From a virus: DNA of 64,000 bases. Positions 1-64,000 of this stretch are shown piece after piece. The stretch lies in the IMG/VR virus record IMGVR_UViG_2140918012_000003; one strand, written 5' to 3'. A model generated the notes under the pieces. It did not search any database and was not told the origin of the DNA. It saw only the letters and a list, made by a program, of their open reading frames with translations. Positions within the stretch are counted from its first letter, which is position 1. Each line of letters opens with the position of its first letter. A program made the translations under genes and the position numbers.

Positions 1-103
1 ACAACAAAATCGAGCAGCTTCGTGCAGGTATCGCTGCCGATGCGCTGGTCAGAGGCTAACGAAAGCGTTTGACGTGGGGCCAAGCTCGTGTATCCTTTAG
101 CCC

Positions 104-286
104 ATGACGCGAAGCGAGCGATTAGTAGCAATTAAAAATTTTTTCAAGGGCAAGACGGACGTTGCGGCTAAGTCCAAAAAGCCACGCAAGGTCCCTGCCG
201 GTAAGCAGCGGATCAAGACATTAAGCGAGCTACGCAAAGAAATAGCGGAGGAAGAACATGGTCAAAACCATCGGCACGTGCGGTAA
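104..286 (+). CDS. hypothetical basic protein
   Basis: 60-aa ORF; TATCCT box 11 nt upstream of ATG. Confidence 0.5.
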   Translation: MTRSERLVAIKNFFKGKTDVAAKSKKPRKVPAGKQRIKTLSELRKEIAEEEHGQNHRHVR

Positions 287-455
287 GTGCAGCGGGCCTG
301 TTGATGTGCCTGTCATTTGGCACGGTATCTACCCGCCAATCCCGACCTGTCGTCATTGTGGGGCACACGCTAAGAAGGCATACGGCCCTGTAATCGACAT
401 GGCAGATATTCCTGAGCCGCCTAAGATGCGTCCTTGGGGTAATACAGGCCGATAG
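258..455 (+). CDS. small zinc-ribbon protein
   Basis: CxxC...CxxC (CGKC, CRHC); GGAGG upstream. Confidence 0.6.
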   Translation: MVKTIGTCGKCSGPVDVPVIWHGIYPPIPTCRHCGAHAKKAYGPVIDMADIPEPPKMRPWGNTGR

Positions 456-459
456 CAAA

Positions 460-762
460 ATGCTTCTACTGCCCTTTTCGATTCCGGCGCACTATAACTC
501 GCGAGTTCCTGATGAACAAGGGCACATTGTTCAAGTCATAGCACCAGACGAGTTTGCGGGGCGGCAATTCTCGGTGGTAGCTTTCTGCGGGCGTAGTATG
601 CGGGTTAGTGGGGTGCAGATGGTGCCGATAGTCACCAGCCCCGAGGTACGGCTGCCTGATTTGCTGCGGGCGATGAAAGCGGCAGAAATCTTGACAGGGG
701 CACCTCCTTCCGGTACAACGTGCGAAAAGTGTGTACAAAAATTAGAGGAATTATTTAAATGA
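460..762 (+). CDS. hypothetical protein
   Basis: 100-aa ORF tiling between neighbours, overlaps infA start. Confidence 0.55.
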   Translation: MLLLPFSIPAHYNSRVPDEQGHIVQVIAPDEFAGRQFSVVAFCGRSMRVSGVQMVPIVTSPEVRLPDLLRAMKAAEILTGAPPSGTTCEKCVQKLEELFK

Positions 763-977
763 GTCGCGAAGAGCACATCGAGTTCGACGGCCACATTACT
801 GAGGTACTGCCTGCTGGCCTTTTTAGGGTCGAAATTCACGATAACAAGCACGTTGTGCTGGCGCATCTTGGCGGTAAGTTGAAGATGCATAAAATCAGGG
901 TAGTGCTGGGGGACAACGTAAGGATCGCGATGACCCCTTATGACCCTAAGCGTGGAATTATAGTGTACAGGAAGTAG
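759..977 (+). CDS. infA: translation initiation factor IF-1
   Basis: 72 aa; matches IF-1 pattern throughout (IEFDGHITEVLP..FRV..VLAHLGGKLKMHKIRVVLGD.V...MTPYD..RGII.YR). Confidence 0.95.
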   Translation: MSREEHIEFDGHITEVLPAGLFRVEIHDNKHVVLAHLGGKLKMHKIRVVLGDNVRIAMTPYDPKRGIIVYRK

Positions 978-981
978 TGCA

Positions 982-1212
982 ATGCCCAAGAAGAAAGTTG
1001 CTGTGAAGGGTGCCATTGTCCGGTTACGGGCCTATCCGATCATTGAGAAGGCAATTGAAGACGGTGTGTCGTATGGTGTGCAACGCTTCATGAAGCACAG
1101 AGATCGTTTCGATCTCGGCTCCGAGAATACTTCTGGTCTGGTTGAAGAAATCACGCAGCACGTGCAAGATGCACTTAGCGAAATTCTGATTTATGACGAA
1201 ACTATTGAGTAA
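982..1212 (+). CDS. hypothetical protein
   Basis: 76-aa ORF in operon tiling. Confidence 0.6.
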   Translation: MPKKKVAVKGAIVRLRAYPIIEKAIEDGVSYGVQRFMKHRDRFDLGSENTSGLVEEITQHVQDALSEILIYDETIE

Positions 1213-1241
1213 TCCAACTATGTTCAGGACAGGAGGGTGTT

Positions 1242-1610
1242 TTGATTTACATTCTGGACGAATGCAATCCTGGGGTAGAGGAATTTTCACTCACGTTTGT
1301 TGATTCAGATGACCTGGACCCGGAGTGGGTCGAAGCACAGATAAAAATTGTTCATCCTGGGGCTGAGGTCATCGGGGTAGCAAGTATGGTAACGTGGCGT
1401 AAACACCACGGGCACTACAAGCATTTTTATGAATTCGTCGGACCTTGGGCTGCGCTGCACTGGGACGATGACAAAGACACGTGGTTGACGACTGTCTGGT
1501 GGGGTGCGCTTGACCCACAAATTCAGCGTAAATTGGTCGAAGCTTGGCTGACTGTCTTTGACGGTTGGCGCCCTGAGCTTGAAACCTTGCAGGGTGGTCA
1601 TGCGAGTTAG
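1242..1610 (+). CDS. hypothetical protein
   Basis: 122-aa ORF, AGGAGG upstream of TTG. Confidence 0.6.
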   Translation: MIYILDECNPGVEEFSLTFVDSDDLDPEWVEAQIKIVHPGAEVIGVASMVTWRKHHGHYKHFYEFVGPWAALHWDDDKDTWLTTVWWGALDPQIQRKLVEAWLTVFDGWRPELETLQGGHAS

Positions 1611-2202
1611 GTACATCGCTAAACCACACGCCACCGACCGCTACCAGCAACACCATCCGACTGCCATACCGCTTGATTTGGTGTGGGATATCAAGGATGC
1701 GTCCGTGGTCATAGAGCGTGATATGGCGCGAACGCTGCTGGGCCGTTTTCGTGACTCTGATCGTGCAAAACGTGGAGAAACCGAATATCGGCTATCGTCA
1801 GACCGAGCCGGTATTTTTGCAATTGTGGATGGGGACGATGGGGTTAAATTCATAGTCACATACCTTCGGCTTGGGGATCAGCAGAAGGAATTTGCGCTGA
1901 AAAACTGGCCGCGTGCGACGGCCAAAATTTCTAAGGTTGAGGAACCAGTTGAGGTAGCGGCCGATCCAGTAGATGTAGCTATGTTGCCTGGTCTGGATAT
2001 TGCGCTGCATCAGGTCTATATTTTGCCTGAGCTTCAAGCTGTGTTTGGGTCGAAGGCTAAAGTGCGGAAGGCGCTTGAGTTTGCTGTGAAAGTATCAAAT
2101 AGCGAATTTTTAATAGTTGGGTCACGCCAGGTTAAAGTGCGTGTCGATAAATGCAACGGTAAGTATTACGCTGGGTTGGAATCGGACATTTTCCCAGAAT
2201 GA
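1600..2202 (+). CDS. hypothetical protein
   Basis: ORF 1558-2202; ATG 1600 chosen for overlap with previous gene. Confidence 0.6.
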   Translation: MRVRYIAKPHATDRYQQHHPTAIPLDLVWDIKDASVVIERDMARTLLGRFRDSDRAKRGETEYRLSSDRAGIFAIVDGDDGVKFIVTYLRLGDQQKEFALKNWPRATAKISKVEEPVEVAADPVDVAMLPGLDIALHQVYILPELQAVFGSKAKVRKALEFAVKVSNSEFLIVGSRQVKVRVDKCNGKYYAGLESDIFPE

Positions 2203-2699
2203 TTACTGAAGTTGAAGTTGCTGCGGCGAATCTTGAGGCTATTAAATTGGCCGATGAGTACCGTAATGCCAGATTGGTGTACCTTACAGAACTACGAGTC
2301 TACGACAAACTGAGCGCGTCGGCTGATGGTCTGGCCCAGACTATTAGGGGGCTTGAGCGTGTCATGTTCGATGGCGACCGCAAGGCGACGAGAAAGCGCG
2401 CGTTATACCAGATAGCAAAACGCCAGCCTATTAGTTTACTTGAGCGGATGCGAGAGCAGCATGCAGATATTTATATGCACGCAGTTTCGTTGCATAAGTA
2501 CGTTAAAGCCTTCAAGGTTGTCATGGTCAACGCTAAGTACGCTGCGGCGAAAGCCGAGCTAGAAGCCGCTAAGCTACAATTTGATTTTCTTCAGCAGATG
2601 CTATCTCCTGTGGATGAGGCTGAAACCCGATTAGAGCAGGCGTATGCCAGTGCCGCAATACTAGCGTCTGATTTATTGTTGGATGTAAAAGGGGCTTGA
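2199..2699 (+). CDS. hypothetical helical protein
   Basis: 166-aa ORF, ATGA overlap. Confidence 0.65.
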   Translation: MITEVEVAAANLEAIKLADEYRNARLVYLTELRVYDKLSASADGLAQTIRGLERVMFDGDRKATRKRALYQIAKRQPISLLERMREQHADIYMHAVSLHKYVKAFKVVMVNAKYAAAKAELEAAKLQFDFLQQMLSPVDEAETRLEQAYASAAILASDLLLDVKGA

Positions 2700-2724
2700 C
2701 ACTCTTGTAGCATAGTAGTATAAG
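2696..2724 (+). promoter_or_regulatory. sigma70-like promoter
   Basis: TTGACA-17-TATAAG, ATG 12 nt downstream. Confidence 0.65.
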
Positions 2725-2736
2725 GGAATCTGGCGC

Positions 2737-3687
2737 ATGACCGATACCGCGCAGATCAGTTTGACCGAGCGAGCATTGAAACTGCTAGCCTCTGGCGAGG
2801 CCAAGGGGCGACGAGAGATGTTTCGTACGCCGCAGTTAGATCGACTTCCGATCAGGCGGTGGCCTGGTTGGCATTATCGCGTGCTGTCCAAATTGGTCGA
2901 GTCGAAGCTAATCGTGCTGACTGGATCTGGTGCGCATGTTAAGTATCAGGCCACCGACACAGACGGCATCAAAGAACTGTTGAAAGACCCTGAGAAGCTT
3001 TCTGGATTGCTTTGGACATCTCCAAGTGGGTCGGATGATTTGGAAGATGCGGCACCGGAATCTGTAGCAGCACCGGAGCCTACGGTCAGTCCGGTGCAAC
3101 AAGAGGAAGAGCGCGTCACGGCTGACCCTCCTGGTTTTGAGTCCTTCATGGACGGGATGATCGAGAAATTTGGCGATACTGACCGTGTACTCTCCACGCA
3201 CGAGATGATGGATATCGTTAAGGAGAAATTGCCAGATTTCGACTTCACTACCGAGGCTCCGAACGGGAAATTTGGACGCTACTATATCTCCAAGTGGCAG
3301 GGCTTGAAGTATAAAGGGTACTGGTTAGAGGCGCACAAGGGCCGCAAAGGTTGGTACCTGCGCAAGCAGATGCCTGAAAATGCGGTGCCAAGTACGGAAG
3401 AGTCAGCAGCAGAAGCAACTGATGATATTAACCCTGAGCTATTTTCGTTGCTCAATCGAATCGTGGATTCTTTGAGCAACATTCATACGAGTGTTCACAC
3501 CGTATATAATCGAATTAAGAAATTAGAAGATCAAAAAGACGCAGAAGATCAGCAGAAAAAGGTTGATCACTGCTCGTTTTGTGATAAGGCTAGTAGCGGC
3601 AAGGTGTTGCTATTCCCTGGAAATGGAGCGGCTATCTGCAATGCTTGTATCACCAGTGCAGCAATTCTTCTCAAGGACGGAGGCTAG
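2737..3687 (+). CDS. protein with C-terminal ClpX-type C4 zinc-binding domain
   Basis: C-terminus CSFCDK...LFPGNGAAICNACI matches the ClpX zinc-binding domain pattern. Confidence 0.7.
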   Translation: MTDTAQISLTERALKLLASGEAKGRREMFRTPQLDRLPIRRWPGWHYRVLSKLVESKLIVLTGSGAHVKYQATDTDGIKELLKDPEKLSGLLWTSPSGSDDLEDAAPESVAAPEPTVSPVQQEEERVTADPPGFESFMDGMIEKFGDTDRVLSTHEMMDIVKEKLPDFDFTTEAPNGKFGRYYISKWQGLKYKGYWLEAHKGRKGWYLRKQMPENAVPSTEESAAEATDDINPELFSLLNRIVDSLSNIHTSVHTVYNRIKKLEDQKDAEDQQKKVDHCSFCDKASSGKVLLFPGNGAAICNACITSAAILLKDGG

Positions 3688-3688
3688 C

Positions 3689-5134
3689 ATGAGCCTTTCT
3701 CCCGAGATGGAACTACTTGTCAATGAGTACCACACCAAGCAGATGAACGATCGGGAACGCGCAGCGCTTGAGGCTCGCATCTGGGACCAAGCCGATGCTG
3801 CTGCACGGTCTATGAAACGGCATGAGTACCTGGCTAAGTTACTCAATGTGTCTAATTACTACGAGGTTATTGTGCGCGGGATGCTCTACTACGCTGGTGA
3901 GGTAGCTGAGCCGCTGTGGGAACGGGTGCTCAAAAAAGAAATGACCTACGGCGGTGCAGCTAAGATGCTGCGCGAAGCTCGTCGAGTGTCGAAGATATAT
4001 AACCTCAAGCTTTCAGAAACGCTAACTGGCATGATTGCTAAGTACGAAAGCCTGCCTGCGACCAAGTTTGCTGACGGTCGGATCACTCGCAAGAATTACG
4101 GTAAGAAGGGCAGGAAGAAGATGGCGTCTGAAGCACCCGAGGCAGCCCCGGCCACCACCCCTATCTTGCCGACACCTGTACCAATTGTGCAAGCTCCTGC
4201 ACCTGCTCCAAAGCCCATGCCGCCAAAGCGCCAGCCGCTGGCCTATTTGATCGAGCAGCACAAATCTGAATCATCTGAACGTAAGCGGGCTGCAATTGAG
4301 GCTATCGTGTGGGAGCGTGCTCCCAAGGATTCGCGCAAGAACCGCCGTGAAGTTTACCTTGCGGGTGTGCTCGGTGATAAAGCCGATGCAATCCGGTCCA
4401 GAGCCGATTTGTACAATAGCGGGGAAGCTGCTTCGGCTGCTCTTTGGGATCGTGTAGAAGGTGATGACATGCCGCTTAATACGGCTGTACGGCTCATGCG
4501 TGATGCCAAGCGTCTTGCAGCCAAAAATAAGAAGCTGGGCCTGCCTGGTGCTGTTGCTGAGATTTTGACTAAGTATGACTCTATCGGCAATGTTGTGCGG
4601 CGGGTAGACGGCAAGAAAGTCCGAGTGCGTGGTTCGACGCGCCTGCCAGATCTGGAGCGCGAAAAGCTCAAGCTCAAACTTGGCCTGGGGAAGGATAAGA
4701 CCCCTGAGAATTTCTGGGCTCGCCTGCGGCAAGAGATTGCTTCACACATGGCTACACGGCTCACTGATGTTGAGCCTGCTGTTGCTCAGGAGCTTTGGGG
4801 CAAGCTGGAACTTGATCTAAAAGCGCTGGTTGCGGAATTTCAACACCGGATCGAGCGCTATAAAAAAGAGGGCAGTCGCACTCAGATCGTGTCGCGCCGT
4901 GATATCATCGACTCATGCCGCATTCTTGGCTTGGATCCACCAGATCGTGGAGCAAGTGTGAATATCAAGCTTGCAGCCAAGCTGAAGAAGATGCTGGTGC
5001 GAGAGTACCACCCTGATGTGTCGTCAGACGAACGAAACCGCGATCGTCTTGATGACGTAATCAAGGCTTACCACATCATTGAGACCTATAATAAGCAAGT
5101 CAAGGGCGCTGTAGTTAGAACGGAAACCAATTGA
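3689..5134 (+). CDS. protein with internal duplication and C-terminal J-domain (DnaJ-like)
   Basis: C-terminal ILGL...LVREYHPD...VIKAYHII with HPD motif; two similar ~90-aa units separated by a Pro/Ala linker; ATG 3689 chosen. Confidence 0.7.
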   Translation: MSLSPEMELLVNEYHTKQMNDRERAALEARIWDQADAAARSMKRHEYLAKLLNVSNYYEVIVRGMLYYAGEVAEPLWERVLKKEMTYGGAAKMLREARRVSKIYNLKLSETLTGMIAKYESLPATKFADGRITRKNYGKKGRKKMASEAPEAAPATTPILPTPVPIVQAPAPAPKPMPPKRQPLAYLIEQHKSESSERKRAAIEAIVWERAPKDSRKNRREVYLAGVLGDKADAIRSRADLYNSGEAASAALWDRVEGDDMPLNTAVRLMRDAKRLAAKNKKLGLPGAVAEILTKYDSIGNVVRRVDGKKVRVRGSTRLPDLEREKLKLKLGLGKDKTPENFWARLRQEIASHMATRLTDVEPAVAQELWGKLELDLKALVAEFQHRIERYKKEGSRTQIVSRRDIIDSCRILGLDPPDRGASVNIKLAAKLKKMLVREYHPDVSSDERNRDRLDDVIKAYHIIETYNKQVKGAVVRTETN

Positions 5135-5688
5135 AGAGAAGGAACACAATGCAAACTGATACTACTGCTACGAAGGTGAAGAAGGGGCGCAGTCAGGCCG
5201 TGTATGCGGTGAACAAGGACATGGGGATTGCGGAGCGGATCGCAGACTATCTCAACTGGATGGCCGATCACGAGCCGGGCAAATTCGTGCCCTGGAACAT
5301 CATCGCGTTCAACGTGATGATGCTGCCGCGTGTCCCTCGCAACAACACGGAGTCGGTCAAGATGGTACAACGAGCGTCTAGCCGGTCCTACCGTATTTTG
5401 GAGACGAAATACGGGCGGCTCTACTACCCTCTCAAGGGCTACGGAGTCCGGGCCTGCGTGGACGATGACGACATGGCCAAAAACGGTATCCGTACCTCGG
5501 TCAAGCGTGGTCGGTCTGCCATCGCGACCATCCGTCGCCAGACGGATCTGATTGACGAGCGCAAGATCAGCAACACGGCTGAGATGCGCCCCTACAAGGA
5601 ATTCGTCACCAACCAACTCAAGCCGAGCCTGCGGAATCTCACGAGCCTGGAAAACAAGCTCATGTTGCCGCCGCTGGTCGATGAGTAA
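5131..5688 (+). CDS. hypothetical protein
   Basis: 185-aa ORF (ATG 5149 is an alternative start). Confidence 0.7.
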   Translation: MKRRNTMQTDTTATKVKKGRSQAVYAVNKDMGIAERIADYLNWMADHEPGKFVPWNIIAFNVMMLPRVPRNNTESVKMVQRASSRSYRILETKYGRLYYPLKGYGVRACVDDDDMAKNGIRTSVKRGRSAIATIRRQTDLIDERKISNTAEMRPYKEFVTNQLKPSLRNLTSLENKLMLPPLVDE

Positions 5689-5894
5689 TGCCTGAATTAC
5701 ACGTCCATCCAGCGCTGCTGGGCGCTCTTACGACGGTTCCTCGATTTCAGCAGGAACCGTTCGTAGGTAAAATTGTGGCGGTATGGATGCGAGACAGCCA
5801 TCCTGTACCTCAAGTGGCGGTGCTGCGGGTGGACGGTGTAGTGATGTACGCAGCCCTAAATGATTGTGTGATCGACACTCGGAGTAATTTCTAG
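5688..5894 (+). CDS. hypothetical protein
   Basis: 68-aa ORF, TAATG overlap. Confidence 0.55.
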   Translation: MPELHVHPALLGALTTVPRFQQEPFVGKIVAVWMRDSHPVPQVAVLRVDGVVMYAALNDCVIDTRSNF

Positions 5895-5951
5895 CCGACT
5901 TTATCTTTTTTTCTTGGAGCTTTACTATGGGTTCTGGTATAGCTTGGACTC

Positions 5952-6275
5952 ATGGCTAAGCTTGCGAAGTCAAACAGAAAACAGAAAGTCGTGTACGAGG
6001 ACGCTTCAGCGCGGAAGGTCACCTTTGCGGCCCAAAAGCGGGTAGGGGACTTGCACCCCTACGTCAAAAAGGTCATGCGTGCCATTGGGCACGGTGAGGC
6101 GTGGGTGTCTGACGAGTCGAAATTGTCGGATTTTATGTCGGTGGTAAAAATGGACCGTACACGTGACGAGCGTGTGATCAAGAACAAGCTCAAGAACGAG
6201 TTCAACCTTGATGTGGCTGTTACGGAGTACGTCGTGGACGTGGCAGAACGGCTTTATCAGCGGTCACTGAATTAA
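5952..6275 (+). CDS. hypothetical protein
   Basis: 107-aa ORF. Confidence 0.65.
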   Translation: MAKLAKSNRKQKVVYEDASARKVTFAAQKRVGDLHPYVKKVMRAIGHGEAWVSDESKLSDFMSVVKMDRTRDERVIKNKLKNEFNLDVAVTEYVVDVAERLYQRSLN

Positions 6276-6608
6276 ATGGACTCAATTCTAACTGAAATCA
6301 AATCTGAGCGAGAAGCCCAAGACCGAAAATGGGGACCGTGCCCGCCACGCGATTACCCTGACGGCACTGGCGGGGCTGGGCGTGAAGCGTATCGAGATAC
6401 TGTCCAGAAAATTTGTGACGAAGCCGATGCTGCTGGGCAACTTGAGTGGGCTCATATCCTCGACGAAGAAGCTGCCGAAGCTTTGGCTGAAACCGACCCG
6501 AGTAAATTGAGGGCAGAGCTATTGCAAGTGGCGGCCGTTTGTCATGCGTGGGTGGGGGCGATTGATGCGCGTCGTGAAAAGACTGCCGTGACAGTCTCCG
6601 AGTTTTGA
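6276..6608 (+). CDS. MazG-like all-helical NTP pyrophosphohydrolase (putative)
   Basis: EREAQDRKWG...ILDEEAAE...LRAELLQVAAVC acidic helical pattern of phage MazG-like proteins. Confidence 0.5.
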   Translation: MDSILTEIKSEREAQDRKWGPCPPRDYPDGTGGAGREAYRDTVQKICDEADAAGQLEWAHILDEEAAEALAETDPSKLRAELLQVAAVCHAWVGAIDARREKTAVTVSEF

Positions 6609-6610
6609 AT

Positions 6611-6931
6611 ATGAAAAAAGCCAACTGTATAGTCTGCGGTAAGAAATTCAAGTGGGCTTTCAAAGATGGTACTGCTGATGGTATATTAGACGGCGTGTGC
6701 TTTGAGAGTAACGGCAGTTACGGCAGCCGTGTCTTTGACTGGGCTGACCTACCTGTTACTTCCGGTGCTTCACCAGAAGCGCGCAATGAGGGCTCTTATT
6801 CCAGGATGCTAATATATGTGTGCGATCCATGCCTGTTGAGAGCAAACGTAGTTTTGGAGGGCGAAGTGACGCAGCCTCTCAAGCGATTTCACACGTCAGT
6901 GCGTTTTGGCGCGTATAGGAAGAAGAAATGA
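6611..6931 (+). CDS. hypothetical zinc-binding protein
   Basis: CIVC...CDPC. Confidence 0.6.
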   Translation: MKKANCIVCGKKFKWAFKDGTADGILDGVCFESNGSYGSRVFDWADLPVTSGASPEARNEGSYSRMLIYVCDPCLLRANVVLEGEVTQPLKRFHTSVRFGAYRKKK

Positions 6932-7300
6932 ATGGCTAAGAAGGGGATGTTACCTACGTACGCTCAGTTTGCGAGGGTGTACCAAGAAAATACAGGAAAG
7001 ATCAAGTACGATCTACCTGTTCCTAAGAAGATATGGGCAACGCTGGCTGTTGGAGCAAAGGGTTGGGGCTTCGGAGAGATCGTATTTATTCAGGACTGTA
7101 ATACGGGGCAGCTTTACATAGATGCCGAAACCTCGGGCAAGCAGACAGTGCTAAAATTTCTTGAATACATGGTCGATGGTGCGATCATGGACACAGAGAA
7201 GGACCCGGCAAAGCACCGTCAGTACAATAAAGCTCGTGGGGTAATTAGTTGTGGCTGTGGTTGTGGTTGGAACAAGCGGCCTAGGAAATCTAGAAAATAG
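6932..7300 (+). CDS. hypothetical protein
   Basis: 122-aa ORF in operon tiling. Confidence 0.65.
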   Translation: MAKKGMLPTYAQFARVYQENTGKIKYDLPVPKKIWATLAVGAKGWGFGEIVFIQDCNTGQLYIDAETSGKQTVLKFLEYMVDGAIMDTEKDPAKHRQYNKARGVISCGCGCGWNKRPRKSRK

Positions 7301-7301
7301 C

Positions 7302-7330
7302 TTGACTTCCTGTTAAACTTGTTGTACAGT
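7302..7330 (+). promoter_or_regulatory. sigma70-like promoter (leaderless-type)
   Basis: TTGACT-17-TACAGT, start codon 7 nt downstream. Confidence 0.55.
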
Positions 7331-7337
7331 CTATGCC

Positions 7338-7598
7338 GTGGCCTCAAAGACCATCCGGCAGCAGGTGATCGAGCGTGATGGGCTGGTGTGCCAGGTCTGC
7401 TTGGATCCGGTTGCGCTCGATGAGATAACACTGGATCATATAATCCCTCGGTCCAAAGGTGGCCTGACGACGGTTGAAAACCTTCGGGTTGCCTGCATGC
7501 CTTGTAATAGCAGCCGGGGTAATGACGAGCCCAAGCCAGCCCCGCACAGGCGGCGCGGGAAAGGGGCTAGTAGAAAGAGTGGCGCAATATGGGTTTGA
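7338..7598 (+). CDS. HNH endonuclease
   Basis: RDGLVCQVC...TLDHIIPRSKGG..TVENLRVACMPCNSSRG. Confidence 0.9.
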   Translation: MASKTIRQQVIERDGLVCQVCLDPVALDEITLDHIIPRSKGGLTTVENLRVACMPCNSSRGNDEPKPAPHRRRGKGASRKSGAIWV

Positions 7599-7764
7599 GT
7601 ATACCCGAGCTATCGCGTGTCTGGAATGCTTATTTAGACCACGTCTGGAAGGACGCCCATAAGCCTTGCCAGGAGTGCTCGCTATTGCTAAGAGCGTACA
7701 AGCAGACTGCAAAATATGAAGTGGGGTCAGAGCATCCAGCTATTGCGTTGCCAGGGGACTAGCG

Positions 7765-8115
7765 TTGTTGCCAGAAATTACCAACTCACTTGTGTGGGAG
7801 CGTGATCTTGTGCGCATCGTCGAAATGGACGATGGCCACCGAAATTGGTTTGTTCTTGAGATTGTTGAAGGCTACGATGCGCTAGGTGCCAAGCGTTGGG
7901 TAGAGGCTACGCCGCGCGATCATCTAATTGCTCGTGCTGGTGCTGCCGTAGCCGAAGCTGATGCTGAAATTGAACGCCGGCTGGACGAACTAGAAAAGGC
8001 GCGTACGGCTGCTGATCTTCTTACGCAGCAGCAGGATACTCGTATCCCTAACGTAGACGAGTTACGAAAGCTAAAGTATTTAGAAGACTTCTTAAACACG
8101 CTCGGTAAGCCTTGA
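7765..8115 (+). CDS. hypothetical protein
   Basis: 116-aa ORF. Confidence 0.55.
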   Translation: MLPEITNSLVWERDLVRIVEMDDGHRNWFVLEIVEGYDALGAKRWVEATPRDHLIARAGAAVAEADAEIERRLDELEKARTAADLLTQQQDTRIPNVDELRKLKYLEDFLNTLGKP

Positions 8116-8465
8116 CCTGCGATTGCACAACAGTAGTTTGCCGGCACGATGCTGCTCGTTGGCACGGCGCCATTTTTGAGCGTAATGGCGTGCGTGAGCT
8201 TGGCTATAATGCAGTAAATTGGGTTGCTATCGCCAAAGTGCTAGGTTGGGTGGTTGGCTTTGCAGGTTGGATTGTGTTCTGGATATTTTTGGCTGAGCGG
8301 GAAGATGCACGCAAATATTCAATTGGACGTACGCAAGCTATTCCTCCTGCGGATATTGCAATCGTAGCTGTCGGTGCCGTGGTCATGTCGCTTGTGGGGA
8401 TGCTTGCAACGACGAAATTAATCAAAGGCGAGCTTTTGAAAGCTCTACGAAGGATCAAAGTATGA
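8112..8465 (+). CDS. putative membrane protein
   Basis: two hydrophobic segments. Confidence 0.6.
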   Translation: MTCDCTTVVCRHDAARWHGAIFERNGVRELGYNAVNWVAIAKVLGWVVGFAGWIVFWIFLAEREDARKYSIGRTQAIPPADIAIVAVGAVVMSLVGMLATTKLIKGELLKALRRIKV

Positions 8466-8929
8466 GACCGGGCTGGGATCAGTACTTTCTTGAAATTGCC
8501 CGCACCATTGCCAAGCGGTCTACGTGCTTACGCATTCCTGCTGGTGTCGGTGCGGTGCTTGTGCGTGACAAGCAAATCTTGGCTACAGGTTACGCTGGGT
8601 CGATTAAAGGCCAGCCGCACTGCTCAGACGACGGTGTAGGGTGCCTGATTGACGAGAAGACGGGTGGCTGCGTTAGAACAGTGCATTCTGAAGCTAACGC
8701 TATCCTGCAAGCTGCCCAGCACGGGGTGTCAATTGCTGACGCTACAATTTACTCGACCATGTCACCATGCTTTGACTGCTTCAAGCTGATCGTCAATGGC
8801 GGTATAAAGCGTATCGTGTACAGTGTCGAGTACCGTATCGTCGAGCGGCAGAAGGAGTTTGCCAAAGCCTGCGGCGTGGCCTTTGAGCACGTAGGTGATG
8901 AAAAGTATGTACCAGGGGTGAAGTCATGA
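8462..8929 (+). CDS. dCMP deaminase family protein
   Basis: RSTCLR..VGAVLV...GY.G...HSEANAI...SPCFDC zinc motifs. Confidence 0.92.
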   Translation: MRPGWDQYFLEIARTIAKRSTCLRIPAGVGAVLVRDKQILATGYAGSIKGQPHCSDDGVGCLIDEKTGGCVRTVHSEANAILQAAQHGVSIADATIYSTMSPCFDCFKLIVNGGIKRIVYSVEYRIVERQKEFAKACGVAFEHVGDEKYVPGVKS

Positions 8930-9468
8930 AGGGTTGGAATCCTGGTAAAACCCAAGGGACGATGAAAGGTCTAGAACCAGGTGTAAAATGCTCGGTTTGC
9001 CGTAAGGGCAAGCTAGAGGTGATGTTGGACTCGGTAGAAGCCGGCGAGACGACCAGTGGCATTATTGGGCTGCCGATTAGCAGGACTGTAGTAGACCATC
9101 TGGCTTGCTCCAAATGCTTTTTGATTTTCGAAGCCAAAGATCGCGGATGCACGCTTGACGAAATCCGTGAACGGCAGTTAAAAACATTCAAGAATCCTGC
9201 AAAGCGACCCGATAAATGTCCCAAGTGCGGCAGTAAGAAATGGTCTAGTCAACACAAGTACGACGAATACGGTGTGCGTCGCAATGTTCCAAAACTGTGG
9301 TACATTTACTGCGCTGAGTGCGACACGATCTACTGGGATGAGGACAAGCATCAAGCTGACTTACATAGCGAGAAGATGCGCAAGCTAGTCTGGGGCGACA
9401 AGTCTGAAAAAGAGATCAAGAAAGAGCAAGACAAAATGTTTGAGGCTTTTAAACAGGAGAAACGATAA
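8926..9468 (+). CDS. multi zinc-ribbon hypothetical protein
   Basis: four CxxC pairs. Confidence 0.65.
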   Translation: MKGWNPGKTQGTMKGLEPGVKCSVCRKGKLEVMLDSVEAGETTSGIIGLPISRTVVDHLACSKCFLIFEAKDRGCTLDEIRERQLKTFKNPAKRPDKCPKCGSKKWSSQHKYDEYGVRRNVPKLWYIYCAECDTIYWDEDKHQADLHSEKMRKLVWGDKSEKEIKKEQDKMFEAFKQEKR

Positions 9469-9965
9469 TGCGAGCAATGGATATCACGGGCATGTTTCAC
9501 GGTTTGCAGTTCACCAAATCGGCATCGGAGATTGTAGAGCGCGCCAAGAAGAAGGCCACGCAGATCAAAGCGAAGATCGAAGAGCGGCAACAGCGCATTG
9601 CTGCTTTGCGCAAAGAATACGGCATCGACGATGCTGCACTTGTGCAGCTTTTGCAGCAAGCCCGTAATCAGGCTCGTCAGGAAGCCAGTATGATGAGCTA
9701 TTCCTATACGAGCAATGCAACGGTAGGCGCGTCTAAGGGCGGTCAGGGCGGTCAGATCGAAGAAAAGCTAATTGGCGCTGGTGTAGTAAACAACCTGCTG
9801 ACCGAGAACGATTTCATCGAGTCTGAGCGCAAGCAGGTAGCCACGCTTGAGCTAATCGCTCGCAATTTGAAGCCCATCCCTCGCTTTTCGGACGGCGACG
9901 GGAAGGAGCTTCCTCCTGAGGAATTCACGCTGTCGCAGGAAGAACTGAAGTACCTGGATTTTTAG
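9468..9965 (+). CDS. hypothetical coiled-coil protein
   Basis: 165-aa ORF, TAATG overlap. Confidence 0.7.
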   Translation: MRAMDITGMFHGLQFTKSASEIVERAKKKATQIKAKIEERQQRIAALRKEYGIDDAALVQLLQQARNQARQEASMMSYSYTSNATVGASKGGQGGQIEEKLIGAGVVNNLLTENDFIESERKQVATLELIARNLKPIPRFSDGDGKELPPEEFTLSQEELKYLDF

Positions 9966-9996
9966 CGACAGGTAGCGGCTACGTGAACGAAGAGGG

Positions 9997-10209
9997 TTGA
10001 AAATGGACAAGGACTACTGGCTCACCAAGGTCTCGCACGCCGCATCCGACGTAGCTATGAGTAATTTTGGCCCTAATTTCGGTAAAGCAATGGGTGCTTT
10101 GGGTGTGACAATCAGAGAGGCTGCTAACGACCCTACTGGCGCTGGCAGCCTTGTTCTTTGCTCGATGATCCTCCAAGCGCTAGCCCCTGAATTAACGCAA
10201 TCAGAATGA
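9997..10209 (+). CDS. hypothetical protein
   Basis: 70-aa ORF. Confidence 0.55.
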   Translation: MKMDKDYWLTKVSHAASDVAMSNFGPNFGKAMGALGVTIREAANDPTGAGSLVLCSMILQALAPELTQSE

Positions 10210-11030
10210 GAACCGTAATCCTCTACCGCGACTCGCTCTTTTTACCTGAGGAACGAGCCGCAGCAGAGAAGTACTTTACCTGCACCAACTCCCGCATGGA
10301 TATCCGTGCGGGAGACCTTGTCATACCCAGGTACTCCGCTTTGCCTTTTTACGAAGAGCAGGAACGCGATATCCTGAAGGCTGGGGCGGTGATGCTCAAC
10401 ACGTTTAAGCAACATTGCTACATCGCTGGCATGCGTGGCTGGGTAGAAGATTTGGGTGAGCTAACGCCGCAAACATGGTACAGCGCTGAAGACCTTCCCG
10501 AAGAAGGGCCTTTTATTGTCAAGGGTCAAACCAATTCTTTTAAACATCGGTGGAGCGATACGATGTACGCGCCCACGAAGCGCGATGCAATCGAAATCAA
10601 ATACAAGCTGTCACTAGACTCGCTGATCGGTCAACAGGACATTTTCTTTCGGCGTTACGTGCCGTTGGTGACGTACATGCAGGGGTTCTACGACCTGCCC
10701 ATAACCAAGGAATTTAGGTTCTTCGTGCTGGACGGCAAGATACTGTGCGGGGCTTATTATTGGTCCAGCCACACGCAAGATTTGCTAGATGCAGGTATCA
10801 AGATTCCGAGTGCTGACGAGGTGCCCAAGGCTTTCTTAGAAACGTGCCTTGACAAAATTGGTACCTCTGCTAGAGGTTATGCGCTAGATGTGGCTGAAAA
10901 GCAGGCTGGTGGGTGGATGGTGGTCGAGTTGAACGATTTGCAGCAAAGTGGTTTGAGTGATAACGACCCGGATGTGTTCTATAAAGCGCTATCTGCGACA
11001 CTAGGAGGTTCCCATGCGACGCTTGAATAG
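10206..11030 (+). CDS. ATP-grasp domain protein (R2K/DUF4343-like)
   Basis: PFIVKG...EFRFFVLDG...YYW...YALDVA...GWMVVELND. Confidence 0.75.
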   Translation: MRTVILYRDSLFLPEERAAAEKYFTCTNSRMDIRAGDLVIPRYSALPFYEEQERDILKAGAVMLNTFKQHCYIAGMRGWVEDLGELTPQTWYSAEDLPEEGPFIVKGQTNSFKHRWSDTMYAPTKRDAIEIKYKLSLDSLIGQQDIFFRRYVPLVTYMQGFYDLPITKEFRFFVLDGKILCGAYYWSSHTQDLLDAGIKIPSADEVPKAFLETCLDKIGTSARGYALDVAEKQAGGWMVVELNDLQQSGLSDNDPDVFYKALSATLGGSHATLE

Positions 11031-11105
11031 CTACATTAAAAAGTACGGACCTGTGGCTGGCCCAATCATCTATCGTTTACTGCAAAGTCAGGCTGCGCAT
11101 GCGCG

Positions 11106-11585
11106 TTGGTCGGCTGCGAGGCGCTAGGTTTTCACATGGCGTTTTGCAACAATGACGCACCCTGTGGGCATGGTTGTAGTCGCCAGGACGACCATGGAGG
11201 TGGGTGTGACTGCTATTCGGACAATTGTGCGGTATCGCGGCAACGCCGAGGTATTAAGACGCCTGCCACGCCTGCCAAGACACGCACGCCTGCCAAGACG
11301 GCCACAGATTTCCGGCTACTGCTGATGAAGTATCTGCGATTGGTGGGTGAGAAGGAAGGTACTCATTTTCTGGGGCGTAGGCCGTCTTTTATCAGTCAGG
11401 AAGAGTGGGATGAGTTGCAGGAAATTGCTAAAGCCTCAGATAAAAAGGAGAATTGGACCCCCGACCTTATTAGTAGGCTCACATCGGCTCTTTTGCAGGG
11501 TGATCAAAACGGTACGTATTTGACGGTAGCTGATACGAATTTGATTGAGGACATCCGCGAAGCACTGAAAGGCAAAGGCAAGTAA
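11106..11585 (+). CDS. hypothetical protein
   Basis: 159-aa ORF, start uncertain. Confidence 0.5.
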   Translation: MVGCEALGFHMAFCNNDAPCGHGCSRQDDHGGGCDCYSDNCAVSRQRRGIKTPATPAKTRTPAKTATDFRLLLMKYLRLVGEKEGTHFLGRRPSFISQEEWDELQEIAKASDKKENWTPDLISRLTSALLQGDQNGTYLTVADTNLIEDIREALKGKGK

Positions 11586-11807
11586 ATGCACGGTAGGAAA
11601 GTAAAAAGCGCAGTTGTGGACGATAAGCGTAAGACTGCTGCGGGGTTCAAGATTCTCACTGTCATAGTCGAAGGCTGTGGGCACAAGATTGAACTTTCAG
11701 CCAACCCCTCTAACGTCAGACGCTTCACGCCCAGTTCGTCGTTTATCTGTCATCAGTGTATGACACCTCCCAAGGAGATTTTTGCAACCAGATGGGACAA
11801 CAATTAG
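11586..11807 (+). CDS. small zinc-ribbon protein
   Basis: CGH...CHQC. Confidence 0.55.
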   Translation: MHGRKVKSAVVDDKRKTAAGFKILTVIVEGCGHKIELSANPSNVRRFTPSSSFICHQCMTPPKEIFATRWDNN

Positions 11808-11828
11808 AATTAGCAATGGAGCTTTATT

Positions 11829-12269
11829 ATGCCAGTCTCAAAAACAACCCAGAAGCCCCAGCGTGGTCGCAACTCTCCGAAGCAGAAAGAGAGCGATGGA
11901 TCGAAATCGCCCGACAAGGACAAATGGGTGAGGTTGGCTCCAGATACGACCGAGACGTGCGACAAGACTGATTTTGGCTGGGCTAGAGACCCTGCCAGTA
12001 AAGACAGGTGCGGTGCCCAAGCGCTGTTCATCAAAAAGTCTACCTGCGGCTGTGGTCAATGCGACATGACCCACAGGCACTGCGCGTTGCACCAAGTGGA
12101 ATATTTAAGCCAGGAGCTAGAGGACGAACGTGACCTCAAGCAGAAGCTGATCAGTGCTTTGCGTAGAGCCAATAAAAAGCTGGATTCCGACGAACTGGCG
12201 CTGTATCATGCGATTGGCTTTGAGGTTTATCCGAAGCCAAAAGCGCACCCGAAGGGATTGACACCGTAA
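11829..12269 (+). CDS. hypothetical protein
   Basis: 146-aa ORF, GGAG upstream. Confidence 0.55.
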   Translation: MPVSKTTQKPQRGRNSPKQKESDGSKSPDKDKWVRLAPDTTETCDKTDFGWARDPASKDRCGAQALFIKKSTCGCGQCDMTHRHCALHQVEYLSQELEDERDLKQKLISALRRANKKLDSDELALYHAIGFEVYPKPKAHPKGLTP

Positions 12270-12481
12270 TGGCTGATATACAGATGGTATCCCTTCGCGC
12301 CGAGATTCCTGACGGTTCGGTGCGCGAATACGTTGCTGCTGAGAGCATCTTGAACATGTATTTAGAAGTTGTCCCCATTGCCGGGGACATTATTTACACG
12401 AACCTGCAAGCATTTCATGTCAGACAGCGCATTTGGTCTGGCACGTCGGCCATTATTCTAGTTGTGAGGCCGGTGCCGTGA
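12269..12481 (+). CDS. hypothetical protein
   Basis: 70-aa ORF, TAATG overlap. Confidence 0.55.
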   Translation: MADIQMVSLRAEIPDGSVREYVAAESILNMYLEVVPIAGDIIYTNLQAFHVRQRIWSGTSAIILVVRPVP

Positions 12482-13086
12482 AATGGCGACTAGAAAAACC
12501 CACCGCACTACCGCTTAACCGGTGGCTCGGTAATCCCAATAAGGAGTATTCCTGGGACGACTGGAAGCGCGACACCAAGGCTAAGTACCCGGTGCGCTAT
12601 TTCCTGCAAGAGACGCTACCTCTGTGGTTCAAGGTGCATTTCACGATGAATATCGAGCACGCCTGGTACTGGCTGCGTACGCACACGGTGCATCGCTACC
12701 ATGTTCTTGATCTGCGCAATCCTGAGTATAAGTGGGGCTGGCGGGACAGGTCTCAGACCATGATGTACGCTTGCTTTAATTTGGTGAAAGATTTCGTTGA
12801 GAAGGAAAAAGCATTCGATTGCCATGTCAGTTGGGACAGCGATGATGAGCACCGTGAGGCCAAGGCTGAGATCATGTCTATTTATACCTGGTGGACGAAA
12901 GACCGCTGGGAGCTAGACAAGCAAGCTACTGCGGCCACTAAAAATCATCAGTGGGGTGGCGACGAAGAATCTGAAGCGTCCAAGCAAAGTACCAAAGAGT
13001 ACCGACGCATCACCGATGAGATCGAAGCCACTGATCAGAAGATGCTTGAAAAGGCGATTAAATTCAGGGGGTGCATGTGGACGTAG
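12478..13086 (+). CDS. hypothetical Trp-rich phage protein
   Basis: ORF 12433-13086; GTG 12478 in GTGA overlap. Confidence 0.7.
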   Translation: MKWRLEKPTALPLNRWLGNPNKEYSWDDWKRDTKAKYPVRYFLQETLPLWFKVHFTMNIEHAWYWLRTHTVHRYHVLDLRNPEYKWGWRDRSQTMMYACFNLVKDFVEKEKAFDCHVSWDSDDEHREAKAEIMSIYTWWTKDRWELDKQATAATKNHQWGGDEESEASKQSTKEYRRITDEIEATDQKMLEKAIKFRGCMWT

Positions 13087-13547
13087 CAAATGCGCCATCT
13101 ATTTCTGATAAGATTATTGCACTAGCCAAAGAATCGAAAGGTGAGGTGCTGGCGGTTGTTGTAGTCACGCACTATCGTGACCCTTGGAAGGGTGAGGGAA
13201 GGCAGACCAAATACGAAGTGCAATATGACTCAACTGTATACGGTGATGAACGGTATCTGGCCGGTGAAGGCATTTCACCCAGCGTTCCAGAGGCTGTGAT
13301 ACGCGCAGGTAAAAATATGAAAACCGCGCTTGGTAGCTGCGACGGCGCTGTTGAAGAATGCCTAGTTGACGAAAAGCCGCATTGTTGGTGCCGAGATGTC
13401 GTATGCGAAAATCCGTTCAATAAAGGACAGAAGGTACCCGCGACTGAGTGCTGTCGGTGTAACGTCAAGCGATACAAGGAAGCTGCGCAGTCAAAGCCAA
13501 TGGCCGTCATAGACCCGCCTGAGCTTCCACCAATTGTTGAAAATTAA
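13071..13547 (+). CDS. hypothetical protein
   Basis: 158-aa ORF. Confidence 0.6.
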   Translation: MHVDVANAPSISDKIIALAKESKGEVLAVVVVTHYRDPWKGEGRQTKYEVQYDSTVYGDERYLAGEGISPSVPEAVIRAGKNMKTALGSCDGAVEECLVDEKPHCWCRDVVCENPFNKGQKVPATECCRCNVKRYKEAAQSKPMAVIDPPELPPIVEN

Positions 13548-13552
13548 ATCGG

Positions 13553-13948
13553 ATGCAAAGAGTTGAGAATAGGGACGACCATCGAGTCGTGTGGCACGGA
13601 GCGTACGGGTGGCGCACGCGCCATGATGTTGTGTCGCACTACTACGCCAGTAGCGATTGCGAATCCTTGATACAAGGGTTTGTCGAGCTATTAGAAGTGC
13701 GCGACCCAATTCAATTAGGTTTATTTGGACGTAGCAGTGTTTTTATCTTGCACAGTTACCTGTCCGATCGAGGCTCAATCTGGTGGGAGTGCCCGTCACT
13801 CAAAGAAGCTGCCCGCGTAAAGAAAGCCTTCTTCAAGTGGCACTGGGCAGATGTGACGCCAGAAAGTGTGCCTGTGCTAGAGGGCAGGCCAACGCAGAAT
13901 GCTCCAAAAGCGGATCCGTGGTTCTACAAAGAGCCGCAGGCAGCATGA
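13553..13948 (+). CDS. hypothetical protein
   Basis: 131-aa ORF. Confidence 0.55.
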   Translation: MQRVENRDDHRVVWHGAYGWRTRHDVVSHYYASSDCESLIQGFVELLEVRDPIQLGLFGRSSVFILHSYLSDRGSIWWECPSLKEAARVKKAFFKWHWADVTPESVPVLEGRPTQNAPKADPWFYKEPQAA

Positions 13949-14790
13949 TTCTAACTGGACCGTGTGAGATGGTGTTATCGTCGGTGCCTGACGCTCAGGT
14001 CAAACTGATCGTCACCTCACCGCCCTATAATATCGGCAAGGAGTACGAGCAGGCGCAGACGCTAGATGCCTACCTCCAAAGTTTTGAGAAGGCCGCCGAG
14101 CAATTTTTACGTGTGCTTCACCCAGAGGGTTCGCTTTGTTGGCAGGTCGGCAATTACGTGACTGAAGGCGAGATCGTGCCGCTCGATGTGCTTTTTTACA
14201 GTTTCTGGAAACGCTACGGCTTCAAGCTTCGCAACCGAGTCATCTGGCATTTTGACCACGGTCTGCACGCCCAGAGGCGATTTTCAGGGCGCTATGAGGT
14301 TTTGTTGTGGTTCACACGGGGCGACACGTACACGTTCAACCTAGATGCCGTGCGTGTGCCCAGTAAATATCCTGGCAAGAAGCATTACAAGGGGCCTCGC
14401 AAGGGCCAGCTATCGGGTAATCCGCTTGGGAAGAACCCATCTGATTTTTGGGGCGAGGTAAAAGAGGTTGTGAGCGACGACTGGGACCGAGGGGTGTGGG
14501 AGGTGCCCAATGTGAAGCACAACCACCCCGAGAAGACAGCCCACCCGTGCCAGTTCCCAATCGAATTTGTGGAGCGCTGTGTCCTGGCCTTCACGAACCC
14601 TGGTGATTTAGTGCTTGACCCCTACGCCGGATCTGGTACGAGCGTTCTGGCAGCTTTGAAGCTCGGGCGACGCGGCCTCATGTGCGAGACGGATGCGGGG
14701 TATATCGAAATAGCTAAGCAAAGATTAGCAGCGTTTGAGTCTGGGACGCTAGGCTATCGCGAGTTGGGTAAGCCAATTTATGGGTCATAG
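13945..14790 (+). CDS. DNA amino-methyltransferase (N4-C/N6-A, beta class), orphan
   Basis: VTSPPY catalytic motif precedes VLDPYAGSGT SAM motif; HPCQFP; ATGA overlap start. Confidence 0.92.
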   Translation: MILTGPCEMVLSSVPDAQVKLIVTSPPYNIGKEYEQAQTLDAYLQSFEKAAEQFLRVLHPEGSLCWQVGNYVTEGEIVPLDVLFYSFWKRYGFKLRNRVIWHFDHGLHAQRRFSGRYEVLLWFTRGDTYTFNLDAVRVPSKYPGKKHYKGPRKGQLSGNPLGKNPSDFWGEVKEVVSDDWDRGVWEVPNVKHNHPEKTAHPCQFPIEFVERCVLAFTNPGDLVLDPYAGSGTSVLAALKLGRRGLMCETDAGYIEIAKQRLAAFESGTLGYRELGKPIYGS

Positions 14791-15292
14791 TTTTGAAACT
14801 CCACCTTGCTACGGCGAGCACTCTTGCCGCGTATGCCAGGATGTTGCCAGGCAACACTTGGCAAGTGTGGGCGAGCATATTATATCTAAAGGTACTTTTC
14901 AGGATGTGTGCAAGGTAGCTTTGGTTTGGCGCCGCGATCACGGGTGGGCACCTGCTGGCGTGCTTCCGGTCGTAGATAAAGCAGTCACAGTCACAGTCAC
15001 AAAATCTACAGAAGAAGCTATGGAGCTTCTTGAAACCTCAAAAGCATCTCTTGTAGCTTACGGGCGTAAAGAAGCTATTCGGCTGGCTAAGGAAAATGGA
15101 GAGGTGACAAGCAGAGATGTTAGACAAGCAATGGAAGGCGCTGGACTTTTGAAAAAAGACTCAAAGGAACATTGGCTAGGGGCTGTTTTTAGAGGTAAAC
15201 CTTTCAAGTGGACTGGTCGATACTTTGTCTATTCAGACCCCATTCGAAACATACACGAACGAACCATCAAAATCTGGACGATTTCTGAATAA
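14780..15292 (+). CDS. hypothetical protein
   Basis: 170-aa ORF. Confidence 0.6.
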   Translation: MGHSFETPPCYGEHSCRVCQDVARQHLASVGEHIISKGTFQDVCKVALVWRRDHGWAPAGVLPVVDKAVTVTVTKSTEEAMELLETSKASLVAYGRKEAIRLAKENGEVTSRDVRQAMEGAGLLKKDSKEHWLGAVFRGKPFKWTGRYFVYSDPIRNIHERTIKIWTISE

Positions 15293-15319
15293 TCGCTACG
15301 CGACGAAAGGAGCACGAAG

Positions 15320-15547
15320 ATGAACAAGAAGATTAACATCTACGTAATGCCCGATAAGGGCAAGATCAAGAACCCAGGCCACAAATTCCTCGTCGCTAGG
15401 CGTACGAAGAAGAATTCCAAAGGCCGTTACGTGACTGCTGCTGAAGCCTTCAAGTTCGGACTTTTCTGGCCTAACAGTCTAGTTTCTAGCCGCGATGACC
15501 TGGCGCTGCGTATCGGTCGCGAGATTCTGACCGAGGCCGGCGTGTGA
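15320..15547 (+). CDS. hypothetical protein
   Basis: 75-aa ORF, AAGGAG upstream. Confidence 0.65.
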   Translation: MNKKINIYVMPDKGKIKNPGHKFLVARRTKKNSKGRYVTAAEAFKFGLFWPNSLVSSRDDLALRIGREILTEAGV

Positions 15548-15876
15548 AAGTCCTCGTCTGCGGTGGTCGCGATTTCAGCGACATCTTTGCGATGCGTGCT
15601 GCGCTAAAAGAGCTACTACCTGGCACAATCATCGTACATGGTGCAGCCAAGGGTGCTGATGCGCTGGCTGGTACAGTAGCTCGTGAAATGGGTTTTGAAG
15701 TGCGAGAATACCCAGCTAAGTGGGATGTTCACGGACGATCGGCTGGCCCTAGGCGTAATATCGAGATGCTAGAAAAAGAGATTCCTGACCTGGTGATTGC
15801 CTTTCCAGGTGGCAAAGGCACCGCACACATGTGCTCGATTGCTGAAAAGGCTGGTGTCACTGTTAAAAAGCTTTGA
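15544..15876 (+). CDS. SLOG superfamily protein (YspA/DUF2493-like)
   Basis: VLVCGGRDF...IVHGAAKGAD...AGPRRN.EML....VIAFPGGKGT.HM. Confidence 0.88.
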   Translation: MKVLVCGGRDFSDIFAMRAALKELLPGTIIVHGAAKGADALAGTVAREMGFEVREYPAKWDVHGRSAGPRRNIEMLEKEIPDLVIAFPGGKGTAHMCSIAEKAGVTVKKL

Positions 15877-15885
15877 GGTGCGTAC

Positions 15886-16101
15886 ATGAGCGAAGAAGCG
15901 GACGTTATGGCACCTCCTGGTGCCATCTGGATTTGTGGTGCCTGTGGGAAGGCATCTAAAAGTCGCTACGGAGACGATGGCACTTTTTGGGACGAGTCTT
16001 GTACGCTAAATGCAACCCTCTGCCATGATGACCCTCCCACATTCGGTGAAGACGGCGTGCGCCAATATCGTGCTTTTAAGCTATCTGTTAAAAAAGCTTG
16101 A
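15886..16101 (+). CDS. small zinc-binding hypothetical protein
   Basis: WICGACGK; GAGG upstream. Confidence 0.6.
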   Translation: MSEEADVMAPPGAIWICGACGKASKSRYGDDGTFWDESCTLNATLCHDDPPTFGEDGVRQYRAFKLSVKKA

Positions 16102-16161
16102 CACGTCCAAGTCTGGCGTGTAAATAGACTGCTCTTTCAACCAATCACATCGGAGATAAAA

Positions 16162-16998
16162 ATGCTGCCTGAACGCACGATTCTGGTCACTGGTATCACG
16201 GGTAAACAGGGCGGTGCTGTTGCTCGCGCTCTTGTCGGTAAGGGTTTCAAGCTGCGTGGCCTGACCCGCAAGCCTGACAGCGATCCTGCCAAGGCAATGG
16301 CGCAGCTTGGTGTAGAAATCTGCCAGGGCGATTTTGACGACCTGTCATCGCTCACCAAGGCCATGACAGGTTGCTGGGGCGTGTATGCGGTCCAGAACAC
16401 TTGGGAAGCCGGCGTCGAAAAGGAAGAGACGCAGGGTAAGGCTGTTGCGAAGCTCGCCAAGGAGCTAGGCGTGCAGCATTTTGTCTATTCGTCGGTTGGC
16501 TCAGCACACAAGGCAACCGGCATTCCGCACTTTGATAACAAGCACCGAATTGAAGAGACTGTGCGTAGCCTGGCGTTCCCCTCGCACGCGATTATCCGAC
16601 CGGTGTTCTTCATGGAAAACCTGACCACGCCGTGGTTCTTGAACGGTGACACGCTGGCCACGGCGATGAAGCCCGATACTAAATTGCAGATGATTGCCGT
16701 CGAAGACATCGGCAAGATTGGCGCTGCTGCTTTTATCCTGGCCCCCAAAACCATGGAAATCGACATCGCAGGCGACGCTGTGTCTATGGCAGAGGTTGCC
16801 GCAGCCCTCAGCGCAAAGCTGGGACGCACGATTGAATTCAAGCAGCTTCCCATCGACGCTGTTCGTGCCAACAGCGCTGATTTTGCGACCATGCTAGAAT
16901 GGTTTGAGTCCACTGGCTACAGCGCCGACATACCGGCCGTTGAAAAGGCCCACGGGGCGATGGTAAAATTTAGCGATTGGGTTGCTAAGAACGCATGA
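16162..16998 (+). CDS. NmrA/HSCARG-family NAD(P)-binding protein
   Basis: ILVTGITGKQGGAVARAL; HFVYSSV; PHFDNK; IIRPVFFMEN. Confidence 0.92.
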   Translation: MLPERTILVTGITGKQGGAVARALVGKGFKLRGLTRKPDSDPAKAMAQLGVEICQGDFDDLSSLTKAMTGCWGVYAVQNTWEAGVEKEETQGKAVAKLAKELGVQHFVYSSVGSAHKATGIPHFDNKHRIEETVRSLAFPSHAIIRPVFFMENLTTPWFLNGDTLATAMKPDTKLQMIAVEDIGKIGAAAFILAPKTMEIDIAGDAVSMAEVAAALSAKLGRTIEFKQLPIDAVRANSADFATMLEWFESTGYSADIPAVEKAHGAMVKFSDWVAKNA

Positions 16999-17273
16999 TG
17001 ACGCCTGCTGAAAAGCGTGAGGCGATAGCAGAGCTAAATGAAGATGCTCTGCTAGCTGACGGGTTTGAGGATGCTTTGGTTGGCTACGTGCAAGTTTTTA
17101 ACAAGACAATTGCACTATACGACCGTGCGAAATGCATAAGCATCCTCATGTCTCGTGACGGCATGTCCGAGGAAGAGAGCGAAGAATTCTTTGAGTTCAA
17201 TGTCGTCGGAGCATACGTGGGCGAGCACACGCCTGCGTTTGCTTCATTCTTCGATGGAGGGTCACTGCCATGA
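16995..17273 (+). CDS. hypothetical phage protein
   Basis: ALLADGFEDALVG...EFFEFNVVGAYVGEHTP pattern resembling small phage proteins. Confidence 0.7.
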   Translation: MMTPAEKREAIAELNEDALLADGFEDALVGYVQVFNKTIALYDRAKCISILMSRDGMSEEESEEFFEFNVVGAYVGEHTPAFASFFDGGSLP

Positions 17274-17581
17274 AACAAAACGGATGCCCTGAATGCGAAA
17301 AAAGCACTGGTCCTTGCAATTTGCACTCGTCAGTGACTTACATTTTAGGCGGTAATACGCAACCGCTACCTCAAATGGGTTGGCTTTGCCCACGCTGCGG
17401 TGCGGGTGTCTCGCCCCTGGCTATAAAATGCCCGTGCAGCATGCAGTCCGCCCCGTACTGGCCATTTATCGGTCATATTAGCTTCCCATATCCGAATGTC
17501 TACATCGGTGACCCGCAGCCGGAACCGTTTACTGGTGATCAGCCTATGGGGCCGTTTACGACGATTTCTTCGTACTCTTGA
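17270..17581 (+). CDS. hypothetical Cys-containing protein
   Basis: CPEC, GWLCPRCG motifs. Confidence 0.55.
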   Translation: MKQNGCPECEKSTGPCNLHSSVTYILGGNTQPLPQMGWLCPRCGAGVSPLAIKCPCSMQSAPYWPFIGHISFPYPNVYIGDPQPEPFTGDQPMGPFTTISSYS

Positions 17582-17605
17582 CATAACTGTCAAATCTGTT
17601 ATACT
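17578..17605 (+). promoter_or_regulatory. sigma70-like promoter, extended -10, TTGACA..TGTCAA palindrome
   Basis: TTGACA-16-TATACT with TG extension; ATG 10 nt downstream. Confidence 0.7.
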
Positions 17606-17615
17606 AGGCTGCACG

Positions 17616-18155
17616 ATGGCAAGTGGCGGCTCCAAAGTCCTGTTCTCTCTCAAACTGCACATCAAAGGGCGCTTCCTAGATGTGTCGGTGCAACGGCTGC
17701 CTAGCCTCACGCTGATTGCGGCCTTGCACCCGGTCGAGCCTCCTACGCCGCTGCCGGAGCCCAGCGATAACTACACGATTACTACCGAGCCGTGCGCGCA
17801 AGTAGCTACGTTCAAAATCAATACGATCAAAGCCCTTCGGACGGTGTTTCCTCCTATTGGCCTCAAAGAGGCCAAGGAAGCAGCCGACAAGATGGTGACT
17901 TCGCATGTCGATCTTGGGAGGGAATTCAAGAAGTCTTTTGATAGCTCTGAAAAAGCGCGACAAGCCATCGATACTTTGACTCGTGAGGGTAATCTACCTT
18001 TCAGCATCTTCAATGTCGTGCCTGTCGATGGTGTGTCGCTTAGTGCCCGTGTCATGGAGGTTGTGGGGGAAGGCGAGGGTGGCACATGTTACAGGTGTGA
18101 CCAGGCTCGGGCACTGATCGCAGCCGATAAACTGCGTGATATGGGTGTAGGATGA
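17616..18155 (+). CDS. protein with ribosomal protein bL12 (L7/L12) C-terminal-like domain
   Basis: KINTIKALRTVFPPIGLKEAKEAADK resembles bL12 CTD KI.vIKavR....lGLKEAK. Confidence 0.6.
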   Translation: MASGGSKVLFSLKLHIKGRFLDVSVQRLPSLTLIAALHPVEPPTPLPEPSDNYTITTEPCAQVATFKINTIKALRTVFPPIGLKEAKEAADKMVTSHVDLGREFKKSFDSSEKARQAIDTLTREGNLPFSIFNVVPVDGVSLSARVMEVVGEGEGGTCYRCDQARALIAADKLRDMGVG

Positions 18156-18700
18156 CCGATATCGAGCGTTGGCTGACCAACACCACAGCCATGAAGGCAA
18201 CGCTGCCTGTACCAGCAGGGACTATCTATCGTGGCATGGACGATTTTATCCTGCGTCACGGTCGCCTGTACACGCCCCAAGAATTAACGCCGGCTGAGCG
18301 CAAGATTGTTACAGCCGCAGCAAGGCGTACCAAGCCTTTCAAGATCAAAGAGTGTTTTTATAACGCGCAGAAAATGCTCAGGGCTGATGAGACCGACACG
18401 CTTGTCTACGTCGAAGGCTATGCAACTAGCATAATCCCCATCCACCACGGGTGGCTCACGATTAACGACAAGGTGATTGATTTCACGATGCGTGAGCGCG
18501 TAGACGGTAAAACCGTTGAACGTCGGCCCTATGGTGCTGGTATTTTCGGTGCCTGGAAAGCTGACCGCGAGTACTTCGGTGTGCCTATTCCTAAAGAGCG
18601 CATGCTGGCTTTTACAGCCGATGGCATGGGTGCGTCCATCATTGACGACTGGCAGAACGGCTGGCCTTTGTTGCGGCGGAGTGGAAGCAGCCGTGATTGA
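18152..18700 (+). CDS. papain/transglutaminase-fold protein (putative Cys-His-Asp triad)
   Basis: ECFYNA...YVEGYA...HHGWL....VIDFT. Confidence 0.55.
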   Translation: MTDIERWLTNTTAMKATLPVPAGTIYRGMDDFILRHGRLYTPQELTPAERKIVTAAARRTKPFKIKECFYNAQKMLRADETDTLVYVEGYATSIIPIHHGWLTINDKVIDFTMRERVDGKTVERRPYGAGIFGAWKADREYFGVPIPKERMLAFTADGMGASIIDDWQNGWPLLRRSGSSRD

Positions 18701-18962
18701 TGCAGGCAAATTTGTATTGCTTAATGGCATCGATCGTGTGGGGTTGATTATCCGTAGATCAGTGGATCGCAATGGGTATGAACCTGATGAAAAGACGTAC
18801 GTGTATGAGATAGCTTTTGATTCTAGTACAGAACTAGGGTTTCTTATACACAATTACTATATTGAGGAAGAATTTAAGGTTCTGGACCCTGCAACTGCGA
18901 CTGAACAAGACGCTGCACGGATCGCAGCCTTCGCGCTTTTGTACCCTGAGTATGTACCATGA
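18693..18962 (+). CDS. IAA(F/Q)LL-motif family protein
   Basis: C-term FKVLDP....DAARIAAFALLYPE; GTG 18693. Confidence 0.7.
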   Translation: MIDAGKFVLLNGIDRVGLIIRRSVDRNGYEPDEKTYVYEIAFDSSTELGFLIHNYYIEEEFKVLDPATATEQDAARIAAFALLYPEYVP

Positions 18963-19492
18963 CCGGGCTCGATGTCGTAATGCTGTTGGTTGGAAGTGCC
19001 GCCGTTGTGTTTCTGGCGCAACGCGGCCTCCGGTTCTATATAGCCAGAGCAGTGCTAAAGAAAGCTACTGAAGTAGCAGAGGCCGCTAAGAAAGAGGCCG
19101 CTAAGAAAGCAAGTAGTGCAGAAGCGGCTAGTAGTGGCCCTATAAATGTGTTTGGTGGGAAGGTGCTACCACTACCGACTGCTTTAGGGTGGCGAATAGA
19201 GGAGGATGGCTGTTACATAGGGCAGATGCATGTTACAAAAACCAATGACGGTGCTTGTTGCATAGTGTGGCCTAAAGGATGGCGGACACCCGATTCGCCT
19301 TCAGTGCGCAGATACGTTGAAGCTGTTTTAAATGCTTGCCTTGCTCGTGTAGCCCACGAAGCAACCGAGGGTGCGCCCGACCAAGAAATAGGCAAGATTT
19401 TGGCCGACGAAAAACTCACTGACGCTGAGAAAATCGAACAGGTCAAAGCTGTACTAGCTTGCAAGTGGCTGGTCAACGGCGAAGAGAAATGA
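18959..19492 (+). CDS. putative membrane-anchored protein
   Basis: N-terminal hydrophobic helix. Confidence 0.65.
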   Translation: MTGLDVVMLLVGSAAVVFLAQRGLRFYIARAVLKKATEVAEAAKKEAAKKASSAEAASSGPINVFGGKVLPLPTALGWRIEEDGCYIGQMHVTKTNDGACCIVWPKGWRTPDSPSVRRYVEAVLNACLARVAHEATEGAPDQEIGKILADEKLTDAEKIEQVKAVLACKWLVNGEEK

Positions 19493-19502
19493 CCTTTGTT
19501 GC

Positions 19503-19531
19503 TTGACTTTCTGCCAAAGCTGTTATACACT
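19503..19531 (+). promoter_or_regulatory. conserved phage promoter (leaderless-type)
   Basis: TTGACT-17-TACACT; ATG 6 nt downstream; near-identical to 33950 and 56332 copies. Confidence 0.75.
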
Positions 19532-19537
19532 CTCAGC

Positions 19538-20155
19538 ATGCGTACAATCCACGAAACCGAAACTGACGAACAAGTCTCGGCTGAAGACCTGAAGAGGGTC
19601 ATCGAAGCTCGTGGGCGCAAGTTGCTGATGGAGCGGCTTGCTAATGTCGAGCGCGATATTGACGCTACCTTCTCCAAGGTCATTTCCGATGTTATCTTGA
19701 ACTTGCTGGGGCTTACCAGGTCGTCGTTCGGTCGCCTTGAAGTAGACCACTGCAATGGACGGCAGACTGCGGTTGCGAATGAGATCGGGGCCTTGGTAAA
19801 GCAGCATCTTGATGCCCAAGTGCCTGGCTGGATTTCCAAGAATCTGCTTGGCGAGTCTCATTTTGTTGAGGAAATGCGCAAGGCTTTCGTCCAGGAATTC
19901 AAGGGGCGGATGGGCCATGCAATTCGTGAGGAGGCCCAGCGTGAGGCTCAAAGCATCGCCAAACTCCGAGCCAGGGAATGGGTGCGGCAGGCGATGGCGC
20001 AGGAATTCGCAGAGGCTACGCAAGCAGCAGATACCGCTACGCCTGGTACCCCTGCTGCCAAGGTTGCTGAAAAGCGCCTCAAGCTAGCTGAGCACGCCGT
20101 TGCAGCTATCACTGTGCCTGACCTTACAGGCAGCCCGGCACCTGAGATCGAGTGA
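19538..20155 (+). CDS. hypothetical helical protein
   Basis: ATG directly after promoter. Confidence 0.7.
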   Translation: MRTIHETETDEQVSAEDLKRVIEARGRKLLMERLANVERDIDATFSKVISDVILNLLGLTRSSFGRLEVDHCNGRQTAVANEIGALVKQHLDAQVPGWISKNLLGESHFVEEMRKAFVQEFKGRMGHAIREEAQREAQSIAKLRAREWVRQAMAQEFAEATQAADTATPGTPAAKVAEKRLKLAEHAVAAITVPDLTGSPAPEIE

Positions 20156-20373
20156 TGCGCATTTTCCTAGATAGCAAGAAGCGCAAGCACGGCTACCCAG
20201 CTTGCGGCCACTCCGTCAAAATCGGCGGTCTTGAGGCTAAACGTAAAGCAGCGTTCCTCAAGACTGTTGACGATCTCAGTCAAGACATGCCAGACCTGCC
20301 ACCTGCGTCCACCGACGATGACGACTGCATGATTTGTGGTTGGCCCGTGTACGACCACGTGACGTTAAATTAG
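20152..20373 (+). CDS. hypothetical protein
   Basis: 73-aa ORF, GTGA overlap. Confidence 0.55.
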   Translation: MMRIFLDSKKRKHGYPACGHSVKIGGLEAKRKAAFLKTVDDLSQDMPDLPPASTDDDDCMICGWPVYDHVTLN

Positions 20374-20376
20374 GCC

Positions 20377-20781
20377 ATGAACTACGTTAAAATCCAAGTT
20401 GAAGTGCTGGTGCCGTTCGTGACGTGCTCTTCTTGCGAAAAGAAGGGGCACCCCAAGCCTAATTTGATTGCTGATCCTACTATGCTGCGTAGCATGCAGC
20501 AACAGCAGTCGAAGACAAACCCTTCAAACCCCTTTATTCCTTTGCACCGTCTGCGTAACGTGGGGGATTTTGTTCCTGATAAATTTGAGGAACAGGTGCA
20601 ATTCAGGCAAGATATTGCGACCTGCTACTCGGCCTTGCACATAACCAATCCCATTCCTGAAGGCTGGGTGGTCTTCGATTTCAAGAGCAATGCGCCCGGC
20701 GATGAATTCAACAAAGCGGGGTACCTGTGCGGTGATTGCAGACCCAAGCAGCTAGGCGATTTGACGATGATTAAGACGTAG
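20377..20781 (+). CDS. hypothetical zinc-binding protein
   Basis: CSSC...CGDC. Confidence 0.6.
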   Translation: MNYVKIQVEVLVPFVTCSSCEKKGHPKPNLIADPTMLRSMQQQQSKTNPSNPFIPLHRLRNVGDFVPDKFEEQVQFRQDIATCYSALHITNPIPEGWVVFDFKSNAPGDEFNKAGYLCGDCRPKQLGDLTMIKT

Positions 20782-20888
20782 GAGGGGCACGTGAAGCGAC
20801 AATTTATCATAAAGCTCAATGGTGGGCATGCACTTTATATTCTCAACCCAGAACAAGTAGCTAAAGCTGATCTGCCCAAACGTCTAGC

Positions 20889-21194
20889 GTGTATCGAAAT
20901 GCCGGTGATCCTATTTATGGACCTGCTAATGGGCTATGCAGCTACCAGCGAGTTACACGAGTAGGCATCCCAGAGCATCGTGTGTATACTTACGGTAACG
21001 TGTCACCGCCGCATTATGTGTTCGATCAAGTAACGCACTATCAACTTGTTGATCTCGATGATCCTCAAGTCAAAGCTGGAATCGCGGCTCAGCTTCTATC
21101 GGAGGGCAGATACGTAGCAACGCCCGAGATTAAATTTGAATGCGACTGGATCAGGGAGCGTCAGGAAGCGGCGAAATGTGCTACTGCACTTTAG
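20889..21194 (+). CDS. IAA(F/Q)LL-motif family protein
   Basis: YQLVDLDDPQVKAGIAAQLLSEG. Confidence 0.65.
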   Translation: MYRNAGDPIYGPANGLCSYQRVTRVGIPEHRVYTYGNVSPPHYVFDQVTHYQLVDLDDPQVKAGIAAQLLSEGRYVATPEIKFECDWIRERQEAAKCATAL

Positions 21195-21532
21195 CCTACA
21201 AACGCTTGAAAGAGGGCGATACGCTGTGTGTTCCTTTGCGGAAATTAATGCTGGAGCCACCAAATGATGATGGTGAGTGGTCTGATGAAGTTTATTTTGT
21301 GCGGGTTGTTATTGAACACACGCCTACACGCATCGCCTTGCAGCGTTTTGGGTATGTTTGGCGCTGGTATTTGGAGGATGGGGTCCACTTTCAAGTAGTC
21401 GATCCAGCCGCCCCGAGCATTAAGGCGTGTATCGCGGCTCAGCTTTTAACTGGAGGCGATGCTGTAGCTAAGCCAAATATAAAGTTTGAGTGCCGTCAAA
21501 TTTCGGAGGGAGCGGACGATGATTCGTACTAA
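21176..21532 (+). CDS. IAA(F/Q)LL-motif family protein
   Basis: FQVVDPAAPSIKACIAAQLLTGG. Confidence 0.7.
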   Translation: MCYCTLAYKRLKEGDTLCVPLRKLMLEPPNDDGEWSDEVYFVRVVIEHTPTRIALQRFGYVWRWYLEDGVHFQVVDPAAPSIKACIAAQLLTGGDAVAKPNIKFECRQISEGADDDSY

Positions 21533-21989
21533 TAAATTTCAGTGTGAACGCTGCGGCGCAGGACCAACGCACGCAGAGTATGTGGATAAACAAGTTCGCT
21601 TGTGGTGTAGTAGCTGCGTGTCGTTATCCGGGCATTACGAGTACTGTCCAGAACCTTGTCTGGAATTACTGATCCAGACTGCGAAGAAGGCAGGGAAGAA
21701 TCTTTTAGGTGCTGTTTGTACTAAGTGCAGGAGACGCTTTAAGTTTGGCCAGCTTTGTGGGCACGGGTTTAACCACAACGGTGATGTGGCTTGTGCTGAT
21801 TGCTGCCCTAAGTTGGAAGCCGGGCAAGAACCTCAAATCGATCTTCAGCTACTTGAAAGGCTAATTAGCAAATTGGGTGCGGCCGAAGATGATTTTAAGG
21901 TTGCAATCGACCGGCTGGCACAAAGCCAACAGGCTGTTTTGAGTGAACTTGGAAACGTACGCACACTATTAGGAGGGAAACGAAAATGA
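21519..21989 (+). CDS. Cys-rich zinc-finger plus coiled-coil protein
   Basis: multiple CxxC motifs. Confidence 0.6.
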   Translation: MIRTNKFQCERCGAGPTHAEYVDKQVRLWCSSCVSLSGHYEYCPEPCLELLIQTAKKAGKNLLGAVCTKCRRRFKFGQLCGHGFNHNGDVACADCCPKLEAGQEPQIDLQLLERLISKLGAAEDDFKVAIDRLAQSQQAVLSELGNVRTLLGGKRK

Positions 21990-22204
21990 CCAACAAAGAC
22001 GACATCAAGCAAGCAATCCTCTCTCAACTCGGCAATGCCGAAGACAATTTGCACCGTGCCAATGCTGCCTTTCGTGGCCTCGGCACAAAAGAGCTAGCTG
22101 AGCAGCATGGAGACTCCGACCAGTCTCGTAAGCAGGTTCTTGAAGGGTACCAACAAGAAGTAGACCGTTGGAAAAGAGCGCTTGAAGCACTCAATTCGCT
22201 TTAG
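21986..22204 (+). CDS. hypothetical coiled-coil protein
   Basis: 72-aa ORF, AGGAGG upstream. Confidence 0.65.
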   Translation: MTNKDDIKQAILSQLGNAEDNLHRANAAFRGLGTKELAEQHGDSDQSRKQVLEGYQQEVDRWKRALEALNSL

Positions 22205-22258
22205 CCTGCCTGTTAAAAACCTTGACACGTAGCCAGCAGCCCTGCTAAAGCTATATCT

Positions 22259-22435
22259 ATGCCGTGTTCCAACCCCAACTGTAAGTGCAAACGCGAAGCA
22301 GCCTTGTCCGGTACCGCGCCGGTCTGTAAATGCAAGCAGCGCCAGGCGCAGCAGCAAGCTCTAGGAGCGCAGATCACGGTTGAGCCGGCCCCTAAGCCCC
22401 AAGCGGCACCTCGGGTTCAGCCACGGCGCTGGTAA
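22259..22435 (+). CDS. small protein with Cys-rich N-terminus (58 aa, not in ORF track)
   Basis: MPCSNPNCKCKREA...; TTGACA(22222)-18-TAAAGC promoter 7 nt upstream; stop overlaps next ATG. Confidence 0.55.
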   Translation: MPCSNPNCKCKREAALSGTAPVCKCKQRQAQQQALGAQITVEPAPKPQAAPRVQPRRW

Positions 22436-22842
22436 TGGGCTGGGGATCCGGCGCGATGCGTATTCCTAGGCGCAAAGCCTACGTGCGGCCGAACATCGAG
22501 GCCATGGCCAACAAACTGGCCGAGCAGATGGTCACGAAAATCTTAGAAAAGCTGCCAATGATGCAGACAGCCCAGGCGCCCAACCCCAACGCACCGGCTG
22601 ATTTGGAAGCCCTGGCTGCCAAGATGGCGTCACAAATTATGGCCAGAATGCCTGTGGCTGGAGTGCGGGCAGCATCAGATGGTGGGCCAGTGGCTATTGC
22701 TATCGACGATAAAGTGCTGGTGACTGCATCGAGCGATATCACGGGTATCGAAAAGGCAGCAAATCTTCAGGACACGAAGACCACGACAGATAGCACACTC
22801 AAGGCTTCAAAAGAGAAGCTGGCGAAGCTAAAGAAGGGTTAA
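22435..22842 (+). CDS. hypothetical protein
   Basis: 135-aa ORF with repeated MAxKxAxQ motif. Confidence 0.65.
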   Translation: MGWGSGAMRIPRRKAYVRPNIEAMANKLAEQMVTKILEKLPMMQTAQAPNPNAPADLEALAAKMASQIMARMPVAGVRAASDGGPVAIAIDDKVLVTASSDITGIEKAANLQDTKTTTDSTLKASKEKLAKLKKG

Positions 22843-22846
22843 GATC

Positions 22847-23194
22847 ATGCGTAAAAATTGGCTGGTCAACGATTTTCTAGGTCTCGGTGTGCAAGTAGCC
22901 AAGACAACACCAAGTCCTGGAAGACGGCGTTTTCGGACTATACAGCAGCAGTCTGTGCAACAGCAGATTGCGAAGCTACGGATGACCACGACCTACATCA
23001 CTCGCAAGGACTGTAACGATAGAGGTGGGCTATTTGTAACGATGACAACTGACACGCTACAAGACCCTGGCTACAAGCCAACTGTAACACCGCACGGTAC
23101 GTTGAACCCATTCTTGCAAGAAGAAGTGTGCTGTGTCGAAATGGTAGATGAAGAGGGCAACAAATCCGCTGAGTGCTCTAAGCTGACAGACTAA
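22847..23194 (+). CDS. hypothetical protein
   Basis: 115-aa ORF. Confidence 0.55.
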   Translation: MRKNWLVNDFLGLGVQVAKTTPSPGRRRFRTIQQQSVQQQIAKLRMTTTYITRKDCNDRGGLFVTMTTDTLQDPGYKPTVTPHGTLNPFLQEEVCCVEMVDEEGNKSAECSKLTD

Positions 23195-23394
23195 AAGGGG
23201 TTTGATTTTGGTCCCTTTTTCTTGGATTTCTTGATGTGCTTGAGATCGCTGGGAGGGCCAGCAAAAGGGTTCACCTTCATTTTGTCTTTGGGAGCAGTGA
23301 CTTCTGGTTTGGCAGCTTTGGTTGATGCTTCTGGCTTTTTTGATTTGGCTGTAGGTGTAAAAGCCAGAAGTAGCACCAGCAGAAAAATACGCAT
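23191..23394 (-). CDS. small Lys-rich protein with signal-peptide-like N-terminus
   Basis: MRIFLLVLLLAFTP; repeated NPF. Confidence 0.5.
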   Translation of the reverse strand: MRIFLLVLLLAFTPTAKSKKPEASTKAAKPEVTAPKDKMKVNPFAGPPSDLKHIKKSKKKGPKSNPF

Positions 23395-23475
23395 ACCCAT
23401 TACAATACACCAGTGAGCCGGTTTGTCAACATGATTCGTAAAACCAGATTGACAGTATCAATGGAGACTAAATAA

Positions 23476-24477
23476 ATGCGCGGACTCGACGTAGGTACTA
23501 GCTTCCTCATATCTGCCAAAGAGGGCAAAGGCGACACTGTAATCTTTTCGGAGATACGCGACGCCTTCTTCCGGCTCACGCCAACCTCGCCTATTTCAGC
23601 TAGCATGATCCAAAAAGGTCTAGCTGGTAAAAAGCACTTCAAAGACACAGACGGCTCCTACGTAGTGGTTGGCCAAGACGCGATCGAGAAGGCCGTGGAG
23701 CGACACCTTTCGGCTCTTAGGCCAATGCACAGGGGAATTATATCACCCAAGGAAAAAGACGCTAGGCGCATTCTCAAGTACATCATGTCGGAAGTCCTGG
23801 GGCCACCGACCGAGAAGGGCGAAAAGCTAGTTTATTGCGTGCCGGCGCAGCCCATCGATGAGGCCAGTGATGATTTCGATGTAGGCTACCATGAAGATGC
23901 CCTGAACATGGACCTGCGCTCTTTGGGTTATGAGCCAAGCTCAATCAACGAGGCAGAGGCTATCTGCTATTCGGAATTGGCCAATGATGATTACACGGGC
24001 GTTGCGCTAAGCTTCGGTGCAGGGCTCGTAAATATTGCTGTAATGAGCAGTGGTGAGGCTGTTTTGAAGTTCAGCCTGAATAAATCTGGTGACTACGTGG
24101 ACAGGATGGCTGCTACGTCTACCGGTACACCTGACTCAGTAGTCCAAATCGAAAAAGAAAATGGTGATTTCACCGTAGGGCAGGAAGTCCCAGATAGTAT
24201 CGTGCTGTCGGCTGTCTCAAGCTACTACGTGCGCCTGATAGACTACGCTGTCAAAAATCTAGCTGCTCGCCTGAATGGTCCTGATCTACCCAAATTTACG
24301 AAGCCTATCCCCATCGTCATTGCTGGTGGTACATCCAAGGCCAAGGGGTTTATCGAGCAGTTCAATAAAGCCCTGGCAGCCAACAAGCTCAGCATCCCTG
24401 TGAGTGAAGTCAGGTCTGCGACGGATCCGCTTCGGGCAGTAGCACGCGGGTGTCTTATTGCGGGATCGGTGTTGTGA
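23476..24477 (+). CDS. actin-like ATPase (MreB/FtsA/ParM fold)
   Basis: GLDVGTS phosphate-1; SFGAG phosphate-2; VIAGGTS adenosine motif; DPLRAVARG connect-2. Confidence 0.85.
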   Translation: MRGLDVGTSFLISAKEGKGDTVIFSEIRDAFFRLTPTSPISASMIQKGLAGKKHFKDTDGSYVVVGQDAIEKAVERHLSALRPMHRGIISPKEKDARRILKYIMSEVLGPPTEKGEKLVYCVPAQPIDEASDDFDVGYHEDALNMDLRSLGYEPSSINEAEAICYSELANDDYTGVALSFGAGLVNIAVMSSGEAVLKFSLNKSGDYVDRMAATSTGTPDSVVQIEKENGDFTVGQEVPDSIVLSAVSSYYVRLIDYAVKNLAARLNGPDLPKFTKPIPIVIAGGTSKAKGFIEQFNKALAANKLSIPVSEVRSATDPLRAVARGCLIAGSVL

Positions 24478-24830
24478 GTGGCGAGTATTGCGGCGGTTTT
24501 TCAACTGGCTACTGCGGTGAATTCGCAGCGGCGCTGCACGGCTTGACGGGCTACCCCATCGTGGCCTACTACGACAGTGAAGGGCGCCTTGCGCATGCTA
24601 CAGTTGCACCAAGTAAGAAGACCAGAATAGATGAACATGGTACCAGCAAAGCAGCCGACATGTTGGCGGATATCAAATCTTGGAATGCTGGGCGTGTGAC
24701 ACAGCGACAAATTACGGTTGATGAGTTGGACGCTGAATCGATGGAGGGCTTGCTGCCGGATATTGTTGAAGCTGCCAAGAACAAAATTTTGCAGAATCCA
24801 AAGAAGTACGGAATCACGAAGGCGATATGA
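24474..24830 (+). CDS. papain-fold small protein (putative)
   Basis: GYCGEFAAALHGLTGYP...AHATV...IDEHG. Confidence 0.55.
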   Translation: MSGEYCGGFSTGYCGEFAAALHGLTGYPIVAYYDSEGRLAHATVAPSKKTRIDEHGTSKAADMLADIKSWNAGRVTQRQITVDELDAESMEGLLPDIVEAAKNKILQNPKKYGITKAI

Positions 24831-25126
24831 AGCTCTACCGTACAGCTACCGCAAACAGTGTTCTTGAACCAGCCGGGTTTTGGACGCCTGACCAAAAATA
24901 TGCTCGTTATGTCCACCCTGACCGGCGACTCTATGTGGCCAGTGTGCGTAGCGGTGCTAACGTCAAGAAGTACGCTGGGTCACCAACCCGCGCTATTTTA
25001 GAGGGTGCTATTGAGGATGGTGTGGATATCGCTGTTTTTGACGCATGGGACTGGATGACAGAAGAGTTTGTTGTTCTTGACCCGGTCGTCCTTGCGAACG
25101 TGAGACCGTTAGCCGGAGCACCGTAA
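24827..25126 (+). CDS. hypothetical protein (possible ART-like fold)
   Basis: LYRT...FWTPDQKYARY pattern. Confidence 0.5.
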   Translation: MKLYRTATANSVLEPAGFWTPDQKYARYVHPDRRLYVASVRSGANVKKYAGSPTRAILEGAIEDGVDIAVFDAWDWMTEEFVVLDPVVLANVRPLAGAP

Positions 25127-25158
25127 TGCCCGCAATTAAGCACTGGATCGAACCTTCC

Positions 25159-26061
25159 ATGAAACGCTTACTATTTGCTATCCTGGCCCTCGCCGCCTGC
25201 CCGAAGCCATCAACGACACCCGATGCAGGCCCACAGACGCGCCCAGTATTTACGATCAAAAATGGGTGTGCTGAAGAAATCTGGATTCAGCAACAGGGCA
25301 TGCCTGCTGGAACACCCGCAGTTGTGAAGCTTGAACGTGGGAAGGGCACGACTTACAACATTCCCATTGCAGGTCTTGCGAGCACCCGCTTTTGGGCTAA
25401 GTGGGGCTGCGATAAAGACGGGCAAAATTGCAAGGTGGGCCAAAGCTCGCCTCCATGCCCCAAGACAGGCTGCGCGCCACCTGTTGACTCTAAAATAGAG
25501 GCCACGTGGGGTTGCGATTTGCCAGAGGCCCAGTGTGGCCGAACCCCGCAGGGCAAGACGCTCAAGGGGGCGACGTTTTGGAACGCTTCAGCCGTTGACG
25601 GCTACACGCTGCCATTCCAGATCGAAGTAGGTGCAGGTGGTGGTGCTGGATGCGAGCCAGTTAATTGCAACGAAACCTACCAGGGCCAGTGCCCGACCGA
25701 TGAGAATCTGAGTACGGACGGTAAGTACCCCGATCTCAAGAGCGTCGATTTGCATGCTTCAGATGGGTATGGGTGTTTTTCACCGTGTATGAAACTTACA
25801 ACGGCGACGAGTGCTGGTGGCAAGGGCTACCTGCCAAGTGACGCGCAGGCTCAATGGTATTGCTGTCCCACGCCGCCTATTTCAAGCCCTGCTTGTCAAA
25901 AAGGGCCTGTACCCAAGACCAAATATGTGCAAAATATCCATGCTGCTTGCCACAATACTGCGTATGGCTACGCCTACGATGATGGCCTCGGCACACGCAC
26001 CTGTACGCCGACCACGAAGATCATAATGACCTATTGCCCTCCGCAGCCAGCAGCAAAATGA
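25159..26061 (+). CDS. thaumatin-family (PR-5-like) lipoprotein
   Basis: lipobox LAAC after MKRLLFAIL; TIKNGC, RFWAKWGC, SAVDGYTLP, AYGYAYDD and many Cys. Confidence 0.82.
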   Translation: MKRLLFAILALAACPKPSTTPDAGPQTRPVFTIKNGCAEEIWIQQQGMPAGTPAVVKLERGKGTTYNIPIAGLASTRFWAKWGCDKDGQNCKVGQSSPPCPKTGCAPPVDSKIEATWGCDLPEAQCGRTPQGKTLKGATFWNASAVDGYTLPFQIEVGAGGGAGCEPVNCNETYQGQCPTDENLSTDGKYPDLKSVDLHASDGYGCFSPCMKLTTATSAGGKGYLPSDAQAQWYCCPTPPISSPACQKGPVPKTKYVQNIHAACHNTAYGYAYDDGLGTRTCTPTTKIIMTYCPPQPAAK

Positions 26062-26513
26062 AACGCCCCTGGAACAAACTCACCGTCCAGCACGGTGTGC
26101 GTCCAAAAGACGTAGACGCGCTCTACCGTCTTGAAAAGCTTGTCTACTCCAAGGACATGCTCTGGTCGAAGGCCGAATTCAAAGACACTGTTCTCAAAAA
26201 TCACACGTGGGCGGTCTGGGATCAATTTAATGAGCCTGTCGCGCTCATGGTGATCAGCATGCGCCGAGGCATCCCATATATCGACACGATTGAAGTTTCG
26301 CCCAAGCACCAGGGCCAAGGCATCGCTTCTAGCCTCATGGCTTTGGGTGAAGGTGCTTTCAGAGATCGAGGCTATGAGACCATGCGCCTTGAAGTGGCCG
26401 CCGATAATCCTGCCAAGGATATCTACGCTGCCAAGGACTACGAGGTGATAAGGCGTCGCAAGAATTACTACTCCAAAGGCCACGATGCCCTTGTGATGGA
26501 GAAGGTGTTGTAG
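26058..26513 (+). CDS. GNAT acetyltransferase (RimI-like)
   Basis: IDTIEVSPKHQGQGIAS..LEVAADNPA..Y...RRKNYY...DALVM. Confidence 0.88.
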   Translation: MKRPWNKLTVQHGVRPKDVDALYRLEKLVYSKDMLWSKAEFKDTVLKNHTWAVWDQFNEPVALMVISMRRGIPYIDTIEVSPKHQGQGIASSLMALGEGAFRDRGYETMRLEVAADNPAKDIYAAKDYEVIRRRKNYYSKGHDALVMEKVL

Positions 26514-26561
26514 ATAGAAAGAGCATAAAATCGCGCACATGGATGGTGCGCTATTTTTTAT

Positions 26562-26590
26562 TTGACAGCTAGTATCATCTTTGATAGGGT
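26562..26590 (+). promoter_or_regulatory. sigma70-like promoter
   Basis: TTGACA-17-TAGGGT; ATG 9 nt downstream. Confidence 0.55.
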
Positions 26591-26599
26591 GGTGCGAAG

Positions 26600-27133
26600 A
26601 TGCGGTGCTGCCAAGATAAACGCCGTTGCAGGTGCCGTGGTACAGGCCCTGACGGTGCTCCTGGGCCTGACGGGGCGATCAGTGGGGCGTGGATAAAACC
26701 TGGTGTCTTTCCTCCCCCTCCTCCTCCAATTTCGGGTTCTACCAATGTTTTCGATACAGTTGTTGTAGATTTTGATGCGATCCCTGCGAGCAACATCATT
26801 ATCGATTGGACTGTGCGTTGGAGTAACGGCCCCGGTGCTTCAGGCACTGTCGTGTGGGAAGTCAGGACAGGGCCTGCGCCGGCTTCCGGCCCTGACCCTG
26901 ATGCTCTGATTGTACCTCAACCTAATGTGCTTGCGACTGCACAATCTGTCCCGTTCGTGGGAACCTTCGGTTCAAATAGTAAATTTGTCTCGCACCTGAC
27001 TTTGACACCGGTAGCCAAACCAACCGGCAAGCAGTACGTACAGGTGGTCTTCATACCAACTTTTGTTGGTATAGCTGGCGTGTTCGATTCGTTTTCTACA
27101 CACCCGAGCTTTTTCACGATTTCCCCCGTCTAG
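26600..27133 (+). CDS. Cys-tagged beta-sandwich protein, paralog 1 (putative virion/surface protein)
   Basis: MRCC...CRC + short collagen-like GxP; VVVDFDAIP...VRW..SGTVVWEV..PKPTG.QYV..SFFTI. Confidence 0.7.
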   Translation: MRCCQDKRRCRCRGTGPDGAPGPDGAISGAWIKPGVFPPPPPPISGSTNVFDTVVVDFDAIPASNIIIDWTVRWSNGPGASGTVVWEVRTGPAPASGPDPDALIVPQPNVLATAQSVPFVGTFGSNSKFVSHLTLTPVAKPTGKQYVQVVFIPTFVGIAGVFDSFSTHPSFFTISPV

Positions 27134-27143
27134 AGGTACTATC

Positions 27144-27674
27144 GTGCCGCCAAGCATCAGAGATTGCAATTGCCCGCCCGGTCAACCCGGAACGTCAGGG
27201 CTAATTAGTGGTATTTGGTTCAATCCAAGTGCTGTGGCATTACAGTCTGGTGCTGGTATAGCGGTGGATCTGGATGCCGTCGTGGTGGATTTCGACGCAA
27301 TTCCAGGTGACTTGATTAAGGTAGAATTTACGGTTCGTTGGCTTTTGTCTACTTCTGCGGCTATTAGTGGTACTGTAGTATGGGAGGTTAGAACCGGACC
27401 AATCCCAGGCGGCGATGTGATTGACGCTCAGACAGCGTCTGGGCTTGATCCTGCTACTACGATTGCTGTGCAGTCCACTATCCTTGCAACAGCACCTAGC
27501 GCCATTTTTGTGCCTAATGAACAATACACCAATTACTTAACTCCAGTTGCTGTGCCTAAGCCTTTAGGGTTGCAGTACGTGCAGCTTGTGGCTACGTCAC
27601 CAACTGGTGTGCCTGGGGTGGCTGCGACCCTGAGCCCTCGTTCAAGTTTCTTCACCATCTTTCCTTCGGACTAA
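27144..27674 (+). CDS. Cys-tagged beta-sandwich protein, paralog 2
   Basis: CNCPPGQPG; same conserved blocks as 26600. Confidence 0.7.
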   Translation: MPPSIRDCNCPPGQPGTSGLISGIWFNPSAVALQSGAGIAVDLDAVVVDFDAIPGDLIKVEFTVRWLLSTSAAISGTVVWEVRTGPIPGGDVIDAQTASGLDPATTIAVQSTILATAPSAIFVPNEQYTNYLTPVAVPKPLGLQYVQLVATSPTGVPGVAATLSPRSSFFTIFPSD

Positions 27675-27676
27675 AC

Positions 27677-28207
27677 ATGGCATGCTGCAATAAACGTCCG
27701 TGTAACTGCCCGCCAGGTCCAGCAGGGCTTCCTGGTCCTAATGGTGCGGTCACCGGAGCTTGGGTTAACCCCGGATCCCTATCGCAAGGAGTAGGCATTA
27801 CGATTCGTATGGATTGGGTCGTAGTTGATTTTGATGCTATCCCCGGGAATACCGTTAAGGTGGCTTATGATGTTCGTTGGGGTCCAGGTGGCCCTTCTGG
27901 CACTGGAACAGTTGTTTGGGAGATACTTACGCAGCCAGTTCCAGCGGGTCAACTTTTTGGCGCGGACACTGCCACAGGGGACGAGGCCCCAATCCTCCCG
28001 GTGGGCACAGAGACTGTGCTTGTAACGTCACCGATTGTGCCAACAAGTCAGAACAATTTGTATATGTCGCACCTCACTCCTGCCGCTGTACCAAAGCCCA
28101 CTGGATTCCAGTATGTGATACTGGCATCGAGATTGATCACGCGAGTTGGCCCTATTTCGTACCTCCTAGGCCCGCGCCCGAGCTTCTTCACGATCTTCCC
28201 GGCCTAA
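27677..28207 (+). CDS. Cys-tagged beta-sandwich protein, paralog 3
   Basis: MACCNKRPCNCPPGPAG; same conserved blocks. Confidence 0.7.
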   Translation: MACCNKRPCNCPPGPAGLPGPNGAVTGAWVNPGSLSQGVGITIRMDWVVVDFDAIPGNTVKVAYDVRWGPGGPSGTGTVVWEILTQPVPAGQLFGADTATGDEAPILPVGTETVLVTSPIVPTSQNNLYMSHLTPAAVPKPTGFQYVILASRLITRVGPISYLLGPRPSFFTIFPA

Positions 28208-28262
28208 ACCTGCTTTTTCTTGACAAGAAATATCGCTAGCTGCTAGTCTTCCTAAACTAGCA

Positions 28263-29033
28263 ATGGCCAAGAAGCGAAAAGGCGATTGTTGCGGCAAGAG
28301 CAAGTGCCGTAGCTGCATCCCAGGTGTACCAGGAGCGCCTGATGTGCCTTGTGCTACGTGTGGCCTGCCTGACGGTGTGCAGACGACCAAATCGATGGGT
28401 GTTGGGTTCAACGGCACCATCTTCCCGTTGATCGAGGTACCTTCGCAAATCGTAAATAACGCCACAGCACAGCTTACGCAAGGGCCAACATCTACGAGTG
28501 TTCTGACAACAGCCACATCCCTTGCCGGTGAGTACAGTGAAGCTGATGCATTCTTGCAGTCGATTTCAAGTGAAGTCGTAAATCTGACTGACGATACTTA
28601 CTTTTGTTACTGCCTGACCTTTGATGTGACTCAGCTTGTTCAGACCGGGTGGTTTTGGAACTTCCAGCTAGCCAACCCCTACACGAACAATAACGTAAAT
28701 CTGACTTTTGACCCCAACGGTTTTCAGCTAAATGGTTCTTCGCAATCCGAGTCGCACTTTACACCGTTTTTTGTTCTAGGGCCGGTAGCTGTCGAGACCA
28801 ACGTGATCACCGTTTGTGGTGTGCGTACTGGGAATACCGGTGTGATCATGGTCAATCGTGTAGGGTCGGTCTCGGGGGCTTTCGCATCGTCCATTACTTT
28901 CAATACCAGATACCCCGAAGGTCCGATGACACTGGCTATACAGCAGGTGACGTTCTCTACTGTTAATGCGCCAACACCTCCAGATAAGCTGGAAGTTGCA
29001 TACCAAGACTTCTGTATCCAGGCAGGGGTGTAA
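28263..29033 (+). CDS. Cys-tagged beta-rich protein
   Basis: CCGKSKCRSC...CATC; shares blocks with N-terminus of 29292 protein (CLxFD, RVGSVSG, DxCxQxG). Confidence 0.7.
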   Translation: MAKKRKGDCCGKSKCRSCIPGVPGAPDVPCATCGLPDGVQTTKSMGVGFNGTIFPLIEVPSQIVNNATAQLTQGPTSTSVLTTATSLAGEYSEADAFLQSISSEVVNLTDDTYFCYCLTFDVTQLVQTGWFWNFQLANPYTNNNVNLTFDPNGFQLNGSSQSESHFTPFFVLGPVAVETNVITVCGVRTGNTGVIMVNRVGSVSGAFASSITFNTRYPEGPMTLAIQQVTFSTVNAPTPPDKLEVAYQDFCIQAGV

Positions 29034-29038
29034 GCGCC

Positions 29039-29299
29039 ATGATTATTTACACCAAACCAGGCACGACTAGCAGGGTGCATCTCCATAATTTTGGCGAAAA
29101 ACTTAGATTTAGGTTCGGCTTCGAAAAGTGGCTTGATGTAGACGCTGCGATCATGATGAACCTCAAAGGTGAGCAGCCAGCCTTGTATGAAATTGGAGAT
29201 CGTCTGATCGACGCACGCGATGCTCTGAAAGCCCAGGAGCTTGCAGACGCGATGGAACTTTCTGCCAAGCTTGGCACGCGAGGTAAGGGCAATGAGTAG
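29039..29299 (+). CDS. hypothetical protein
   Basis: 86-aa ORF. Confidence 0.55.
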   Translation: MIIYTKPGTTSRVHLHNFGEKLRFRFGFEKWLDVDAAIMMNLKGEQPALYEIGDRLIDARDALKAQELADAMELSAKLGTRGKGNE

Positions 29300-31058
29300 C
29301 CTTTGCGCCTGCTGTGGTCAAAACCGGTGCAAGGTATGCCCTTGCTCGACGTGCAATTTGCCTGAAGAGACGCCAGCTAAAGCAGTTTTTAGTGCTCCCT
29401 TTGCAGATGGCGTAAAGCCGCTAATTGTCGCGCAGAATTTTACGTCTGGGGATGGGTTCACGCAGATCAATAGTCCAAACACAGTCACGTCTGCAACGTC
29501 AGGGCAAGCGAACCTAGGTTTCCGGTCTCCTACTACGAACGTGGTAGATACAAGCACAGAAGATTTTTGCCTCTGCCTTAAATTTGATATGAACCAATTT
29601 ACTGGCAGTCGGGCACGATTTCAAGTGCTGCTGTCGAACCCTAGCCTTAACGATTCATTCAGCTTTTCAACATCGGTCGGTAATTACATAGTTAGCTATA
29701 GTGGTCCTTCAGGTAGTGGCTCTGCCAATCTCGGCCCAGTTGTACCAGAGCGTGTGACTTTCAAAATGTGTGCTCGGCGCACCGGCCCGGACGCTGGTCT
29801 TTTGACGTACAAGCGCGTGGGCAGTGTGACTGGTACGTTTTCTGGTGTACTGGGTATTGCTGCGGGCTATCCGTCTGCACCTATGGAAGTTGATCTCACC
29901 CAGTCTGCGCAAGGCGCTGGTCAACTTAATATTGTAGACACTACACTACACGACCTGTGTATGCAGATTGGTGATTCGCGGCTTTGTTGCTGTGATGCTG
30001 CAATGCCGGCTGTTGAGAGTATTGCAATTGCCCTAGATGAGGTTACCGGCCCCACTTTCGGGCAGCCGTTCATGTTTTCTAACTTTATCTACACTATTAC
30101 ACTAGCCGCACCGGCAACTGAAGCCTTCGATGGGTTTATCAAGCTGCCGACAGGGGCTTTCGGGACATTACCCACTTTACCTTTTCATTTCGATGTAGGT
30201 CAGCAGACACTCAAGGGAGCAATCCTAGCAACATTTCCGTTTGATTTGAGTTTCTATTTTACGTCCGGTAATGGCTACGAAGTCAATGTGTTCAGGACGT
30301 GCAGTGACCTGGCGGTGAGTGCCCCTGTGCCTTTCACGGTATACGGCACCCAGGAGATTACAGTATGCAAGTCGGCAGATTCAATCCCACCGCTTGGGTC
30401 TAATAGTTACAGTTTTGAGTTGTCTAACGATGTACCTAGATCTTGGGGTACCACAAATTTTTCACCTGGTCAATGCTTTACACTTACTCCGTACAATGTT
30501 TGGTTCGCCCCTGGTTTGGCCCCGGAACTCATAGTCACTGAGACAATTAACGGCATGCCACCAAATGTAGTGGTGACGGCCATTACCGTAACGCCACCAA
30601 CAGCCGAGGTGCCCCTTAGCCAGACAGGTCTTGGTACGCAGACGGCGTCGGTCAGGGTATTCAGCCTACCGGGTGGTGCCACGGTTACGTTCAGGAATGG
30701 TATATCATTAGATGCGGTCTTGAACGGCACCCAAGTAGTGCCGCCCAACGGGTCGGGGGCATCGGGAACGCTGACCGGGTCGTTTAATTCAAGTACTTCT
30801 ATATTTACTTTTGATATGACATTTACGGGCCTTACTAGCCCGGCTACGGGTGCCACTATACACCAGGGGCCTATTGGGGTAAACGGTCCTGTTCAATTTG
30901 GGCTACCAGGTTTCCCGGCAGCTACATCAGGTGTATACTCAAATTCAATCCTAATACCAGGCCCACTGGTTGGTCCGCTGCTCGCTGGTGGTCTGTACGT
31001 ACAGATTGCAGATGCCGCATTCCCAGTTGGCGAAATCCGTGGGCAGATTCTTCCCTAG
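29292..31058 (+). CDS. Cys-tagged multidomain beta-rich protein with C-terminal CHRD domain
   Basis: N-term CACC..C..C.C..C; C-term LNGTQVVPP...IHQG..GVNGPV...LLAGGLYV...FPVGEIRGQI. Confidence 0.75.
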   Translation: MSSLCACCGQNRCKVCPCSTCNLPEETPAKAVFSAPFADGVKPLIVAQNFTSGDGFTQINSPNTVTSATSGQANLGFRSPTTNVVDTSTEDFCLCLKFDMNQFTGSRARFQVLLSNPSLNDSFSFSTSVGNYIVSYSGPSGSGSANLGPVVPERVTFKMCARRTGPDAGLLTYKRVGSVTGTFSGVLGIAAGYPSAPMEVDLTQSAQGAGQLNIVDTTLHDLCMQIGDSRLCCCDAAMPAVESIAIALDEVTGPTFGQPFMFSNFIYTITLAAPATEAFDGFIKLPTGAFGTLPTLPFHFDVGQQTLKGAILATFPFDLSFYFTSGNGYEVNVFRTCSDLAVSAPVPFTVYGTQEITVCKSADSIPPLGSNSYSFELSNDVPRSWGTTNFSPGQCFTLTPYNVWFAPGLAPELIVTETINGMPPNVVVTAITVTPPTAEVPLSQTGLGTQTASVRVFSLPGGATVTFRNGISLDAVLNGTQVVPPNGSGASGTLTGSFNSSTSIFTFDMTFTGLTSPATGATIHQGPIGVNGPVQFGLPGFPAATSGVYSNSILIPGPLVGPLLAGGLYVQIADAAFPVGEIRGQILP

Positions 31059-31068
31059 TAGGTGATAA

Positions 31069-32748
31069 ATGGCTGATTGCGTAAATTGCCCGTGCCCACC
31101 GCTAGAAGTAGCGTCGTTTGCACTATATTTAGATGACGGTCTAAGCGCTGGTGCCATCGGAACACCGCCAGCGATCACGTTCGGTTGGATATACATCCTT
31201 ACGCTGACCGCGCCAGCTATCGGGGATATCCGAGGCACGGTTACGTTGCCCAACGGCGACAAACTTCCGTTTGTCGTGCCTTCAGGTCGCACATTCGCCC
31301 AAGCTGAGTTTCCGGCGTCAGCCGATTTCAACCGAGCAGAAGGCTATTCGATTACGATCGAAGACGTGTGCGGTAATGTGCAGGTGTTTCAGGTGCCTGC
31401 CTATGTAGACCTGACTGTCTGCAAGCTCGTGGCATCGCCTGACGCTGATCAGTTTGATTATCCATTTAACATCTTCACGAACACGCTTCAACCGACATTT
31501 AATGTTGGTATAGACGCTGGTGAGTGCCTAGTCATCCCTGGTTTTGGTCAGGTCGGCGGCACTGATATGTTTGTCTTCGAACAGATATCTGATATGTTTA
31601 TTACTAATATCGATGTGCAGCCGCCAGAGGCTATAGACCAACTATTTCCTGTTGGCGTAAATATTAAACCCGTCGTAGGTGGCGTGACGGTCACGTTCAC
31701 GAATGACTGCGTTGAACAGACGTTCGATGGCAATTTAGAGGGCGCTCCTACGTACGACAGGCCAGTAGTGCCGCTTTGCAATAGTCCTGTATGCGGTGGT
31801 CTGTTTCAGATTGGTCCGCGCTATAATGTGATCGGTATTAACGTGCCCAATCCAACTAATCTCACCCTCAGCCTATGCCCGGCTGACGGTGGGTCTGCAT
31901 CGTTCCCTAGTGCGCTTTACTTGTATGATGTCGGCGGGTTTAACCCTCTATCGCCCTGTACTAATTACCTGGTCGGCTGCGAAGCCTTTTGCGGCTCAGC
32001 CTCAAAAGTGTCCATCAATAACCTGCCTGCTGGGCTCTATTATGCTGTAGTTGCAGTAGCAGGTTTAGCAGGCGAGAACGCGCCGTTTACGTTGGCGGCG
32101 AGAATCTGCCCCAATAATAACTGCTGTGACATGAACCCGCGCTCACTTGTCCCGCCACCGCCCTACGTGCAGGCGTTTGGGCAAGCTGGTACAGTGTTTA
32201 TTGTTAGCGGTGATGATGCGGACTTCGCAGTAAACCTGCCATTCACATTTAATCTCTGCGGTGTAAACTATACCAATTGCAGAGTGAGTACTAACGGGTA
32301 TATCGGGTTCCCGAATACGACGACTCGTGGTCTTGGCAATGAAGTACTACCTACAGTTTATGCTGGCGCCGCACTATACCCGTGGTGGGATGACCTAGAG
32401 TCCACTCCGCTCGTAGCTCCGGGCTCAGGTGTTTATAGTCGGGTTGACGGTGTCGCGCCTAACCGAGTGTTTACTGTAGAGTGGTACCGCACTGGCCATT
32501 TCCAAGACACTGCAAACCAGTTCGTGACATTTCAGGTGAAGCTGTTTGAAACCAGCAACAAGATTCAGTACTGCTATCAAGATGTCTTCTTCGGCGGCAC
32601 TCAAGCTGCTCTCGACCGAGGTGCTAGTGCTACAGTAGGCATGGAAGGTGTGCTGGCCACGCCACGTGTATTTGGGCAATTCAGCTTCGACATGGCTGTT
32701 CTACAAAACGGCATGTGTATCGAATTTACACCTGCGTGTGGCCTATAA
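31069..32748 (+). CDS. Cys-tagged multidomain beta-rich protein (adhesin-like)
   Basis: MADCVNCPCPP; C-terminal region LPFTF..CGVNY...VSTNGYIGF...YPWWDDL...FTVEW...TFQV.L resembles nidogen/NIDO-like extracellular domains. Confidence 0.65.
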   Translation: MADCVNCPCPPLEVASFALYLDDGLSAGAIGTPPAITFGWIYILTLTAPAIGDIRGTVTLPNGDKLPFVVPSGRTFAQAEFPASADFNRAEGYSITIEDVCGNVQVFQVPAYVDLTVCKLVASPDADQFDYPFNIFTNTLQPTFNVGIDAGECLVIPGFGQVGGTDMFVFEQISDMFITNIDVQPPEAIDQLFPVGVNIKPVVGGVTVTFTNDCVEQTFDGNLEGAPTYDRPVVPLCNSPVCGGLFQIGPRYNVIGINVPNPTNLTLSLCPADGGSASFPSALYLYDVGGFNPLSPCTNYLVGCEAFCGSASKVSINNLPAGLYYAVVAVAGLAGENAPFTLAARICPNNNCCDMNPRSLVPPPPYVQAFGQAGTVFIVSGDDADFAVNLPFTFNLCGVNYTNCRVSTNGYIGFPNTTTRGLGNEVLPTVYAGAALYPWWDDLESTPLVAPGSGVYSRVDGVAPNRVFTVEWYRTGHFQDTANQFVTFQVKLFETSNKIQYCYQDVFFGGTQAALDRGASATVGMEGVLATPRVFGQFSFDMAVLQNGMCIEFTPACGL

Positions 32749-32758
32749 GGAGCCGGAT

Positions 32759-32959
32759 ATGACTAAGCACGTTTTGGTGAGGTACAAAATTGCTCTTGGT
32801 GGTGGCGGTGAAGCAGAGCGTACATACAAAGCTTTAGCTGAGACTGATGAAGCCGCTATCGAGGCAGCCACGCAGGGGTGGCAAGACGAAGTTAATGCCA
32901 AGGTGATCGACGGGGCTTTCATAATCAGAGCTACTGTCGTTGACGCCCCTAACCCTTAA
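32759..32959 (+). CDS. hypothetical protein
   Basis: AAGGAG upstream of ATG 32759. Confidence 0.6.
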   Translation: MTKHVLVRYKIALGGGGEAERTYKALAETDEAAIEAATQGWQDEVNAKVIDGAFIIRATVVDAPNP

Positions 32960-33027
32960 ATGCGAGCGACAGACGCCACGATAAGCACACTAACTTATTG
33001 CTAAGTAATCACACAAGGAGAAACCAA

Positions 33028-33429
33028 ATGGCTTGCTGCGGAAGACTAGGTAGATTGCTTGGACGGATTGCTAATTGCTGTGGCCGTAAACGGGCGAAGG
33101 TGACCCCGTCAGGTCCGTGTCCAACGCTTACTTTGGAAAGTAATAATAGTTTTCAAGTCGGCACTACCAATCCGGTCACGTTTACGTTCAACACAGTCGT
33201 TCAATTTGTGGTCGGGACTGTTCTTCAGTCCTTAGCGGGGCCTGGCAGTGATTGTGGTGGCGTCCAATCCCCTACTGCCGGTACCTATGCAGCAGTAGGT
33301 AACACGGTGTCTTTCACACCTAATGCTAATTTCGGGGTTTTCGACTACCAGTTTAGTTTCACAGTACAGCTACCTGGTAGGCCAGACTGCACGCTTGATG
33401 TGTTGCAGTGCCAGATACCTGCGGCTTAA
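33028..33429 (+). CDS. Cys-tagged small beta-rich protein
   Basis: MACCGR...CCGR; AAGGAG upstream. Confidence 0.7.
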   Translation: MACCGRLGRLLGRIANCCGRKRAKVTPSGPCPTLTLESNNSFQVGTTNPVTFTFNTVVQFVVGTVLQSLAGPGSDCGGVQSPTAGTYAAVGNTVSFTPNANFGVFDYQFSFTVQLPGRPDCTLDVLQCQIPAA

Positions 33430-33565
33430 TACTGGTCTGACCTAGCTCGGTGTTGGGGGCTCGATTACACGGGTCTCCCGACACTGTTGGTCTCGGCTTT
33501 TGTCGCCTTTACGCCCCTAAGTTTTTTCTTGCGGTTGTAACGTCTACTGGGGTATAGAGGTACGC

Positions 33566-33808
33566 ATGCGGATGGGTACTTTTCGTTCACGCTTGATAAA
33601 GCGCAAAACTGTGCAGTCTGGTATTGCTAGGCGAATTATGCCGCCCAAAAAGGTGGTTGTCTCTACCAAGCCTTGCCCCAAGCTCTATATGGGGCGCAAG
33701 TGCATCTACCAAGAGGGGCATTCTGGTTCGTGCAGCGCGACTTTTCCACAGCAGCCCGTCTCCAAACCACGCCAGAACATTTTCGTTCCGCAGCCTAAGA
33801 AGAGCTAG
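33566..33808 (+). CDS. hypothetical basic protein
   Basis: 80-aa ORF, GAGG upstream; C-x7-C-x4-H motif. Confidence 0.5.
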   Translation: MRMGTFRSRLIKRKTVQSGIARRIMPPKKVVVSTKPCPKLYMGRKCIYQEGHSGSCSATFPQQPVSKPRQNIFVPQPKKS

Positions 33809-33949
33809 CATCCTTGTGGAAAAGGCGCTATACTAGGCGTCGATGCGCTTCATCGAACTGACGAACGCCGTTTATTACGGTGACGACGAATTACATCGAC
33901 GAGTCGGAGTGCCTAGGCTTCAATTTCAACCAGGCATTTATATCGCCTA

Positions 33950-33978
33950 TTGACATTCTGCCAAACCTGTTATACACT
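33950..33978 (+). promoter_or_regulatory. conserved phage promoter (leaderless-type)
   Basis: TTGACATTCTGCCAAACCTGTTATACACT; ATG 7 nt downstream. Confidence 0.8.
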
Positions 33979-33985
33979 ATCTGGC

Positions 33986-34375
33986 ATGAAGCTAGAAAAG
34001 ATCGAAGGTATCAACCCTGGTGATGTGGTCAAGATCGTGAAGGCCAGCGAAGTCGAAGGGGCTACGCGGTCTGGTTGGCGGTTGCTCGGGACGCTTGAAT
34101 CATCTGGAGCAACCGGCGATACGCCTTTTGGAAATTACAGCCGCTACGAAATATCGTTCGTGCTCTTGAAAACGAAGGATGAGGAAATGGCAGCGCTCAC
34201 GAACGAACGCGATGCTGCTGTGAAGAAGGCGCAGGAGGCCACGACGCGAGCAGACCGTCTTGTGCGGCTGGCTGAATTTCTGGAAAAGACTGAGGTTACT
34301 GACAGGGCCACAAAGGACGAAATTCGGAGTGTGTTCAACCAGGCAAAAAGGCTTGCAGCGGGCCTTGGGTACTAA
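33986..34375 (+). CDS. hypothetical protein
   Basis: ATG directly after promoter. Confidence 0.7.
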   Translation: MKLEKIEGINPGDVVKIVKASEVEGATRSGWRLLGTLESSGATGDTPFGNYSRYEISFVLLKTKDEEMAALTNERDAAVKKAQEATTRADRLVRLAEFLEKTEVTDRATKDEIRSVFNQAKRLAAGLGY

Positions 34376-34386
34376 ATGGCCAGAGA

Positions 34387-34560
34387 ATGAAGCGCAAACC
34401 CACACGGCGTTTTGCTGATCTGCACGTGCCGCCGAGGTGCTTCGCGTGTGACGGCTCTGGCACCCGTTGCAACCGCTGCGGTGAAGCTGAGGGTGCCTGC
34501 GGCTGCGACGAGGGATTCGACCCGACCGATTGCTCTGACTGCAAAGGCACAGGGAAATGA
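34387..34560 (+). CDS. small Cys-rich zinc-finger protein (57 aa, not in ORF track)
   Basis: MKRKPTRR...CFACDGSG...CNRC...CSDCKGTG; ATGA overlap with next gene. Confidence 0.55.
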   Translation: MKRKPTRRFADLHVPPRCFACDGSGTRCNRCGEAEGACGCDEGFDPTDCSDCKGTGK

Positions 34561-34766
34561 AGCGCAAACCCACACGCCGTGATTTGCTTGTCGTCATCGC
34601 ACGCCTTCAGCACCATATCGGGTGTGCGCACACGTTTCACGGCAACGACCGTGATCCAGACGGATTTGAAAAGGGCCAGGACGAGCTAAAAGCCGCCGAA
34701 CACCTTTGCCACGAAGCCTCTGCCGCTGACCCTCCTGTGAAAATTAGTGGGCCATGGGCGTCGTGA
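34557..34766 (+). CDS. hypothetical protein
   Basis: 69-aa ORF starting MKRKPTRR. Confidence 0.6.
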   Translation: MKRKPTRRDLLVVIARLQHHIGCAHTFHGNDRDPDGFEKGQDELKAAEHLCHEASAADPPVKISGPWAS

Positions 34767-35065
34767 ATCGCACTTTCGTCAAGCTCTGCAATAAGGCGTA
34801 TCGTGCGTATGCCACTGGTACCTGGCGGACTGTCGAAGGCAACCCTACGGCAGCAGTAGTCATTTTACGAGAGGATGATGGCAAGGCTATCGTGATCACA
34901 TCTGACGCTTATGGGCAGTGGTTTGCAACTACCGTGGCCAAGAGTGATTACATTATGCTGGATGCGACTGTCGAAACCGACCGCGCTGAAATAGCGGCTT
35001 TGCTGCTCATGAAACCGGATTTGGAAAGGGAAATCTCTCGGTGGGGTGTAGTCCGCCATGAATAA
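34754..35065 (+). CDS. IAA(F/Q)LL-motif family protein
   Basis: YIMLDATVETDRAEIAALLLMKPD. Confidence 0.7.
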   Translation: MGVVNRTFVKLCNKAYRAYATGTWRTVEGNPTAAVVILREDDGKAIVITSDAYGQWFATTVAKSDYIMLDATVETDRAEIAALLLMKPDLEREISRWGVVRHE

Positions 35066-35450
35066 GTCAGACGCGCAGTTCAAAAAGCTGGTCGAATTCG
35101 AAGCCAAGCATCCGGCTACGCTTCGCGGCTGGCTGAAAACCAATGGTGACCTACCAGTCCAGTGCGAAACATGCAAAAAGCTCATTCAGCCTGGTGCGTT
35201 TGCGTGGCTGGGTTACGGTGGTTGGGCTGCGTGTAACAATAAATGTGCGATGCTGTTCCTCCGCATTCCTGTGAGCACCCCCAAACATTCGCCTAAGCTC
35301 ACCTTGAACGAATTGCGTGCCTTGCAGTCGTGCGTAAATTGGGTTGTCAATGATCCAGGCGCCGAAGGCATTGGCAAGGATATGGAACGTGCAGCATCTA
35401 TCGCACAGCGTGCCCTGGATAAGATGACCAGGCCCCAAAGACGACCATGA
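35058..35450 (+). CDS. hypothetical zinc-binding protein
   Basis: CETC...CNNKC. Confidence 0.6.
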   Translation: MNKSDAQFKKLVEFEAKHPATLRGWLKTNGDLPVQCETCKKLIQPGAFAWLGYGGWAACNNKCAMLFLRIPVSTPKHSPKLTLNELRALQSCVNWVVNDPGAEGIGKDMERAASIAQRALDKMTRPQRRP

Positions 35451-35457
35451 GACCACG

Positions 35458-35622
35458 ATGATCGGACTTGAAATTGAATTGACAAAAGGCGACGCAGAAT
35501 GCGCGTGCTGTAAGAAAGCCGTGACCGAGTTTGTCCAGTGCAAGAAGTGTCCTGCTAAATTGTGCAGTCGCTTCACGTGTGTGCTTGAGCATGGTAAGAC
35601 GCATCGGAAAGGCACCTCTTGA
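35458..35622 (+). CDS. small Cys-rich protein (54 aa, not in ORF track)
   Basis: MIGLEIELTKGDAECACC...CKKC...C...C..H. Confidence 0.4.
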   Translation: MIGLEIELTKGDAECACCKKAVTEFVQCKKCPAKLCSRFTCVLEHGKTHRKGTS

Positions 35623-35647
35623 CATATAGTCAAAACTGTTATACGAT
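35619..35647 (+). promoter_or_regulatory. conserved phage promoter with TTGAC..GTCAA palindrome
   Basis: TTGACA-17-TACGAT; GTG 9 nt downstream. Confidence 0.7.
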
Positions 35648-35656
35648 CTGCGTATA

Positions 35657-36094
35657 GTGGACAGGACCGACCAACTCAAAAACCGCGTCAAAGCCGCCAA
35701 GCAGCGCATCGCGCACATTGAAGGCAAGCTGCAAAGCTACCCTCGTAAACTGCGCGAGGCTGAGCGCTGCATAGACGTGCAACGTAGGCTGCGGCAGGAA
35801 GAGCATTACAGAATTCTTGCCGCAGGGCGACGAGGGCGGCGTGAGTACACACCTTTGTACCATCGTTACTTAGCTCTTGAACAAGGAGCCACGGAGCAAT
35901 TTCATAACCTGGAAACAGCTTTCACGAAGGAGAAGGGCAACCTAGAAGTGGCTCGGGACTACTACGAGAATGCCGTGGCGGCGTACCTGACTGCTGAAAT
36001 GCAACTTGCTGAGGTGTCAGGTGACGCCAAACGCCTTCAGAAAGTGTACGAAAAGGCAGCAGTTTGGGCAGCGAAGAAGCTTCTGATGGAGTAG
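35657..36094 (+). CDS. hypothetical coiled-coil protein
   Basis: 145-aa ORF; N-term MDRxDQLKxR shared with 36387. Confidence 0.65.
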   Translation: MDRTDQLKNRVKAAKQRIAHIEGKLQSYPRKLREAERCIDVQRRLRQEEHYRILAAGRRGRREYTPLYHRYLALEQGATEQFHNLETAFTKEKGNLEVARDYYENAVAAYLTAEMQLAEVSGDAKRLQKVYEKAAVWAAKKLLME

Positions 36095-36097
36095 ACG

Positions 36098-36376
36098 GTG
36101 AGCTATAGGCTAACAGGGCAGTTTGTTAGGCTCACTGGACTTCTCACGGATGCCTGGACAGACCCGCGTATTGATCTATATTTAAAAGGCCAGATCGCGG
36201 CCGTAGTCGAAACTGCGAACTTCGTGGACCCCTCTGACACAATTATCGCAGTGACCGTTGATGGTGGTAAACTTCGGCTTGTGCTGAAACCACACGAGTA
36301 CGAGGTGCTGGATACCCAAAATGAAGAAGACAGGGCTGAAATCGCAGCTTTCATCCTAACATTCAAGGACACGTAG
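36098..36376 (+). CDS. IAA(F/Q)LL-motif family protein
   Basis: YEVLDTQNEEDRAEIAAFILT. Confidence 0.7.
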   Translation: MSYRLTGQFVRLTGLLTDAWTDPRIDLYLKGQIAAVVETANFVDPSDTIIAVTVDGGKLRLVLKPHEYEVLDTQNEEDRAEIAAFILTFKDT

Positions 36377-36386
36377 AGACTTCAGC

Positions 36387-36662
36387 ATGGACCGTCGCGA
36401 GCAACTAAAAAAGCGCCTCAAGATTGCGCGCGATAAGTGTACCGATATCAAGAACCAGATCAGGGCAGCAAAAGCTTTTAGCCGTCGCTACTGGGGTGGC
36501 TGGGGCGCTGACGTGGGCCTATCCAAAAAGCTTGCCGAAGCCGAGGCGTACCGCGATGAAATCCACGGCGCTCTGCTGCTCTTGGAAATGCAGGACCCCA
36601 ACTGTCCCCCAAAAGTGCATCACCAGGCTGCTATCATTGCTTTTCGGAAGCTGACGAAGTGA
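36387..36662 (+). CDS. hypothetical coiled-coil protein
   Basis: 91-aa ORF, resembles 35657 at N-terminus. Confidence 0.65.
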   Translation: MDRREQLKKRLKIARDKCTDIKNQIRAAKAFSRRYWGGWGADVGLSKKLAEAEAYRDEIHGALLLLEMQDPNCPPKVHHQAAIIAFRKLTK

Positions 36663-36681
36663 GCACGTCTGTCAAACCCAC

Positions 36682-36710
36682 TTGACAGCCTTCATACTTC
36701 CTGCTAGTAT
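36682..36710 (+). promoter_or_regulatory. sigma70-like promoter
   Basis: TTGACA-17-TAGTAT. Confidence 0.65.
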
Positions 36711-36721
36711 ATGCGCCTGAT

Positions 36722-37744
36722 ATGTACAAGCTGCTTACACGTGATGCCTTTCGCGAGAGCGTCTTTGCACGCGATGGGCACAAGTGCATCTTGTGCAAGT
36801 CACCAGCCGTCGATGCCCACCACGTTATCGAACGACGCCTCTTCCCGGATGGTGGCTATTATCTCTCAAATGGCGCCTCTGTCTGCGAAAGCTGCCATCT
36901 GCGCTGTGAAGCCACGCTGGTTTCCTGTGAAGAAGTACGGGCTGCGGCCGGTATCAAACAGCTAGTCCTACCACCGCATTTGTACGCTGACGCAGAACAA
37001 GCCTACGATAAATGGGGCAACCCAATCTTGCCTAACGGCCAGCGGCTTCGCGGCGAGCTATTCGATGATGCCTCGGTACAAAAGGTCTTAGCACCGGTTC
37101 TTCATCTTTTCACAAACCGTGTGAAATACCCTCGTACTTGGCACCTGCCGTTTTCACCGGGCATGCACGATGATGACCGCATGATCGAATCGACTGCGCA
37201 CTTCGTAGGGCAGCGTGTAGTCGTCACCGAAAAACTCGATGGCGAGAACACTACCATTTATCGTGATTACGTTCATGCACGTTCGCTCGATTACGCACCT
37301 CGGGTTGACCGAGACTGGGTGCGTGCGCTAGCGGCTCGCATCGGTTATGAGCTAGACGAAGACTATCGTGTATGTGGAGAAAACCTTTGGGGGACCCACG
37401 CCATTAAATACACGCAACTACCATCATACTTCATGGTGTTTTCGCTGTGGGATGGGCTAAAGTGCTTGCCATGGGATGACACCAAGGACTGGGCTGCACT
37501 TCTGGGCTTGCAAACTGTACCGGTGCTCTTTGATGGTATCTGGGATGAAAATTTAATTCGCAAGCTGCACCAGAAACGCCGAGGTGTTGACGAGTCTGAA
37601 GGGTTCGTGGTACGCTTGGCTGGTAGCTTTCACTATCGAGATTTTCGTCATGCTGTCGCTAAGTACGTGAGGGCTGGTCACGTTGCTGGCTCACATGCGT
37701 ATACTACAAAACGCATTTTTGAAAGAAATGGGCTAGTACGATGA
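36722..37744 (+). CDS. HNH domain - RNA ligase fusion protein
   Basis: N-term RDGHKCILC...DAHH...NGASVCESCH; C-term KYPRT, TEKLDGEN (motif I), CGENL, EGFVVR, KYVR. Confidence 0.85.
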   Translation: MYKLLTRDAFRESVFARDGHKCILCKSPAVDAHHVIERRLFPDGGYYLSNGASVCESCHLRCEATLVSCEEVRAAAGIKQLVLPPHLYADAEQAYDKWGNPILPNGQRLRGELFDDASVQKVLAPVLHLFTNRVKYPRTWHLPFSPGMHDDDRMIESTAHFVGQRVVVTEKLDGENTTIYRDYVHARSLDYAPRVDRDWVRALAARIGYELDEDYRVCGENLWGTHAIKYTQLPSYFMVFSLWDGLKCLPWDDTKDWAALLGLQTVPVLFDGIWDENLIRKLHQKRRGVDESEGFVVRLAGSFHYRDFRHAVAKYVRAGHVAGSHAYTTKRIFERNGLVR

Positions 37745-38013
37745 CCGACGAATTCATAGTGTTCAAGGTCACCAAGGACGTACCGCATCGTAGGAGCCGC
37801 TATTTTTTCAAAAAAGGCGACGTTGCTCGTGTCATGCAGCAGCCAGGTGGGGCAATCCTCAAACTTTATAGTGGTAAAACAGTGTACCTCACCGAGTTTG
37901 AATTCGCCAACTGGACACGCAAGGCAGACCCGCAAAAGCGCCTGGACAGGGCGAAGATCGCGGCGTTCTTACTGACTGATGCCGGGGGAGCTAGCTGGGC
38001 GACGCCTGAATAG
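37741..38013 (+). CDS. IAA(F/Q)LL-motif family protein
   Basis: LDRAKIAAFLLT. Confidence 0.65.
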   Translation: MTDEFIVFKVTKDVPHRRSRYFFKKGDVARVMQQPGGAILKLYSGKTVYLTEFEFANWTRKADPQKRLDRAKIAAFLLTDAGGASWATPE

Positions 38014-38017
38014 ACAC

Positions 38018-38335
38018 ATGAAAACACCCAGCCGCATACCAGCAGCGAACACGTTTGAGTTCGTGGAAATACTAGCTGATAAAAGTGCTTGGAGCAGAAG
38101 CTTAAAAGGTATCGTGGGTATTGGCTACTACGCTAATAAGCGTGATGGGTGGCTGCGAATTGCTTGTGCTCATCCTGATCTTGATGGTGTATCAACGATC
38201 ACGCTAGCTACGAAAGAATTCCGAGTACTCGACACAAACAAACAATCTGATGCTGCCCTGATTGCGGCGTTTTTGTTGCTGCACCCGGAAGTCGCAGAGT
38301 GGGCAAACTCTGCTACCGTAAACTGGGGCAAATAA
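38018..38335 (+). CDS. IAA(F/Q)LL-motif family protein
   Basis: FRVLDTNKQSDAALIAAFLLLHPE. Confidence 0.7.
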   Translation: MKTPSRIPAANTFEFVEILADKSAWSRSLKGIVGIGYYANKRDGWLRIACAHPDLDGVSTITLATKEFRVLDTNKQSDAALIAAFLLLHPEVAEWANSATVNWGK

Positions 38336-38604
38336 CCTAAGAGCCACTGTAAAACAAGCTTGACAACTAAGTCTCACCTGTGCTTTTCAGCAATCAGCCG
38401 CTCGATACGCGCCCGCCCATCCCCGCGCCCGACGACGACAGCATTTGAAGAGCCGTGCAAGTATATTATGCATGAAAATATCGTAGCTAGTATGGTCTTG
38501 CCTGTCAAGAAAAACAAGTTTCTTGACAAGCTTTACCAGCCCCAGTTAGAATCCTAAAATGGCAACGTGCCAGAAAAGACGAAGGCTGGAACGAGGAGTA
38601 GGGG

Positions 38605-39027
38605 ATGTCGATCTATAATCCCGACACTGGCGATTTGAACATTCCAGATGGATATGCGCTACACTTGGGAAAAATCGGTGTCAAGTACCCGCCTGGGCGT
38701 AGCCTCCTCGATGAGCTAGTCCCAGAGCGCCGCACCCATATTTTTGCGCTGGACCCAAGGAAATGGATTCCAACCTATTGGAGCCTTACAGGTAAAGATC
38801 AGCACAAGGTAGTTCACTATAAACCGTCGGTGGTAGAGATTGTTCCCGGTACGCTGGTAGCTGATATGCGTTACGCAAATCGCTATCTGTGGTCCGGCGA
38901 TGAGCATGCAGCGAGACGATATGCACGGCTGGTCCTCCCTTATGAGGAAGCCAATATTGACGAGTACCACTTGCCAGAGCTTTTGATCCCAGCGAGGGCA
39001 TCAAGGCGTTTGAAAGGCCGAGGTTAA
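38605..39027 (+). CDS. hypothetical protein
   Basis: 140-aa ORF, AGGAG upstream. Confidence 0.65.
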   Translation: MSIYNPDTGDLNIPDGYALHLGKIGVKYPPGRSLLDELVPERRTHIFALDPRKWIPTYWSLTGKDQHKVVHYKPSVVEIVPGTLVADMRYANRYLWSGDEHAARRYARLVLPYEEANIDEYHLPELLIPARASRRLKGRG

Positions 39028-39028
39028 A

Positions 39029-39382
39029 TTGGTTGCCGACCTGCTCTATGGGCGCTGCGCAACCCTAGCCATTGCGCTCCACAAGCTGACTGGCCTTCCT
39101 CTTTATGGCCTCACAGGATACGACGAGGGCATTGGGCAAGAAGCGCTAATCCATGCCTATGTGCGCTGGAAGGACGACCTGATTATCGATGTCAAAGGTC
39201 CTCGTCAATATGAGGACATGATCTCAGATTTCATGGATGACCCAGCAATGGTAGACGCTGGTGAATCAAAGTTCTCTGTCGCAGACCTATCCAAAATGGC
39301 GACTGGCAGCCGGCGTTGCCCGTCCCTCAAAAGCGTCGAGCCTATCGCGAAGCGGATCTGGCAGCTTGCCAACAGCCGTTAA
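39029..39382 (+). CDS. papain-fold small protein (putative), paralog of 24474
   Basis: GRCATLAIALHKLTGLP...IHAYV...IDVKG. Confidence 0.6.
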   Translation: MVADLLYGRCATLAIALHKLTGLPLYGLTGYDEGIGQEALIHAYVRWKDDLIIDVKGPRQYEDMISDFMDDPAMVDAGESKFSVADLSKMATGSRRCPSLKSVEPIAKRIWQLANSR

Positions 39383-39840
39383 TCACTGCTGAGGTACGCC
39401 CCCCATTCGGGCAACAGGTCACGAATATCCACACCGTCCGCATAGTATTTCTCCAGGACGCGAAACAGCCTTTCTGTTTCTCTACGACGTGTCGCAGCCG
39501 CCGCCTTTATCATTTGCCGCTTAGATGCCGCCCCGGCTGCACCTGGGTAAGCTTGAGCATAGAACGGGTCGCGGACGGGTTTATCCAGCATCTCCGCTAA
39601 GCGTAGTATCTCCTTTTCAGGATCGATTTTCTTGGGATCAGCCGTCAGGCCCACTCGTGGATTCCAATCGGGAGCAACGGGTCGCAGGGTGCGGACACTC
39701 AACTTATAAAGAGCGCCCTGCTCATCGCACTCCGGCATTTTGAACCCACCATCGGATAGTTCATAAGCAGCGGAGACCCTGCCACGCTGTGCGATAAAGG
39801 GATACCAGGCACCGCCGTCACAGATCATGTAGCCTCTCAT
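39379..39840 (-). CDS. hypothetical protein
   Basis: 153-aa ORF; TTGACA-18-TAGGCT promoter (39877-39848) 7 nt upstream. Confidence 0.65.
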   Translation of the reverse strand: MRGYMICDGGAWYPFIAQRGRVSAAYELSDGGFKMPECDEQGALYKLSVRTLRPVAPDWNPRVGLTADPKKIDPEKEILRLAEMLDKPVRDPFYAQAYPGAAGAASKRQMIKAAAATRRRETERLFRVLEKYYADGVDIRDLLPEWGAYLSSD

Positions 39841-39984
39841 GTTGCGGAGCCTACTGCTGCATCATACTTGGTGTCAAGAAATTCGGGTTACGGGCGGCTG
39901 TTATTCGCTGGGTGAGCCCCAATCACGCACGCTTACGCCTCCTAGGAAGCTCTCAGAGCCCTCCAAAATAGGGTTTAAGGGCCT

Positions 39985-40380
39985 TTAGACCCGGACCTGG
40001 TACACGTGCTTATTCCGTTCGTACCAGTCAGCGACCCCCGGTTGCGTGAGCAAAAAGGCTGAGATGAGGGCTGCGTCAGTTGGGTCATTCCGGTCTAGTA
40101 CCCGATACTGATCTGAATTAAGCTCGACGGAGATGCAATTATCAAGGTCCCCGAACGTCGCTTGACCTTCCTGCGGTATGACGACCATAGCTACATCTAT
40201 GGATATAGCTGCATCTACGTGGCCCGCGTACACGATGCCTACTGTATCTATTTCGGCATAGACGCCTTCGATACGGGTTTCGCAGGGCTTGAGCAAAACT
40301 ATGATCTTTCCAACGTGCGGATGATGAATCTGGGTTGCCGGCCAACGGTCTTTGGACACTACAGCATAGCATGTTATCAT
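39985..40380 (-). CDS. IAA(F/Q)LL-motif family protein
   Basis: YRVLDRNDPTDAALISAFLLTQP. Confidence 0.7.
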   Translation of the reverse strand: MITCYAVVSKDRWPATQIHHPHVGKIIVLLKPCETRIEGVYAEIDTVGIVYAGHVDAAISIDVAMVVIPQEGQATFGDLDNCISVELNSDQYRVLDRNDPTDAALISAFLLTQPGVADWYERNKHVYQVRV

Positions 40381-40589
40381 ACAGGCAGCCGTTTGTACAG
40401 GCCCGCCCCCTCTGGGCTGGCCTTCTGGGGGCTGGAGAGGGGCCTGGAGGCTGCGGGGTAGGGCCTAGGGGGCTCAGAGCCCACCTGGGGGCCTGTTAAT
40501 AACAGGTTGTAATTATTAACCAAATCGGCTATTAACGGTGCAGAAAACAGTGGGGTTAGCGTGGTAGCAGGAGGCGCGTTGCGCGTGTG

Positions 40590-40626
40590 ATTTCAGGTAC
40601 TTAGAATCAGCTAAGTAGCTGGAAAT
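40590..40626. other. candidate tyrosine-recombinase (att-like) core site
   Basis: ATTTCAGGTACTTAG-aatcag-CTAAGTAGCTGGAAAT: imperfect inverted arms around a 6-bp spacer, about 100 bp upstream of the recombinase gene. Confidence 0.45.
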
Positions 40627-40722
40627 ACTGTAAGTTATTGATATCATTAGGGAATACGATAACTTTCCCTTTCCAATCAAATAAGCATTTGTTTGGATAA
40701 GAATATGTGATAGCGTGTTTGC

Positions 40723-42057
40723 ATGGGTTCCGAGGCAGACAAAAGCACTGAAAAAGCCCTAGTAATCGCATCTAGCGCTGAAATCAGCGAAAATTCGCCT
40801 ACTAGCACAGGGTTGGTAATTCATAATAGCCCAGCTAATAATAGAGGGATAGTCAGTCGGCTCGCCGCGCCCTCGACCGAGCTAGCCCCAAGGCGCATCA
40901 CCGCAGCATCAGCCGGCGTCCAGCCCCCTAAGGCAGCGCATGTATTCACCTTCTCTATAGCTGACATCGATGATAGCCTACGCAACAACGCCAAATTAGC
41001 GTACGAGGCTTGGCTTAACCACAAACCAAAATCTAAGAGAGCCTACGTCGATAGTTTCAAAGCGTTCATGCGTTTCGTTGGAGCCACGACAACAGAAGAC
41101 GCAGCAGCCTTCCTCTTAGCTGGTGGCCATGTGCATGCTCAGGCCATCTTGGCAAATTTTGCCAAGCACTTGTTAACCGCTCAACGGGTCACGATGACCG
41201 GCCGTAGAACGATTGCGCCTGACTTAACCAGGTTGCCAACCACGGTACGGAATAGGCTGGCTGCGGTGCGATCCTTTTTGAAGTCAGCTAACACCAACAA
41301 TGTAATCGACTGGACTGTAGAATTCAAACCAAAAGACCACAACATACCAGCAGCCAGGCCATACTCAAAAGTAGAAGGCCCAGGCGCCAAGATGCTGGAG
41401 GTTATCTACGACCACTATACGAATGGGCTTGATGCGGCACGAGCTTCTGGAGATTCAAAAACCGCGACCAGGCTGGCTCGGGACTTTGCTATCTTGTCTC
41501 TCATGATGTTTGCAGCCCTGCGGCGTAAAGAGATAGCTGGTCTAGAAATCACCGATATTGACCTGACTGACTTGTCCAGCGCTCGCGTTAACATCCTAGG
41601 AAAAGGGCGAGAGCACAAGGAATGGTTCAATGTTACGAAAGAAGCGGTCATGCCGATATCTGAATGGTTGACCTACCGGTCAACCGTCGAGGGAGCAGAT
41701 CGGCATAATAACCTCTTCATTTCTTTGTCCACACGCAGCGATGAAAAAGGTACACCTCTTCGCCTCAACGCCTACAACGATATTCTTGCTGAACTAGAAA
41801 TAACCCTAGGCTTGCCACCTGGTGTGTACCTGAAGCCTCATGGCTTTCGGCATACTGCGATTACATACGCCTATGAAAATTACGGAGAGCAGGCTGCTAT
41901 CGCCCTGGCACGACATGCGGATCTTGCGACCACGATGCGCTACATCGATAGTATCAGGAAAGCCCTTGCAAGTCTAGAAGCTATGCGTGGGTTGGCAGAA
42001 AAAATAGCAAGGAGACGACCCGCCGTGATGGCGCTACCAATCTCCTATTCGCCCTGA
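40723..42057 (+). CDS. tyrosine recombinase/integrase (XerC/D-like)
   Basis: catalytic residues present: ALRRKEI (R), GKG (K), PHGFRH (HxxR), ARHADLATTMRY (H, Y). Confidence 0.93.
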   Translation: MGSEADKSTEKALVIASSAEISENSPTSTGLVIHNSPANNRGIVSRLAAPSTELAPRRITAASAGVQPPKAAHVFTFSIADIDDSLRNNAKLAYEAWLNHKPKSKRAYVDSFKAFMRFVGATTTEDAAAFLLAGGHVHAQAILANFAKHLLTAQRVTMTGRRTIAPDLTRLPTTVRNRLAAVRSFLKSANTNNVIDWTVEFKPKDHNIPAARPYSKVEGPGAKMLEVIYDHYTNGLDAARASGDSKTATRLARDFAILSLMMFAALRRKEIAGLEITDIDLTDLSSARVNILGKGREHKEWFNVTKEAVMPISEWLTYRSTVEGADRHNNLFISLSTRSDEKGTPLRLNAYNDILAELEITLGLPPGVYLKPHGFRHTAITYAYENYGEQAAIALARHADLATTMRYIDSIRKALASLEAMRGLAEKIARRRPAVMALPISYSP

Positions 42058-42099
42058 AACTGACGGTCGCTAGTCGCTAAAATGGACCAACCACCCAAC

Positions 42100-44286
42100 T
42101 TGCACTGTTCGCCTAAATTTCCAGTCAGGGACCTCGGTCAGTTGCACTGTTCGCCTAGTCAGGCTTACCTCACAGAAGTGCGGCACGCAAGCGCCGAATC
42201 GCGCTGGCCAAGGACCGCTTCTTGGCCGACAGGCCGAACCTGATCATACTCTCGATCTGAAAGTAGGTCAGGTCTCTATTGACCGCGTTAACGCTGTCAG
42301 CGACCTGCTGCTCTAGTTCTGCCTCGGGCAGTTCCTCTACAAATCCGAGTAGGTTGAGAAGATTTTCACGGGTTCCCTAGGTCACGCCTGGGCATCTTTA
42401 CTTAGCTCTTCAATGAACGAACGGTCGGTTTACGACCCTTCCATTTACTATCGCGAACAGGCTTGATCGTACACAACGGGCCATCCGGTCAGCACACACG
42501 ATCAAACACGGGTGGACGCAATTGCACTGTTCGCCAGAGAGTCGTCGCATGTCAGATTGCACTGTTTGCCTTGAAGACCTGCGTTGGCTTCCAGGATTAC
42601 TGCACTGTTCACCGAACATTTCACGTCGCGGGTATTTTTCTCTTGCACTGTTCGCCGCTAAGTTTTTTAATCTACGAGTACTTCCTTTTGCACTATTCGC
42701 TTGCGGGCCTGCACTGTTCACCCTAAATGGTCGCCTTTCGCGCCAAGTACTTGCTTGCACTGTTTGCCGCCAAAGTCAACATGGTCATCCACGACACTTG
42801 CACTGTTCTTCCCAAAGTCGAGGAAACAACTCGACGAGATAGCTTGCACTGTTTGCCACACTTGAGGAATGATCTGCTCAGAAACCGTGGAAGTCGCATT
42901 CAGGTCGATTGACGGCGCCCGCTCAATGGCTTCGCGCAGGGCCGCTCCAGAGTCGCATTGCACTATTCGCTAAAAAGGTTATGGCCAAAAAGAGAAACTT
43001 GCACTATTCGCACCTCAGGCACAACGTCGATCTGGGGCGACTCAAAAACTTGCACTGTTCGCTTAAATTCGCCGTCATGCTTTTTCGCCTAAGTTGAGAA
43101 AATCGAGCGCTCTGCACTATTCGCCTGAATCAGCGTGAAAACCATGGCGCTCCTGGACCGACCTTGCACTGTTCGCCTGATAACAAAGCTGCGTGGGCCA
43201 AGCTGCGGCAGCACAAATTGCACTGTTCGCCTAAATTGCCTCTCGCCACATAACCTCAACTAGACGTGTACATTATTGCACTGTTCGCGTCAAGACCTTT
43301 TTGAACAAAGGCCAGGTCTCCCAGATGGATTGCACTGTTTGCCAAATTTAGCAAGGGCGGCTGCACATGCTGCACTGTTCACCTTAAAGAGCGTCGCGTC
43401 GTACACCTTGCACTGTTTCGCCTAAACCCTGAGAGCGTTCAGACCGCCTTTCCGTATTGCACTGTCCTTGAAAAAGTACGACAACCGCTGGTCTTGCATT
43501 GTTCGCCAGACTAATACGAGGGCGCGCTTTCTTCTTGCACTGTTTTGCCATCGACGGCGCCGAGTAATTGCACTGTTTCGCCTAAACCATGTTCTTCCCC
43601 AGAAGAACTCCGTCTTGCACTATTCGCAGACCTGATACCCCTTGCACTGCTCGCCATCCTCTTTAACCACCAGGTAGAACCGCCACTGGATTTGCACTGC
43701 TTCGCCAGCCAGTCCAACGAGATCATCTTACACTGTTCGCCACAGAGGAACCATCATGCGCTATTGCACTGTATCGCGACTTTGCACAACGGGAAACTAG
43801 TCGGAATCGAACCGAATTTGCACTACTCGCTAAGAAGATTGAAGATGTTGTCTTTGCACTGTTTTAGCACAAATTCCTGAGACGAATTGCATTGCTCGCC
43901 TAGAAGCCGAAAGTGGTAGACGGCTTGCACTGTTTCGCCAACACACTCTCATCGTCGTCGGCACTTGCACTGTTTTGCCTAAAGCTTAATCACGTCCGCA
44001 ATCTGAATTGCACTGCTCGCGTTTAGGGGAGCGTCTTCCGATCTTAGCGCTGCCCTTCAAGGGAGGATGTTTGTGCCAACAGCTTTCTTGCACTGTTCAC
44101 CTGATGAATCATGCTCCACATCAGGCCAGCTTCTCGCAGTCGCCATGCTCGGATAATCGAATTTGCACTGCTCACCTGAACCCATCACAAACAGTCGTGA
44201 CGCTCGCCGCTTGCACTGTTCTGCCCTATTTCAAAATTATCAAAGATCGAATGTTCACCTGGGACTACTCTACTGCATTATTCGCC
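42100..44286 (-). CRISPR. non-canonical CRISPR-like array: about 40 x 14-bp repeat (+ strand TTGCACTGTTCGCC; - strand GGCGAACAGTGCAA) with unique spacers
   Basis: 40 copies counted by eye from 42100 to 44273; 31 of 39 periods are 33-58 bp; adjacent to a Cas12f-like gene and an anti-repeat hairpin. Confidence 0.75.
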
Positions 44287-44298
44287 AGTAAGAAAAGT

Positions 44299-44384
44299 GG
44301 GGTGCCCGCCGATTGGCGAACTTACGCGGAGCAACGTCCACGCATCCGGCACAAGTGCAATTGGCCGTCGGAGACGGGCACCCC
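44299..44384 (-). ncRNA. putative tracr/scaffold RNA with split anti-repeat
   Basis: 10-bp perfect terminal stem (GGGGTGCCCG/CGGGCACCCC) plus CCGA/TCGG; contains GGCGAAC (44315-21) and AGTGCAA (44354-60), the two halves of the repeat in inverted orientation; inner stem needs G-U pairs available only on the - strand. Confidence 0.7.
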
Positions 44385-44396
44385 GAATTTGTGTGG

Positions 44397-45005
44397 TTAC
44401 GCGGCGACAGCCTCCTGGGTGCGCTCCACGTTTACGCCCAGCCCCATAAGGCCACCACAGGCGATATCCACGGCAGTCCTGTGCTTGCCTGGATCTAGCT
44501 CTGCAATGATCGAGAGTACATCAATGGCGCGTTGCAGTTTGTCAGAAACTACGCCCCTTTTTTGTTTGGGCACCGCAACACCAAGGGCCAGGGCTTCTTC
44601 CCTCACGATATTGGCGACATGCCGATCTGAAGGTGTAGTGCCAGCTTCTGCTTGAAAAGACAGCAAGTGGGCTTTGACGTTTTCGTAGATGGCAGTACTG
44701 GCCTTCTTGGCAAGCTTCGGATCTGAAGCGTCAAGAGCACCGGCTAGAGCACACGCCCCAGCAAGACCAAGAGCATCGGCCCGCTTGCGCCCGTAGCGCT
44801 TAACGGCGCTATTATACTTGTTGTAAGTGGCCACCGAAACATGGAGCACTTCGCGCAGCAACTGGTCAAACGTCTTAAATTGGCCGACCCAGCTTTGCGA
44901 CTGGTCAAACTCCAAACACAGACCGAAGACCCGCAGCTTGGCCGCTTCGCCTTCTTTCTTGGCGTCCAGAATGTCAGTTACAAATGTTGCAAAGCTCTTT
45001 TTCAT
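44397..45005 (-). CDS. hypothetical protein, putative HTH DNA-binding accessory of the Cas12f-like locus
   Basis: 202 aa; ATGA overlap with the Cas12f-like gene; W..QFKTFDQLLREVLHVS..TY resembles phage HTH-type motifs. Confidence 0.7.
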   Translation of the reverse strand: MKKSFATFVTDILDAKKEGEAAKLRVFGLCLEFDQSQSWVGQFKTFDQLLREVLHVSVATYNKYNSAVKRYGRKRADALGLAGACALAGALDASDPKLAKKASTAIYENVKAHLLSFQAEAGTTPSDRHVANIVREEALALGVAVPKQKRGVVSDKLQRAIDVLSIIAELDPGKHRTAVDIACGGLMGLGVNVERTQEAVAA

Positions 45006-46603
45006 CGAATTTCCCCTTGCACGACCGCTGGAGCGGCTTTCTTCATGCGTGCGACCTTCATCTCGGCCTTGGTATTGCTGATCATCTTATCGGTGCGTGA
45101 GATAGCTTTGATAAGGGCAGCCTTGTATGGCTCGCCAGCGACCTTGGATGACAATAGCATGTTCTGGATGGAAGTCAACTCCAAATCGCCACTATGCTGA
45201 CAGTTGACGCACTCAAAAAAGCCATCCTTGGCGTCGTAGCCTACCACTTTGGGTAGACGCTTGATATTTTCCTTGCAAGTATGACTGCACACAGGGCATT
45301 TCTGCGAGATAAAAGCTGATGCCTCTTCGTTGACCTTGACCCCAGCCCTGCGGGTGAGCGCGTCAATCACACGGCCTTTCAATTCGGCCAGCGGGAACCT
45401 ACGCACGTAGGGTGCCAAATTCGGGTCGTCGGATTGGAAGGCTCCGAAATTATCGAGTAGCACAATACTAGCACCGTGGCGCTCAGCGAAGACCTGCACA
45501 GCTTTGGCTGCACGCCAAAGCTCTGTGTCGGTAAAGCGTGCCTCTTTATCGGAGAGCTTTTTCAGAGCAGCAAAATGCTTCTTCTTGCCTCGACCTGCGT
45601 GGGGTGTAGCGCTCAGGTCTTTTTGAATGAGCTTGCGCCGAGCATACATCTGCGATTTGAGGCGCACCAAATTCGTGCCTGGGTAGCTGCCCGTGGTCAC
45701 ATGGTTCTTCTTGTCGATCGCCAGGAACGACAGCATGTTCACGACGCCACGGTGAACAATCACGAGCGAGTCAGACTCTTCTTTTGCGAGCCGCGAAGAC
45801 TTGTAGGGAAGGCGCACGAACCATTTTTCGGGCTGGCCTGGCCGGCGCACCCGAGCAATTTGCAGGGCGCCTTTAGCATAGCCTTCGGCTTCTGGAACAT
45901 CGCTCTTGTCGTAGTCAATGGCCACGAGCTTTTTCAGCACCTCGACCATCGAGGCCACGCCACGGCCATGCAGGCTTTTACACACGAGGCGCATCTTGCC
46001 CTCACCGGGGCGCCAAGCCGAAGTTTCGATGACGACGTTCGTGTAGGTCTTGGGTTGACCCGTGCGAACGTCGGTTTTAGTCACTTCCTCAAAGAGCACA
46101 CGCCAGTTCCGGTTCCTGATCGTAAAAGGGACGTTACGTAGCAACGGGAAGGACGAATCGCCACGCAGAAGCGCGTTGAGCCTGTCACCGGCAAATTCCG
46201 AATCCACGATCCGCTTGGTAACGCTTGACCAGATATACTCGGTCAAGCCTGTAGCCTTCATGGCCTTTTCAACAGCCGTCTTGAACCCTACCGTGTCCCA
46301 GCACTCGGAAGGTAGCGGTACCTCTTGATCTTTGAGCATGGCGCGCTCATCAGCCGTAGAAAAGCGCATCTTGCCAGCCATACGCTGGTCCCGAAGCGAG
46401 ACAGCGATATCTGCGATAGCCACCTGAGCAGCCTTGCCGATATCACGGCTGGCAGTGCGTAGCTCTGCCCAGGCTTTCGTTCCGTCCGTTTTTTCAGGGC
46501 GGTAAAGCTCAAGCGTCATACAGGCGACCGGGTTTTTGGTCGGCTTGTGGACGCTGGATTCTTCTTCATCGAAATCATCGAGCGCGTCAGCAGCTTCTTG
46601 CAT
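45002..46603 (-). CDS. Cas12f/TnpB-family RNA-guided protein, predicted nuclease-inactive
   Basis: LLRGDSSFP, GRGKKK...LSDKEARF..., SQKCPVC and FECVNC zinc ribbon; RuvC positions read H287, D387, E478 (ORF-track numbering) in place of D/E/D; ATG 46603 is 7 nt after the -10 box. Confidence 0.85.
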   Translation of the reverse strand: MQEAADALDDFDEEESSVHKPTKNPVACMTLELYRPEKTDGTKAWAELRTASRDIGKAAQVAIADIAVSLRDQRMAGKMRFSTADERAMLKDQEVPLPSECWDTVGFKTAVEKAMKATGLTEYIWSSVTKRIVDSEFAGDRLNALLRGDSSFPLLRNVPFTIRNRNWRVLFEEVTKTDVRTGQPKTYTNVVIETSAWRPGEGKMRLVCKSLHGRGVASMVEVLKKLVAIDYDKSDVPEAEGYAKGALQIARVRRPGQPEKWFVRLPYKSSRLAKEESDSLVIVHRGVVNMLSFLAIDKKNHVTTGSYPGTNLVRLKSQMYARRKLIQKDLSATPHAGRGKKKHFAALKKLSDKEARFTDTELWRAAKAVQVFAERHGASIVLLDNFGAFQSDDPNLAPYVRRFPLAELKGRVIDALTRRAGVKVNEEASAFISQKCPVCSHTCKENIKRLPKVVGYDAKDGFFECVNCQHSGDLELTSIQNMLLSSKVAGEPYKAALIKAISRTDKMISNTKAEMKVARMKKAAPAVVQGEIR

Positions 46604-46610
46604 GTTGGTC

Positions 46611-46642
46611 ACTATACTCCTATGGTTCTTGACGTGTCAAGA
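46611..46642 (-). promoter_or_regulatory. promoter of the Cas12f-like operon with palindrome over the -35 box
   Basis: TTGACA-18-TATAGT on - strand; TCTTGAC-gt-GTCAAGA inverted repeat 46627-46642. Confidence 0.7.
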
Positions 46643-46648
46643 GGATTA

Positions 46649-46966
46649 TCACAGCCCACGTAGCGCTCGCTCCGCCCAGCGCTGCACATGATCATGCATT
46701 ATCAAAAATGCAGCTATCTCAGCGGCGTCGAGTGGATTGGATGTATCTAACATGCGATATTGGACGGCTGATAATGATCGCACTTTAATCGCCTCCCGAG
46801 GCACAGAGCGCCTGGGGAAGGCTGCGGCGTAGCTGGGAGTGTCGCGGTACACCATGCCGACCTCACCGGCTTCCAAATCCTGAGTGTCTGCATCTGCGGT
46901 GATCATGATGAATCGACTGGACAATTTATCCACCGCGAGATATCCGCGCGAAGGTGGTTCTTTCAT
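46649..46966 (-). CDS. IAA(F/Q)LL-motif family protein
   Basis: YRMLDTSNPLDAAEIAAFLIMH. Confidence 0.7.
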   Translation of the reverse strand: MKEPPSRGYLAVDKLSSRFIMITADADTQDLEAGEVGMVYRDTPSYAAAFPRRSVPREAIKVRSLSAVQYRMLDTSNPLDAAEIAAFLIMHDHVQRWAERALRGL

Positions 46967-47254
46967 TCATTTCTTCCAGTTCAGCAATTTGGTCGTGTAA
47001 TCTAATATGTCCTGATGCAGCAAATAGAATGCAGCTATCTCAGCGGCGTCTAGTGGGTCGGCAGAATCCAGTGCGCGATAGCTTAATGAACCTAACGGCT
47101 TAACCGACGCAAAGATTTTAAGCGCTGGAAAAGCAGCATAGTCTTCTTGCGGGTACAGAGGGCAAACGACACCAATCTCACCCTTGCGTACCACACGACT
47201 GCCCACACCACGACTTGAGTCCTCAGTGAGTACGATGAATTTATGGGTGCCCAT
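46967..47254 (-). CDS. IAA(F/Q)LL-motif family protein
   Basis: YRALDSADPLDAAEIAAFYLLHQD. Confidence 0.7.
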   Translation of the reverse strand: MGTHKFIVLTEDSSRGVGSRVVRKGEIGVVCPLYPQEDYAAFPALKIFASVKPLGSLSYRALDSADPLDAAEIAAFYLLHQDILDYTTKLLNWKK

Positions 47255-47731
47255 CTAGTACTTCACTCCTGGGAACTTTCTAAGTATAGCGCGTGAATCG
47301 AAATCTGGGTGCAGCAACAAAAATGCAGCTATCTCAGCGCGGTCGGCTGGTTCTTCTGGGTCGAGTAGATGATAATCGCAATCACGCAGTAGCAAACTAT
47401 CATAGTCAGCAAAGGCAACATCAGCCGTTCCGTCACTCCACACCACATAGATCATACCAACGCACCATCCGAAAACAGGACGGTTAGCCAGGACATACCG
47501 GCCCAGCAGCACGCGGCACATGACGCCCGCTTCCAAAAGACTCTCTAACACATAGCCTAGCGCCGGCATTACCTCACCACCGTCCCAGCTAATGACATAA
47601 TTGTAATTATAAGTTGAGGGCTCCACCCGCACAATTCTTCCTGTCACCTCTTTTTCAGTGTACTCGGCGTCCAACGCCCAAGCAGCGTCACCCAAAATAA
47701 AGCGACCAACGAGATTCTGGTCAGCCATCAA
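47255..47731 (-). CDS. IAA(F/Q)LL-motif family protein
   Basis: YHLLDPEEPADRAEIAAFLLLHPD. Confidence 0.7.
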   Translation of the reverse strand: MMADQNLVGRFILGDAAWALDAEYTEKEVTGRIVRVEPSTYNYNYVISWDGGEVMPALGYVLESLLEAGVMCRVLLGRYVLANRPVFGWCVGMIYVVWSDGTADVAFADYDSLLLRDCDYHLLDPEEPADRAEIAAFLLLHPDFDSRAILRKFPGVKY

Positions 47732-48060
47732 GACCCGCCGTACAACGCAGAGTATAGTTTAGTTTTCTGAGACGACCACCAATCCGGGTGTAGCAAATGC
47801 GACGCAGCCAACACAGCGGCATCTTTGCGGCGGTTCACATTGAGCACCTTGAATTGGGCACGTTTCGCCAAAGCCACACCACCCATATTTACCACGTGTA
47901 CAACATACCCATCATCTACTATTCCCAGAAGTACACCTACATCTCCACGCGCGTACTGCCGCCCGCCATGCATAAAATCGCACACAAACTCGACGAAGAC
48001 ACCTCTCTTAGGAATCACGGTCAACCTCCGTAAAAATCCCTCGCAGCCGGACAAGCCCAT
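47728..48060 (-). CDS. IAA(F/Q)LL-motif family protein
   Basis: FKVLNVNRRKDAAVLAASHLLHPD. Confidence 0.7.
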   Translation of the reverse strand: MGLSGCEGFLRRLTVIPKRGVFVEFVCDFMHGGRQYARGDVGVLLGIVDDGYVVHVVNMGGVALAKRAQFKVLNVNRRKDAAVLAASHLLHPDWWSSQKTKLYSALYGGS

Positions 48061-48440
48061 TGCACTCCATCCGCAGGAAGCATGCGATCCTCATCTAACA
48101 GGTGTGCCGCGATCTCGGCCTTCACTATTGGGTCAGATGCGTCCACTTTTTGGTAGTGAAAATTTCCATTACCTTGTTCGCCTAGAACACCACCACCAAA
48201 CACTTTGAAAGCAATTGCGGACGCGCACGCTGCCCCTTCAAATTTGTAGCGACAACGCATAAAGCGCATCCACCACCTTACCGTCTGCCATCCACTGCTC
48301 GTCACCGTCCGTGTGTAATCAATGTGAGCAGACACAACAGCATATCTGTACACATTAATGGGGAACTTGCGGCTGCACACGATGACAAAATCGCCCTCTT
48401 TAAGCTTGGAAGGGTCGCAGGTGCATTTAGGTCTGCTCAC
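48021..48440 (-). CDS. IAA(F/Q)LL-motif family protein
   Basis: YQKVDASDPIVKAEIAAHLLDED. Confidence 0.7.
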   Translation of the reverse strand: MSRPKCTCDPSKLKEGDFVIVCSRKFPINVYRYAVVSAHIDYTRTVTSSGWQTVRWWMRFMRCRYKFEGAACASAIAFKVFGGGVLGEQGNGNFHYQKVDASDPIVKAEIAAHLLDEDRMLPADGVQWACPAARDFYGG

Positions 48441-48444
48441 TTGC

Positions 48445-48879
48445 TCACCTTCGACAATACTGGGTAGCTGTCACGCGATGTTTAACGCCCCTGGCTGGTG
48501 GTCTCTGGCCATCGTTGTTATGCACGTCAGGAATGCAGTCTAGGGCATCGTAGGCACGCTGGAAATAGCCTTCGACGTATTCCAGGGCGTTTGGGTGCCG
48601 CTCAAGCCCGTGCAGGGTCAATTTGGCCCAGACTTGCTTTTCAGGGTCGTTATCCGCATCCGAATAGAGAGTGCATTCGGCTTCCCAACTGATGGGATTG
48701 GTAGAATTGTGCTGGCTCATATCCCAGCGGTAAAAATTGATGAAATAGAGCTTGGGACCGTTGAACCCTCCTACACCACGAACCACTCTCTGCCAAAGCA
48801 ACGGGCACTCTGGTGCATGCTTACCGCTTGGGGAAGAACGGTAACCAGCAGCAACTAGGAGTTCAGGAGTCAGCAGCAT
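48445..48879 (-). CDS. hypothetical protein
   Basis: 144-aa ORF. Confidence 0.65.
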   Translation of the reverse strand: MLLTPELLVAAGYRSSPSGKHAPECPLLWQRVVRGVGGFNGPKLYFINFYRWDMSQHNSTNPISWEAECTLYSDADNDPEKQVWAKLTLHGLERHPNALEYVEGYFQRAYDALDCIPDVHNNDGQRPPARGVKHRVTATQYCRR

Positions 48880-48888
48880 GACAACTGC

Positions 48889-49173
48889 TCACCAAGACCG
48901 CTTAGCTTTCTCAGCCTTGCGCTGCTTGGCAGTAACCCACTTGAGGTGCAGGACCGTATCGCTGGAACTGTACCAAAGGCTCACCTCTTTCGGGAGGAAA
49001 CCGCCGTTCTGCAAAAGATTGAACCCAGCAATCAGATGATCCCGCTGCTTCCAGTTCCGGCACTTGATATCGAACGTCTGGGCCTTATTAGCCGACATCC
49101 AGCCCTTGTGCCACTCACGCGCTAGCTGCTTGCTGAGTTGCTTTTCGGTCATCGTGACTTTGGAAGAATTCAT
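48889..49173 (-). CDS. hypothetical protein
   Basis: 94-aa ORF after promoter. Confidence 0.65.
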   Translation of the reverse strand: MNSSKVTMTEKQLSKQLAREWHKGWMSANKAQTFDIKCRNWKQRDHLIAGFNLLQNGGFLPKEVSLWYSSSDTVLHLKWVTAKQRKAEKAKRSW

Positions 49174-49595
49174 AATATCGTAGTGTATACCTCTTTTGAC
49201 AGCTTGTCAAGATGGGAACACTGCCATTCTATCATCGGCGCTGGCACAAACGTGCGCGTAAGCATTTGGGCCGCTAGACCACTTTTCACTTGAGGGTGCT
49301 CAATGTCTACTTTCTGATAGTGACAGTATCGCCCCAACACCCCATGCATCTCAATATCTAGCTCCACTCTTTCTTGCACTGAGAGTCTTGCAATGGACCC
49401 AATATTTGGGTACCAAGAATACATGCCCAGGCCAGGGCAGTAAAGTGTGTAAAAATGCCTATCGTGGTGTGTAACGCTCTTGACAAACCCATAGACACCG
49501 GGAAGCTCATCGACTAGCCTATTTTTAGACTCCACAAAAATCAGGTCACCCTCTACGAGCGTACACCGGTCGAAACACGAGCACTCATCAGACAT
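49170..49595 (-). CDS. IAA(F/Q)LL-motif family protein
   Basis: YQKVDIEHPQVKSGLAAQMLT; ATG 49595. Confidence 0.65.
   Translation of the reverse strand: MSDECSCFDRCTLVEGDLIFVESKNRLVDELPGVYGFVKSVTHHDRHFYTLYCPGLGMYSWYPNIGSIARLSVQERVELDIEMHGVLGRYCHYQKVDIEHPQVKSGLAAQMLTRTFVPAPMIEWQCSHLDKLSKEVYTTIL
49182..49210 (-). promoter_or_regulatory. conserved phage promoter with TTGACA-gct-TGTCAA palindrome
   Basis: TTGACA-17-TACACT on - strand; ATG 8 nt downstream. Confidence 0.7.
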
Positions 49596-50322
49596 CGAGA
49601 ACCAGCGGCTCGTAATACGCCTGTCGCATACTCTCAGAGGGGTAGCCGAACGGGTTGCAAACCGCACGAGTATCGCCAATCTTGCGATCGTCCGGTGAAT
49701 GCGTGTGCCCATAGAGCCAAAGGGCAGGCGACCACTCGGTGATAATGTCCTGCATCTCGCTTACGAAAAAGCGGTTAAGGCCGCTCCCAGCATACTGCTT
49801 GGCAACACATTTGTACGACGGCAGGTGGTGCGTGACCACCACATCACCAGGCCGTAGAGCTTTCTTGAGCCAAACCCGAAATTCTGTATTGTGGTTATGC
49901 ACCCATGGAACGATGTTTTTTATCTTGTTAAAATCGTTGATATCGCCTCTGTAGGCTTCTTCATCCTCGGTGCTGGGGAACCACATGGTATCTCCCAGGA
50001 ACCGCACACCGTCCTGCTCGTAGACGTGGCCGGTCTTCAGGACCGTCACAGCAGGCAGCAGCTTTTCGATGGCTGCAAGTTCCGCCAAACCAGACTCCAC
50101 AGAGCTTCCGTAGAATTCATGGTTACCAGGAACGAAGATCACCTTCTTGCAGCGCCTTGTGAAAAGGTCCAACATCGTGCGCAAATGCAGATGCTTGAAA
50201 GACCCGATATCCCCGGCCAGTACGAGTACGTCTAGCTTGGAGAAATCCAGACTTTCGACAAAGCTAACCCCCAGATCTGCATGAAACTCCAGGTGGGCGT
50301 CGGAGATAAGGCCAATCTTCAT
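49588..50322 (-). CDS. calcineurin-like metallophosphoesterase
   Basis: ISDAH, LAGDI, PGNHE, VTHH, YGHTH. Confidence 0.92.
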   Translation of the reverse strand: MKIGLISDAHLEFHADLGVSFVESLDFSKLDVLVLAGDIGSFKHLHLRTMLDLFTRRCKKVIFVPGNHEFYGSSVESGLAELAAIEKLLPAVTVLKTGHVYEQDGVRFLGDTMWFPSTEDEEAYRGDINDFNKIKNIVPWVHNHNTEFRVWLKKALRPGDVVVTHHLPSYKCVAKQYAGSGLNRFFVSEMQDIITEWSPALWLYGHTHSPDDRKIGDTRAVCNPFGYPSESMRQAYYEPLVLDV

Positions 50323-50330
50323 TTAACACC

Positions 50331-50359
50331 ATAATAGCACAATCCAAGTATCTAGTCAA
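50331..50359 (-). promoter_or_regulatory. sigma70-like promoter
   Basis: TTGACT-17-TATTAT; ATG 8 nt downstream. Confidence 0.65.
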
Positions 50360-50361
50360 GC

Positions 50362-50901
50362 TCACCACTTCAAAAGCTCGTCGGCCGCCCTCTGCGCCTT
50401 ACACTGCAACTGTTTGTGCTCGTAAAGCGCAAGAGCAAGACACAATGCCTCGTCGAGGGTCAGGTTCTCGTTTTTGGCTCCAAACTCTGCGAGCATTTCA
50501 GCTTGTTCCTCTTTCTGATTAAAATCAAATCTGCACATAGTTGCAAACCAGACACGTTCAGGTGCCAGGTCTTTGTACGCGGTCATAAAATTCATAGCCG
50601 CCTCAACCCTGCCGATAAGACTCCATCCACCTTCTATGCTTCTGATCGTCATCTCCCCGTCACCAAATGACGCAGGCGGCGTGTACAAGTAAATAGCATA
50701 ACCAATCGGGCTGGGCGGCGGTGAACGCCGCTGAAGCTCCAGCGTAGCCTCGTAACGCGCTGCCTTGCTCTCTATGTGCAAGTGTTCATCGAGACCATAT
50801 CTCGGCCGTGAGCCATTGAAATGCACACACTCGTCCACAAAGCAGGTAGTGCCACTTTTACGATGTGTGATTACACCGCCGCCGTAGCTGTCACTCCACA
50901 T
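50362..50901 (-). CDS. hypothetical protein
   Basis: ORF 50362-50991; ATG 50901 chosen. Confidence 0.6.
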   Translation of the reverse strand: MWSDSYGGGVITHRKSGTTCFVDECVHFNGSRPRYGLDEHLHIESKAARYEATLELQRRSPPPSPIGYAIYLYTPPASFGDGEMTIRSIEGGWSLIGRVEAAMNFMTAYKDLAPERVWFATMCRFDFNQKEEQAEMLAEFGAKNENLTLDEALCLALALYEHKQLQCKAQRAADELLKW

Positions 50902-51253
50902 GTTTTGGCCTCTGCCGAGCGAGCTTGCGCATGCGCCTAGCATAATCGCACTTCCATTTACCGGTGTAAGTTTCCCAAGGTTGCGCCTCACCTGTTAGTA
51001 ACTGCGCCGCAATAGCTGCTTTGACTCTACGATTGGTAGGATCGACTTTTTGATAATGTCTGTGCGAGACAGGCACGAGTAGTGGGGTGCCGTCTGAAAA
51101 ATTGCGCCCCATAATTGCCATCTCTGGCCGCACCTCCACGTCCCTCACCAGCACCGCATAAAGAATCCCATCCTCGTCAGGCAGAGCGACAATCTCACCA
51201 GAACGCAGTAATGCATCGACTTGCATATCCCAGCAAGTACACTTACCTCGCAT
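50891..51253 (-). CDS. IAA(F/Q)LL-motif family protein
   Basis: YQKVDPTNRRVKAAIAAQLLTG. Confidence 0.7.
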   Translation of the reverse strand: MRGKCTCWDMQVDALLRSGEIVALPDEDGILYAVLVRDVEVRPEMAIMGRNFSDGTPLLVPVSHRHYQKVDPTNRRVKAAIAAQLLTGEAQPWETYTGKWKCDYARRMRKLARQRPKHVE

Positions 51254-51551
51254 CTGCTGGCTCCACTGGCTCTCCAGTTAGCAATTGTGCGGCAATGGCA
51301 GCACGCACTTCTTCGCTGTTGATATCTTCTATCGTCAAATCCCAAGGGAAACATTTCATCGCGTGGCGCTCACCGTAAAACCTGACACTCACTAGACGCT
51401 GGGGCATTTTCGTGAAGGTAGCTGGGTCATTTACCACAACTCCGTACATCACACCGCTGACACTACGCCCTGTTAAACCATTAGAAAAGCCACGAAAACA
51501 GGAGACAAGCGTCCCTGGTTTTGGGCGATTATTTTTGCCGTCACGCTGCAC
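51243..51551 (-). CDS. IAA(F/Q)LL-motif family protein
   Basis: EDINSEEVRAAIAAQLLTG. Confidence 0.7.
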   Translation of the reverse strand: MQRDGKNNRPKPGTLVSCFRGFSNGLTGRSVSGVMYGVVVNDPATFTKMPQRLVSVRFYGERHAMKCFPWDLTIEDINSEEVRAAIAAQLLTGEPVEPADAR

Positions 51552-51759
51552 CTAGGCACGTCTCAATTTCAACTTGGGTACCGAGCGCAGCCGCTGTCGA
51601 AAGAACGCCCTGGCAGAAGGCTATGGCTTCTTCGCGCGTCTTGCCGAAAGAGCTTGCATCATGCCCATTGCTGTGGCGTACCGTCACCGTATAAGTATCG
51701 GTGCCAAACGGCTCTACAATTAGTTTGAGCGCACTAACGGCGCTTTTGGTGCTCGGCAT
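51541..51759 (-). CDS. hypothetical protein
   Basis: ATG 51759 chosen. Confidence 0.5.
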   Translation of the reverse strand: MPSTKSAVSALKLIVEPFGTDTYTVTVRHSNGHDASSFGKTREEAIAFCQGVLSTAAALGTQVEIETCLGAA

Positions 51760-52001
51760 AATGCACCTTGCAATACGCGCGGACAGTATCTGTGAACACC
51801 GTAACGGTCGGTTTGTTGTCGCACAGAACGCAACCAAGCCTTGGCGCCGTAGTCATCGTCAAACCCCCACTCGACGTTGCCGTAGAGGTGCAACCCTGAT
51901 TGCGCTTGCGATTTGATGTCAATATAGCAATGGTCAACTACGTGAGGTTTCGTCAGTCATAGCCCCAGTATAGGGGGTTTTACACCAAAGGTCAAGTACC
52001 T

Positions 52002-52229
52002 TTAAGCTGGTCTCACGCGCGTACTGGGCTGAATTGCTACCAAGACATTATTACGCCAGAGGAAACGACCTCTGACAGCACCGAGCGGAATCGTGTCGTC
52101 GATCTCCACTATTTTCTGGTCCGACGTAATTTCCAGACTGTCACCATCATCAACGCATTCACTAGCTGACATGATAAACGGACCACGTACTTTAATGATC
52201 ACTTGGCGATTCACGGGACTGTCCCCCAC
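52002..52229 (-). CDS. hypothetical protein
   Basis: 75-aa ORF. Confidence 0.45.
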   Translation of the reverse strand: MGDSPVNRQVIIKVRGPFIMSASECVDDGDSLEITSDQKIVEIDDTIPLGAVRGRFLWRNNVLVAIQPSTRVRPA

Positions 52230-52882
52230 TTCAAGCAGTATTCGTCCATAATGACGCTGACCACGGTGTCGCCGGTTGGGCCGGAAATAGCCGTCATGCT
52301 GACGTTCGCGAACGGAGCACCGCCTAGATTTCCGGCGACCGGGATTACCGTGCCATCCAAGTCGAAGGTAGCAATCTGGGTTGTGTGATTCGTGCAGACC
52401 CGCAGATCGTGCGGCAAATTGTCAATGGGAATTCCAGTGTCTTGAAGAGCCAAACCAGCCCCAACAGCAAAATTAGGGCTAAACGACGGCTCTGCCAACA
52501 AAGCAACTTGCCCAATGCTTATATTGAAAGTTGTGACGCCATCCGTTCCGTCCGTCAGTTGCGCAATACGAAAACTGGCGCACAAGCAGTAATTGTCAGT
52601 CTCAAAATGACCGAGCGTGCCACTCGACAATATCTCAACAGACTCGCTCATGTCGGCTGGCGGCAGGCACAACAAATGCGTCGCATCTGGCCCCGAAGGC
52701 AAAATAGACCCCGTGTTGAACGGGTTTGCCAAGAACTGTGAAACATCACCAGCGGTGAAGTGCGACCCAAAACTATTAGTAGGACCAACTATCCCAGATG
52801 GCGGGGCACAATCACATGCAAACTGGTAAAATGGCGGACAACGGCGCACCACGCATCGCCTTGATTTCGCGCAGCAGCTCAT
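52211..52882 (-). CDS. Cys-tagged beta-rich (laminin-G/ConA-like?) protein
   Basis: MSCCAKSRRC...CPPFYQFACDC; paralog of 52879-53628. Confidence 0.7.
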   Translation of the reverse strand: MSCCAKSRRCVVRRCPPFYQFACDCAPPSGIVGPTNSFGSHFTAGDVSQFLANPFNTGSILPSGPDATHLLCLPPADMSESVEILSSGTLGHFETDNYCLCASFRIAQLTDGTDGVTTFNISIGQVALLAEPSFSPNFAVGAGLALQDTGIPIDNLPHDLRVCTNHTTQIATFDLDGTVIPVAGNLGGAPFANVSMTAISGPTGDTVVSVIMDEYCLKWGTVP

Positions 52883-53628
52883 GGCGCTGCCTTTCCCCAA
52901 GAGACGCACAACTCGTCGAGAACGACATCAGCGACGGATCCGACGTTGATTGAGGTGTTGCGCGCACGAGCCTCGATCCTCGGCTGCGCCCCACCAACTG
53001 GGTAGTCAGCGGGAGCGAAGGTGTAGGTCTGCACGACATTCCCGTTGTCCATGTCGAACGTGAAAGTGCCGGTTGATCGCTGTGCCGACATCTTGAGCTT
53101 GTGGGGCAAAAGGTCGATGGGGCCGAGCGGCAAATATCCAGAACTGTCCGTGGCCGATACGACAAGAACACGAAAGTTTGGGCCAGCAAAAGGCAGCGAC
53201 GCTTCAAAGAGCAAGTTCGCGTTGAACACTGGTGCCGTGAAGCGGATACGGAATAGCGCCGAGTCGTTGGTAGCTGGCCCTGCGGCTACCGCGAACTGAT
53301 CCAGCTTGAAGTCCAAGCAGACGCTGAAGTCATCGGTGCCGAAGTCGAACGTCGTGCTGCTCGGGTAGTTCAAGGTCAACGCACGGGAGATTGTTCCTGG
53401 CGCAGTTCCAGGCGGCTGGCACAGCAACCGCGTTGCATTCGGGCCAGCAGCGGACACCGTGCCAGAGCCGCTGGACGTGAACGGGCTCACGTTGCCGGCA
53501 GTAAAATGCGAGCCGAAACGATTGATAGGAGCCAATGCCGTGGGCGGCGGCGTGCAGTCACAGTCAAAATTGAACTGCGGCGGGCACGCGCAAGGCTTTA
53601 TTTTTCTGCTGCTACAGCATGCAGCCAT
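52879..53628 (-). CDS. Cys-tagged beta-rich protein
   Basis: MAACC...CACPPQFNFDCDC; FGSHFTAG.VS block shared with neighbour; promoter TTGACA-17-TAGCAT (53663-53635). Confidence 0.72.
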   Translation of the reverse strand: MAACCSSRKIKPCACPPQFNFDCDCTPPPTALAPINRFGSHFTAGNVSPFTSSGSGTVSAAGPNATRLLCQPPGTAPGTISRALTLNYPSSTTFDFGTDDFSVCLDFKLDQFAVAAGPATNDSALFRIRFTAPVFNANLLFEASLPFAGPNFRVLVVSATDSSGYLPLGPIDLLPHKLKMSAQRSTGTFTFDMDNGNVVQTYTFAPADYPVGGAQPRIEARARNTSINVGSVADVVLDELCVSWGKAAP

Positions 53629-53671
53629 ACTTACATGCTAAATTTTCCAATAAAGCCTGTCAAGTTTTTTG

Positions 53672-53992
53672 TTACCGCAGCAAGATTTCCTTCGCAGCGT
53701 AGGCCATACTAAGCAAAATAGCACAAGTCGTCACACGCAAGAAAGATCGGAGAGTGATCAACCACACCCAATCCAACCCATCAGCTTCGCTAGCTTCCTC
53801 AGGCTTTTTGAGAGACAGCACAGCGAAAAACGATGGCAGGAACAGCAATCCGTACGCCTGATAAAAACTGAGCGCCCGAACGCCAAGGGCATCAACAACG
53901 AACCACGCCCACAACAGCTTGAAAACGAGAGCATAAAATAGCCCTGCTACCATGCTAATAAGCATTCCAAGCACGGCGTAAACTAATTTCAT
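53672..53992 (-). CDS. putative membrane protein
   Basis: three hydrophobic segments. Confidence 0.65.
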   Translation of the reverse strand: MKLVYAVLGMLISMVAGLFYALVFKLLWAWFVVDALGVRALSFYQAYGLLFLPSFFAVLSLKKPEEASEADGLDWVWLITLRSFLRVTTCAILLSMAYAAKEILLR

Positions 53993-54189
53993 GGTTTCAC
54001 CTGAGGCAGCTTTGCCCCGCAATAGGGGCAGAAAAATACTACAAGGGATTGGCTTGGGGCATCATCGTGCGTCGGGAAATCTAGATGCCACTCGTCCTTC
54101 TTGAAGGAGCGGCCATCAAAAAGATTGAAAAGACCGGTCTTGCGCGGTGCAGTCTCTTCCATCTTTTCGCATTCGTGCTGTTGTGCCAT
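53989..54189 (-). CDS. small zinc-ribbon protein
   Basis: FFCPYCGAKL. Confidence 0.6.
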   Translation of the reverse strand: MAQQHECEKMEETAPRKTGLFNLFDGRSFKKDEWHLDFPTHDDAPSQSLVVFFCPYCGAKLPQVKP

Positions 54190-54197
54190 TTACGCCC

Positions 54198-56297
54198 CTA
54201 AGTCAGATCCATGAGTTTGAAATATTGAATCCAGGCATCCAGGTCCTTGCCGCTACTCCACTGGTGCCGAGCGTATGCGAATTCGCCCTGCATAGCAATC
54301 CGAAAAAGCGGGTACTTGGCGTAGAGCGCTCCAATGGCTTGCTTGGCGACATCTTCCTTGTCCGTACCGCGATTAACAAGGTAGTCCAACGCAGAGGAAT
54401 TTTTCTGCTGTCTACCCTCCTGGTACTTGCGCACAGCCACAGTCACCGGATGCTTGGGGCCAAGAGCCTTCGTTACATCCTGCACATCCGCCCTCAACAC
54501 ATCGCACGCACTCCACTGTTTAAGCTCAAGTTGAGCTTTCACTTCGGGCAACGCAAGAATTTTCTTCGTGAAAGCTGCGCTCCATTTATCGTAGGCAGTG
54601 CCCTTGCACTTGTCGCCCGTGACAGGCTTAGCCTCCGTGGTCTTATACCCGTAGATTTCGGGCATTTTCGCGCCCGGCGCAAAGGTCTTGACGATCTCAG
54701 CGTCCTGTCGAAAACGCCGGTAAATATCCTGACCGTCACTACTCTTGAAGCTCGACAAAATGACAAACACGTCATCATCGGTCGGCTCCCTCACAGCGAT
54801 CTCCCAGCGATCTGAGAGCAGGTCGCTGTGGATATTATCGGGCACCAACCGGAACATTTTCGCCCGGTGCTTCGGGTTTACCTGGCGTTGCGGATAGCTC
54901 CGAGTTGCAGGAGCCGTCCAAGGCAGCGTTGAAAGATTGATGAGTGGAATGCCCTTGATCAGCTTCTTCTCAATTTCAGCTTCAAGAGCAGCACGTACAG
55001 CTTCCACCATGACCGTATCGATACGCTTGGCTACACTCTTCCGTCGGCGTCGAGGGCGACCGTGCTTGTCCGTACGGTCGTTGTCTTCATCGAGCACCGT
55101 GCGACCGACGATGTATTCGCCCCGTTTATCTACCTCAAACCCCGACAGCGCTCGCCCATCATCACGAATGATAATACGGGAGCTTTCACCAACATGAACT
55201 TCGAATGCGTTAAATATGGGCCTCTCACCATCTTTGACAGCGGGTGGCACAATCTCAACGTAATCCTCAGTAAGCTCTTTTGACTGCTTGTCGAGCTTGA
55301 GCCCAAATCTACGCAGTCCCTGCGCCTTGAGGCGACGCTGCCACGGCAGGACATCCGGCGCATGGATTTCGCGCAGGGCAACCTCAACGTATTCAGCAAT
55401 AAATGCATTGAGCTTATCCACCAAAGCCTTTTTGGTCGCAAGGCTATATTTCAGAGCCTCACGAGACGCACTGACCTGCACATCCCCGATGTTGAAAAAG
55501 AGCACACCACTGAGTTTCTTGACGCATTCCTCGGGTGACCCAGCCTCGTCAGCATCGTTGACAAAAAGCTCGTCCAAATTGATCTGGTACGGGATGCAGC
55601 CCATGACAGCCGTCCATTCACCGCTGCTGTAGTAATCAGCATCCACAAGAGCGCCGTGAACGAGCCTTGCAGGCACGTCTGGAAGAGCCGTATTGATGAC
55701 AGGACGCGGTTCAAAATACTGGAAGACCTTCCTGGCCTTCGTCTCAAATTCACCAATGTCCTGCTGACGCACAGCCATCTGAATCGTCACGCCAGTTTCA
55801 TCACCGCAAGGTTCTTCACCAAGCAGATTGATTACACCACGCTCAGACGGATCGAGCACAGCCACGAACGTGCGCCGCACGCCACCGTGGCAGGAGATCA
55901 CCGTAAAAGAATCAGAGTACGCAAAGGCACTTTTGCTCCCGATCCCCATAAAGCCCACTTCGCCATCGCTATTGCGTTTGGTGGACGCACCGTACTGCGA
56001 GTAGACGTTGAATACGTCATCGAGTGACAGGCCAGGGCCAAAATCCTGGATGGAAAGCGTGGGGTCAGCCAGGGTGGGCAACGTGACCTTGATGGGCTTA
56101 TCGCCCTTGCCGATTGACCTGTGGGCATCCCACGCATTCGATCCGTACTCACGCAGAACAGCCGTGATCTTGTCGGAGTACAGGGTACTGCGCAGGATTT
56201 CAAGAATATGCGAGGTATCGGTTTCCGAGATACCAAACGTACCTTGCGCCGTTACACCGCTTGATTCAAGCTCTCGCGGATGCTTATTCGGAATCAT
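54198..56297 (-). CDS. rIIA: rIIA-like protein (GHKL ATPase N-terminus)
   Basis: ILRSTLYSDKITAVLREYGSNAWDAH; IQDFGPGL; GASTKR..GFMGIGSKSAFAY; ETGVTI. Confidence 0.88.
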   Translation of the reverse strand: MIPNKHPRELESSGVTAQGTFGISETDTSHILEILRSTLYSDKITAVLREYGSNAWDAHRSIGKGDKPIKVTLPTLADPTLSIQDFGPGLSLDDVFNVYSQYGASTKRNSDGEVGFMGIGSKSAFAYSDSFTVISCHGGVRRTFVAVLDPSERGVINLLGEEPCGDETGVTIQMAVRQQDIGEFETKARKVFQYFEPRPVINTALPDVPARLVHGALVDADYYSSGEWTAVMGCIPYQINLDELFVNDADEAGSPEECVKKLSGVLFFNIGDVQVSASREALKYSLATKKALVDKLNAFIAEYVEVALREIHAPDVLPWQRRLKAQGLRRFGLKLDKQSKELTEDYVEIVPPAVKDGERPIFNAFEVHVGESSRIIIRDDGRALSGFEVDKRGEYIVGRTVLDEDNDRTDKHGRPRRRRKSVAKRIDTVMVEAVRAALEAEIEKKLIKGIPLINLSTLPWTAPATRSYPQRQVNPKHRAKMFRLVPDNIHSDLLSDRWEIAVREPTDDDVFVILSSFKSSDGQDIYRRFRQDAEIVKTFAPGAKMPEIYGYKTTEAKPVTGDKCKGTAYDKWSAAFTKKILALPEVKAQLELKQWSACDVLRADVQDVTKALGPKHPVTVAVRKYQEGRQQKNSSALDYLVNRGTDKEDVAKQAIGALYAKYPLFRIAMQGEFAYARHQWSSGKDLDAWIQYFKLMDLT

Positions 56298-56303
56298 GCA
56301 AGT

Positions 56304-56332
56304 AGTGTATAACAGGTTTGGCAGGATGTCAA
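56304..56332 (-). promoter_or_regulatory. conserved phage promoter (leaderless-type)
   Basis: TTGACATCCTGCCAAACCTGTTATACACT, 1 mismatch to the 33950 copy; ATG 6 nt downstream. Confidence 0.8.
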
Positions 56333-56374
56333 GTACGGTCTAGCGTGCCGGTTCCTGCGTGATATTCTCGTCGG

Positions 56375-56623
56375 TCATTTTGGATTCTTTCTTTTGGCTA
56401 TCTCTGCTTTGTACGCAGTGAGTTGCTGGACGTACTTGGCTTCGCGTTCGGGCATGTTGTCGCAAGCTTCGATCTTCCGTTCAATTCCTTTCAGGAACGT
56501 CTCTGCGACTTCAAGCATGAACGGGTCGCGCGACAGATCAAACGCCTGCAAACAGGTCTTGAACCCTCGCTCGTCGTTGGCGTCGGCTGCATCCATGAAC
56601 GCGGACACAACTTCGTCGGTCAC
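56375..56623 (-). CDS. hypothetical protein
   Basis: 82-aa ORF. Confidence 0.6.
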   Translation of the reverse strand: MTDEVVSAFMDAADANDERGFKTCLQAFDLSRDPFMLEVAETFLKGIERKIEACDNMPEREAKYVQQLTAYKAEIAKRKNPK

Positions 56624-56625
56624 TT

Positions 56626-56940
56626 CTACACCGCATCTAACTTCCGCACAGGTTGGTGCCTAGGGTCAATTAGTGACGTTGAATCACCGCATACAGTCAC
56701 TACTGGCACTCGCTCCTTCTCGCCGTAAAACGCCAGCATTTTCTGCGGCCACTCGCTAGTTTTAACCGCGTGCCGATCCCAGATTTCGTCTTCTACAAGC
56801 TTTTGTGATGGGCTCCTAAATGATACACCATGCTCCAAATCTTCCGCTAATTGACGCAGGTCATTGTCAGAAACATGCTTGACCCAATTAGGCTCTGCCC
56901 ACTCACCCACCACATACTCAGGGTCAAGAGGCAGACGCAT
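56626..56940 (-). CDS. hypothetical protein
   Basis: 104-aa ORF, GAGG upstream. Confidence 0.6.
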   Translation of the reverse strand: MRLPLDPEYVVGEWAEPNWVKHVSDNDLRQLAEDLEHGVSFRSPSQKLVEDEIWDRHAVKTSEWPQKMLAFYGEKERVPVVTVCGDSTSLIDPRHQPVRKLDAV

Positions 56941-56946
56941 ACCTCA

Positions 56947-57384
56947 CTAGACCTTGAAATCCAGATGCTGCACCGTACGCAGCGTTGCGTGAACCGTGCC
57001 CTTGTCCAAGTCAATTGCGATCTGCTCAAAACCGTGCGCCCGTGCCCATTCGATAGCGCCCTTCAATTGCTGCATGAGCGGGTTGCCATTCGGCTGGACC
57101 AGCGGCTGCTTCTGCACTCTCATGCCGACGGCCGTACGCTTATATACACCCAGACGAAGCTGTTTAGCACGAAGTTTAACGGCCAACGGCGACCTGGTAT
57201 CGTGCTGCTGGCACTTCTTGTGCTTGATACCAAGCTCAGCAGCTTTTTGGGACACACCACGCTTAGAGCGTCCCATAATTTTGGCGACAGCCGCCCAATT
57301 ATCTCCATTGGCAGCTTCACGAAGCTTGGCGATTTCCGATACGGACCATGCATTGCCTGGCATTTGATTACTCCTATCGTACAC
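56947..57384 (-). CDS. Myb/SANT-like HTH protein (putative)
   Basis: WSVSEIAKL....WAAVAKIMGRSKRGV. Confidence 0.6.
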   Translation of the reverse strand: MYDRSNQMPGNAWSVSEIAKLREAANGDNWAAVAKIMGRSKRGVSQKAAELGIKHKKCQQHDTRSPLAVKLRAKQLRLGVYKRTAVGMRVQKQPLVQPNGNPLMQQLKGAIEWARAHGFEQIAIDLDKGTVHATLRTVQHLDFKV

Positions 57385-58321
57385 TCATGATCTTCTTAAC
57401 GAGCGCTACCTTGCCACCAGGAATCTTGCTGGCGCCGATGATGCTGAGGTTTTTGGTGGCGTACTTGCGCAAGTCTTCGATGGACAGCTTGAGCAATCCT
57501 TCCGCACCAAGCTTATCGAATTTAGAAGCCTTGGGACGAGCCTTTTCGACGTGCTCAGGCTTGAGCGTCTTCTTCACCTTGCCCTGGTCAGCCTTGAGGT
57601 TGAAGCTAGTCGAAGGCAGATTGGCACCATGCATGCCCACCACCTTGTACTTCGACACCCGCATCTTCTGCTGGCTAGCATCGTAGGGCACGCACACGAC
57701 ATCAGCCGGATCGATTTCACAGATCACGAGACGACTTTCACCGCTACCGAAAGTACTCGCATAGTGCAATGAGCCAACGTGGAAACCTTCATGACACGCA
57801 ACTTGCGGGTCATCCGAAATCTTGTTGCGCGGCATCTCATTGACCACACCCGGCTTGTTGCTGACTTCACCCGAGTGGTGGTCCTTGTAGTCAGCCCGCA
57901 CGGACTTGTAGGCCAAGATATTGCCATCTTCGGAAATGGCGATGTTCTGGTGGTCGAGGAACCCCCAAAGTTGGTTTACTGACCGGTATGACGGATTCTC
58001 GGAAAGCTTCTCCCAGAACTTGAACAGGCTCTCGGGGCTTTCACCCTTGGCAGCCATATTGAAGATACGCCCCGAAAGCTCGCCAGGCAACGCCTCACCA
58101 GCGTACTCGATGGTGCTACCATCAACCTTGAACTTGCCCTTCGCCCATTTCTGAACGCTCATAGGCACGGACAGGTGCTGCGGCACGCTATCCCAGTCTT
58201 CGTCTATGATGGCTTTGCGCAAGTTGGTGAAATTAGGGGTGCCCTTGCGCACTGAATGGGTCTTGCCGTTGATAACGACGGTGATAGAATCGGTGGTGAT
58301 CGTATACGCAGGTTTCGTCAT
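57374..58321 (-). CDS. rIIB: rIIB-like protein
   Basis: FLDHQNIAISEDG.ILAYKSV..DYKDHHSG...EMPRNKISDDP..C..G.HVG...VVCVP.D...KMRVSKY. Confidence 0.88.
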   Translation of the reverse strand: MTKPAYTITTDSITVVINGKTHSVRKGTPNFTNLRKAIIDEDWDSVPQHLSVPMSVQKWAKGKFKVDGSTIEYAGEALPGELSGRIFNMAAKGESPESLFKFWEKLSENPSYRSVNQLWGFLDHQNIAISEDGNILAYKSVRADYKDHHSGEVSNKPGVVNEMPRNKISDDPQVACHEGFHVGSLHYASTFGSGESRLVICEIDPADVVCVPYDASQQKMRVSKYKVVGMHGANLPSTSFNLKADQGKVKKTLKPEHVEKARPKASKFDKLGAEGLLKLSIEDLRKYATKNLSIIGASKIPGGKVALVKKIMSVR

Positions 58322-58330
58322 GGTGCAACC

Positions 58331-58358
58331 AGTATAACAGGTTTGACGTTGATGTCAA
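58331..58358 (-). promoter_or_regulatory. conserved phage promoter
   Basis: TTGACA-16-TATACT with TG extension; ATG 9 nt downstream. Confidence 0.7.
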
Positions 58359-58594
58359 AACAAATCTGAAGGGTCTGTGCGAAGCTCGACCTTGACCTTG
58401 CCTCGACACTTGCTTTTCCAGCCGCTAGAAGGCTTCACGAGCCCGCACCAGAGGCAACAGGGCAGCGCTTTTCCGCCGACAGTAAGCTTGACCGTGGCGT
58501 GTTCATCGGGCCAGGGTTCAACGCAATCTGGCAACGTGTGCTTAGTCATCGTCATCTTCTCTTTCCCCAGGTCGCAATAGTTTCTCCGCAGCAA
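58355..58594 (-). CDS. small zinc-binding protein
   Basis: CCLWCG...C; start uncertain. Confidence 0.5.
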   Translation of the reverse strand: MLRRNYCDLGKEKMTMTKHTLPDCVEPWPDEHATVKLTVGGKALPCCLWCGLVKPSSGWKSKCRGKVKVELRTDPSDLF

Positions 58595-59507
58595 TTGGTG
58601 CCTTTAGAGTATTGCACTCAAGGCAATCAAGGGGCAGATCGAAGGCTTCTTTGATGGAAATCCCGCGCTCTTTGGCTTCGCAACAAATATGGTATGCAAA
58701 ATGCCGTACGGCTTTAATGTGCGCCTTGGACTCTACGACCTTTCGCCAATCTGGATCACTAGTTAAGTCAAGTTCTTCCCGCACCCAATCGTATGTTACG
58801 CTTGGCGCCACAATCTTGCATTTAGCGCACGATTGCAAAAGCTCCGCACTAACGCTCATCATGCGATTTTTATGCCCCTTCGCCTCCATCCAGACATGAT
58901 TAATAAAGTGCTTAACGTGTTTACGGTTGCCTTTCGCAGCAGCAAATGTTCTCCAATCACCGCTCCAAAGACTAAGCTCATGCTCAACACGGTCTTGGAC
59001 TAAACGACGCCAACACAACGCCCATTCAGTTGGCAGATGCTTTTTGAACCAGGATTTCTGCCCGTGCTCGCCCACAATTAACGGGTCTACCTGGGGCCGA
59101 ACGAATTCTTTCCAGAGCAAGCCTTGCACGAGAGAAAACAGGTGATCGTCGCAAGGACGCACCTTTTCAAGTATCCACTGGGCGTAGTCTGAAGAAAATT
59201 CTGAAACTGAATACCGGGCTACTTCGATACCTGTGCTATACACCACACTCCCACGCCCTAAGTCAGCCCACGAAATTTGCTGCAACCGCTTCGGCAGTTT
59301 CGTTTTGTAGACCACAACATCCATGTGAATTGAATCACCCTGCCCGCGAGGTACTACTTCAATCCATTTGGTTGGACGTGCTCGATCCTCGGTATCGAGC
59401 CAGACCGTAAAAGCTGACCTGGGACTAGTTGCAAGTTGCATTATAATCCTCGCAATCCCTTGGGCACTTGAGCTTTGGACACGCGCCTTAAAAACATGCG
59501 TACCCAA
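58542..59507 (-). CDS. hypothetical protein, paralog of 59919-60602
   Basis: shared EF..PQVDP..VG..G..SWFK.H.P..W block. Confidence 0.65.
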   Translation of the reverse strand: MGTHVFKARVQSSSAQGIARIIMQLATSPRSAFTVWLDTEDRARPTKWIEVVPRGQGDSIHMDVVVYKTKLPKRLQQISWADLGRGSVVYSTGIEVARYSVSEFSSDYAQWILEKVRPCDDHLFSLVQGLLWKEFVRPQVDPLIVGEHGQKSWFKKHLPTEWALCWRRLVQDRVEHELSLWSGDWRTFAAAKGNRKHVKHFINHVWMEAKGHKNRMMSVSAELLQSCAKCKIVAPSVTYDWVREELDLTSDPDWRKVVESKAHIKAVRHFAYHICCEAKERGISIKEAFDLPLDCLECNTLKAPIAAEKLLRPGEREDDDD

Positions 59508-59926
59508 GGCGCGTCAATATGTGAAAAGCGCAAATCGAGCCACTTTTCATACGTTGCGTGTTTTTTCGGGTCAGGCTTCCAGTGCCCGCCCACACCTTCG
59601 TCTGAAATCATGCCACCGAATTTAGCTGCCAGTTCGTGCTCCACGCTCATCTGCGCCCAGTGGCCCCACTCACTGATAGGGTGCCGAAATTCAAGCTTAC
59701 GTTTACTCGCAAACTCCACAGAAAATTCGTGCCTGTACGCATCCATCACATCAGACGTGCGAAGTACACCGTCTTTCATGCAGACGTTCCAAATATCGTC
59801 CTTCGCATCTCCATCCACCCTCATGCGCCCTTTGAACCTGCGCTGCACGATCTCACAAAGGGCCTCATACACCTTCGGCTTGGAAAAAGAGCCGCCCTTG
59901 ATGGTGACAAAACCGCTGTTAGCCAT
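59441..59926 (-). CDS. hypothetical protein
   Basis: 161-aa ORF, AGGAG upstream. Confidence 0.65.
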   Translation of the reverse strand: MANSGFVTIKGGSFSKPKVYEALCEIVQRRFKGRMRVDGDAKDDIWNVCMKDGVLRTSDVMDAYRHEFSVEFASKRKLEFRHPISEWGHWAQMSVEHELAAKFGGMISDEGVGGHWKPDPKKHATYEKWLDLRFSHIDAPWVRMFLRRVSKAQVPKGLRGL

Positions 59927-60602
59927 TTTGCTCTCCTAGAAGCAGCCTGCTCGCCATAGCCGCTCGCACTACCTGGCATTCTTCGCAAGTATCCGAGGTT
60001 GCGAAAGCGCCCTGGATCGCTCCAACAGTGCTTTTAAACCCCGCCCGGAACGAAGGGTCTTTTGCGCGCACCAACGTATGGTTGATCATGTGCATGATGC
60101 TATCCAAATTTTCAGTTTGGTTCAGCACGTGCTGCCAAGCATCCCGATCCTTTCCAAGGTCAAGTTCAAGTGACTGCACAAATTCTGACTTAATTACACT
60201 ATGCCAGATGCGGAGCCATGCATCCGGCATGTGTTGCTTGAACCAAGACGTTTCTCCCGTCAACCCAACCACACACGGATCCACTTGGGGGTGCAGAAAC
60301 TCATTGTAATAAACGGCATACATCGCCTTTTGGGCTGCCTCACCAGTCAAGCTCCCATTTGCAAGCAGGTCAAGCAACGTGTGGGCATAGAACGATGAAA
60401 ATTTTTCGATGTTGAGGTGATCTACTTCATGCGGGACCATCACCGGGTAGTTATCACCTTCGACAATCGCTCGCTTGTTGGTCATCAGCGCAATCTCAAG
60501 ATACGCACCATGCCCATAGCTCATTGGGCGTGCCTCAAGCCACGGCTCCCTATTGTTGTCAGCTAGGAACTTGAAGGTGGGCCTCTCGGGTTTGAAACTC
60601 AT
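59919..60602 (-). CDS. hypothetical protein, paralog of 58542-59507
   Basis: shared PQVDP block. Confidence 0.65.
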   Translation of the reverse strand: MSFKPERPTFKFLADNNREPWLEARPMSYGHGAYLEIALMTNKRAIVEGDNYPVMVPHEVDHLNIEKFSSFYAHTLLDLLANGSLTGEAAQKAMYAVYYNEFLHPQVDPCVVGLTGETSWFKQHMPDAWLRIWHSVIKSEFVQSLELDLGKDRDAWQHVLNQTENLDSIMHMINHTLVRAKDPSFRAGFKSTVGAIQGAFATSDTCEECQVVRAAMASRLLLGEQNG

Positions 60603-60958
60603 GGAGAAATCATCTGCTCAAGCACAAATTGGTCACGCTCAGAGCGCCCTTCAGCGCCAGCAGGAACCAACCGCACCAGGCGTACACGCTCACCTGTCGG
60701 CAGGCTAAAACTCAACTTCCAGACATCGGTGTGCGCTTTGGCGTAGGAATACGCTTCAGCAAACGTCTTGAAAAAGCGCAACTCACCTGATTCGTCGCGT
60801 GTCTGCACATCCCATAGCTCGCGCAAGGCGAATAATTCTTCGCGCAGATGCACCACAGCATCCACAGCCAGCCCCGTGCCACCGCACATGCACTTAGCGC
60901 CAGATGGCACCTTACCGGTGCCAGCGCATGCGTCACACATCCAAGGTTTTTCACTCAT
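60599..60958 (-). CDS. protein with DnaJ-type zinc finger (CxxCxGxG)
   Basis: CDACAGTG...CMCGGTG. Confidence 0.65.
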   Translation of the reverse strand: MSEKPWMCDACAGTGKVPSGAKCMCGGTGLAVDAVVHLREELFALRELWDVQTRDESGELRFFKTFAEAYSYAKAHTDVWKLSFSLPTGERVRLVRLVPAGAEGRSERDQFVLEQMISP

Positions 60959-60963
60959 GCGTC

Positions 60964-61470
60964 TTAGTCCATCACGTCGGTATCGATGTACGTCGTAACC
61001 CCATGCACCGGACAATCGACTTCCTGCTCGTAGCGCAAAGCCACTACTTCGGGGCCAACACGCCGCGCACTGATCAACTTATTCTTGTCGGGCAGCATAA
61101 CTGCTTTCACATCGAACAGCGACCAGCCACCCTTACCACTCCATTTGGCGAGCTTGACCCCTGCGACCTTTTCAATGGCCGGGAACAGTGCCTTGGCCGC
61201 ACCAGGAGCGACTGTTTTTTCGCATGCCTGACACGCGACATGGTACTGATGCGGGTGCAGCTTCTTCGCCTCCGTTTCGAAATAGACATAGTACTTACCA
61301 CGGTTGGCTTTGATCGAGCCATCGTCAGAAACAGCGTGAATCTTGACCGGAAGCTCCTTGCTGCCGACTTTCAGGCACCCAGCCAGGTAGATATCGCGCC
61401 GAGACTTACGGCCGCCCTTACCAGTCTCAGTCTTGACCCGCTTCAGTTCTCCGACGAGCTTGATATCCAT
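60964..61470 (-). CDS. hypothetical zinc-binding protein
   Basis: ATG 7 nt after promoter; CQAC, CPVH. Confidence 0.7.
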   Translation of the reverse strand: MDIKLVGELKRVKTETGKGGRKSRRDIYLAGCLKVGSKELPVKIHAVSDDGSIKANRGKYYVYFETEAKKLHPHQYHVACQACEKTVAPGAAKALFPAIEKVAGVKLAKWSGKGGWSLFDVKAVMLPDKNKLISARRVGPEVVALRYEQEVDCPVHGVTTYIDTDVMD

Positions 61471-61477
61471 GTACAGA

Positions 61478-61506
61478 AGTGTATAACAGTTTTGCCAAGC
61501 TGTCAA
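61478..61506 (-). promoter_or_regulatory. conserved phage promoter (leaderless-type)
   Basis: TTGACA-17-TACACT with CAAAACTGTTATAC block. Confidence 0.75.
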
Positions 61507-61553
61507 GCGCTATTGACAAGAGGTACCGAAAAGTGTTAAGGTTTAGCCTTCAG

Positions 61554-61886
61554 ATGCAGCCCTTCCACAGGTTCATTGCGCGTGTCCTGTCGCTGACAAA
61601 GAGTAACAAGGCGAATCTAAAGGACTACCTGGACTTCGTGACCCACATCGATAATACCAGGCTGCGCGAAATTGAAGCCAGCTTCTTGCACAGCGATGCC
61701 GCGCACAAAGCAGCGACTTTAGTAGAGTACGCTACACTCGTGCGCGACGCCAGTTTAACCGAACCGCACAAACAGATCACAGCAGACCTGTTAGAGTACG
61801 CTAATAAAATAGCGGTCGTAGAAGCCGCTCGCATTCTAACAAACACGGATGACGATAGCTGGTGGTCTTTTCACGATCAGAGCTAG
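61554..61886 (+). CDS. hypothetical helical protein
   Basis: divergent TTGACA-18-TAAGGT upstream; ATG 61554. Confidence 0.55.
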   Translation: MQPFHRFIARVLSLTKSNKANLKDYLDFVTHIDNTRLREIEASFLHSDAAHKAATLVEYATLVRDASLTEPHKQITADLLEYANKIAVVEAARILTNTDDDSWWSFHDQS

Positions 61887-62140
61887 TCCCTCGGAACCGA
61901 TAATAAAGCTGGATTTGAAGCAATCTCAGGGTACATCAAAATAAACGCAGCGATCCGAGCAGCGTCACGCTCACTGCCAGGATCGAGCAGCCTGAAATCG
62001 TTTGGTTTGTACAGCATAAGCCCGTTAGGTGTGTCTATCGCATATTTTTTAGGAGCGACATCAACCACAATACCAGGCCCCCTATAAGGCTTTCGCCCCC
62101 AGCCGTTCTTGATCAGCACGAAACGTCCGATGATGCTCAC
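61883..62140 (-). CDS. IAA(F/Q)LL-motif family protein
   Basis: FRLLDPGSERDAARIAAFILMYPE. Confidence 0.7.
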   Translation of the reverse strand: MSIIGRFVLIKNGWGRKPYRGPGIVVDVAPKKYAIDTPNGLMLYKPNDFRLLDPGSERDAARIAAFILMYPEIASNPALLSVPRD

Positions 62141-62186
62141 AGCAAGCTATTATGCGCTATATCAGCGACTGTTTCAAGACCTGCTA

Positions 62187-62214
62187 TTGACATTCTCGTA
62201 AAACGTGTTATACT
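62187..62214 (+). promoter_or_regulatory. conserved phage promoter
   Basis: TTGACA-16-TATACT with TG extension; ATG 9 nt downstream. Confidence 0.7.
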
Positions 62215-62223
62215 AACTGCATC

Positions 62224-62736
62224 ATGGACTTCTGGTGGGAGAACGACAAGACTCCAAAGGAACTGGCCCCGGCCAAGCGTGCCTTGGCCATCTCCGGCAA
62301 AGTCAGCCGGTTCGTGGGGCAGCGTGTCCCATGCACCTTGGTCATCTCAGGCAAAGAAATCCAAGCTGAACCCATCTTCGGCTCAAACCCGTTGACCGAA
62401 GACCAAAAGAAAGCTCTTGGGCACATGCGCTACCGCCCGCCGCGCTTCTACCGGCCTCGCATCCCGCTCAAGCTCCTCGACACCATCATCAAAAGCGGCC
62501 TTTTCAAGCATGACTGCACCCTTGCACCTCCAGGCTTTCACATCAACTGGGTGTACGGGGTTGGTTTCTCGTTCGTCATGCGAGGCTTGGGGGTCTCGGT
62601 CATGGGGGCGCCCAACAAGACCCTGGCCATTGCCGTGCCGGTTGGCCTGATCACCCGATTCGAACACCCCAAGCTGGAATCGCTGCGCCAGTACCTCACG
62701 GTCGAAAGCGCCGCCCACCTGATCACGAAAGACTAA
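62224..62736 (+). CDS. hypothetical protein
   Basis: 170-aa ORF after promoter. Confidence 0.7.
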   Translation: MDFWWENDKTPKELAPAKRALAISGKVSRFVGQRVPCTLVISGKEIQAEPIFGSNPLTEDQKKALGHMRYRPPRFYRPRIPLKLLDTIIKSGLFKHDCTLAPPGFHINWVYGVGFSFVMRGLGVSVMGAPNKTLAIAVPVGLITRFEHPKLESLRQYLTVESAAHLITKD

Positions 62737-62737
62737 A

Positions 62738-63049
62738 ATGCGCGTCTATCTCGATGACACCCGCACCGCCCCCGAAGGGTGGGTGCAGGCTCGTTGGCCA
62801 GAAGAAGTGATCGAATTGCTCAAAACTGGGCAAGTTGAAGCACTTTCGCTCGACCATGATCTTGGTGCCGAAGGCCCAGAAGCTGATTTTCGAACGGGCT
62901 ATGCTGTCCTTTCGTGGCCGGGCACCTGCGTTGGCCGAATGCGCCGTGATTACGGCAGGTGGCTTGAAACCATGCACAGCCACCTGTTCTTCCAGCCTCG
63001 CATGGAGCAGGCCATCCGTGCCATTCAGGCCATCGCAAAAACCTCTTGA
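62738..63049 (+). CDS. cyclic-phosphate processing receiver-like domain protein
   Basis: VYLDDTR.APEGW...SLDHDLG...GY...HS...M..AI. Confidence 0.78.
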   Translation: MRVYLDDTRTAPEGWVQARWPEEVIELLKTGQVEALSLDHDLGAEGPEADFRTGYAVLSWPGTCVGRMRRDYGRWLETMHSHLFFQPRMEQAIRAIQAIAKTS

Positions 63050-63140
63050 CAGCCACTTAGAAAGCAGGGTAGCATGCTACCATGAATACATTGCGCTAGT
63101 TCGCACGAAAACCTTTAATATTATGCTCAGAGGGGTCCTC

Positions 63141-63261
63141 AGCTAGAAGGTCACCCCTTGGCATTGGGAACAGGGGTTACCCTCAGTACCAACCCAGAAC
63201 CAAAGACCTTTTAGCTAAGGTGAACTAGACGGTGTCGCCTCCCCGCCGATGATAGGGAGGC
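63141..63261 (+). ncRNA. putative structured leader RNA
   Basis: 12-bp stem AGCTAGAAGGTC/GACCTTTTAGCT enclosing ACCCCT/AGGGGT, then GCCTCCC/GGGAGGC sequestering an RBS; follows promoter TTGACA-18-TAGCAT (63046-63075). Confidence 0.4.
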
Positions 63262-63269
63262 ATTATTTC

Positions 63270-63461
63270 ATGCAGCTAAAATCAACCATACTCGACGCGC
63301 TCACAAGCCTGTCCGACGAAGAGACAGTGACGTTGCGGCGTGGCTTTCAAACGAGTACCATCGACAGGCCGTGCTCGTGGTGCCTTGGCACCGGGATGGC
63401 TGACACTGGCATTAAATGCTCATCATGTAAGGGTAGAGGCAGCGTGCTGGTGCCGATGTGA
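63270..63461 (+). CDS. small DnaJ-type zinc-finger protein
   Basis: CSWCLGTG...CSSCKGRG. Confidence 0.65.
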   Translation: MQLKSTILDALTSLSDEETVTLRRGFQTSTIDRPCSWCLGTGMADTGIKCSSCKGRGSVLVPM

Positions 63462-63724
63462 TCACGCAGGTAGTGGCACCTCGTGAAACTCCTGAACTAA
63501 CCTTTTTTCTACGCGAAGAAAATCATAAATTTCGGTATTTGCTTCTTGCCTCTACTGCTTCTAACACAAGAAGCCTGGAGCAATTCCAATCTGGTGGAAT
63601 TCACAAGATCACACGTATCCTCATACGTCACGCTAGAGGAACCGGAGCCCGCAAACTGAAAATCAGTTTAGACGGTCAGTTCGTAGAGATTGATACAGCT
63701 ACTACTATTAAATGGGAGAGCTAA
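63458..63724 (+). CDS. hypothetical protein
   Basis: 88-aa ORF, GTGA overlap. Confidence 0.55.
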   Translation: MITQVVAPRETPELTFFLREENHKFRYLLLASTASNTRSLEQFQSGGIHKITRILIRHARGTGARKLKISLDGQFVEIDTATTIKWES

Positions 63725-63726
63725 AA

Positions 63727-64000
63727 ATGTCTGACACAGCTATCGCCACTACACAAGCACAGGATATTTCCAAGATCGAACCCGCCACCGAACCAGATGA
63801 AATTGTCGTCATGGCCAACAAACCAGATGGCGTTCAAAAATCACTCGTAGCGCTCTCGGCACAAATGGACCAGCGCATCACGCACTGGAAGAGAGAGGTG
63901 AGATCACTCAAGGCCAATTTGGAGCTTGCCAAGAAGAACAAACTGCGCCAGGAACCCATCAAAAATGCCCTGGTCAAGGCCCAGCGCCGCGTAGAATTTT
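63727..64000 (+). CDS. hypothetical protein (truncated by window end)
   Basis: GGAG upstream; open to end of window. Confidence 0.6.
   Translation, partial: MSDTAIATTQAQDISKIEPATEPDEIVVMANKPDGVQKSLVALSAQMDQRITHWKREVRSLKANLELAKKNKLRQEPIKNALVKAQRRVEF

Follow-up and report, generated by a model that had tools for sequence, protein, structure and literature searches.

The closest described counterparts of this locus are the type V-F systems (formerly V-U3/Cas14), represented by AsCas12f, SpCas12f1, OsCas12f and Un1Cas12f1, in which a small effector with a zinc-ribbon TNB domain and a D-E-D RuvC site depends on a tracrRNA that pairs with the repeat. Type V-F loci often lack adaptation genes, the adaptation module being optional in V-F variants. 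Cas12m2 of type V-M, which is borne on mobile elements, carries a non-canonical H-D-D triad and binds DNA without cleavage (PMC10442227), silencing transcription by tight binding (PMC10442227; PMC11656645); Cas12m has no tracrRNA, processes its own pre-crRNA and uses canonical repeats. The nuclease-dead dCas12f proteins of Bacteroidota, found with sigma-E or CRISPR arrays, are likewise derived from Cas12f and have an inactivated RuvC (Hoffmann, Wiegand et al., Nature 2026, PMC13472631); they bind DNA under RNA guidance, guides of ~14 nt suffice and HTH proteins are often encoded nearby (PMC13472631). TldR proteins are dead-RuvC RNA-guided binders with hard-wired guides, some of them prophage-encoded and repressing host genes, and use a single omega-RNA-type guide beside the gene, with no tracrRNA/repeat duplex and no array. 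Finally, viral mini-arrays and solitary repeat units (Racr RNAs) are short repeat-derived units in phages without adaptation genes; they carry host-identical full repeats and rely on or inhibit host Cas proteins.

The locus lies in a 64-kb stretch of DNA, referred to here as the window, which has a phage context with RIIA/RIIB, RNA ligase, methyltransferase and integrase genes. Its features are as follows:

46611–46640, minus strand: sigma-70-like promoter (TTGACA, 18 nt, TATAGT) for the effector operon
45002–46612, minus strand: Cas12f-like effector, 536 aa from GTG, recognised by fold and profile matches
44397–45005, minus strand: ORF202, all-helical accessory protein with conserved counterparts following related effectors
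44272–44396, minus strand: tracrRNA-like scaffold (covariance model 96.6 bits, E 9e-26)
42100–44286, minus strand: array of 35–38 minimal 14-nt repeats, from motif matching and indel-tolerant parsing
42157–42521, no strand assigned: 365-nt insertion within the array, setting the last two repeats apart from the others
40723–42057, plus strand: tyrosine recombinase of 444 aa, convergent with the array (PF00589, E 1e-15)

The reading we favour, and hold to be fairly probable, is that of a phage-borne type V-F (Cas12f) derivative without adaptation genes, acting as an RNA-guided binder with a guide array. An earlier note on this DNA had described most of this anatomy, and its account of the minus-strand unit stands: the unit is a coherent RNA-guided module made up of a Cas12f-like effector whose RuvC is non-canonical, a tracrRNA-like split anti-repeat scaffold and a short-repeat guide array. 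The promoter that it placed at 46640 is confirmed (TTGACA-18-TATAGT, 46640–46611, minus strand) with 11 of 12 matches, and the effector start codon lies no more than ~10 nt past it; a start at the ATG at 46603 would give 533 aa. Equally, its statement that cas1, cas2 and cas4 are absent holds, the Cas1, Cas2 and Cas4 families having no Pfam match among the window's 104 ORFs of at least 75 aa (E ≤ 1e-4), and no adaptation genes were called in the fetched flanks of homologous effector loci.

The effector finds its best sequence, profile and structure matches in type V-F Cas12f, with which it shares the fold (WED/REC/RuvC, with a zinc-ribbon TNB domain), the domain order and the small size. Foldseek returned E-values of 2e-18 to 1e-13 against AsCas12f (2e-18), OsCas12f, SpCas12f1 and CnCas12f1, PADLOC profiles cover nearly the full length (Cas12u3, 4e-23; Cas12f, 5e-20) and a PDB profile search reached Cas12f at E 2e-21, all of which agrees with the Cas12f-like identity proposed earlier. 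The protein scores under the curated Pfam and NCBIfam cut-offs, and its structure-based identity to solved Cas12f proteins is at most about 16%. In a profile alignment H287, D387 and E480 correspond to AsCas12f D225, E324 and D401 (the AsCas12f structure 7wju has Ala at the RuvC-I aspartate position), and all three positions therefore differ from the D-E-D triad of type V-F. Across the family, which comprises about 26 effector homologues, all on phage-like metagenome contigs (loci below carry L numbers), the consensus triad is H-D-D: H287 and R288 are invariant, D387, D388 and D478 are nearly so, and at the RuvC-III position most members have D and the window has E480, so that its triad is H-D-E. 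The zinc ribbon keeps its four cysteines, C439, C442, C468 and C471, in every member.

Since an invariant His-Arg takes the place of the first RuvC aspartate, the complex most likely binds DNA and leaves it intact, and the effector is, by analogy with HDD-type Cas12m2, most likely an RNA-guided DNA binder. Of the earlier description as nuclease-dead, the altered triad is a plain observation, and binding without cleavage would follow from the analogy. The alternative that the H-D-D/E site still cuts or nicks DNA, in an ordinary phage interference against rival elements, draws on the strict conservation of H287, R288, D387, D388 and the RuvC-III acidic residue, on the retention of the zinc ribbon and of a full-length RuvC, unlike the C-terminally truncated dCas12f, and on a relative (L019) whose triad is H-E-D. 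We consider it unlikely, since characterised Cas12 and TnpB enzymes no longer cleave once the RuvC-I aspartate is lost, and HDD-type Cas12m2 does not cut dsDNA; the strongly conserved H, D and D/E may nevertheless serve some catalytic or RNA-processing role.

The scaffold is a conserved RNA of 105–125 nt, located at 44272–44396 on the minus strand, and comprises two hairpins, one of them small, besides an outer stem; the anti-repeat hairpin reported earlier proves to be a portion of it. Its two single-stranded 7-nt blocks, TTGCACT and GTTCGCC, jointly complement the repeat GGCGAAC|AGTGCAA, so that the type V-F feature of a tracrRNA whose anti-repeat pairs with the crRNA repeat is predicted here from sequence. 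A covariance model gave 13 scaffold matches beside the effector, in 11 loci plus the window (75–113 bits); L015, L016 and L017 were matched although they had been left out of model building, and the match beside the effector of L018 was found later with the same model. In the scaffold alignment 97.4% of cells are paired, as opposed to 35–44% with the partners slid, and 20 of the 32 base pairs show compensatory changes. Furthermore, the variable anti-repeat half co-varies with the repeat of its own locus: the complementary run between tracrRNA and repeat is 5–9 nt (mean 7.2) in the ten cognate pairs and averages 3.7 in non-cognate ones. The match persists in the most divergent locus, L014, where the repeat is entirely different, and in L003 two tandem tracrRNA copies fit two repeat variants. 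Thermodynamic co-folding of the tracrRNA with a single unit shows, taken alone, no preference for the pairing.

On the plus strand the 14-nt motif TTGCACTGTTCGCC has 41 matches in the window with up to three mismatches (7.8 expected; largest shuffle 15), 36 of which fall at 42100–44286, all in that orientation; the minus-strand form of the repeat is GGCGAACAGTGCAA. Indel-tolerant parsing resolves 35–38 same-strand units, bearing out the earlier count of about 40, with spacers of 7–100 nt (median 29); in six units a 1-nt linker extends the repeat to 15 nt. Within the repeat, the 3′ half AGTGCAA hardly varies, with seven changes in 245 positions over 35 units, unlike the spacers, which are unrelated to one another. 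Substitutions within the repeats show a weak preference for preserving the pairing (19 G-U-preserving as opposed to 12 pair-breaking transitions). Full-length repeats of about 28–37 nt with uniform spacers do not occur in the window, where the 14-nt repeats stand alone.

In its relatives the effector is accompanied by ordinary arrays in which 37-nt repeats alternate with spacers of about 36 nt; the repeat shrinks to its last 12–14 nt at the array's far end and around the effector gene. Mini-repeats in these two places, the distal end of the canonical array and the surroundings of the effector, occur in L001–L005, L013 and L015–L019. The distal repeats of L003 and L004 have lost their 5′ part and retain the last 14 nt, and L001 and L002 share an identical effector and the same mini-array, with nine full repeats in the former and one in the latter. 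Comparison of these sequences suggests that the mini-repeats arose by erosion of canonical repeats, and the window's array is the extreme, all-mini-repeat case within the effector family.

Short units of this kind might instead act mainly as an RNA decoy or regulator that titrates tracrRNA or effector. What they titrate could be the phage's own components, for autoregulation or control of dosage, or those of a related V-F system in the host or a competitor, as an anti-CRISPR. Viral repeat mimics (Racr RNAs) and phage-encoded dead Cas9 with a tracrRNA are precedents for decoys (PMC11656645). Some units in the window and its relatives have spacers of 2–17 nt, too short for a usual guide, as in L019, L013 and L005, and in L005, L012, L013, L018 and L014 mini-repeats lie across the effector start codon or immediately before it. 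We regard a decoy as improbable in the main, given that most spacers in the window are guide-sized (19–44 nt) and all are distinct, whereas a sponge would not need 38 unique spacers, that the phage has a complete, co-varying set of effector, tracrRNA and repeat, and that the canonical arrays of relatives have ~36-nt spacers.

It is very unlikely that the array is a non-functional relic of a decayed CRISPR array. Its repeats are degenerate and irregularly spaced, the first one, adjoining the scaffold, has three mismatches, and the 365-nt insertion interrupts it, holding a 68-codon open frame (42170–42376, minus strand) that has no start codon and no family match. Decay is, however, hard to reconcile with a 3′ half kept nearly invariant between unrelated flanks, with the intact effector, ORF202 and scaffold behind a strong promoter, and with the retention of the same minimal handle in many loci.

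ORF202, whose start overlaps the effector stop by 4 nt (ATGA), also lies immediately downstream of the effector in two further lineages (40% identity in L011, 31% in L019/L020) and is for this reason a genuine accessory; on these sequence comparisons it is a conserved, family-specific partner of the effector. It has no match in Pfam, PHROG or PADLOC, and the fold comparisons that score highest, with the DNA-binding domains of ParB/SopB, give E > 1. Its earlier inclusion in the system is supported, and its designation as an HTH protein is a weak lead.

Compared with type V-F as described, the window's system is phage-encoded, has a repeat cut to 14 nt and variable spacers, and carries ORF202 as an additional conserved accessory. 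Like Cas12m2, it has the non-canonical triad and sits on a mobile element, and the same silencing outcome is predicted. Membership of type V-M was rejected: PDB searches with the effector (up to E 10; profile search at E 1e-6) show no sequence relation to Cas12m2, which is the rank-25 fold match in Foldseek, much weaker than Cas12f; a tracrRNA-like RNA is present; and the HDD triad alone is shared. The dCas12f-sigma-E system was rejected as well, as the sigma-factor families have no match among the 104 ORFs and the effector keeps its zinc ribbon and RuvC-III region; dCas12f (PDB 9n9c) is the rank-20 fold match, with no phmmer hit, and a C-terminal truncation removes part of its RuvC, while the window's family is full length and phage-borne. 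Unlike phages with Racr RNAs, this phage supplies its own effector and tracrRNA, with an array of about 38 units. The system is a variant of type V-F, and array-bearing dead-Cas12 binders are already known; the earlier assertion that no described system has this combination holds solely for the link to the recombinase, for which we find no support.

That link took two forms: (a) the recombinase replaces Cas1-Cas2 and inserts variable-length fragments at 14-bp sites, or (b) the dead effector guides the recombinase to targets in an RNA-guided tyrosine recombination. An intact tyrosine recombinase with its 3′ end abutting the last repeats is indeed present, with a PF00589 match, active-site motifs readable in the sequence (R, H-x-x-R, H and Y) and a stop codon 43 nt from the last repeat; its best models are XerC, XerA and XerS, all far under their cut-offs. 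An integron-like cassette array was also considered and rejected, the 14-nt units lacking an attC-like imperfect palindrome and matching the tracrRNA, and the Xer models being the best. Among the relatives, seven effector loci (L001–L004, L012, L015 and L016) have arrays or mini-repeats and no recombinase in the fetched flanks; L001/L002 have mini-repeat arrays with no adjacent recombinase. The recombinases of L005, L013 and L017 are small (235–272 aa), lie 1–4 kb from the effector in varying orientation and are not orthologues of the window's enzyme. Since the recombinase is not conserved with the system, both forms are unsupported. Model (a), for which the 43-nt distance, the missing cas1, cas2 and cas4, the irregular spacer lengths and the unrelated small recombinases near three relatives could be cited, is highly improbable, because the seven loci have arrays or mini-repeats without it, the 14-nt repeat lacks the dyad symmetry of a core site, no inverted repeat being reported within the unit, and tracrRNA pairing dictates the repeat sequence; moreover, the mini-repeats look like eroded ends of canonical arrays, so that a new insertion enzyme is not needed. 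Model (b) we dismiss with as little hesitation, as it draws on the adjacency in the window and on the CAST precedent of dead effectors with transposases, while the two genes converge in separate operons, their co-occurrence is not conserved across relatives, the conserved partner of the effector is ORF202 and the recombinase is the only integrase-family gene in the window. The enzyme (P0003), the sole Phage_integrase-family protein among the 104 ORFs, as expected for a phage's own integrase or Xer-type recombinase, is probably such a neighbour and not a component of the system.

In the RNA-guided binder that we favour, the minus-strand operon would be transcribed through the effector and ORF202 and on into the scaffold and about 38 guide units, each opening with the 14-nt minimal repeat. 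The two repeat halves would pair with the two single-stranded anti-repeat blocks, giving a duplex interrupted by a hairpin that resembles the two repeat:anti-repeat duplexes of Cas12f guide RNAs. After processing, the effector would bind this repeat/scaffold handle and use the sequence 3′ of the repeat as the guide, and the complex most likely binds DNA uncut and silences its targets, as HDD-type Cas12m2 does. The array would represent a hard-wired guide library, probably descended from a canonical 37-nt-repeat array of which selection kept only the tracrRNA-pairing 3′ end, and the convergent tyrosine recombinase would be the phage's own integrase or resolvase. Guide matches inside the window are at chance level (four 13-mers, about two expected), and nothing significant was found in phage or plasmid collections, related loci or IMG/VR; the targets would lie outside the window, in host genes or competing mobile elements.

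More tentatively, and as a possibility to which we give somewhat less than an even chance, the locus may be a phage-encoded, Cas1-Cas2-independent "natural multiplex CRISPRi", in which a non-cleaving HDD-type Cas12f relative with its dedicated accessory ORF202 would draw on ~38 hard-wired guides to repress numerous loci of the host or of rival elements simultaneously, selection having reduced the repeats to nothing but the 14-nt handle that pairs with the tracrRNA. If so, this 14-nt handle would be the shortest functional CRISPR-type repeat.

The region is organized as the earlier note had described it, with array, scaffold, ORF202, effector, promoter and recombinase all present. On the minus strand, the order runs from the promoter through the effector gene and ORF202 to the scaffold, a tracrRNA-like helper RNA, and then the array:

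Features of the region, by coordinates in the window
46640-46611, minus strand: near-consensus promoter
45002-46612, minus strand: effector ORF, 536 aa
44397-45005, minus strand: ORF202, 202 aa, its ATG overlapping the effector stop codon
44272-44396, minus strand: structured element (scaffold)
42100-44286, minus strand: mini-repeat array
40723-42057, plus strand: tyrosine recombinase P0003, 444 aa, ending 43 nt from the last repeat

Genes for RIIA, RIIB, RNA ligase, DNA methyltransferase and integrase, together with small genes in two convergent blocks, identify the window as phage DNA; Rfam and tRNA scans of it were both empty. Its cargo is unusual for a phage and includes Volactin and MreB-like actin family matches as well as thaumatin, CHRD, NmrA-like, R2K ATP-grasp and deaminase domains, and most of its large ORFs have no PHROG match.

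The effector is a Cas12f relative by sequence and by fold. SpCas12f1 was matched in the PDB by sequence search (E 1e-11), a PDB profile search reached E 2e-21, and PADLOC Cas12u3/Cas12f models matched nearly the full length (4e-23 and 5e-20). The AlphaFold model (pLDDT 85) found AsCas12f, OsCas12f, SpCas12f1, CnCas12f1 and Un1Cas12f1 as its top Foldseek matches (best E 2e-18). Homologues are scarce: only about 26 were present among 5.8 billion proteins (31–60% identity), all of them metagenomic and many on contigs of 40–86 kb carrying phage genes. No relatives of the family were found in reference genomes, and a search of IMG/VR returned only distant ones (23–25% identity). In the alignment of the 26 sequences, H287 and R288 are invariant and D387, D388 and D478 nearly so. 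Profile alignment with AsCas12f places H287 at RuvC-I D225 and D387 at RuvC-II E324, while RuvC-III D401 corresponds to the residue two past D478, which is D in most homologues and E480 in the window. As aligned, the predicted RuvC triad is H-D-D in the family and H-D-E in the window protein; the previous statement that all three RuvC residues are altered is correct for the window effector (H287, D387 and E480 against D-E-D). Cas12m2, which has an HDD-type RuvC, coordinates one Mg ion and binds the non-target strand; it leaves dsDNA uncut and silences through binding (PMC10442227). By analogy, we infer that the window effector would likewise bind DNA and silence without dsDNA cleavage.

The scaffold was located by motif search and then by a covariance model built from eight copies. 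It is conserved, lying beside the effector both in the window and in L001–L005, L011–L013 and L015–L018, loci on metagenome contigs that encode effector relatives. The copies in L015, L016, L017 and L018, none of which took part in model building, score 75–113 bits. Across 11 distinct sequences, 97.4% of cells are paired and 20 of 32 pairs show compensatory changes, figures somewhat inflated because the alignment was fitted to the model; RNAalifold, run independently, found compensatory changes in 16 of 32 pairs, and pairing drops to 35–44% when partners are slid by 1–3 columns. Two single-stranded blocks of the window scaffold, TTGCACT and GTTCGCC, are the exact complement of the repeat halves GGCGAAC|AGTGCAA and form a split anti-repeat. 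The first block is nearly constant across the family, and the second varies, following each locus's own repeat. Complementary runs between tracr and repeat measure 5–9 nt for cognate pairs (mean 7.2), as opposed to a mean of 3.7 for non-cognate pairs. Even in the most divergent locus, L014, where the repeat is wholly different, the scaffold blocks match that repeat. These comparisons provide strong evidence for a predicted tracrRNA:repeat duplex split by a hairpin. Co-folding energies for the tracr with one array unit do not favour pairing by themselves, and substitutions in the array repeats are only weakly biased towards wobble-preserving over pair-breaking ones. The earlier reading of an RNA-guided system with a non-canonical RuvC is supported. 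Searching for the scaffold pattern in JGI metagenomes added one small contig (L018), and IMG/VR yielded none. In L003 (L003:7738-7994 and L003:9478-10134), the effector is preceded by two tandem scaffold copies, which differ in the variable anti-repeat block, CCTCATC or CTTCATC, and so match the two repeat variants of the array, GATGAGG and GATGAAG.

The 14-nt motif TTGCACTGTTCGCC (plus strand) occurs 41 times across the window when up to 3 mismatches are allowed (7.8 expected), and 36 of these matches lie within 42100-44286, all in the same orientation. Allowing a 1-nt linker, the array parses into 35–38 units with spacers of 7–100 nt (median 29), and Tandem Repeats Finder finds nothing there due to the irregular spacing. 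The 3' half of the repeat, AGTGCAA, carries only 7 changes in 245 positions, and the 5' half is looser. The linker occurs in six units near the junction of the halves, and other loci show a 0–1-nt linker at the corresponding junction. On the minus strand, a T-rich tract precedes many repeats (T in 16–22 of 38 units per position, −5 to −2), and in 31 of 38 units the repeat is directly followed by G or T; both may represent a processing signal or the remnant of a longer ancestral repeat. The array is split by a 365-nt insertion (42157-42521), inside which a minus-strand open frame of 68 codons (42170-42376) has neither a start codon nor a family match and is possibly a gene remnant. Searches for a two-repeat pattern returned nothing in IMG/VR; the only match in genome_contigs, L022, is a cyanobacterial MAG with an unrelated tandem repeat of 18 nt. 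A switch of strand and GC skew at the array raised the possibility of iterons, a parS site or an origin; this was rejected, as the repeat co-varies with the RNA anti-repeat across loci.

The origin of such an array is suggested by the relatives. Theirs are ordinary arrays, which abut the effector gene and have 37-nt repeats separated by spacers of about 36 nt; in L001, the effector stop codon lies inside the first repeat. At their distal ends, the repeat is cut to its last 12–14 nt and the spacers become short and irregular, and such remnants also occur dispersed on either side of the effector gene. The distal repeats of L003 and L004 have lost the 5' part stepwise, keeping the last 14 nt. The window array, with no full-length repeat, is the most extreme form, consisting of mini-repeats only. 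In our reading, it is what erosion has left of a CRISPR array, with selection retaining only the tracrRNA-pairing handle, and would be a hard-wired guide library. The effector and the distal mini-array are identical in L001:8892-9790 and L002:2554-2869, yet the number of full repeats is 9 in the former and 1 in the latter. Here the canonical part of the array is dynamic and the mini part fixed, the difference being due either to spacers gained recently or to a deletion between repeats.

In several relatives, a mini-repeat also overlaps or directly precedes the effector start codon, just 3' of the scaffold (L012:7993-8006; L018:about 825-840; L005:8001-8050; L013:8008-8020; L014:140-190). Due to this placement, the leader of the effector mRNA resembles a natural single-guide RNA, and the mini-repeat may serve translational or transcriptional autoregulation. 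L015:6900-11860 and L016:9530-9910 have mini-repeats GGAATGCAA dispersed in the intergenic gaps of the operon instead of forming an array; in both, a protein with an RRM_1 domain (E 1.5e-6) is encoded directly 3' of the effector. Upstream of the closest effector homologue, L011:1-130 resembles two tRNA genes by eye and is followed by a duplicated 24-nt element in the promoter region.

Comparison of the window spacers with the window itself and with cultured phage and plasmid collections gave chance-level matches only; nothing convincing emerged against the related loci, and one spacer searched against IMG/VR had no match. The functional reading of the system rests on anatomy and comparison.

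ORF202 has no match in Pfam, NCBIfam, PHROG or PADLOC, and a word-based homologue search returned only itself. Searched exhaustively by profile, it has only 16 representatives, the best of which (31% identity) lies just 3' of a Cas12f-like gene in L019/L020, whose effector is 35% identical to that of the window and has an H-E-D RuvC. In L011, a 40%-identical homologue follows the closest effector homologue and is again followed by the scaffold; none was found in L014. Its recurrence 3' of effectors in L011 and L019/L020 marks ORF202 as a genuine lineage-specific accessory. The predicted model is all-helical (pLDDT 89) and resembles only ParB/SopB DNA-binding domains and DUF3102, at non-significant levels, which leaves the proposed HTH identity as a lead only. 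ORF202-like clusters hint at Acidobacteriota as the host. In L019:977-4978, an overlapping SNF2/DEAD helicase gene precedes the effector, and three tandem mini-repeats 2–9 nt apart lie between the effector and the ORF202 homologue.

P0003 belongs to the integrase family (PF00589, 1e-15; phrog_1, 6e-17) and is its sole member among 104 window ORFs; its best NCBIfam models, XerC/XerA/XerS, score far below cut-off. The earlier note had proposed that the recombinase either drives spacer insertion or is guided to its targets by the effector. Among loci with flanks, no recombinase lies near the effector in L001–L004, L012, L015 and L016. L005, L013 and L017 encode small recombinases (235–272 aa) 1–4 kb from the effector in varying orientation; those of L005 and L017 are mutual orthologues (48% identity), but P0003 is orthologous to neither the L005 nor the L013 protein. 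With seven loci lacking a recombinase and others having non-orthologous ones, recombinase-driven spacer uptake is without comparative support, and so is RNA-guided tyrosine recombination, as the recombinase is not conserved beside the effector. Such a loose neighbourhood agrees with both genes belonging to the accessory or lysogeny regions that temperate phages carry. The tyrosine recombinases of L005:5881-6618 and L017:3233-3940 (235–245 aa) are interrupted by a zinc-ribbon-like CxxC...CxxC segment that weakly matches DnaJ_CXXCXGXG.

Among known systems, type V-F CRISPR-Cas12f works with a tracrRNA, as predicted here, but has a D-E-D triad and a canonical array, both missing from the window system. 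Type V-M has only the HDD triad in common with it, and the Bacteroidota dCas12f systems (truncated RuvC, sigma-E link; PMC13472631) and TldR also differ. A search of the openly accessible literature turned up no account of the phage family, of 14-nt functional repeats or of ORF202.

Interest centres on an array that combines minimal repeats with many guides, on a conserved tracrRNA logic, and on ORF202, a new candidate Cas12f accessory protein in three separate lineages. Should the 14-nt handle suffice to load guides, it would mark the shortest repeat that a Cas12f-type effector requires, and miniature dCas12f tools could draw on it as a very compact natural design for multiplexed arrays. The arrays would also illustrate evolution after the loss of adaptation, with the repeat eroding to its tracrRNA-pairing part. 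The phage would be carrying a non-cutting effector along with dozens of guides that are fixed, which would point to large-scale RNA-guided host reprogramming or competitor exclusion.

Follow-up and report, generated by a model that had tools for sequence, protein, structure and literature searches.

An array of about 40 direct repeats, each only 14 bp long and separated by unlike stretches of uneven length, lies in the DNA analyzed here, a stretch of 64,000 nucleotides that we refer to as the window. Can repeats this short belong to a CRISPR-type system, and if so, to what kind? The window derives from a phage: among its products are rIIA/rIIB-like proteins, an HNH-RNA ligase, a DNA methylase, and an integrase, and its numerous small ORFs fall into two divergent blocks. 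In our view, the array likely supplies guide RNAs to a Cas12f-derived (type V-F-like) system carried by the phage and would be transcribed from the minus strand, where the effector gene, a 202-amino-acid (202-aa) gene, and a scaffold precede it.

The array spans positions 42100 to 44286. The first-pass annotation, made from the letters alone, had described it as about 40 units of a 14-bp repeat, and all 40 of the start coordinates that it gave fall on a TTGCAC-type copy of the consensus TTGCACTGTTCGCC on the plus strand. Seven of the 40 copies are perfect, and most others differ by one or two transitions. With up to three mismatches allowed, the 64-kb window holds 41 matches to this consensus, compared with 7.8 ± 2.7 expected from 100 shuffles (maximum, 15). 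Thirty-six of the 41 matches lie within 42100 to 44286, and all 36 are on the plus strand. The repeats of the array are thus real and far above chance. Read on the minus strand, the consensus is GGCGAAC followed by AGTGCAA. Single-base insertions, which the annotation had placed in the 3' half of the repeat, do occur (8 copies), but they sit without exception in the middle, at the junction of the two 7-nt halves. Upstream of the core on the minus strand there is a weak T-rich flank, TTTnA, which brings the conserved unit to approximately 19 nt; farther than 6 nt from the core on that side, the window repeats show no conservation and no relic of a longer repeat.

The spacers are variable and unrepeated, as the annotation had described. 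Most are 18 to 48 nt long, with extremes of 7, 13, 61, 66, 100, and 366 nt, and 37 of 39 are at least 18 nt. No two spacers in the window resemble each other above shuffled controls. Tandem Repeats Finder reported nothing in the array region, consistent with the expectation that finders based on periodicity would miss it. Certain long "spacers" hold decayed repeat copies, and repeat degeneracy rises toward the effector gene (rho = 0.46, P = 0.003), a polarity opposite to that seen in relatives of the locus. The longest spacer, a 366-bp interruption at 42156 to 42521, separates two distal perfect repeats from the remainder of the array. It contains a stop-free frame of 68 codons on the minus strand (42170 to 42376), which is without an ordinary start codon and gave no match in a family search.

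Two readings of the region as coding DNA were tried and rejected. The annotation had warned that the region might encode a repetitive protein; no ORF spans the array, and the repeat-to-repeat distances show no codon phase (16, 12, and 11 in the three classes modulo 3), which rules this out. Insertion of the units into a former gene is also ruled out, as excising the core plus 16 to 24 nt of guide per unit restores no open frame.

The effector gene (45002 to 46612, minus strand) encodes a protein of 533 to 536 aa with a zinc-ribbon TNB domain, which profile and fold matches place in the Cas12f family. When a profile built from the 26 homologues of the protein was searched against the PDB, it matched SpCas12f1 (9i8y) with an E value of 1.8e-21, as well as AsCas12f, OsCas12f, and Cas14a. 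When an AlphaFold model of the protein (pLDDT, 84.7) was searched with Foldseek, Cas12f chains occupied ranks 1 to 17 over the full length; the top matches were AsCas12f, OsCas12f, SpCas12f1, CnCas12f1, and Un1Cas12f1, and LaTranC was also among the matches. The CxxC...CxxC motif is invariant in the family.

The catalytic motifs of this protein are altered. In place of the canonical RuvC triad of Asp, Glu, and Asp, which the window effector does not carry, there are His287, Asp387, and Glu480. At RuvC-I, an invariant His (VHR(S/G)V) takes the position of the first catalytic Asp throughout the family. RuvC-II has Asp nearly throughout and Glu in one member (P0028), while at RuvC-III, most members carry Asp and the window protein carries Glu. 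The zinc ribbon and C terminus are present in the window effector, and the only nonconservative RuvC change is the one at RuvC-I. A profile search of 1.84 billion representatives recovered approximately 20 full-length family clusters, and almost every one of the best 75 matches has the RuvC-I His, accompanied by Glu and Asp in the two remaining motifs. This distribution indicates an old, conserved feature of a wide clade and no recent decay. With such an altered RuvC site, the effector may bind DNA without cutting it, or it may cut by way of the altered site.

The order of elements on the minus strand is a promoter-like site, the effector gene, the 202-aa gene, the scaffold, and the array. The promoter-like site (TTGACA-18-TATAGT, 46611 to 46640, minus strand) is a consensus match only, at 11 of 12 positions, and lies directly upstream of the effector gene. 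A search for a promoter of the array itself found none that was convincing, and no sigma factor was matched among the ORFs scanned near the module. The 202-aa gene (44397 to 45005, minus strand) has a start that overlaps the effector stop codon. The sole detected homologue of its product, 40% identical, occupies the same position in the locus of the closest relative (L003); the protein matched no family, a word search found no homologue, and the look-alike leads were weak (DUF3102-like, Acidobacteriota). No cas1, cas2, or cas4 gene was found among the neighbors of any locus, including the part of the window's ORFs that was scanned. A tyrosine recombinase (phage integrase; 40723 to 42057, plus strand) ends 42 bp from the distal repeat. 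Apart from the window, just one locus line (L004) has an integrase near the module, and the flanks of the remaining loci have none; a role for the window integrase as a dedicated recombinase of the system was rejected, since it is not conserved with the module.

Between the 202-aa gene and the array lies a tracrRNA-like scaffold of approximately 86 nt (44299 to 44384, minus strand), which is indicated by a covariance model and covarying helices. Its outer stem pairs 44375 to 44384 with 44299 to 44308 and encloses two hairpins, P2 and P3. One anti-repeat half, UUGCACU (half B, 44354 to 44360), is in the loop of hairpin P2; the other, GUUCGCC (half A, 44315 to 44321), lies in the single-stranded stretch that links hairpin P3 to the closing stem. 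Together, these two segments are the exact complement of the 14-nt window repeat. On the minus strand, the scaffold is followed by a U-run (44290 to 44298), and it ends in a terminator-like stem plus this U-run, 12 nt ahead of the first, degenerate repeat.

The covariance model, which was built from five copies, recognizes its core in the window at 44306 to 44377 with 89 bits and finds the scaffold in 12 further loci, sister contigs included, always on the gene strand. The scaffold is usually 100 to 200 nt upstream of the gene and is downstream of it in the window, L003, and L032. In the alignment of the family's scaffolds, 99% of cells are paired, and 22 cells are changed on both sides, compared with 5.3 in shuffles. 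None of 500 shuffles reached the covariation score, and controls with slid partners pair at 34 to 45%. The strand of the scaffold is fixed by invariant G-U pairs. Rfam gave no family match at curated or loose thresholds.

The guide RNAs of Cas12f enzymes have two repeat:anti-repeat contacts. Because half B lies in a loop and half A is single-stranded, pairing of the window repeat with the scaffold would be pseudoknot-like, as in those guide RNAs. Nearest-neighbor co-folding of the scaffold with one unit, modeled without protein, did not predict the pairing, and a control with a shuffled core gave equal energy; the contact in question is pseudoknot-like.

The match between repeat and scaffold can be followed from locus to locus. 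For each locus, we predicted the repeat core by reverse-complementing the two anti-repeat halves of that same locus, and we counted matches on both strands. In the window, the predicted core GGCGAACAGTGCAA has 30 forward and 0 reverse matches. The corresponding counts are 13 and 0 for L011 (GATGAGGAATGCAA), 15 and 0 for L001 (AGTGAATTGTGCAA), 14 and 0 for L013 (AAGAGTGTATGCAA), and 6 and 0 for L004 (AAGAGCGTATGCAA). L014 and L016 fit their own predicted cores less cleanly, with 2 and 0 and with 1 and 0 matches, respectively. In most loci that show repeats, then, the predicted core matches the locus's own repeats and does so on the gene strand only, and matches across loci are restricted to those with near-identical scaffold halves. 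In a distant member of the family, the scaffold segments are UUGUACU and CAGGAA, and the repeats read TTCCTG-ACAG-AGTACAA. Covariation of a repeat with two stretches of a structured RNA would be expected of a crRNA handle and not of a protein-binding site.

All effector homologues were found on phage-like metagenomic contigs; the reference genome collection yielded no member of the family, and one further metagenome locus was the only addition. The arrays of these relatives run in the direction of the gene, with the first repeat overlapping the 3' end of the gene in several loci, and in certain related loci, the array is upstream of the gene. Because the relatives' arrays have this orientation, the window array is read on the minus strand, as GGCGAAC-AGTGCAA and then the spacer, and the complementarity to the scaffold gives the same orientation. 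The relatives' repeats are 36 to 37 nt long and end in GAATGCAA(G/C) or GGTGCAAG, with spacers of approximately 27 to 40 nt. These endings and the covarying scaffold pairing support the annotation's proposal that the array is CRISPR-like, that its repeats are akin to those of Cas12f, and that it is read on the minus strand. Regular CRISPR arrays (repeats of approximately 23 to 47 bp and near-constant spacers) are found in the gene-proximal parts of the relatives' loci, where the units are approximately 36 plus 36 nt, and not in the window. Toward the distal ends of the relatives' arrays, the units lie closer together and their repeats lose the 5' two-thirds to decay, while the last 14 to 16 nt stay intact. 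Sister contigs differ by whole units: nine long units distinguish L001 from L002, and two internal units distinguish L011 from L012. In the closest relative, L003, no array follows within 150 nt after the scaffold.

Judged from these sequence comparisons, the window array is the extreme of a family-wide trend toward core-only repeats. By the example of the relatives, it is plausible that the window array eroded from long repeats, although the window itself holds no trace of this. Since regular units in the relatives erode to core-only repeats with shortened spacers, the irregular spacing may arise after acquisition, and the annotation's further suggestion that acquisition is not ruler-based is only a possibility.

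The likely guide-RNA array would work as follows. Each unit would supply a 14-nt handle followed by a unique spacer, released by transcription and RNA processing that we infer. The 5' half of the handle, GGCGAAC, would pair with the single-stranded segment of the scaffold and the 3' half, AGUGCAA, with the loop of hairpin P2. Cas12f guide RNAs typically make such a two-part repeat:anti-repeat contact, which would here be cut down to 7 plus 7 bp. Some 20 nt after the handle would presumably act as the guide, and the remainder of the spacer would be a linker. The most likely role would be to interfere with rival mobile elements or host genes or to silence them. We propose that the continuum from 36- to 37-nt repeats to core-only repeats exists because selection acts only on the 3' core, the part that pairs with the scaffold; the window would then represent the fully minimized end of the shortening trend.

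Of three rival explanations, the most serious is that the array is an eroded, nonfunctional relic of a canonical Cas12f CRISPR array, in which the 5' parts of the repeats were lost and the spacers were shortened by deletions. The same erosion is seen at the distal ends of the relatives' otherwise regular arrays, the window repeats become more degenerate toward the gene, certain long spacers contain dead repeats, a terminator-like element stands ahead of the array, and no targets were found. Simple decay would nevertheless be hard to reconcile with a consensus core that still complements both anti-repeat halves exactly, with seven perfect copies remaining, or with conservation that falls sharply outside the core instead of fading gradually. 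Insertions are restricted to the half-junction, spacer length has a lower limit near 18 nt, and the scaffold remains intact, as do the effector gene and the 202-aa gene, in a phage that has little room for 2 kb of junk. We regard a relic as improbable.

Phages encode repeat-derived RNA anti-CRISPRs, which suggests a second rival: the array might be an RNA decoy whose handles soak up a host Cas12f or its tracrRNA. Forty handle copies with arbitrary spacers would make a good sponge. This phage, however, has its own effector and a scaffold that fits the handles exactly, the fit tracks locus by locus, and the lower limit on spacer length is near the length of a guide; a decoy is very improbable on these grounds. 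Least probable of all, and barely credible, are protein-binding DNA sites without RNA guides (iterons, a partition centromere, or arm-type sites for the tyrosine recombinase or the 202-aa protein), which would suit direct repeats in a single orientation with irregular spacing, next to an integrase and near a switch of gene orientation and GC skew, but which leave unexplained why the repeat covaries with two structured-RNA segments across loci, why the same core forms the 3' end of the relatives' ordinary CRISPR repeats, and why, among the family loci with retained repeats, most lack the integrase and the 202-aa protein.

A comparison of the guides with the rest of the window and with all fetched loci gave no self-match, and the relatives' spacers match sister arrays only. 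Against cultured phage records, the guides had no match at the default threshold and only chance-level hits at a loose E value. In IMG/VR, we searched exact 20-mers of seven guides, taken from guide position 1 by design. Two of the seven matched over 20 to 21 nt, which is not above chance given a rough chance-rate estimate of 0.07 to 0.2 per query. The guide of the unit at 43218 matches L019 to L022 over 20 of 20 nt, antisense within a small zinc-ribbon ORF, and the guide at 43050 matches L031 over 21 of 21 nt, antisense within an 81-aa ORF. Both matches stop at nt 20 or 21, and two sites are too few to define a shared motif. The whole array had no second guide match to the four target records, and a 24-mer of the first target was absent from the reference genomes. 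As true targets, the two matches are suggestive at best.

A stronger version of the guide-array reading is that the phage carries a hard-wired program of about 40 guides for a His-Asp-Glu Cas12f derivative, with the array built and maintained without Cas1-Cas2 from units that need no more than 14-nt handles. We hold this version only tentatively and consider it rather unlikely as a whole. Were it true, repeats much shorter than those required by any known integrase-based adaptation would suffice for a CRISPR-type system to work and perhaps to grow; growth might proceed by recombination or another capture route, and the array might serve multiplex silencing of host or rival-phage genes.

Among the closest known systems is type V-F Cas12f itself (Un1Cas12f1/Cas14a, AsCas12f, OsCas12f, SpCas12f1, and CnCas12f1). 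The protein fold, including the zinc-ribbon TNB domain, is shared, the family repeats end in GAATGCAA(C/G), the tracrRNA touches the repeat at two separate places, the array is downstream of the gene, and no adaptation genes are nearby. In contrast to these systems, the window repeat is 14 nt (approximately 19 nt with the weak flank) instead of approximately 36 to 37 nt, the spacers are irregular (7 to 366 nt) across 40 units, the first RuvC Asp is a His, and the scaffold of the window lineage is downstream of the gene, behind the extra 202-aa gene.

Nuclease-altered Cas12f derivatives are already known (PMC13472631, PMC10691335). Nuclease-dead Cas12f and TldR proteins likewise derive from Cas12f or TnpB, have altered RuvC sites, and bind DNA by means of guides, and the proposed history of dCas12f includes minimization of the array to a "half DR" beside the tracrRNA (PMC10691335). 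Those proteins are truncated at the C terminus, whereas the window protein is full length and keeps the acidic residues of RuvC-II and RuvC-III. They have single fused guide RNAs, whereas the window scaffold is separate and would serve 40 guides, and they are chromosomal and linked to sigma-E or helix-turn-helix (HTH) genes, whereas the host of the window system is a phage. Altae-Tran et al. (2023) describe a CRISPR-linked subtype, V-U24, with a noncanonical RuvC-I and a neighboring HTH protein (PMC10691335). Going by that text description, V-U24 and the window clade may be the same group; a difference is that the main text of the article describes no minimal-repeat arrays for V-U24 (PMC10691335).

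Other phages also carry compact Cas12 genes that are followed by short arrays without adaptation genes, namely, Cas12r of Thermus Lalka phages (10.64898/2026.04.20.719267), Cas-lambda, and Cas-phi. Action against rival elements was shown for Cas12r (10.64898/2026.04.20.719267) and is presumed for Cas-lambda and Cas-phi. Cas12r resembles the window system in its degenerate repeats and differs from it in having an active RuvC, 29-bp repeats, and no tracrRNA. All three belong to Cas12 lineages different from that of the window effector.

A literature search found no description of the combination seen here: a 7-plus-7-nt handle repeat, one trans scaffold, an irregular array of 40 units, and sister loci that show intermediate steps. 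We know of no CRISPR-like array more compact than that of the window. In TranC, a TnpB-type guide scaffold has reportedly been divided between a part that acts in trans and a short part borne by the repeat. The idea of a split guide scaffold is thus shared with TranC and with omega-RNA arrays (for the latter, see PMC10691335), in which, unlike in the window with its repeat-borne part of just 14 nt, the repeats are long.

A repeat-borne portion of a Cas12f guide of 7 plus 7 nt, with the remainder provided by one trans scaffold RNA, would suggest a lower limit for the content of a CRISPR repeat. The sister loci document a stepwise path from regular to minimal arrays, and such arrays raise the question of how units are gained without Cas1-Cas2. 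As standard CRISPR finders likely miss arrays of this kind, they may be undercounted in phage genomes. In practical terms, very dense multiplex guide arrays are suggested for miniature Cas12f tools. The conserved RuvC-I His of the wide clade poses a separate question about activity.

Two further observations concern changes within the window repeats. Substitutions that preserve wobble pairs on the minus strand outnumber the others 23 to 12, a difference that is not significant once opportunity is counted. The half-junction, where all of the insertions in the window lie, is a place where a bulge in the repeat would be harmless.

The Cas12f-family effector encoded in the window (45002-46612, minus strand) carries a histidine in place of the first RuvC aspartate, within the motif HRG, and the same substitution recurs among the hits P0029-P0075 from our profile search of a representative protein library. 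Among the best 75 representative hits, nearly all have this RuvC-I histidine, with Glu and Asp retained at the remaining two motifs; among them are proteins matching the RuvC half only. This pattern suggests that a large clade has conserved a putative alternative site.

In L011, one of the related metagenomic loci that encode effector homologues, two copies of the tracrRNA-like scaffold lie in tandem (3761-3830 and 3894-3963) and differ in anti-repeat half A, which reads CCTCATC in one copy versus CTTCATC in the other. These half-A variants fit two repeat variants, GATGAGG and GATGAAG, of one array. L011 also encodes, at 1760-2974, a 404-aa protein that contains a Y1 transposase domain (PF01797); its gene lies 1 kb upstream of the scaffold and is missing from the corresponding position of the sister contig L012. 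In two other relatives, putative tRNA-like sequences recognized by eye lie directly upstream of the module (L003 1-135 and L004 5080-5150).

In relatives, isolated core repeats and small additional arrays are spread across several kilobases of phage genome (L014 2898-7859, L016 2064-8998, L018 1103-6051, and L013 3883-4020). They lie on the effector's strand, often in intergenic positions, and may represent dispersed stand-alone guide units.

In the window itself, the 366-bp gap in the array contains a stop-free frame of 68 codons (42170-42376, minus strand) that lacks an ATG, GTG, or TTG start and has no family match, and whose peptide appears helical. This frame may be a gene fragment or a small gene inserted into the array.

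Elsewhere in the window, a gene situated a few kilobases away from the Cas12f module encodes an HNH endonuclease domain fused to an RNA ligase (36722-37744; phrog_24030, E = 8e-123). The phage also encodes an actin-like protein of the volactin family (23476-24477; PF25216, E = 1.7e-64), as well as a thaumatin-family protein (25126-26061; PF00314) and a 605-aa protein that carries a CHRD domain at its C-terminus (29241-31058), the latter two being cargo unusual in a phage.

Follow-up and report, generated by a model that had tools for sequence, protein, structure and literature searches.

Phage-borne array of 14-nt repeats, probably a guide array of a tracrRNA-dependent Cas12f-like system

CRISPR arrays, as array finders define them, are made of near-identical direct repeats of ~23-55 bp separated by spacers of nearly constant length. 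Effectors of type V-F (Cas12f) carry an Asp-Glu-Asp RuvC triad and cleave dsDNA. Cas12m2, with His317, Asp485 and Asp579 at these positions, binds DNA without cutting it (PMC10442227). For dCas12f-sigmaE and sigma-TnpB, a scenario has been drawn in which the array was minimised to a half repeat ('half DR') beside the tracrRNA; these proteins have lost the zinc finger and RuvC-III, have fused single guide RNAs and no tracrRNA, show guides of 14-16 nt with a sharp scaffold/guide junction, and are found beside rpoE in Bacteroidota chromosomes with one or few guides (PMC10691335; 10.1101/2025.06.10.658865). For Cas12r, a single repeat suffices for guide production (10.64898/2026.04.20.719267).

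The locus described here lies in the window, by which we mean the whole 64-kb stretch of viral DNA that was analysed, and we consider it probable that a phage-borne Cas12f-like (type V-F/V-U3-like) system, dependent on a tracrRNA, has its guide array here, with repeats cut down to the 14 nt that engage the tracrRNA by base pairing (Table 1). The array is built of 40 copies of TTGCACTGTTCGCC, all on the same strand. A scan with TTGCACTGTTCGCC that allowed up to three mismatches returned 41 matches in the window, 36 of them inside the array and all of these on the plus strand, compared with 7.8 ± 2.7 (maximum 15) in dinucleotide shuffles; the other four repeats are variants with a 1-nt insertion or a diverged 3' part that keep TTGCACTG. 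A position-wise profile across the 40 copies finds 14 positions at 1.3-2.0 bits and only background information outside them. The TTGCAC edge of the repeat is sharp, dropping from 1.5-2.0 bits to at most 0.3 bits, and the opposite edge fades gradually and is accompanied by a weak T-rich signal. Between the repeats lie spacers of 7 to 366 nt (median 30; 31 of 39 within 19-48 nt), none of which is duplicated, and no two share more than 9 nt. An earlier note, made from the letters alone, had listed 40 unit starts and described a 14-bp repeat whose 3' half tolerates substitutions and 1-nt insertions, with variable, non-repeated spacers: a recognisable copy stands at every one of these starts, and the observation as a whole is confirmed.

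Table 1. Features of the locus, with positions in the window
Feature	Position	Strand	Basis or remark
Candidate sigma-70-like promoter (TTGACA, 18 nt, TATAGT; 11/12 matches)	46611..46640	-	consensus scan; just upstream of effector gene
Cas12f/V-U3-like effector gene P0001, 536 aa as listed	45002..46612	-	sequence, profile and fold matches
202-aa gene P0002	44397..45005	-	between effector gene and tracrRNA
tracrRNA-like structured RNA	44299..44384	-	folding and alignment of nine homologous copies
Outer stem of the tracrRNA-like RNA	44299-44308 with 44375-44384	-	fold
Half-site 1 (UUGCACU), in the loop of hairpin P2	44360 down to 44354	-	fold
Half-site 2 (GUUCGCC), single-stranded	44321 down to 44315	-	fold; hairpin P3 between the half-sites
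Probable guide array, 40 units	42100..44286	-	minus-strand unit is the 14-nt handle GGCGAACAGUGCAA, then a unique spacer
366-nt interruption of the array	42156..42521		68-codon stop-to-stop minus-strand frame, 42170-42376
Tyrosine recombinase gene P0003, 444 aa	40723..42057	+	convergent with array; ends 42 nt from last unit
Predicted terminator-like hairpin and T-run	42006..42024	-	consensus scan; ~75 nt past last unit, within 3' end of integrase gene

Measured against the finders' definition of a CRISPR array, the 14-nt repeat and the 7-366-nt spacers fall outside, whereas the unique spacers and the same-strand repeats fit. At least 19 nt are present in 38 of 40 spacers; the two exceptions, of 7 and 13 nt, are too short for guiding. 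No spacer has a match elsewhere within the 64-kb window, which leaves no self-targets there, and solitary copies of the 14-mer outside the array do not exceed chance. Two interruptions, of 100 and 366 nt, lie inside the array, and the frame in the longer one lacks a usable start codon and matches no family. Could the region simply be a repetitive protein-coding gene? Beyond the repetition itself, nothing speaks for it: no open reading frame of more than 116 aa crosses the array, stops occur in every frame, and the unit lengths are not multiples of three, so that the sequence itself refutes this reading.

The kinship with Cas12f comes from a gene on the same strand, ~700 bp from the array. The 533 aa of its database copy P0004 suggest that translation starts at the ATG at 46603. 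The protein matches the Cas12f1 structure 9i8y in the PDB (E 1.4e-11 by sequence, 5e-21 with the family profile), and PADLOC reports Cas12u3 (3.8e-23) and Cas12f (5e-20). Its AlphaFold2 model (pLDDT 79) has AsCas12f as the top Foldseek matches (E 1e-19 to 1e-18); Cas12m2, at E 9e-10, falls far below AsCas12f (1e-19), and Cas12p is a distant fold match (E 5e-8). A Cas12f-like WED/REC/RuvC/zinc-ribbon fold is present in this single small effector, the CxxC...CxxC zinc ribbon is intact, the RuvC-III motif is kept, and the reading frame is intact in 26 homologues. The three RuvC positions are His287, Asp387 and Glu480. In Cas12f structures the residue aligned with His287 is the RuvC-I Asp; across the effector family this His does not vary and the second and third acidic residues are retained, giving His-Asp-Asp in most members and His-Asp-Glu in the window protein. 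Since the first RuvC position is occupied by His, as in the non-cutting Cas12m2, silencing through DNA binding, with no cleavage, would be the likeliest action of the effector.

On the minus strand, the promoter-like site is followed by the effector gene, the 202-aa gene, the structured RNA and the array. The consensus scan showed no clear promoter for the array. P0002 has no match in Pfam, NCBIfam, PHROGs or PADLOC, and an Atlas search returned hypothetical proteins only, plus a weak DUF3102 lead; the closest relative, L006, has a counterpart in the same position (L006:1839-2492; 40% identity, BLASTP E 3e-48). P0003, on the far side of the array, is recognised by Pfam (Phage_integrase, 1.2e-15), NCBIfam (XerC-like, 6.5e-16) and PHROG (integrase, 6e-17). 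Cas1, Cas2 and Cas4 were found neither among the ~30 ORFs within ~10 kb of the array nor, by precomputed Pfam matches, in the flanks of the relatives; there is no sigma-factor domain among the neighbouring genes, and no tRNAs were found in the window. The carrier genome is phage-like; deposited phages gave no DNA match to the window, and the rIIA of this element has distant matches only.

The connection between effector and array would be made by the structured RNA. On the minus strand, ACUUUUCUU comes after this RNA, and the two 7-nt half-sites within it are perfectly complementary to the repeat consensus of that strand, half-site 1 to AGUGCAA and half-site 2 to GGCGAAC. Nine copies of the structure, taken from eight loci, were aligned and show it to be conserved: of the pair cells in the alignment, 97.7% are standard pairs, compared with 35-47% in slid-partner controls (RNAalifold, pair counts), 12 of 24 pairs show compensatory changes, and the observed pairing values were reached in none of 500 shuffles. 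Three invariant G-U pairs fix the strand of the RNA, and it is because of these pairs and of synteny that we assign the array to the minus strand; the surplus of wobble-compatible substitutions on that strand (23 vs 12) is not significant (p 0.2). Rfam has no family for the window at gathering thresholds, nor for the tracrRNA region at permissive thresholds. Thermodynamic co-folding of RNA and handle gave no better result than shuffled handles, in a nested-structure program that cannot represent pairing to a hairpin loop and with interference from the guide. The outer stem, together with its U-run, resembles a terminator that separates the array from the genes.

The complementarity also holds across loci. 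Among the relatives, the half-sites covary with the 3' end of the repeat of their own locus; the half-site 2 helix reaches 7-9 bp with the own-locus repeat and 2-6 bp with non-cognate repeats in six of eight comparisons, and in L002/L003 two copies of the RNA (CCUCAUC, CUUCAUC) match two repeat variants (GAUGAGG, GAUGAAG). This covariation with an RNA argues against a view of the 14-mers as DNA sites with no RNA guidance, be they iterons, a centromere-like array or core sites of a tyrosine recombinase. Such sites would suit the recombinase gene next to the last unit, the integrases that L004 and L007 carry at 1-4 kb from the locus, and the published remark that inactivated TnpB-like proteins are found time and again with integrases of the phage type (PMC10691335). 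Yet the 14-mer lacks dyad symmetry, the spacing is irregular, all copies are on the strand of the effector, and gene calling showed no integrase in the flanks retrieved for L001, L002/L003, L008 and L009, which makes a DNA-site array very improbable in our view. An integron was likewise considered and rejected, as attC-like symmetry is missing and the units are too short to serve as cassettes.

The relatives, at 39-60% identity, lie on phage-like contigs. Their ordinary arrays have 36-nt repeats with a period of ~73 bp and end in ...ATGCAA[CG]. In six relatives, arrays and tracrRNA are oriented as the effector gene, with repeats ending in ...TGCAA[CGT]. The suggestion in the earlier note that the array is CRISPR-like and related to Cas12f is strongly supported by the nearby effector gene, the complementary RNA and these 36-nt-repeat arrays, and the likeness it drew between the minus-strand repeat end GTGCAA and Cas12f repeats is seen again in the repeat ends of the relatives. 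In L001, L003, L007 and L009, the canonical arrays finish in irregular short-repeat units in which the final 12-20 nt of the repeat are all that is kept. The array of the window goes furthest among these loci, as it retains the tracr-pairing handle alone. Arrays vary among the related loci; with this and the lack of a repetitive protein, none of the observations that would have spoken against the earlier note was encountered. The closest relative, L006, has no array within 190 nt after the tracrRNA, a repeat-gap-repeat pattern search of IMG/VR returned no arrays with the repeat of the window, and a related-locus search in viral contigs found none. The same pattern in JGI metagenomes picked up L010-L012, which were set aside as unrelated 15- and 29-bp tandem satellites.

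How did the repeat become so short? The earlier note had proposed acquisition that is not ruler-based, and this stays conjectural: adaptation genes were not found, but the short units of L007 resemble canonical repeats with internal deletions, and trimming after acquisition is therefore a live alternative. The same resemblance to deletion products would fit a relic, that is, a decayed and disused CRISPR array in a phage without adaptation genes, in which short repeats and irregular spacing are deletion debris. A relic would also account for the irregular unit lengths, the 7- and 13-nt spacers, the 100- and 366-nt interruptions, the lack of Cas1, Cas2 and Cas4 nearby and the divergence of the repeats, which is highest nearest the effector gene (Spearman 0.39, p 0.014). 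However, decay would be expected to erase the repeat evenly, whereas exactly the 14 tracr-complementary nucleotides keep their information and the rest is at background; the half-sites still match the consensus perfectly, an intact effector gene stands behind an 11/12 promoter match, and nearly all spacers (38 of 40) retain guide-compatible lengths of at least 19 nt. We therefore regard a relic as unlikely.

But are the units guides at all? Repeat-like regulatory elements exist near other cas operons, and the units could be repeated sites that load, titrate or autoregulate the effector-tracrRNA complex, acting as an RNA decoy or regulator. Solitary half-repeats in L004, L007 and L009, located between the tracrRNA and the effector start, inside the first effector codons and scattered after genes, are in line with this, as are spacers of just 6-17 nt in some relatives and the lack of targets for the window spacers in the searches made. 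Against it, forty units with unique spacers of mostly 19 nt or more look like a guide array, solitary copies in the window are no more frequent than chance predicts, and ordinary arrays occupy the same position at homologous loci, so that we find a decoy role distinctly unlikely.

As for targets, the spacers produced only chance-level matches in phage and plasmid collections, and a tRNA-like spacer had no exact match in genome or viral contigs. When six 20-nt guide-proximal probes were compared with IMG/VR, two matched over 20-21 nt and then diverged, which is near chance expectation, with ~0.1 chance matches expected per scan by a rough estimate. The two genomes hit show no relationship with one another or with the window, and neither is matched by any other window spacer. 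In these searches none of the spacers found a convincing target, and this counts against the guide-array reading, as do the missing clear promoter for the array, the terminator-like outer stem, the co-folding result, the non-significant wobble surplus, the two short spacers and the lack of an array after the L006 tracrRNA.

Taking the guide-array reading as the best explanation, we propose that minus-strand transcription would begin at the promoter-like site at 46640 or at an internal one, and that the transcript would span the effector gene, the 202-aa gene, the tracrRNA and then the array. Processing of each unit would give a handle (GGCGAAC followed by AGUGCAA) with the guide directly after it. 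The halves of the handle would pair with GUUCGCC and UUGCACU of the tracrRNA, which flank P3, to form a branched repeat:anti-repeat duplex bound by the effector, and the first ~20 nt past the handle would direct the complex to matching DNA. Targets, either rival mobile elements or host genes, would be silenced by binding, most likely not by cleavage. Selection would act only on the tracr-pairing part of the repeat, which would explain why the repeat/guide boundary is sharp and why the units vary in length.

A bolder version holds that the handle-only guide array grows without a Cas1-Cas2 ruler, as a 40-guide phage programme in which a non-cutting His-Asp-Asp/Glu Cas12f silences rivals or host genes, and that new units join the integrase-proximal end through recombination, template switching or the adjacent tyrosine recombinase; taken jointly, we hold this to be doubtful. 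Were it true, the solitary half-repeats in related phages would be the same device regulating single genes.

If the guide-array reading is correct, a natural type V array works with the tracr-pairing handle as its sole repeat, and comparative evidence defines the minimal repeat for a Cas12f-like effector, which would be useful for very compact multiplexed arrays. Finders based on length or regularity would probably miss such arrays, and Tandem Repeats Finder reported nothing in the array region; similar arrays may therefore be under-counted in phage genomes. The locus further draws attention to a large and so far little studied clade of phage-carried Cas12f-like proteins whose first RuvC position holds His or Asn, and whose members may silence rather than cut; 366 proteins fall in this His/Asn-Arg clade at E up to 1e-10.

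Finally, the locus can be set beside the systems described so far. With type V-F (Cas12f/former V-U3) it shares a small effector that matches Cas12f best by sequence, profile and fold, a separate (here predicted) tracrRNA that base-pairs to the 3' portion of the repeat, a guide 3' of the repeat, a repeat ending in ...TGCAA and, in its close relatives, 36-nt repeats with a ~73-bp period. It departs from type V-F in its 14-nt repeat, its spacers of 7-366 nt, its phage-like carrier genome, its His-Asp-Glu instead of Asp-Glu-Asp RuvC and the absence of Cas1, Cas2 and Cas4 nearby. The substitution pattern of its family at the three RuvC positions is that of Cas12m2 (type V-M), but Cas12m2 uses crRNA alone and has an HCCC zinc finger, unlike the window with its tracr-like RNA; the likeness is an active-site resemblance, not membership (PMC10442227). 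Like Cas12r of Thermus phages (10.64898/2026.04.20.719267) and the Cas12p 'hacker' (10.1101/2025.01.20.633832), it is a phage-borne compact Cas12 with no adaptation genes; Cas12r differs from it in its 29-bp repeats, its spacers of a uniform 32-33 bp, its lack of a tracrRNA and its active RuvC (10.64898/2026.04.20.719267). TIGR arrays are also short-repeat guide arrays that occur in phages and are missed by CRISPR finders, but they pair with Nop-domain Tas proteins and have dual-spacer guides (PMC12045711); a TIGR-Tas identity was rejected, the neighbour here being Cas12f-like. [quoted passage not shown] The route drawn in the literature, from Cas12f arrays via the 'half repeat' to fused guide RNAs, would gain from it a multi-guide stage that retains the tracrRNA.

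The array of about 40 short repeats described in the earlier note is real: a copy of the repeat is present at all 40 of the starts listed there. At up to three mismatches, TTGCACTGTTCGCC has 41 matches in the window, 36 of them within 42100-44286, all on the plus strand, against a dinucleotide-shuffle expectation of 7.8 ± 2.7; the four starts missed by this search hold variants with a 1-nt insertion or a diverged 3' part. In a column-wise profile, the repeat is conserved over 14 nt only, with a sharp boundary at the TTGCAC end and a gradual fall-off at the opposite end. All spacers are unique and span 7-366 nt (median 30), with 38 of 40 being at least 19 nt long. No ORF longer than 116 aa spanning the region emerged from an ORF search, and Tandem Repeats Finder did not detect the array. 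A 366-nt break at 42156-42521 holds, on the minus strand, a stop-to-stop frame of 68 codons (42170-42376) without a usable start or a family match; it may be a gene fragment. Integrative elements commonly attach at tRNA genes, and one spacer (43778-43817), read on the minus strand (ATTCGGTTCGATTCCGACTAGTTTCCCG...), resembles the T-arm and acceptor 3' strand of a tRNA; it has no exact match in genome or viral collections.

The 14-mer probably acts as RNA, pairing with a structured, tracr-like RNA encoded between the 202-aa gene and the array. This RNA has a 10-bp outer stem and carries, in minus-strand order, UUGCACU, a hairpin and GUUCGCC, the two half-sites forming the exact complement of the minus-strand repeat GGCGAAC|AGUGCAA. 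The main evidence is covariation: half-site 2 varies among loci and tracks the 3' end of the repeat of its own locus (see table), and the half-site 2 helix reaches 7-9 bp with the own-locus repeat versus 2-6 bp with non-cognate ones in six of eight comparisons. The same RNA adjoins the effector gene in the metagenomic contigs L001, L002 and L003 (two copies each), L004, L006, L007, L008 and L009. RNAalifold folds the nine-sequence alignment into the outer stem, a hairpin P2 with half-site 1 in its loop, a hairpin P3 and a single-stranded half-site 2, with compensatory changes at 12 of 24 pairs. Standard pairs fill 97.7% of the pair cells in the alignment versus 35-47% after partners are shifted by 1-3 columns, and none of 500 shuffles attains the observed pairing values. 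Three invariant G-U pairs are possible on the minus strand only. Rfam holds no family matching this RNA. The tandem copies in L002 (7743-7847 and 7876-7980; the same in L003) differ in half-site 2: within one array, CCTCATC corresponds to the proximal repeat variant GATGAGG and CTTCATC to the distal variant GATGAAG.

Features of the array locus, its surroundings and related metagenomic contigs (L-numbers)
Feature	Locus	Coordinates	Strand	tracr half-site 2	Repeat 3' segment
Promoter-like site, strong, predicted from pattern	Window	46640-46611	-		
536-aa ORF (effector)	Window	45002-46612	-		
202-aa ORF	Window	44397-45005	-		
110-nt gap between 202-aa ORF and array, holding the 44299-44384 RNA	Window		-		
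tracr	Window			GUUCGCC	GGCGAAC
tracr	L001			AUUCACU	AGUGAAU
tracr copy 1	L002/L003			CCUCAUC	GAUGAGG (proximal units)
tracr copy 2	L002/L003			CUUCAUC	GAUGAAG (distal units)
tracr	L004			GCUCUUU	AAAGAGC
tracr	L007			ACUCUUU	AAAGAGU
Short-repeat terminal units	L001	9500-9800			
Short-repeat terminal units	L003	10060-10290			
Short-repeat terminal units	L007	11900-12140			
Short-repeat terminal units	L009	8400-8460			
Solitary half-repeats	L009	9479-20161	gene strand		
Solitary half-repeats	L008		gene strand		
Solitary half-repeats	L004	7156-9548	gene strand		
Solitary half-repeats	L007	9744-10014	gene strand		
Volactin-type actin homologue	Window	23476-24477			
Thaumatin-family protein	Window	25126-26061			
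CHRD-domain protein	Window	29241-31058			
HNH-RNA ligase fusion	Window	36722-37744			
rIIA-/rIIB-like proteins	Window	54198-58321			

To the right of the array, the minus-strand order is promoter-like site, 536-aa ORF, 202-aa ORF, gap and array; on its left side, 42 nt separate the last unit from the end of a convergent tyrosine recombinase (integrase) gene. Numerous small co-directional ORFs, a DNA methylase, a metallophosphatase, the HNH-RNA ligase fusion and rIIA-/rIIB-like genes give the window the look of a phage genome segment; comparison with deposited phages yielded no match.

The 536-aa product P0001 matches solved Cas12f proteins (Cas12f1 9i8y, E 1.4e-11 by single-sequence search and 5e-21 by family profile; AsCas12f, E 5e-17), and its PADLOC matches are Cas12u3 (3.8e-23) and Cas12f (5e-20). 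The best Foldseek matches of its AlphaFold2 model (pLDDT 79) are AsCas12f structures (E 1e-19 to 1e-18), with dCas12f, Cas12m2 and Cas12p ranking far below. Its 26 close homologues (39-60% identity) are all on metagenomic contigs, the largest of which (40-86 kb) carry phage-like genes. In all family members, the RuvC-I 'G[IV]DLG' motif of Cas12f aligns with 'VHR[SG]V'; RuvC-II carries Asp, replaced by Glu in a single member, RuvC-III keeps its Asp motif, with Glu instead in the window protein, and the zinc ribbon is preserved. Of the 173 nearest representative clusters (representative proteins P0030-P0176), 146 combine His, Asn or Arg with a following Arg at the RuvC-I position, retaining the other two acidic residues, and only eight have Asp; so the substitution marks a large clade of Cas12f-like proteins whose active site is altered, and is under selection. 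Large Cas12f branches with changed catalytic sites have been noted previously (PMC10691335). Repeat arrays adjoin both members of the clade examined (L018, L019).

The relatives have ordinary-looking arrays on the effector strand, with a period of 62-77 bp and 36-nt repeats that end in ...ATGCAA[CG] or ...GGTGCAAG. Because several of these arrays finish in units in which only the final 12-20 nt of the repeat remain, at irregular spacings of 24-110 nt, the window, with 40 short units and zero canonical repeats, is the end-member of a family trend. The short repeats of L007 resemble canonical repeats that have lost an internal segment, ACGAAG abutting AGTGAATGCAAC. In the window, a weak cTTTa is the most that the units retain 5' of the 14-mer in the column-wise profile, which gives no clear sign that 36-nt repeats were trimmed one by one there. 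Solitary half-repeats (e.g. AAGAGGAATGCAA[TC]) are dispersed in related phages, often directly after stop codons, and some lie between tracr and effector start or within the effector's first codons. The 7-mer core is present 22 times on a single strand of L009, where about 1.3 copies would be expected. These half-repeats may serve as single-guide units or as sites of regulation. L006, the closest relative, has no array in the 190 nt between tracr and contig end; just upstream of its effector gene (L006:1-262) lie two tRNA-like stretches and two copies of a 24-bp direct repeat, TTTTCTCTGCCTTGCACCAGAGAA, containing TTGCAC.

How do such arrays change? A search of about 10 kb around the array and of the relatives' flanks turned up no Cas1, Cas2 or Cas4. 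Family arrays vary between strains through internal gain or loss, not at an end, since L002:9485-10130 and L003:9485-10275, from two samples and with an identical effector protein, differ by two internal units. Across the window array, mean edit distance from the consensus rises from 1.1 at the integrase end to 1.8 at the effector end (Spearman 0.39, p 0.014), the most diverged units adjoining tracr and effector; this gradient is opposite to that in relatives, where canonical repeats adjoin the effector gene. Usually, better repeats are found in newer units; if this rule holds, the growing end could lie beside the integrase, which we offer as a lead only. No spacer matches elsewhere in the window, so that no self-target was found there, and phage and plasmid collections gave no matches above chance. 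Two of six 20-nt guide-proximal probes point to tentative targets at most: they match IMG/VR contigs exactly over 20-21 nt and diverge beyond, against an estimate of roughly 0.1 chance matches per scan.

Synteny across all relatives and the tracr G-U pairs point to the minus strand as the array strand; a test of wobble-compatible substitutions favoured the same strand (23 vs 12) without reaching significance (p 0.2). The guide would sit 3' of the handle, the 14-nt repeat, because Cas12f and TnpB are arranged so and the conservation edge is sharp there, and it may be about 20 nt long, as the lower bound on spacer length suggests. Solely from the active-site pattern, we infer that the effector would bind without cutting.

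Judged by effector and tracrRNA, the system belongs with type V-F/V-U3. The scenario published for sigma-associated dCas12f (PMC10691335; 10.1101/2025.06.10.658865) also includes a half repeat; however, that scenario involves a single half repeat, later fused with the tracrRNA, whereas the window array has 40 short units. A literature search of limited scope yielded no account of an array of many units in which the repeat consists of the tracr-pairing handle alone. The active site of the effector family is similar to the His-Asp-Asp arrangement of Cas12m2, which coordinates one magnesium ion in a protein that binds the non-target strand and silences without cleavage (PMC10442227).
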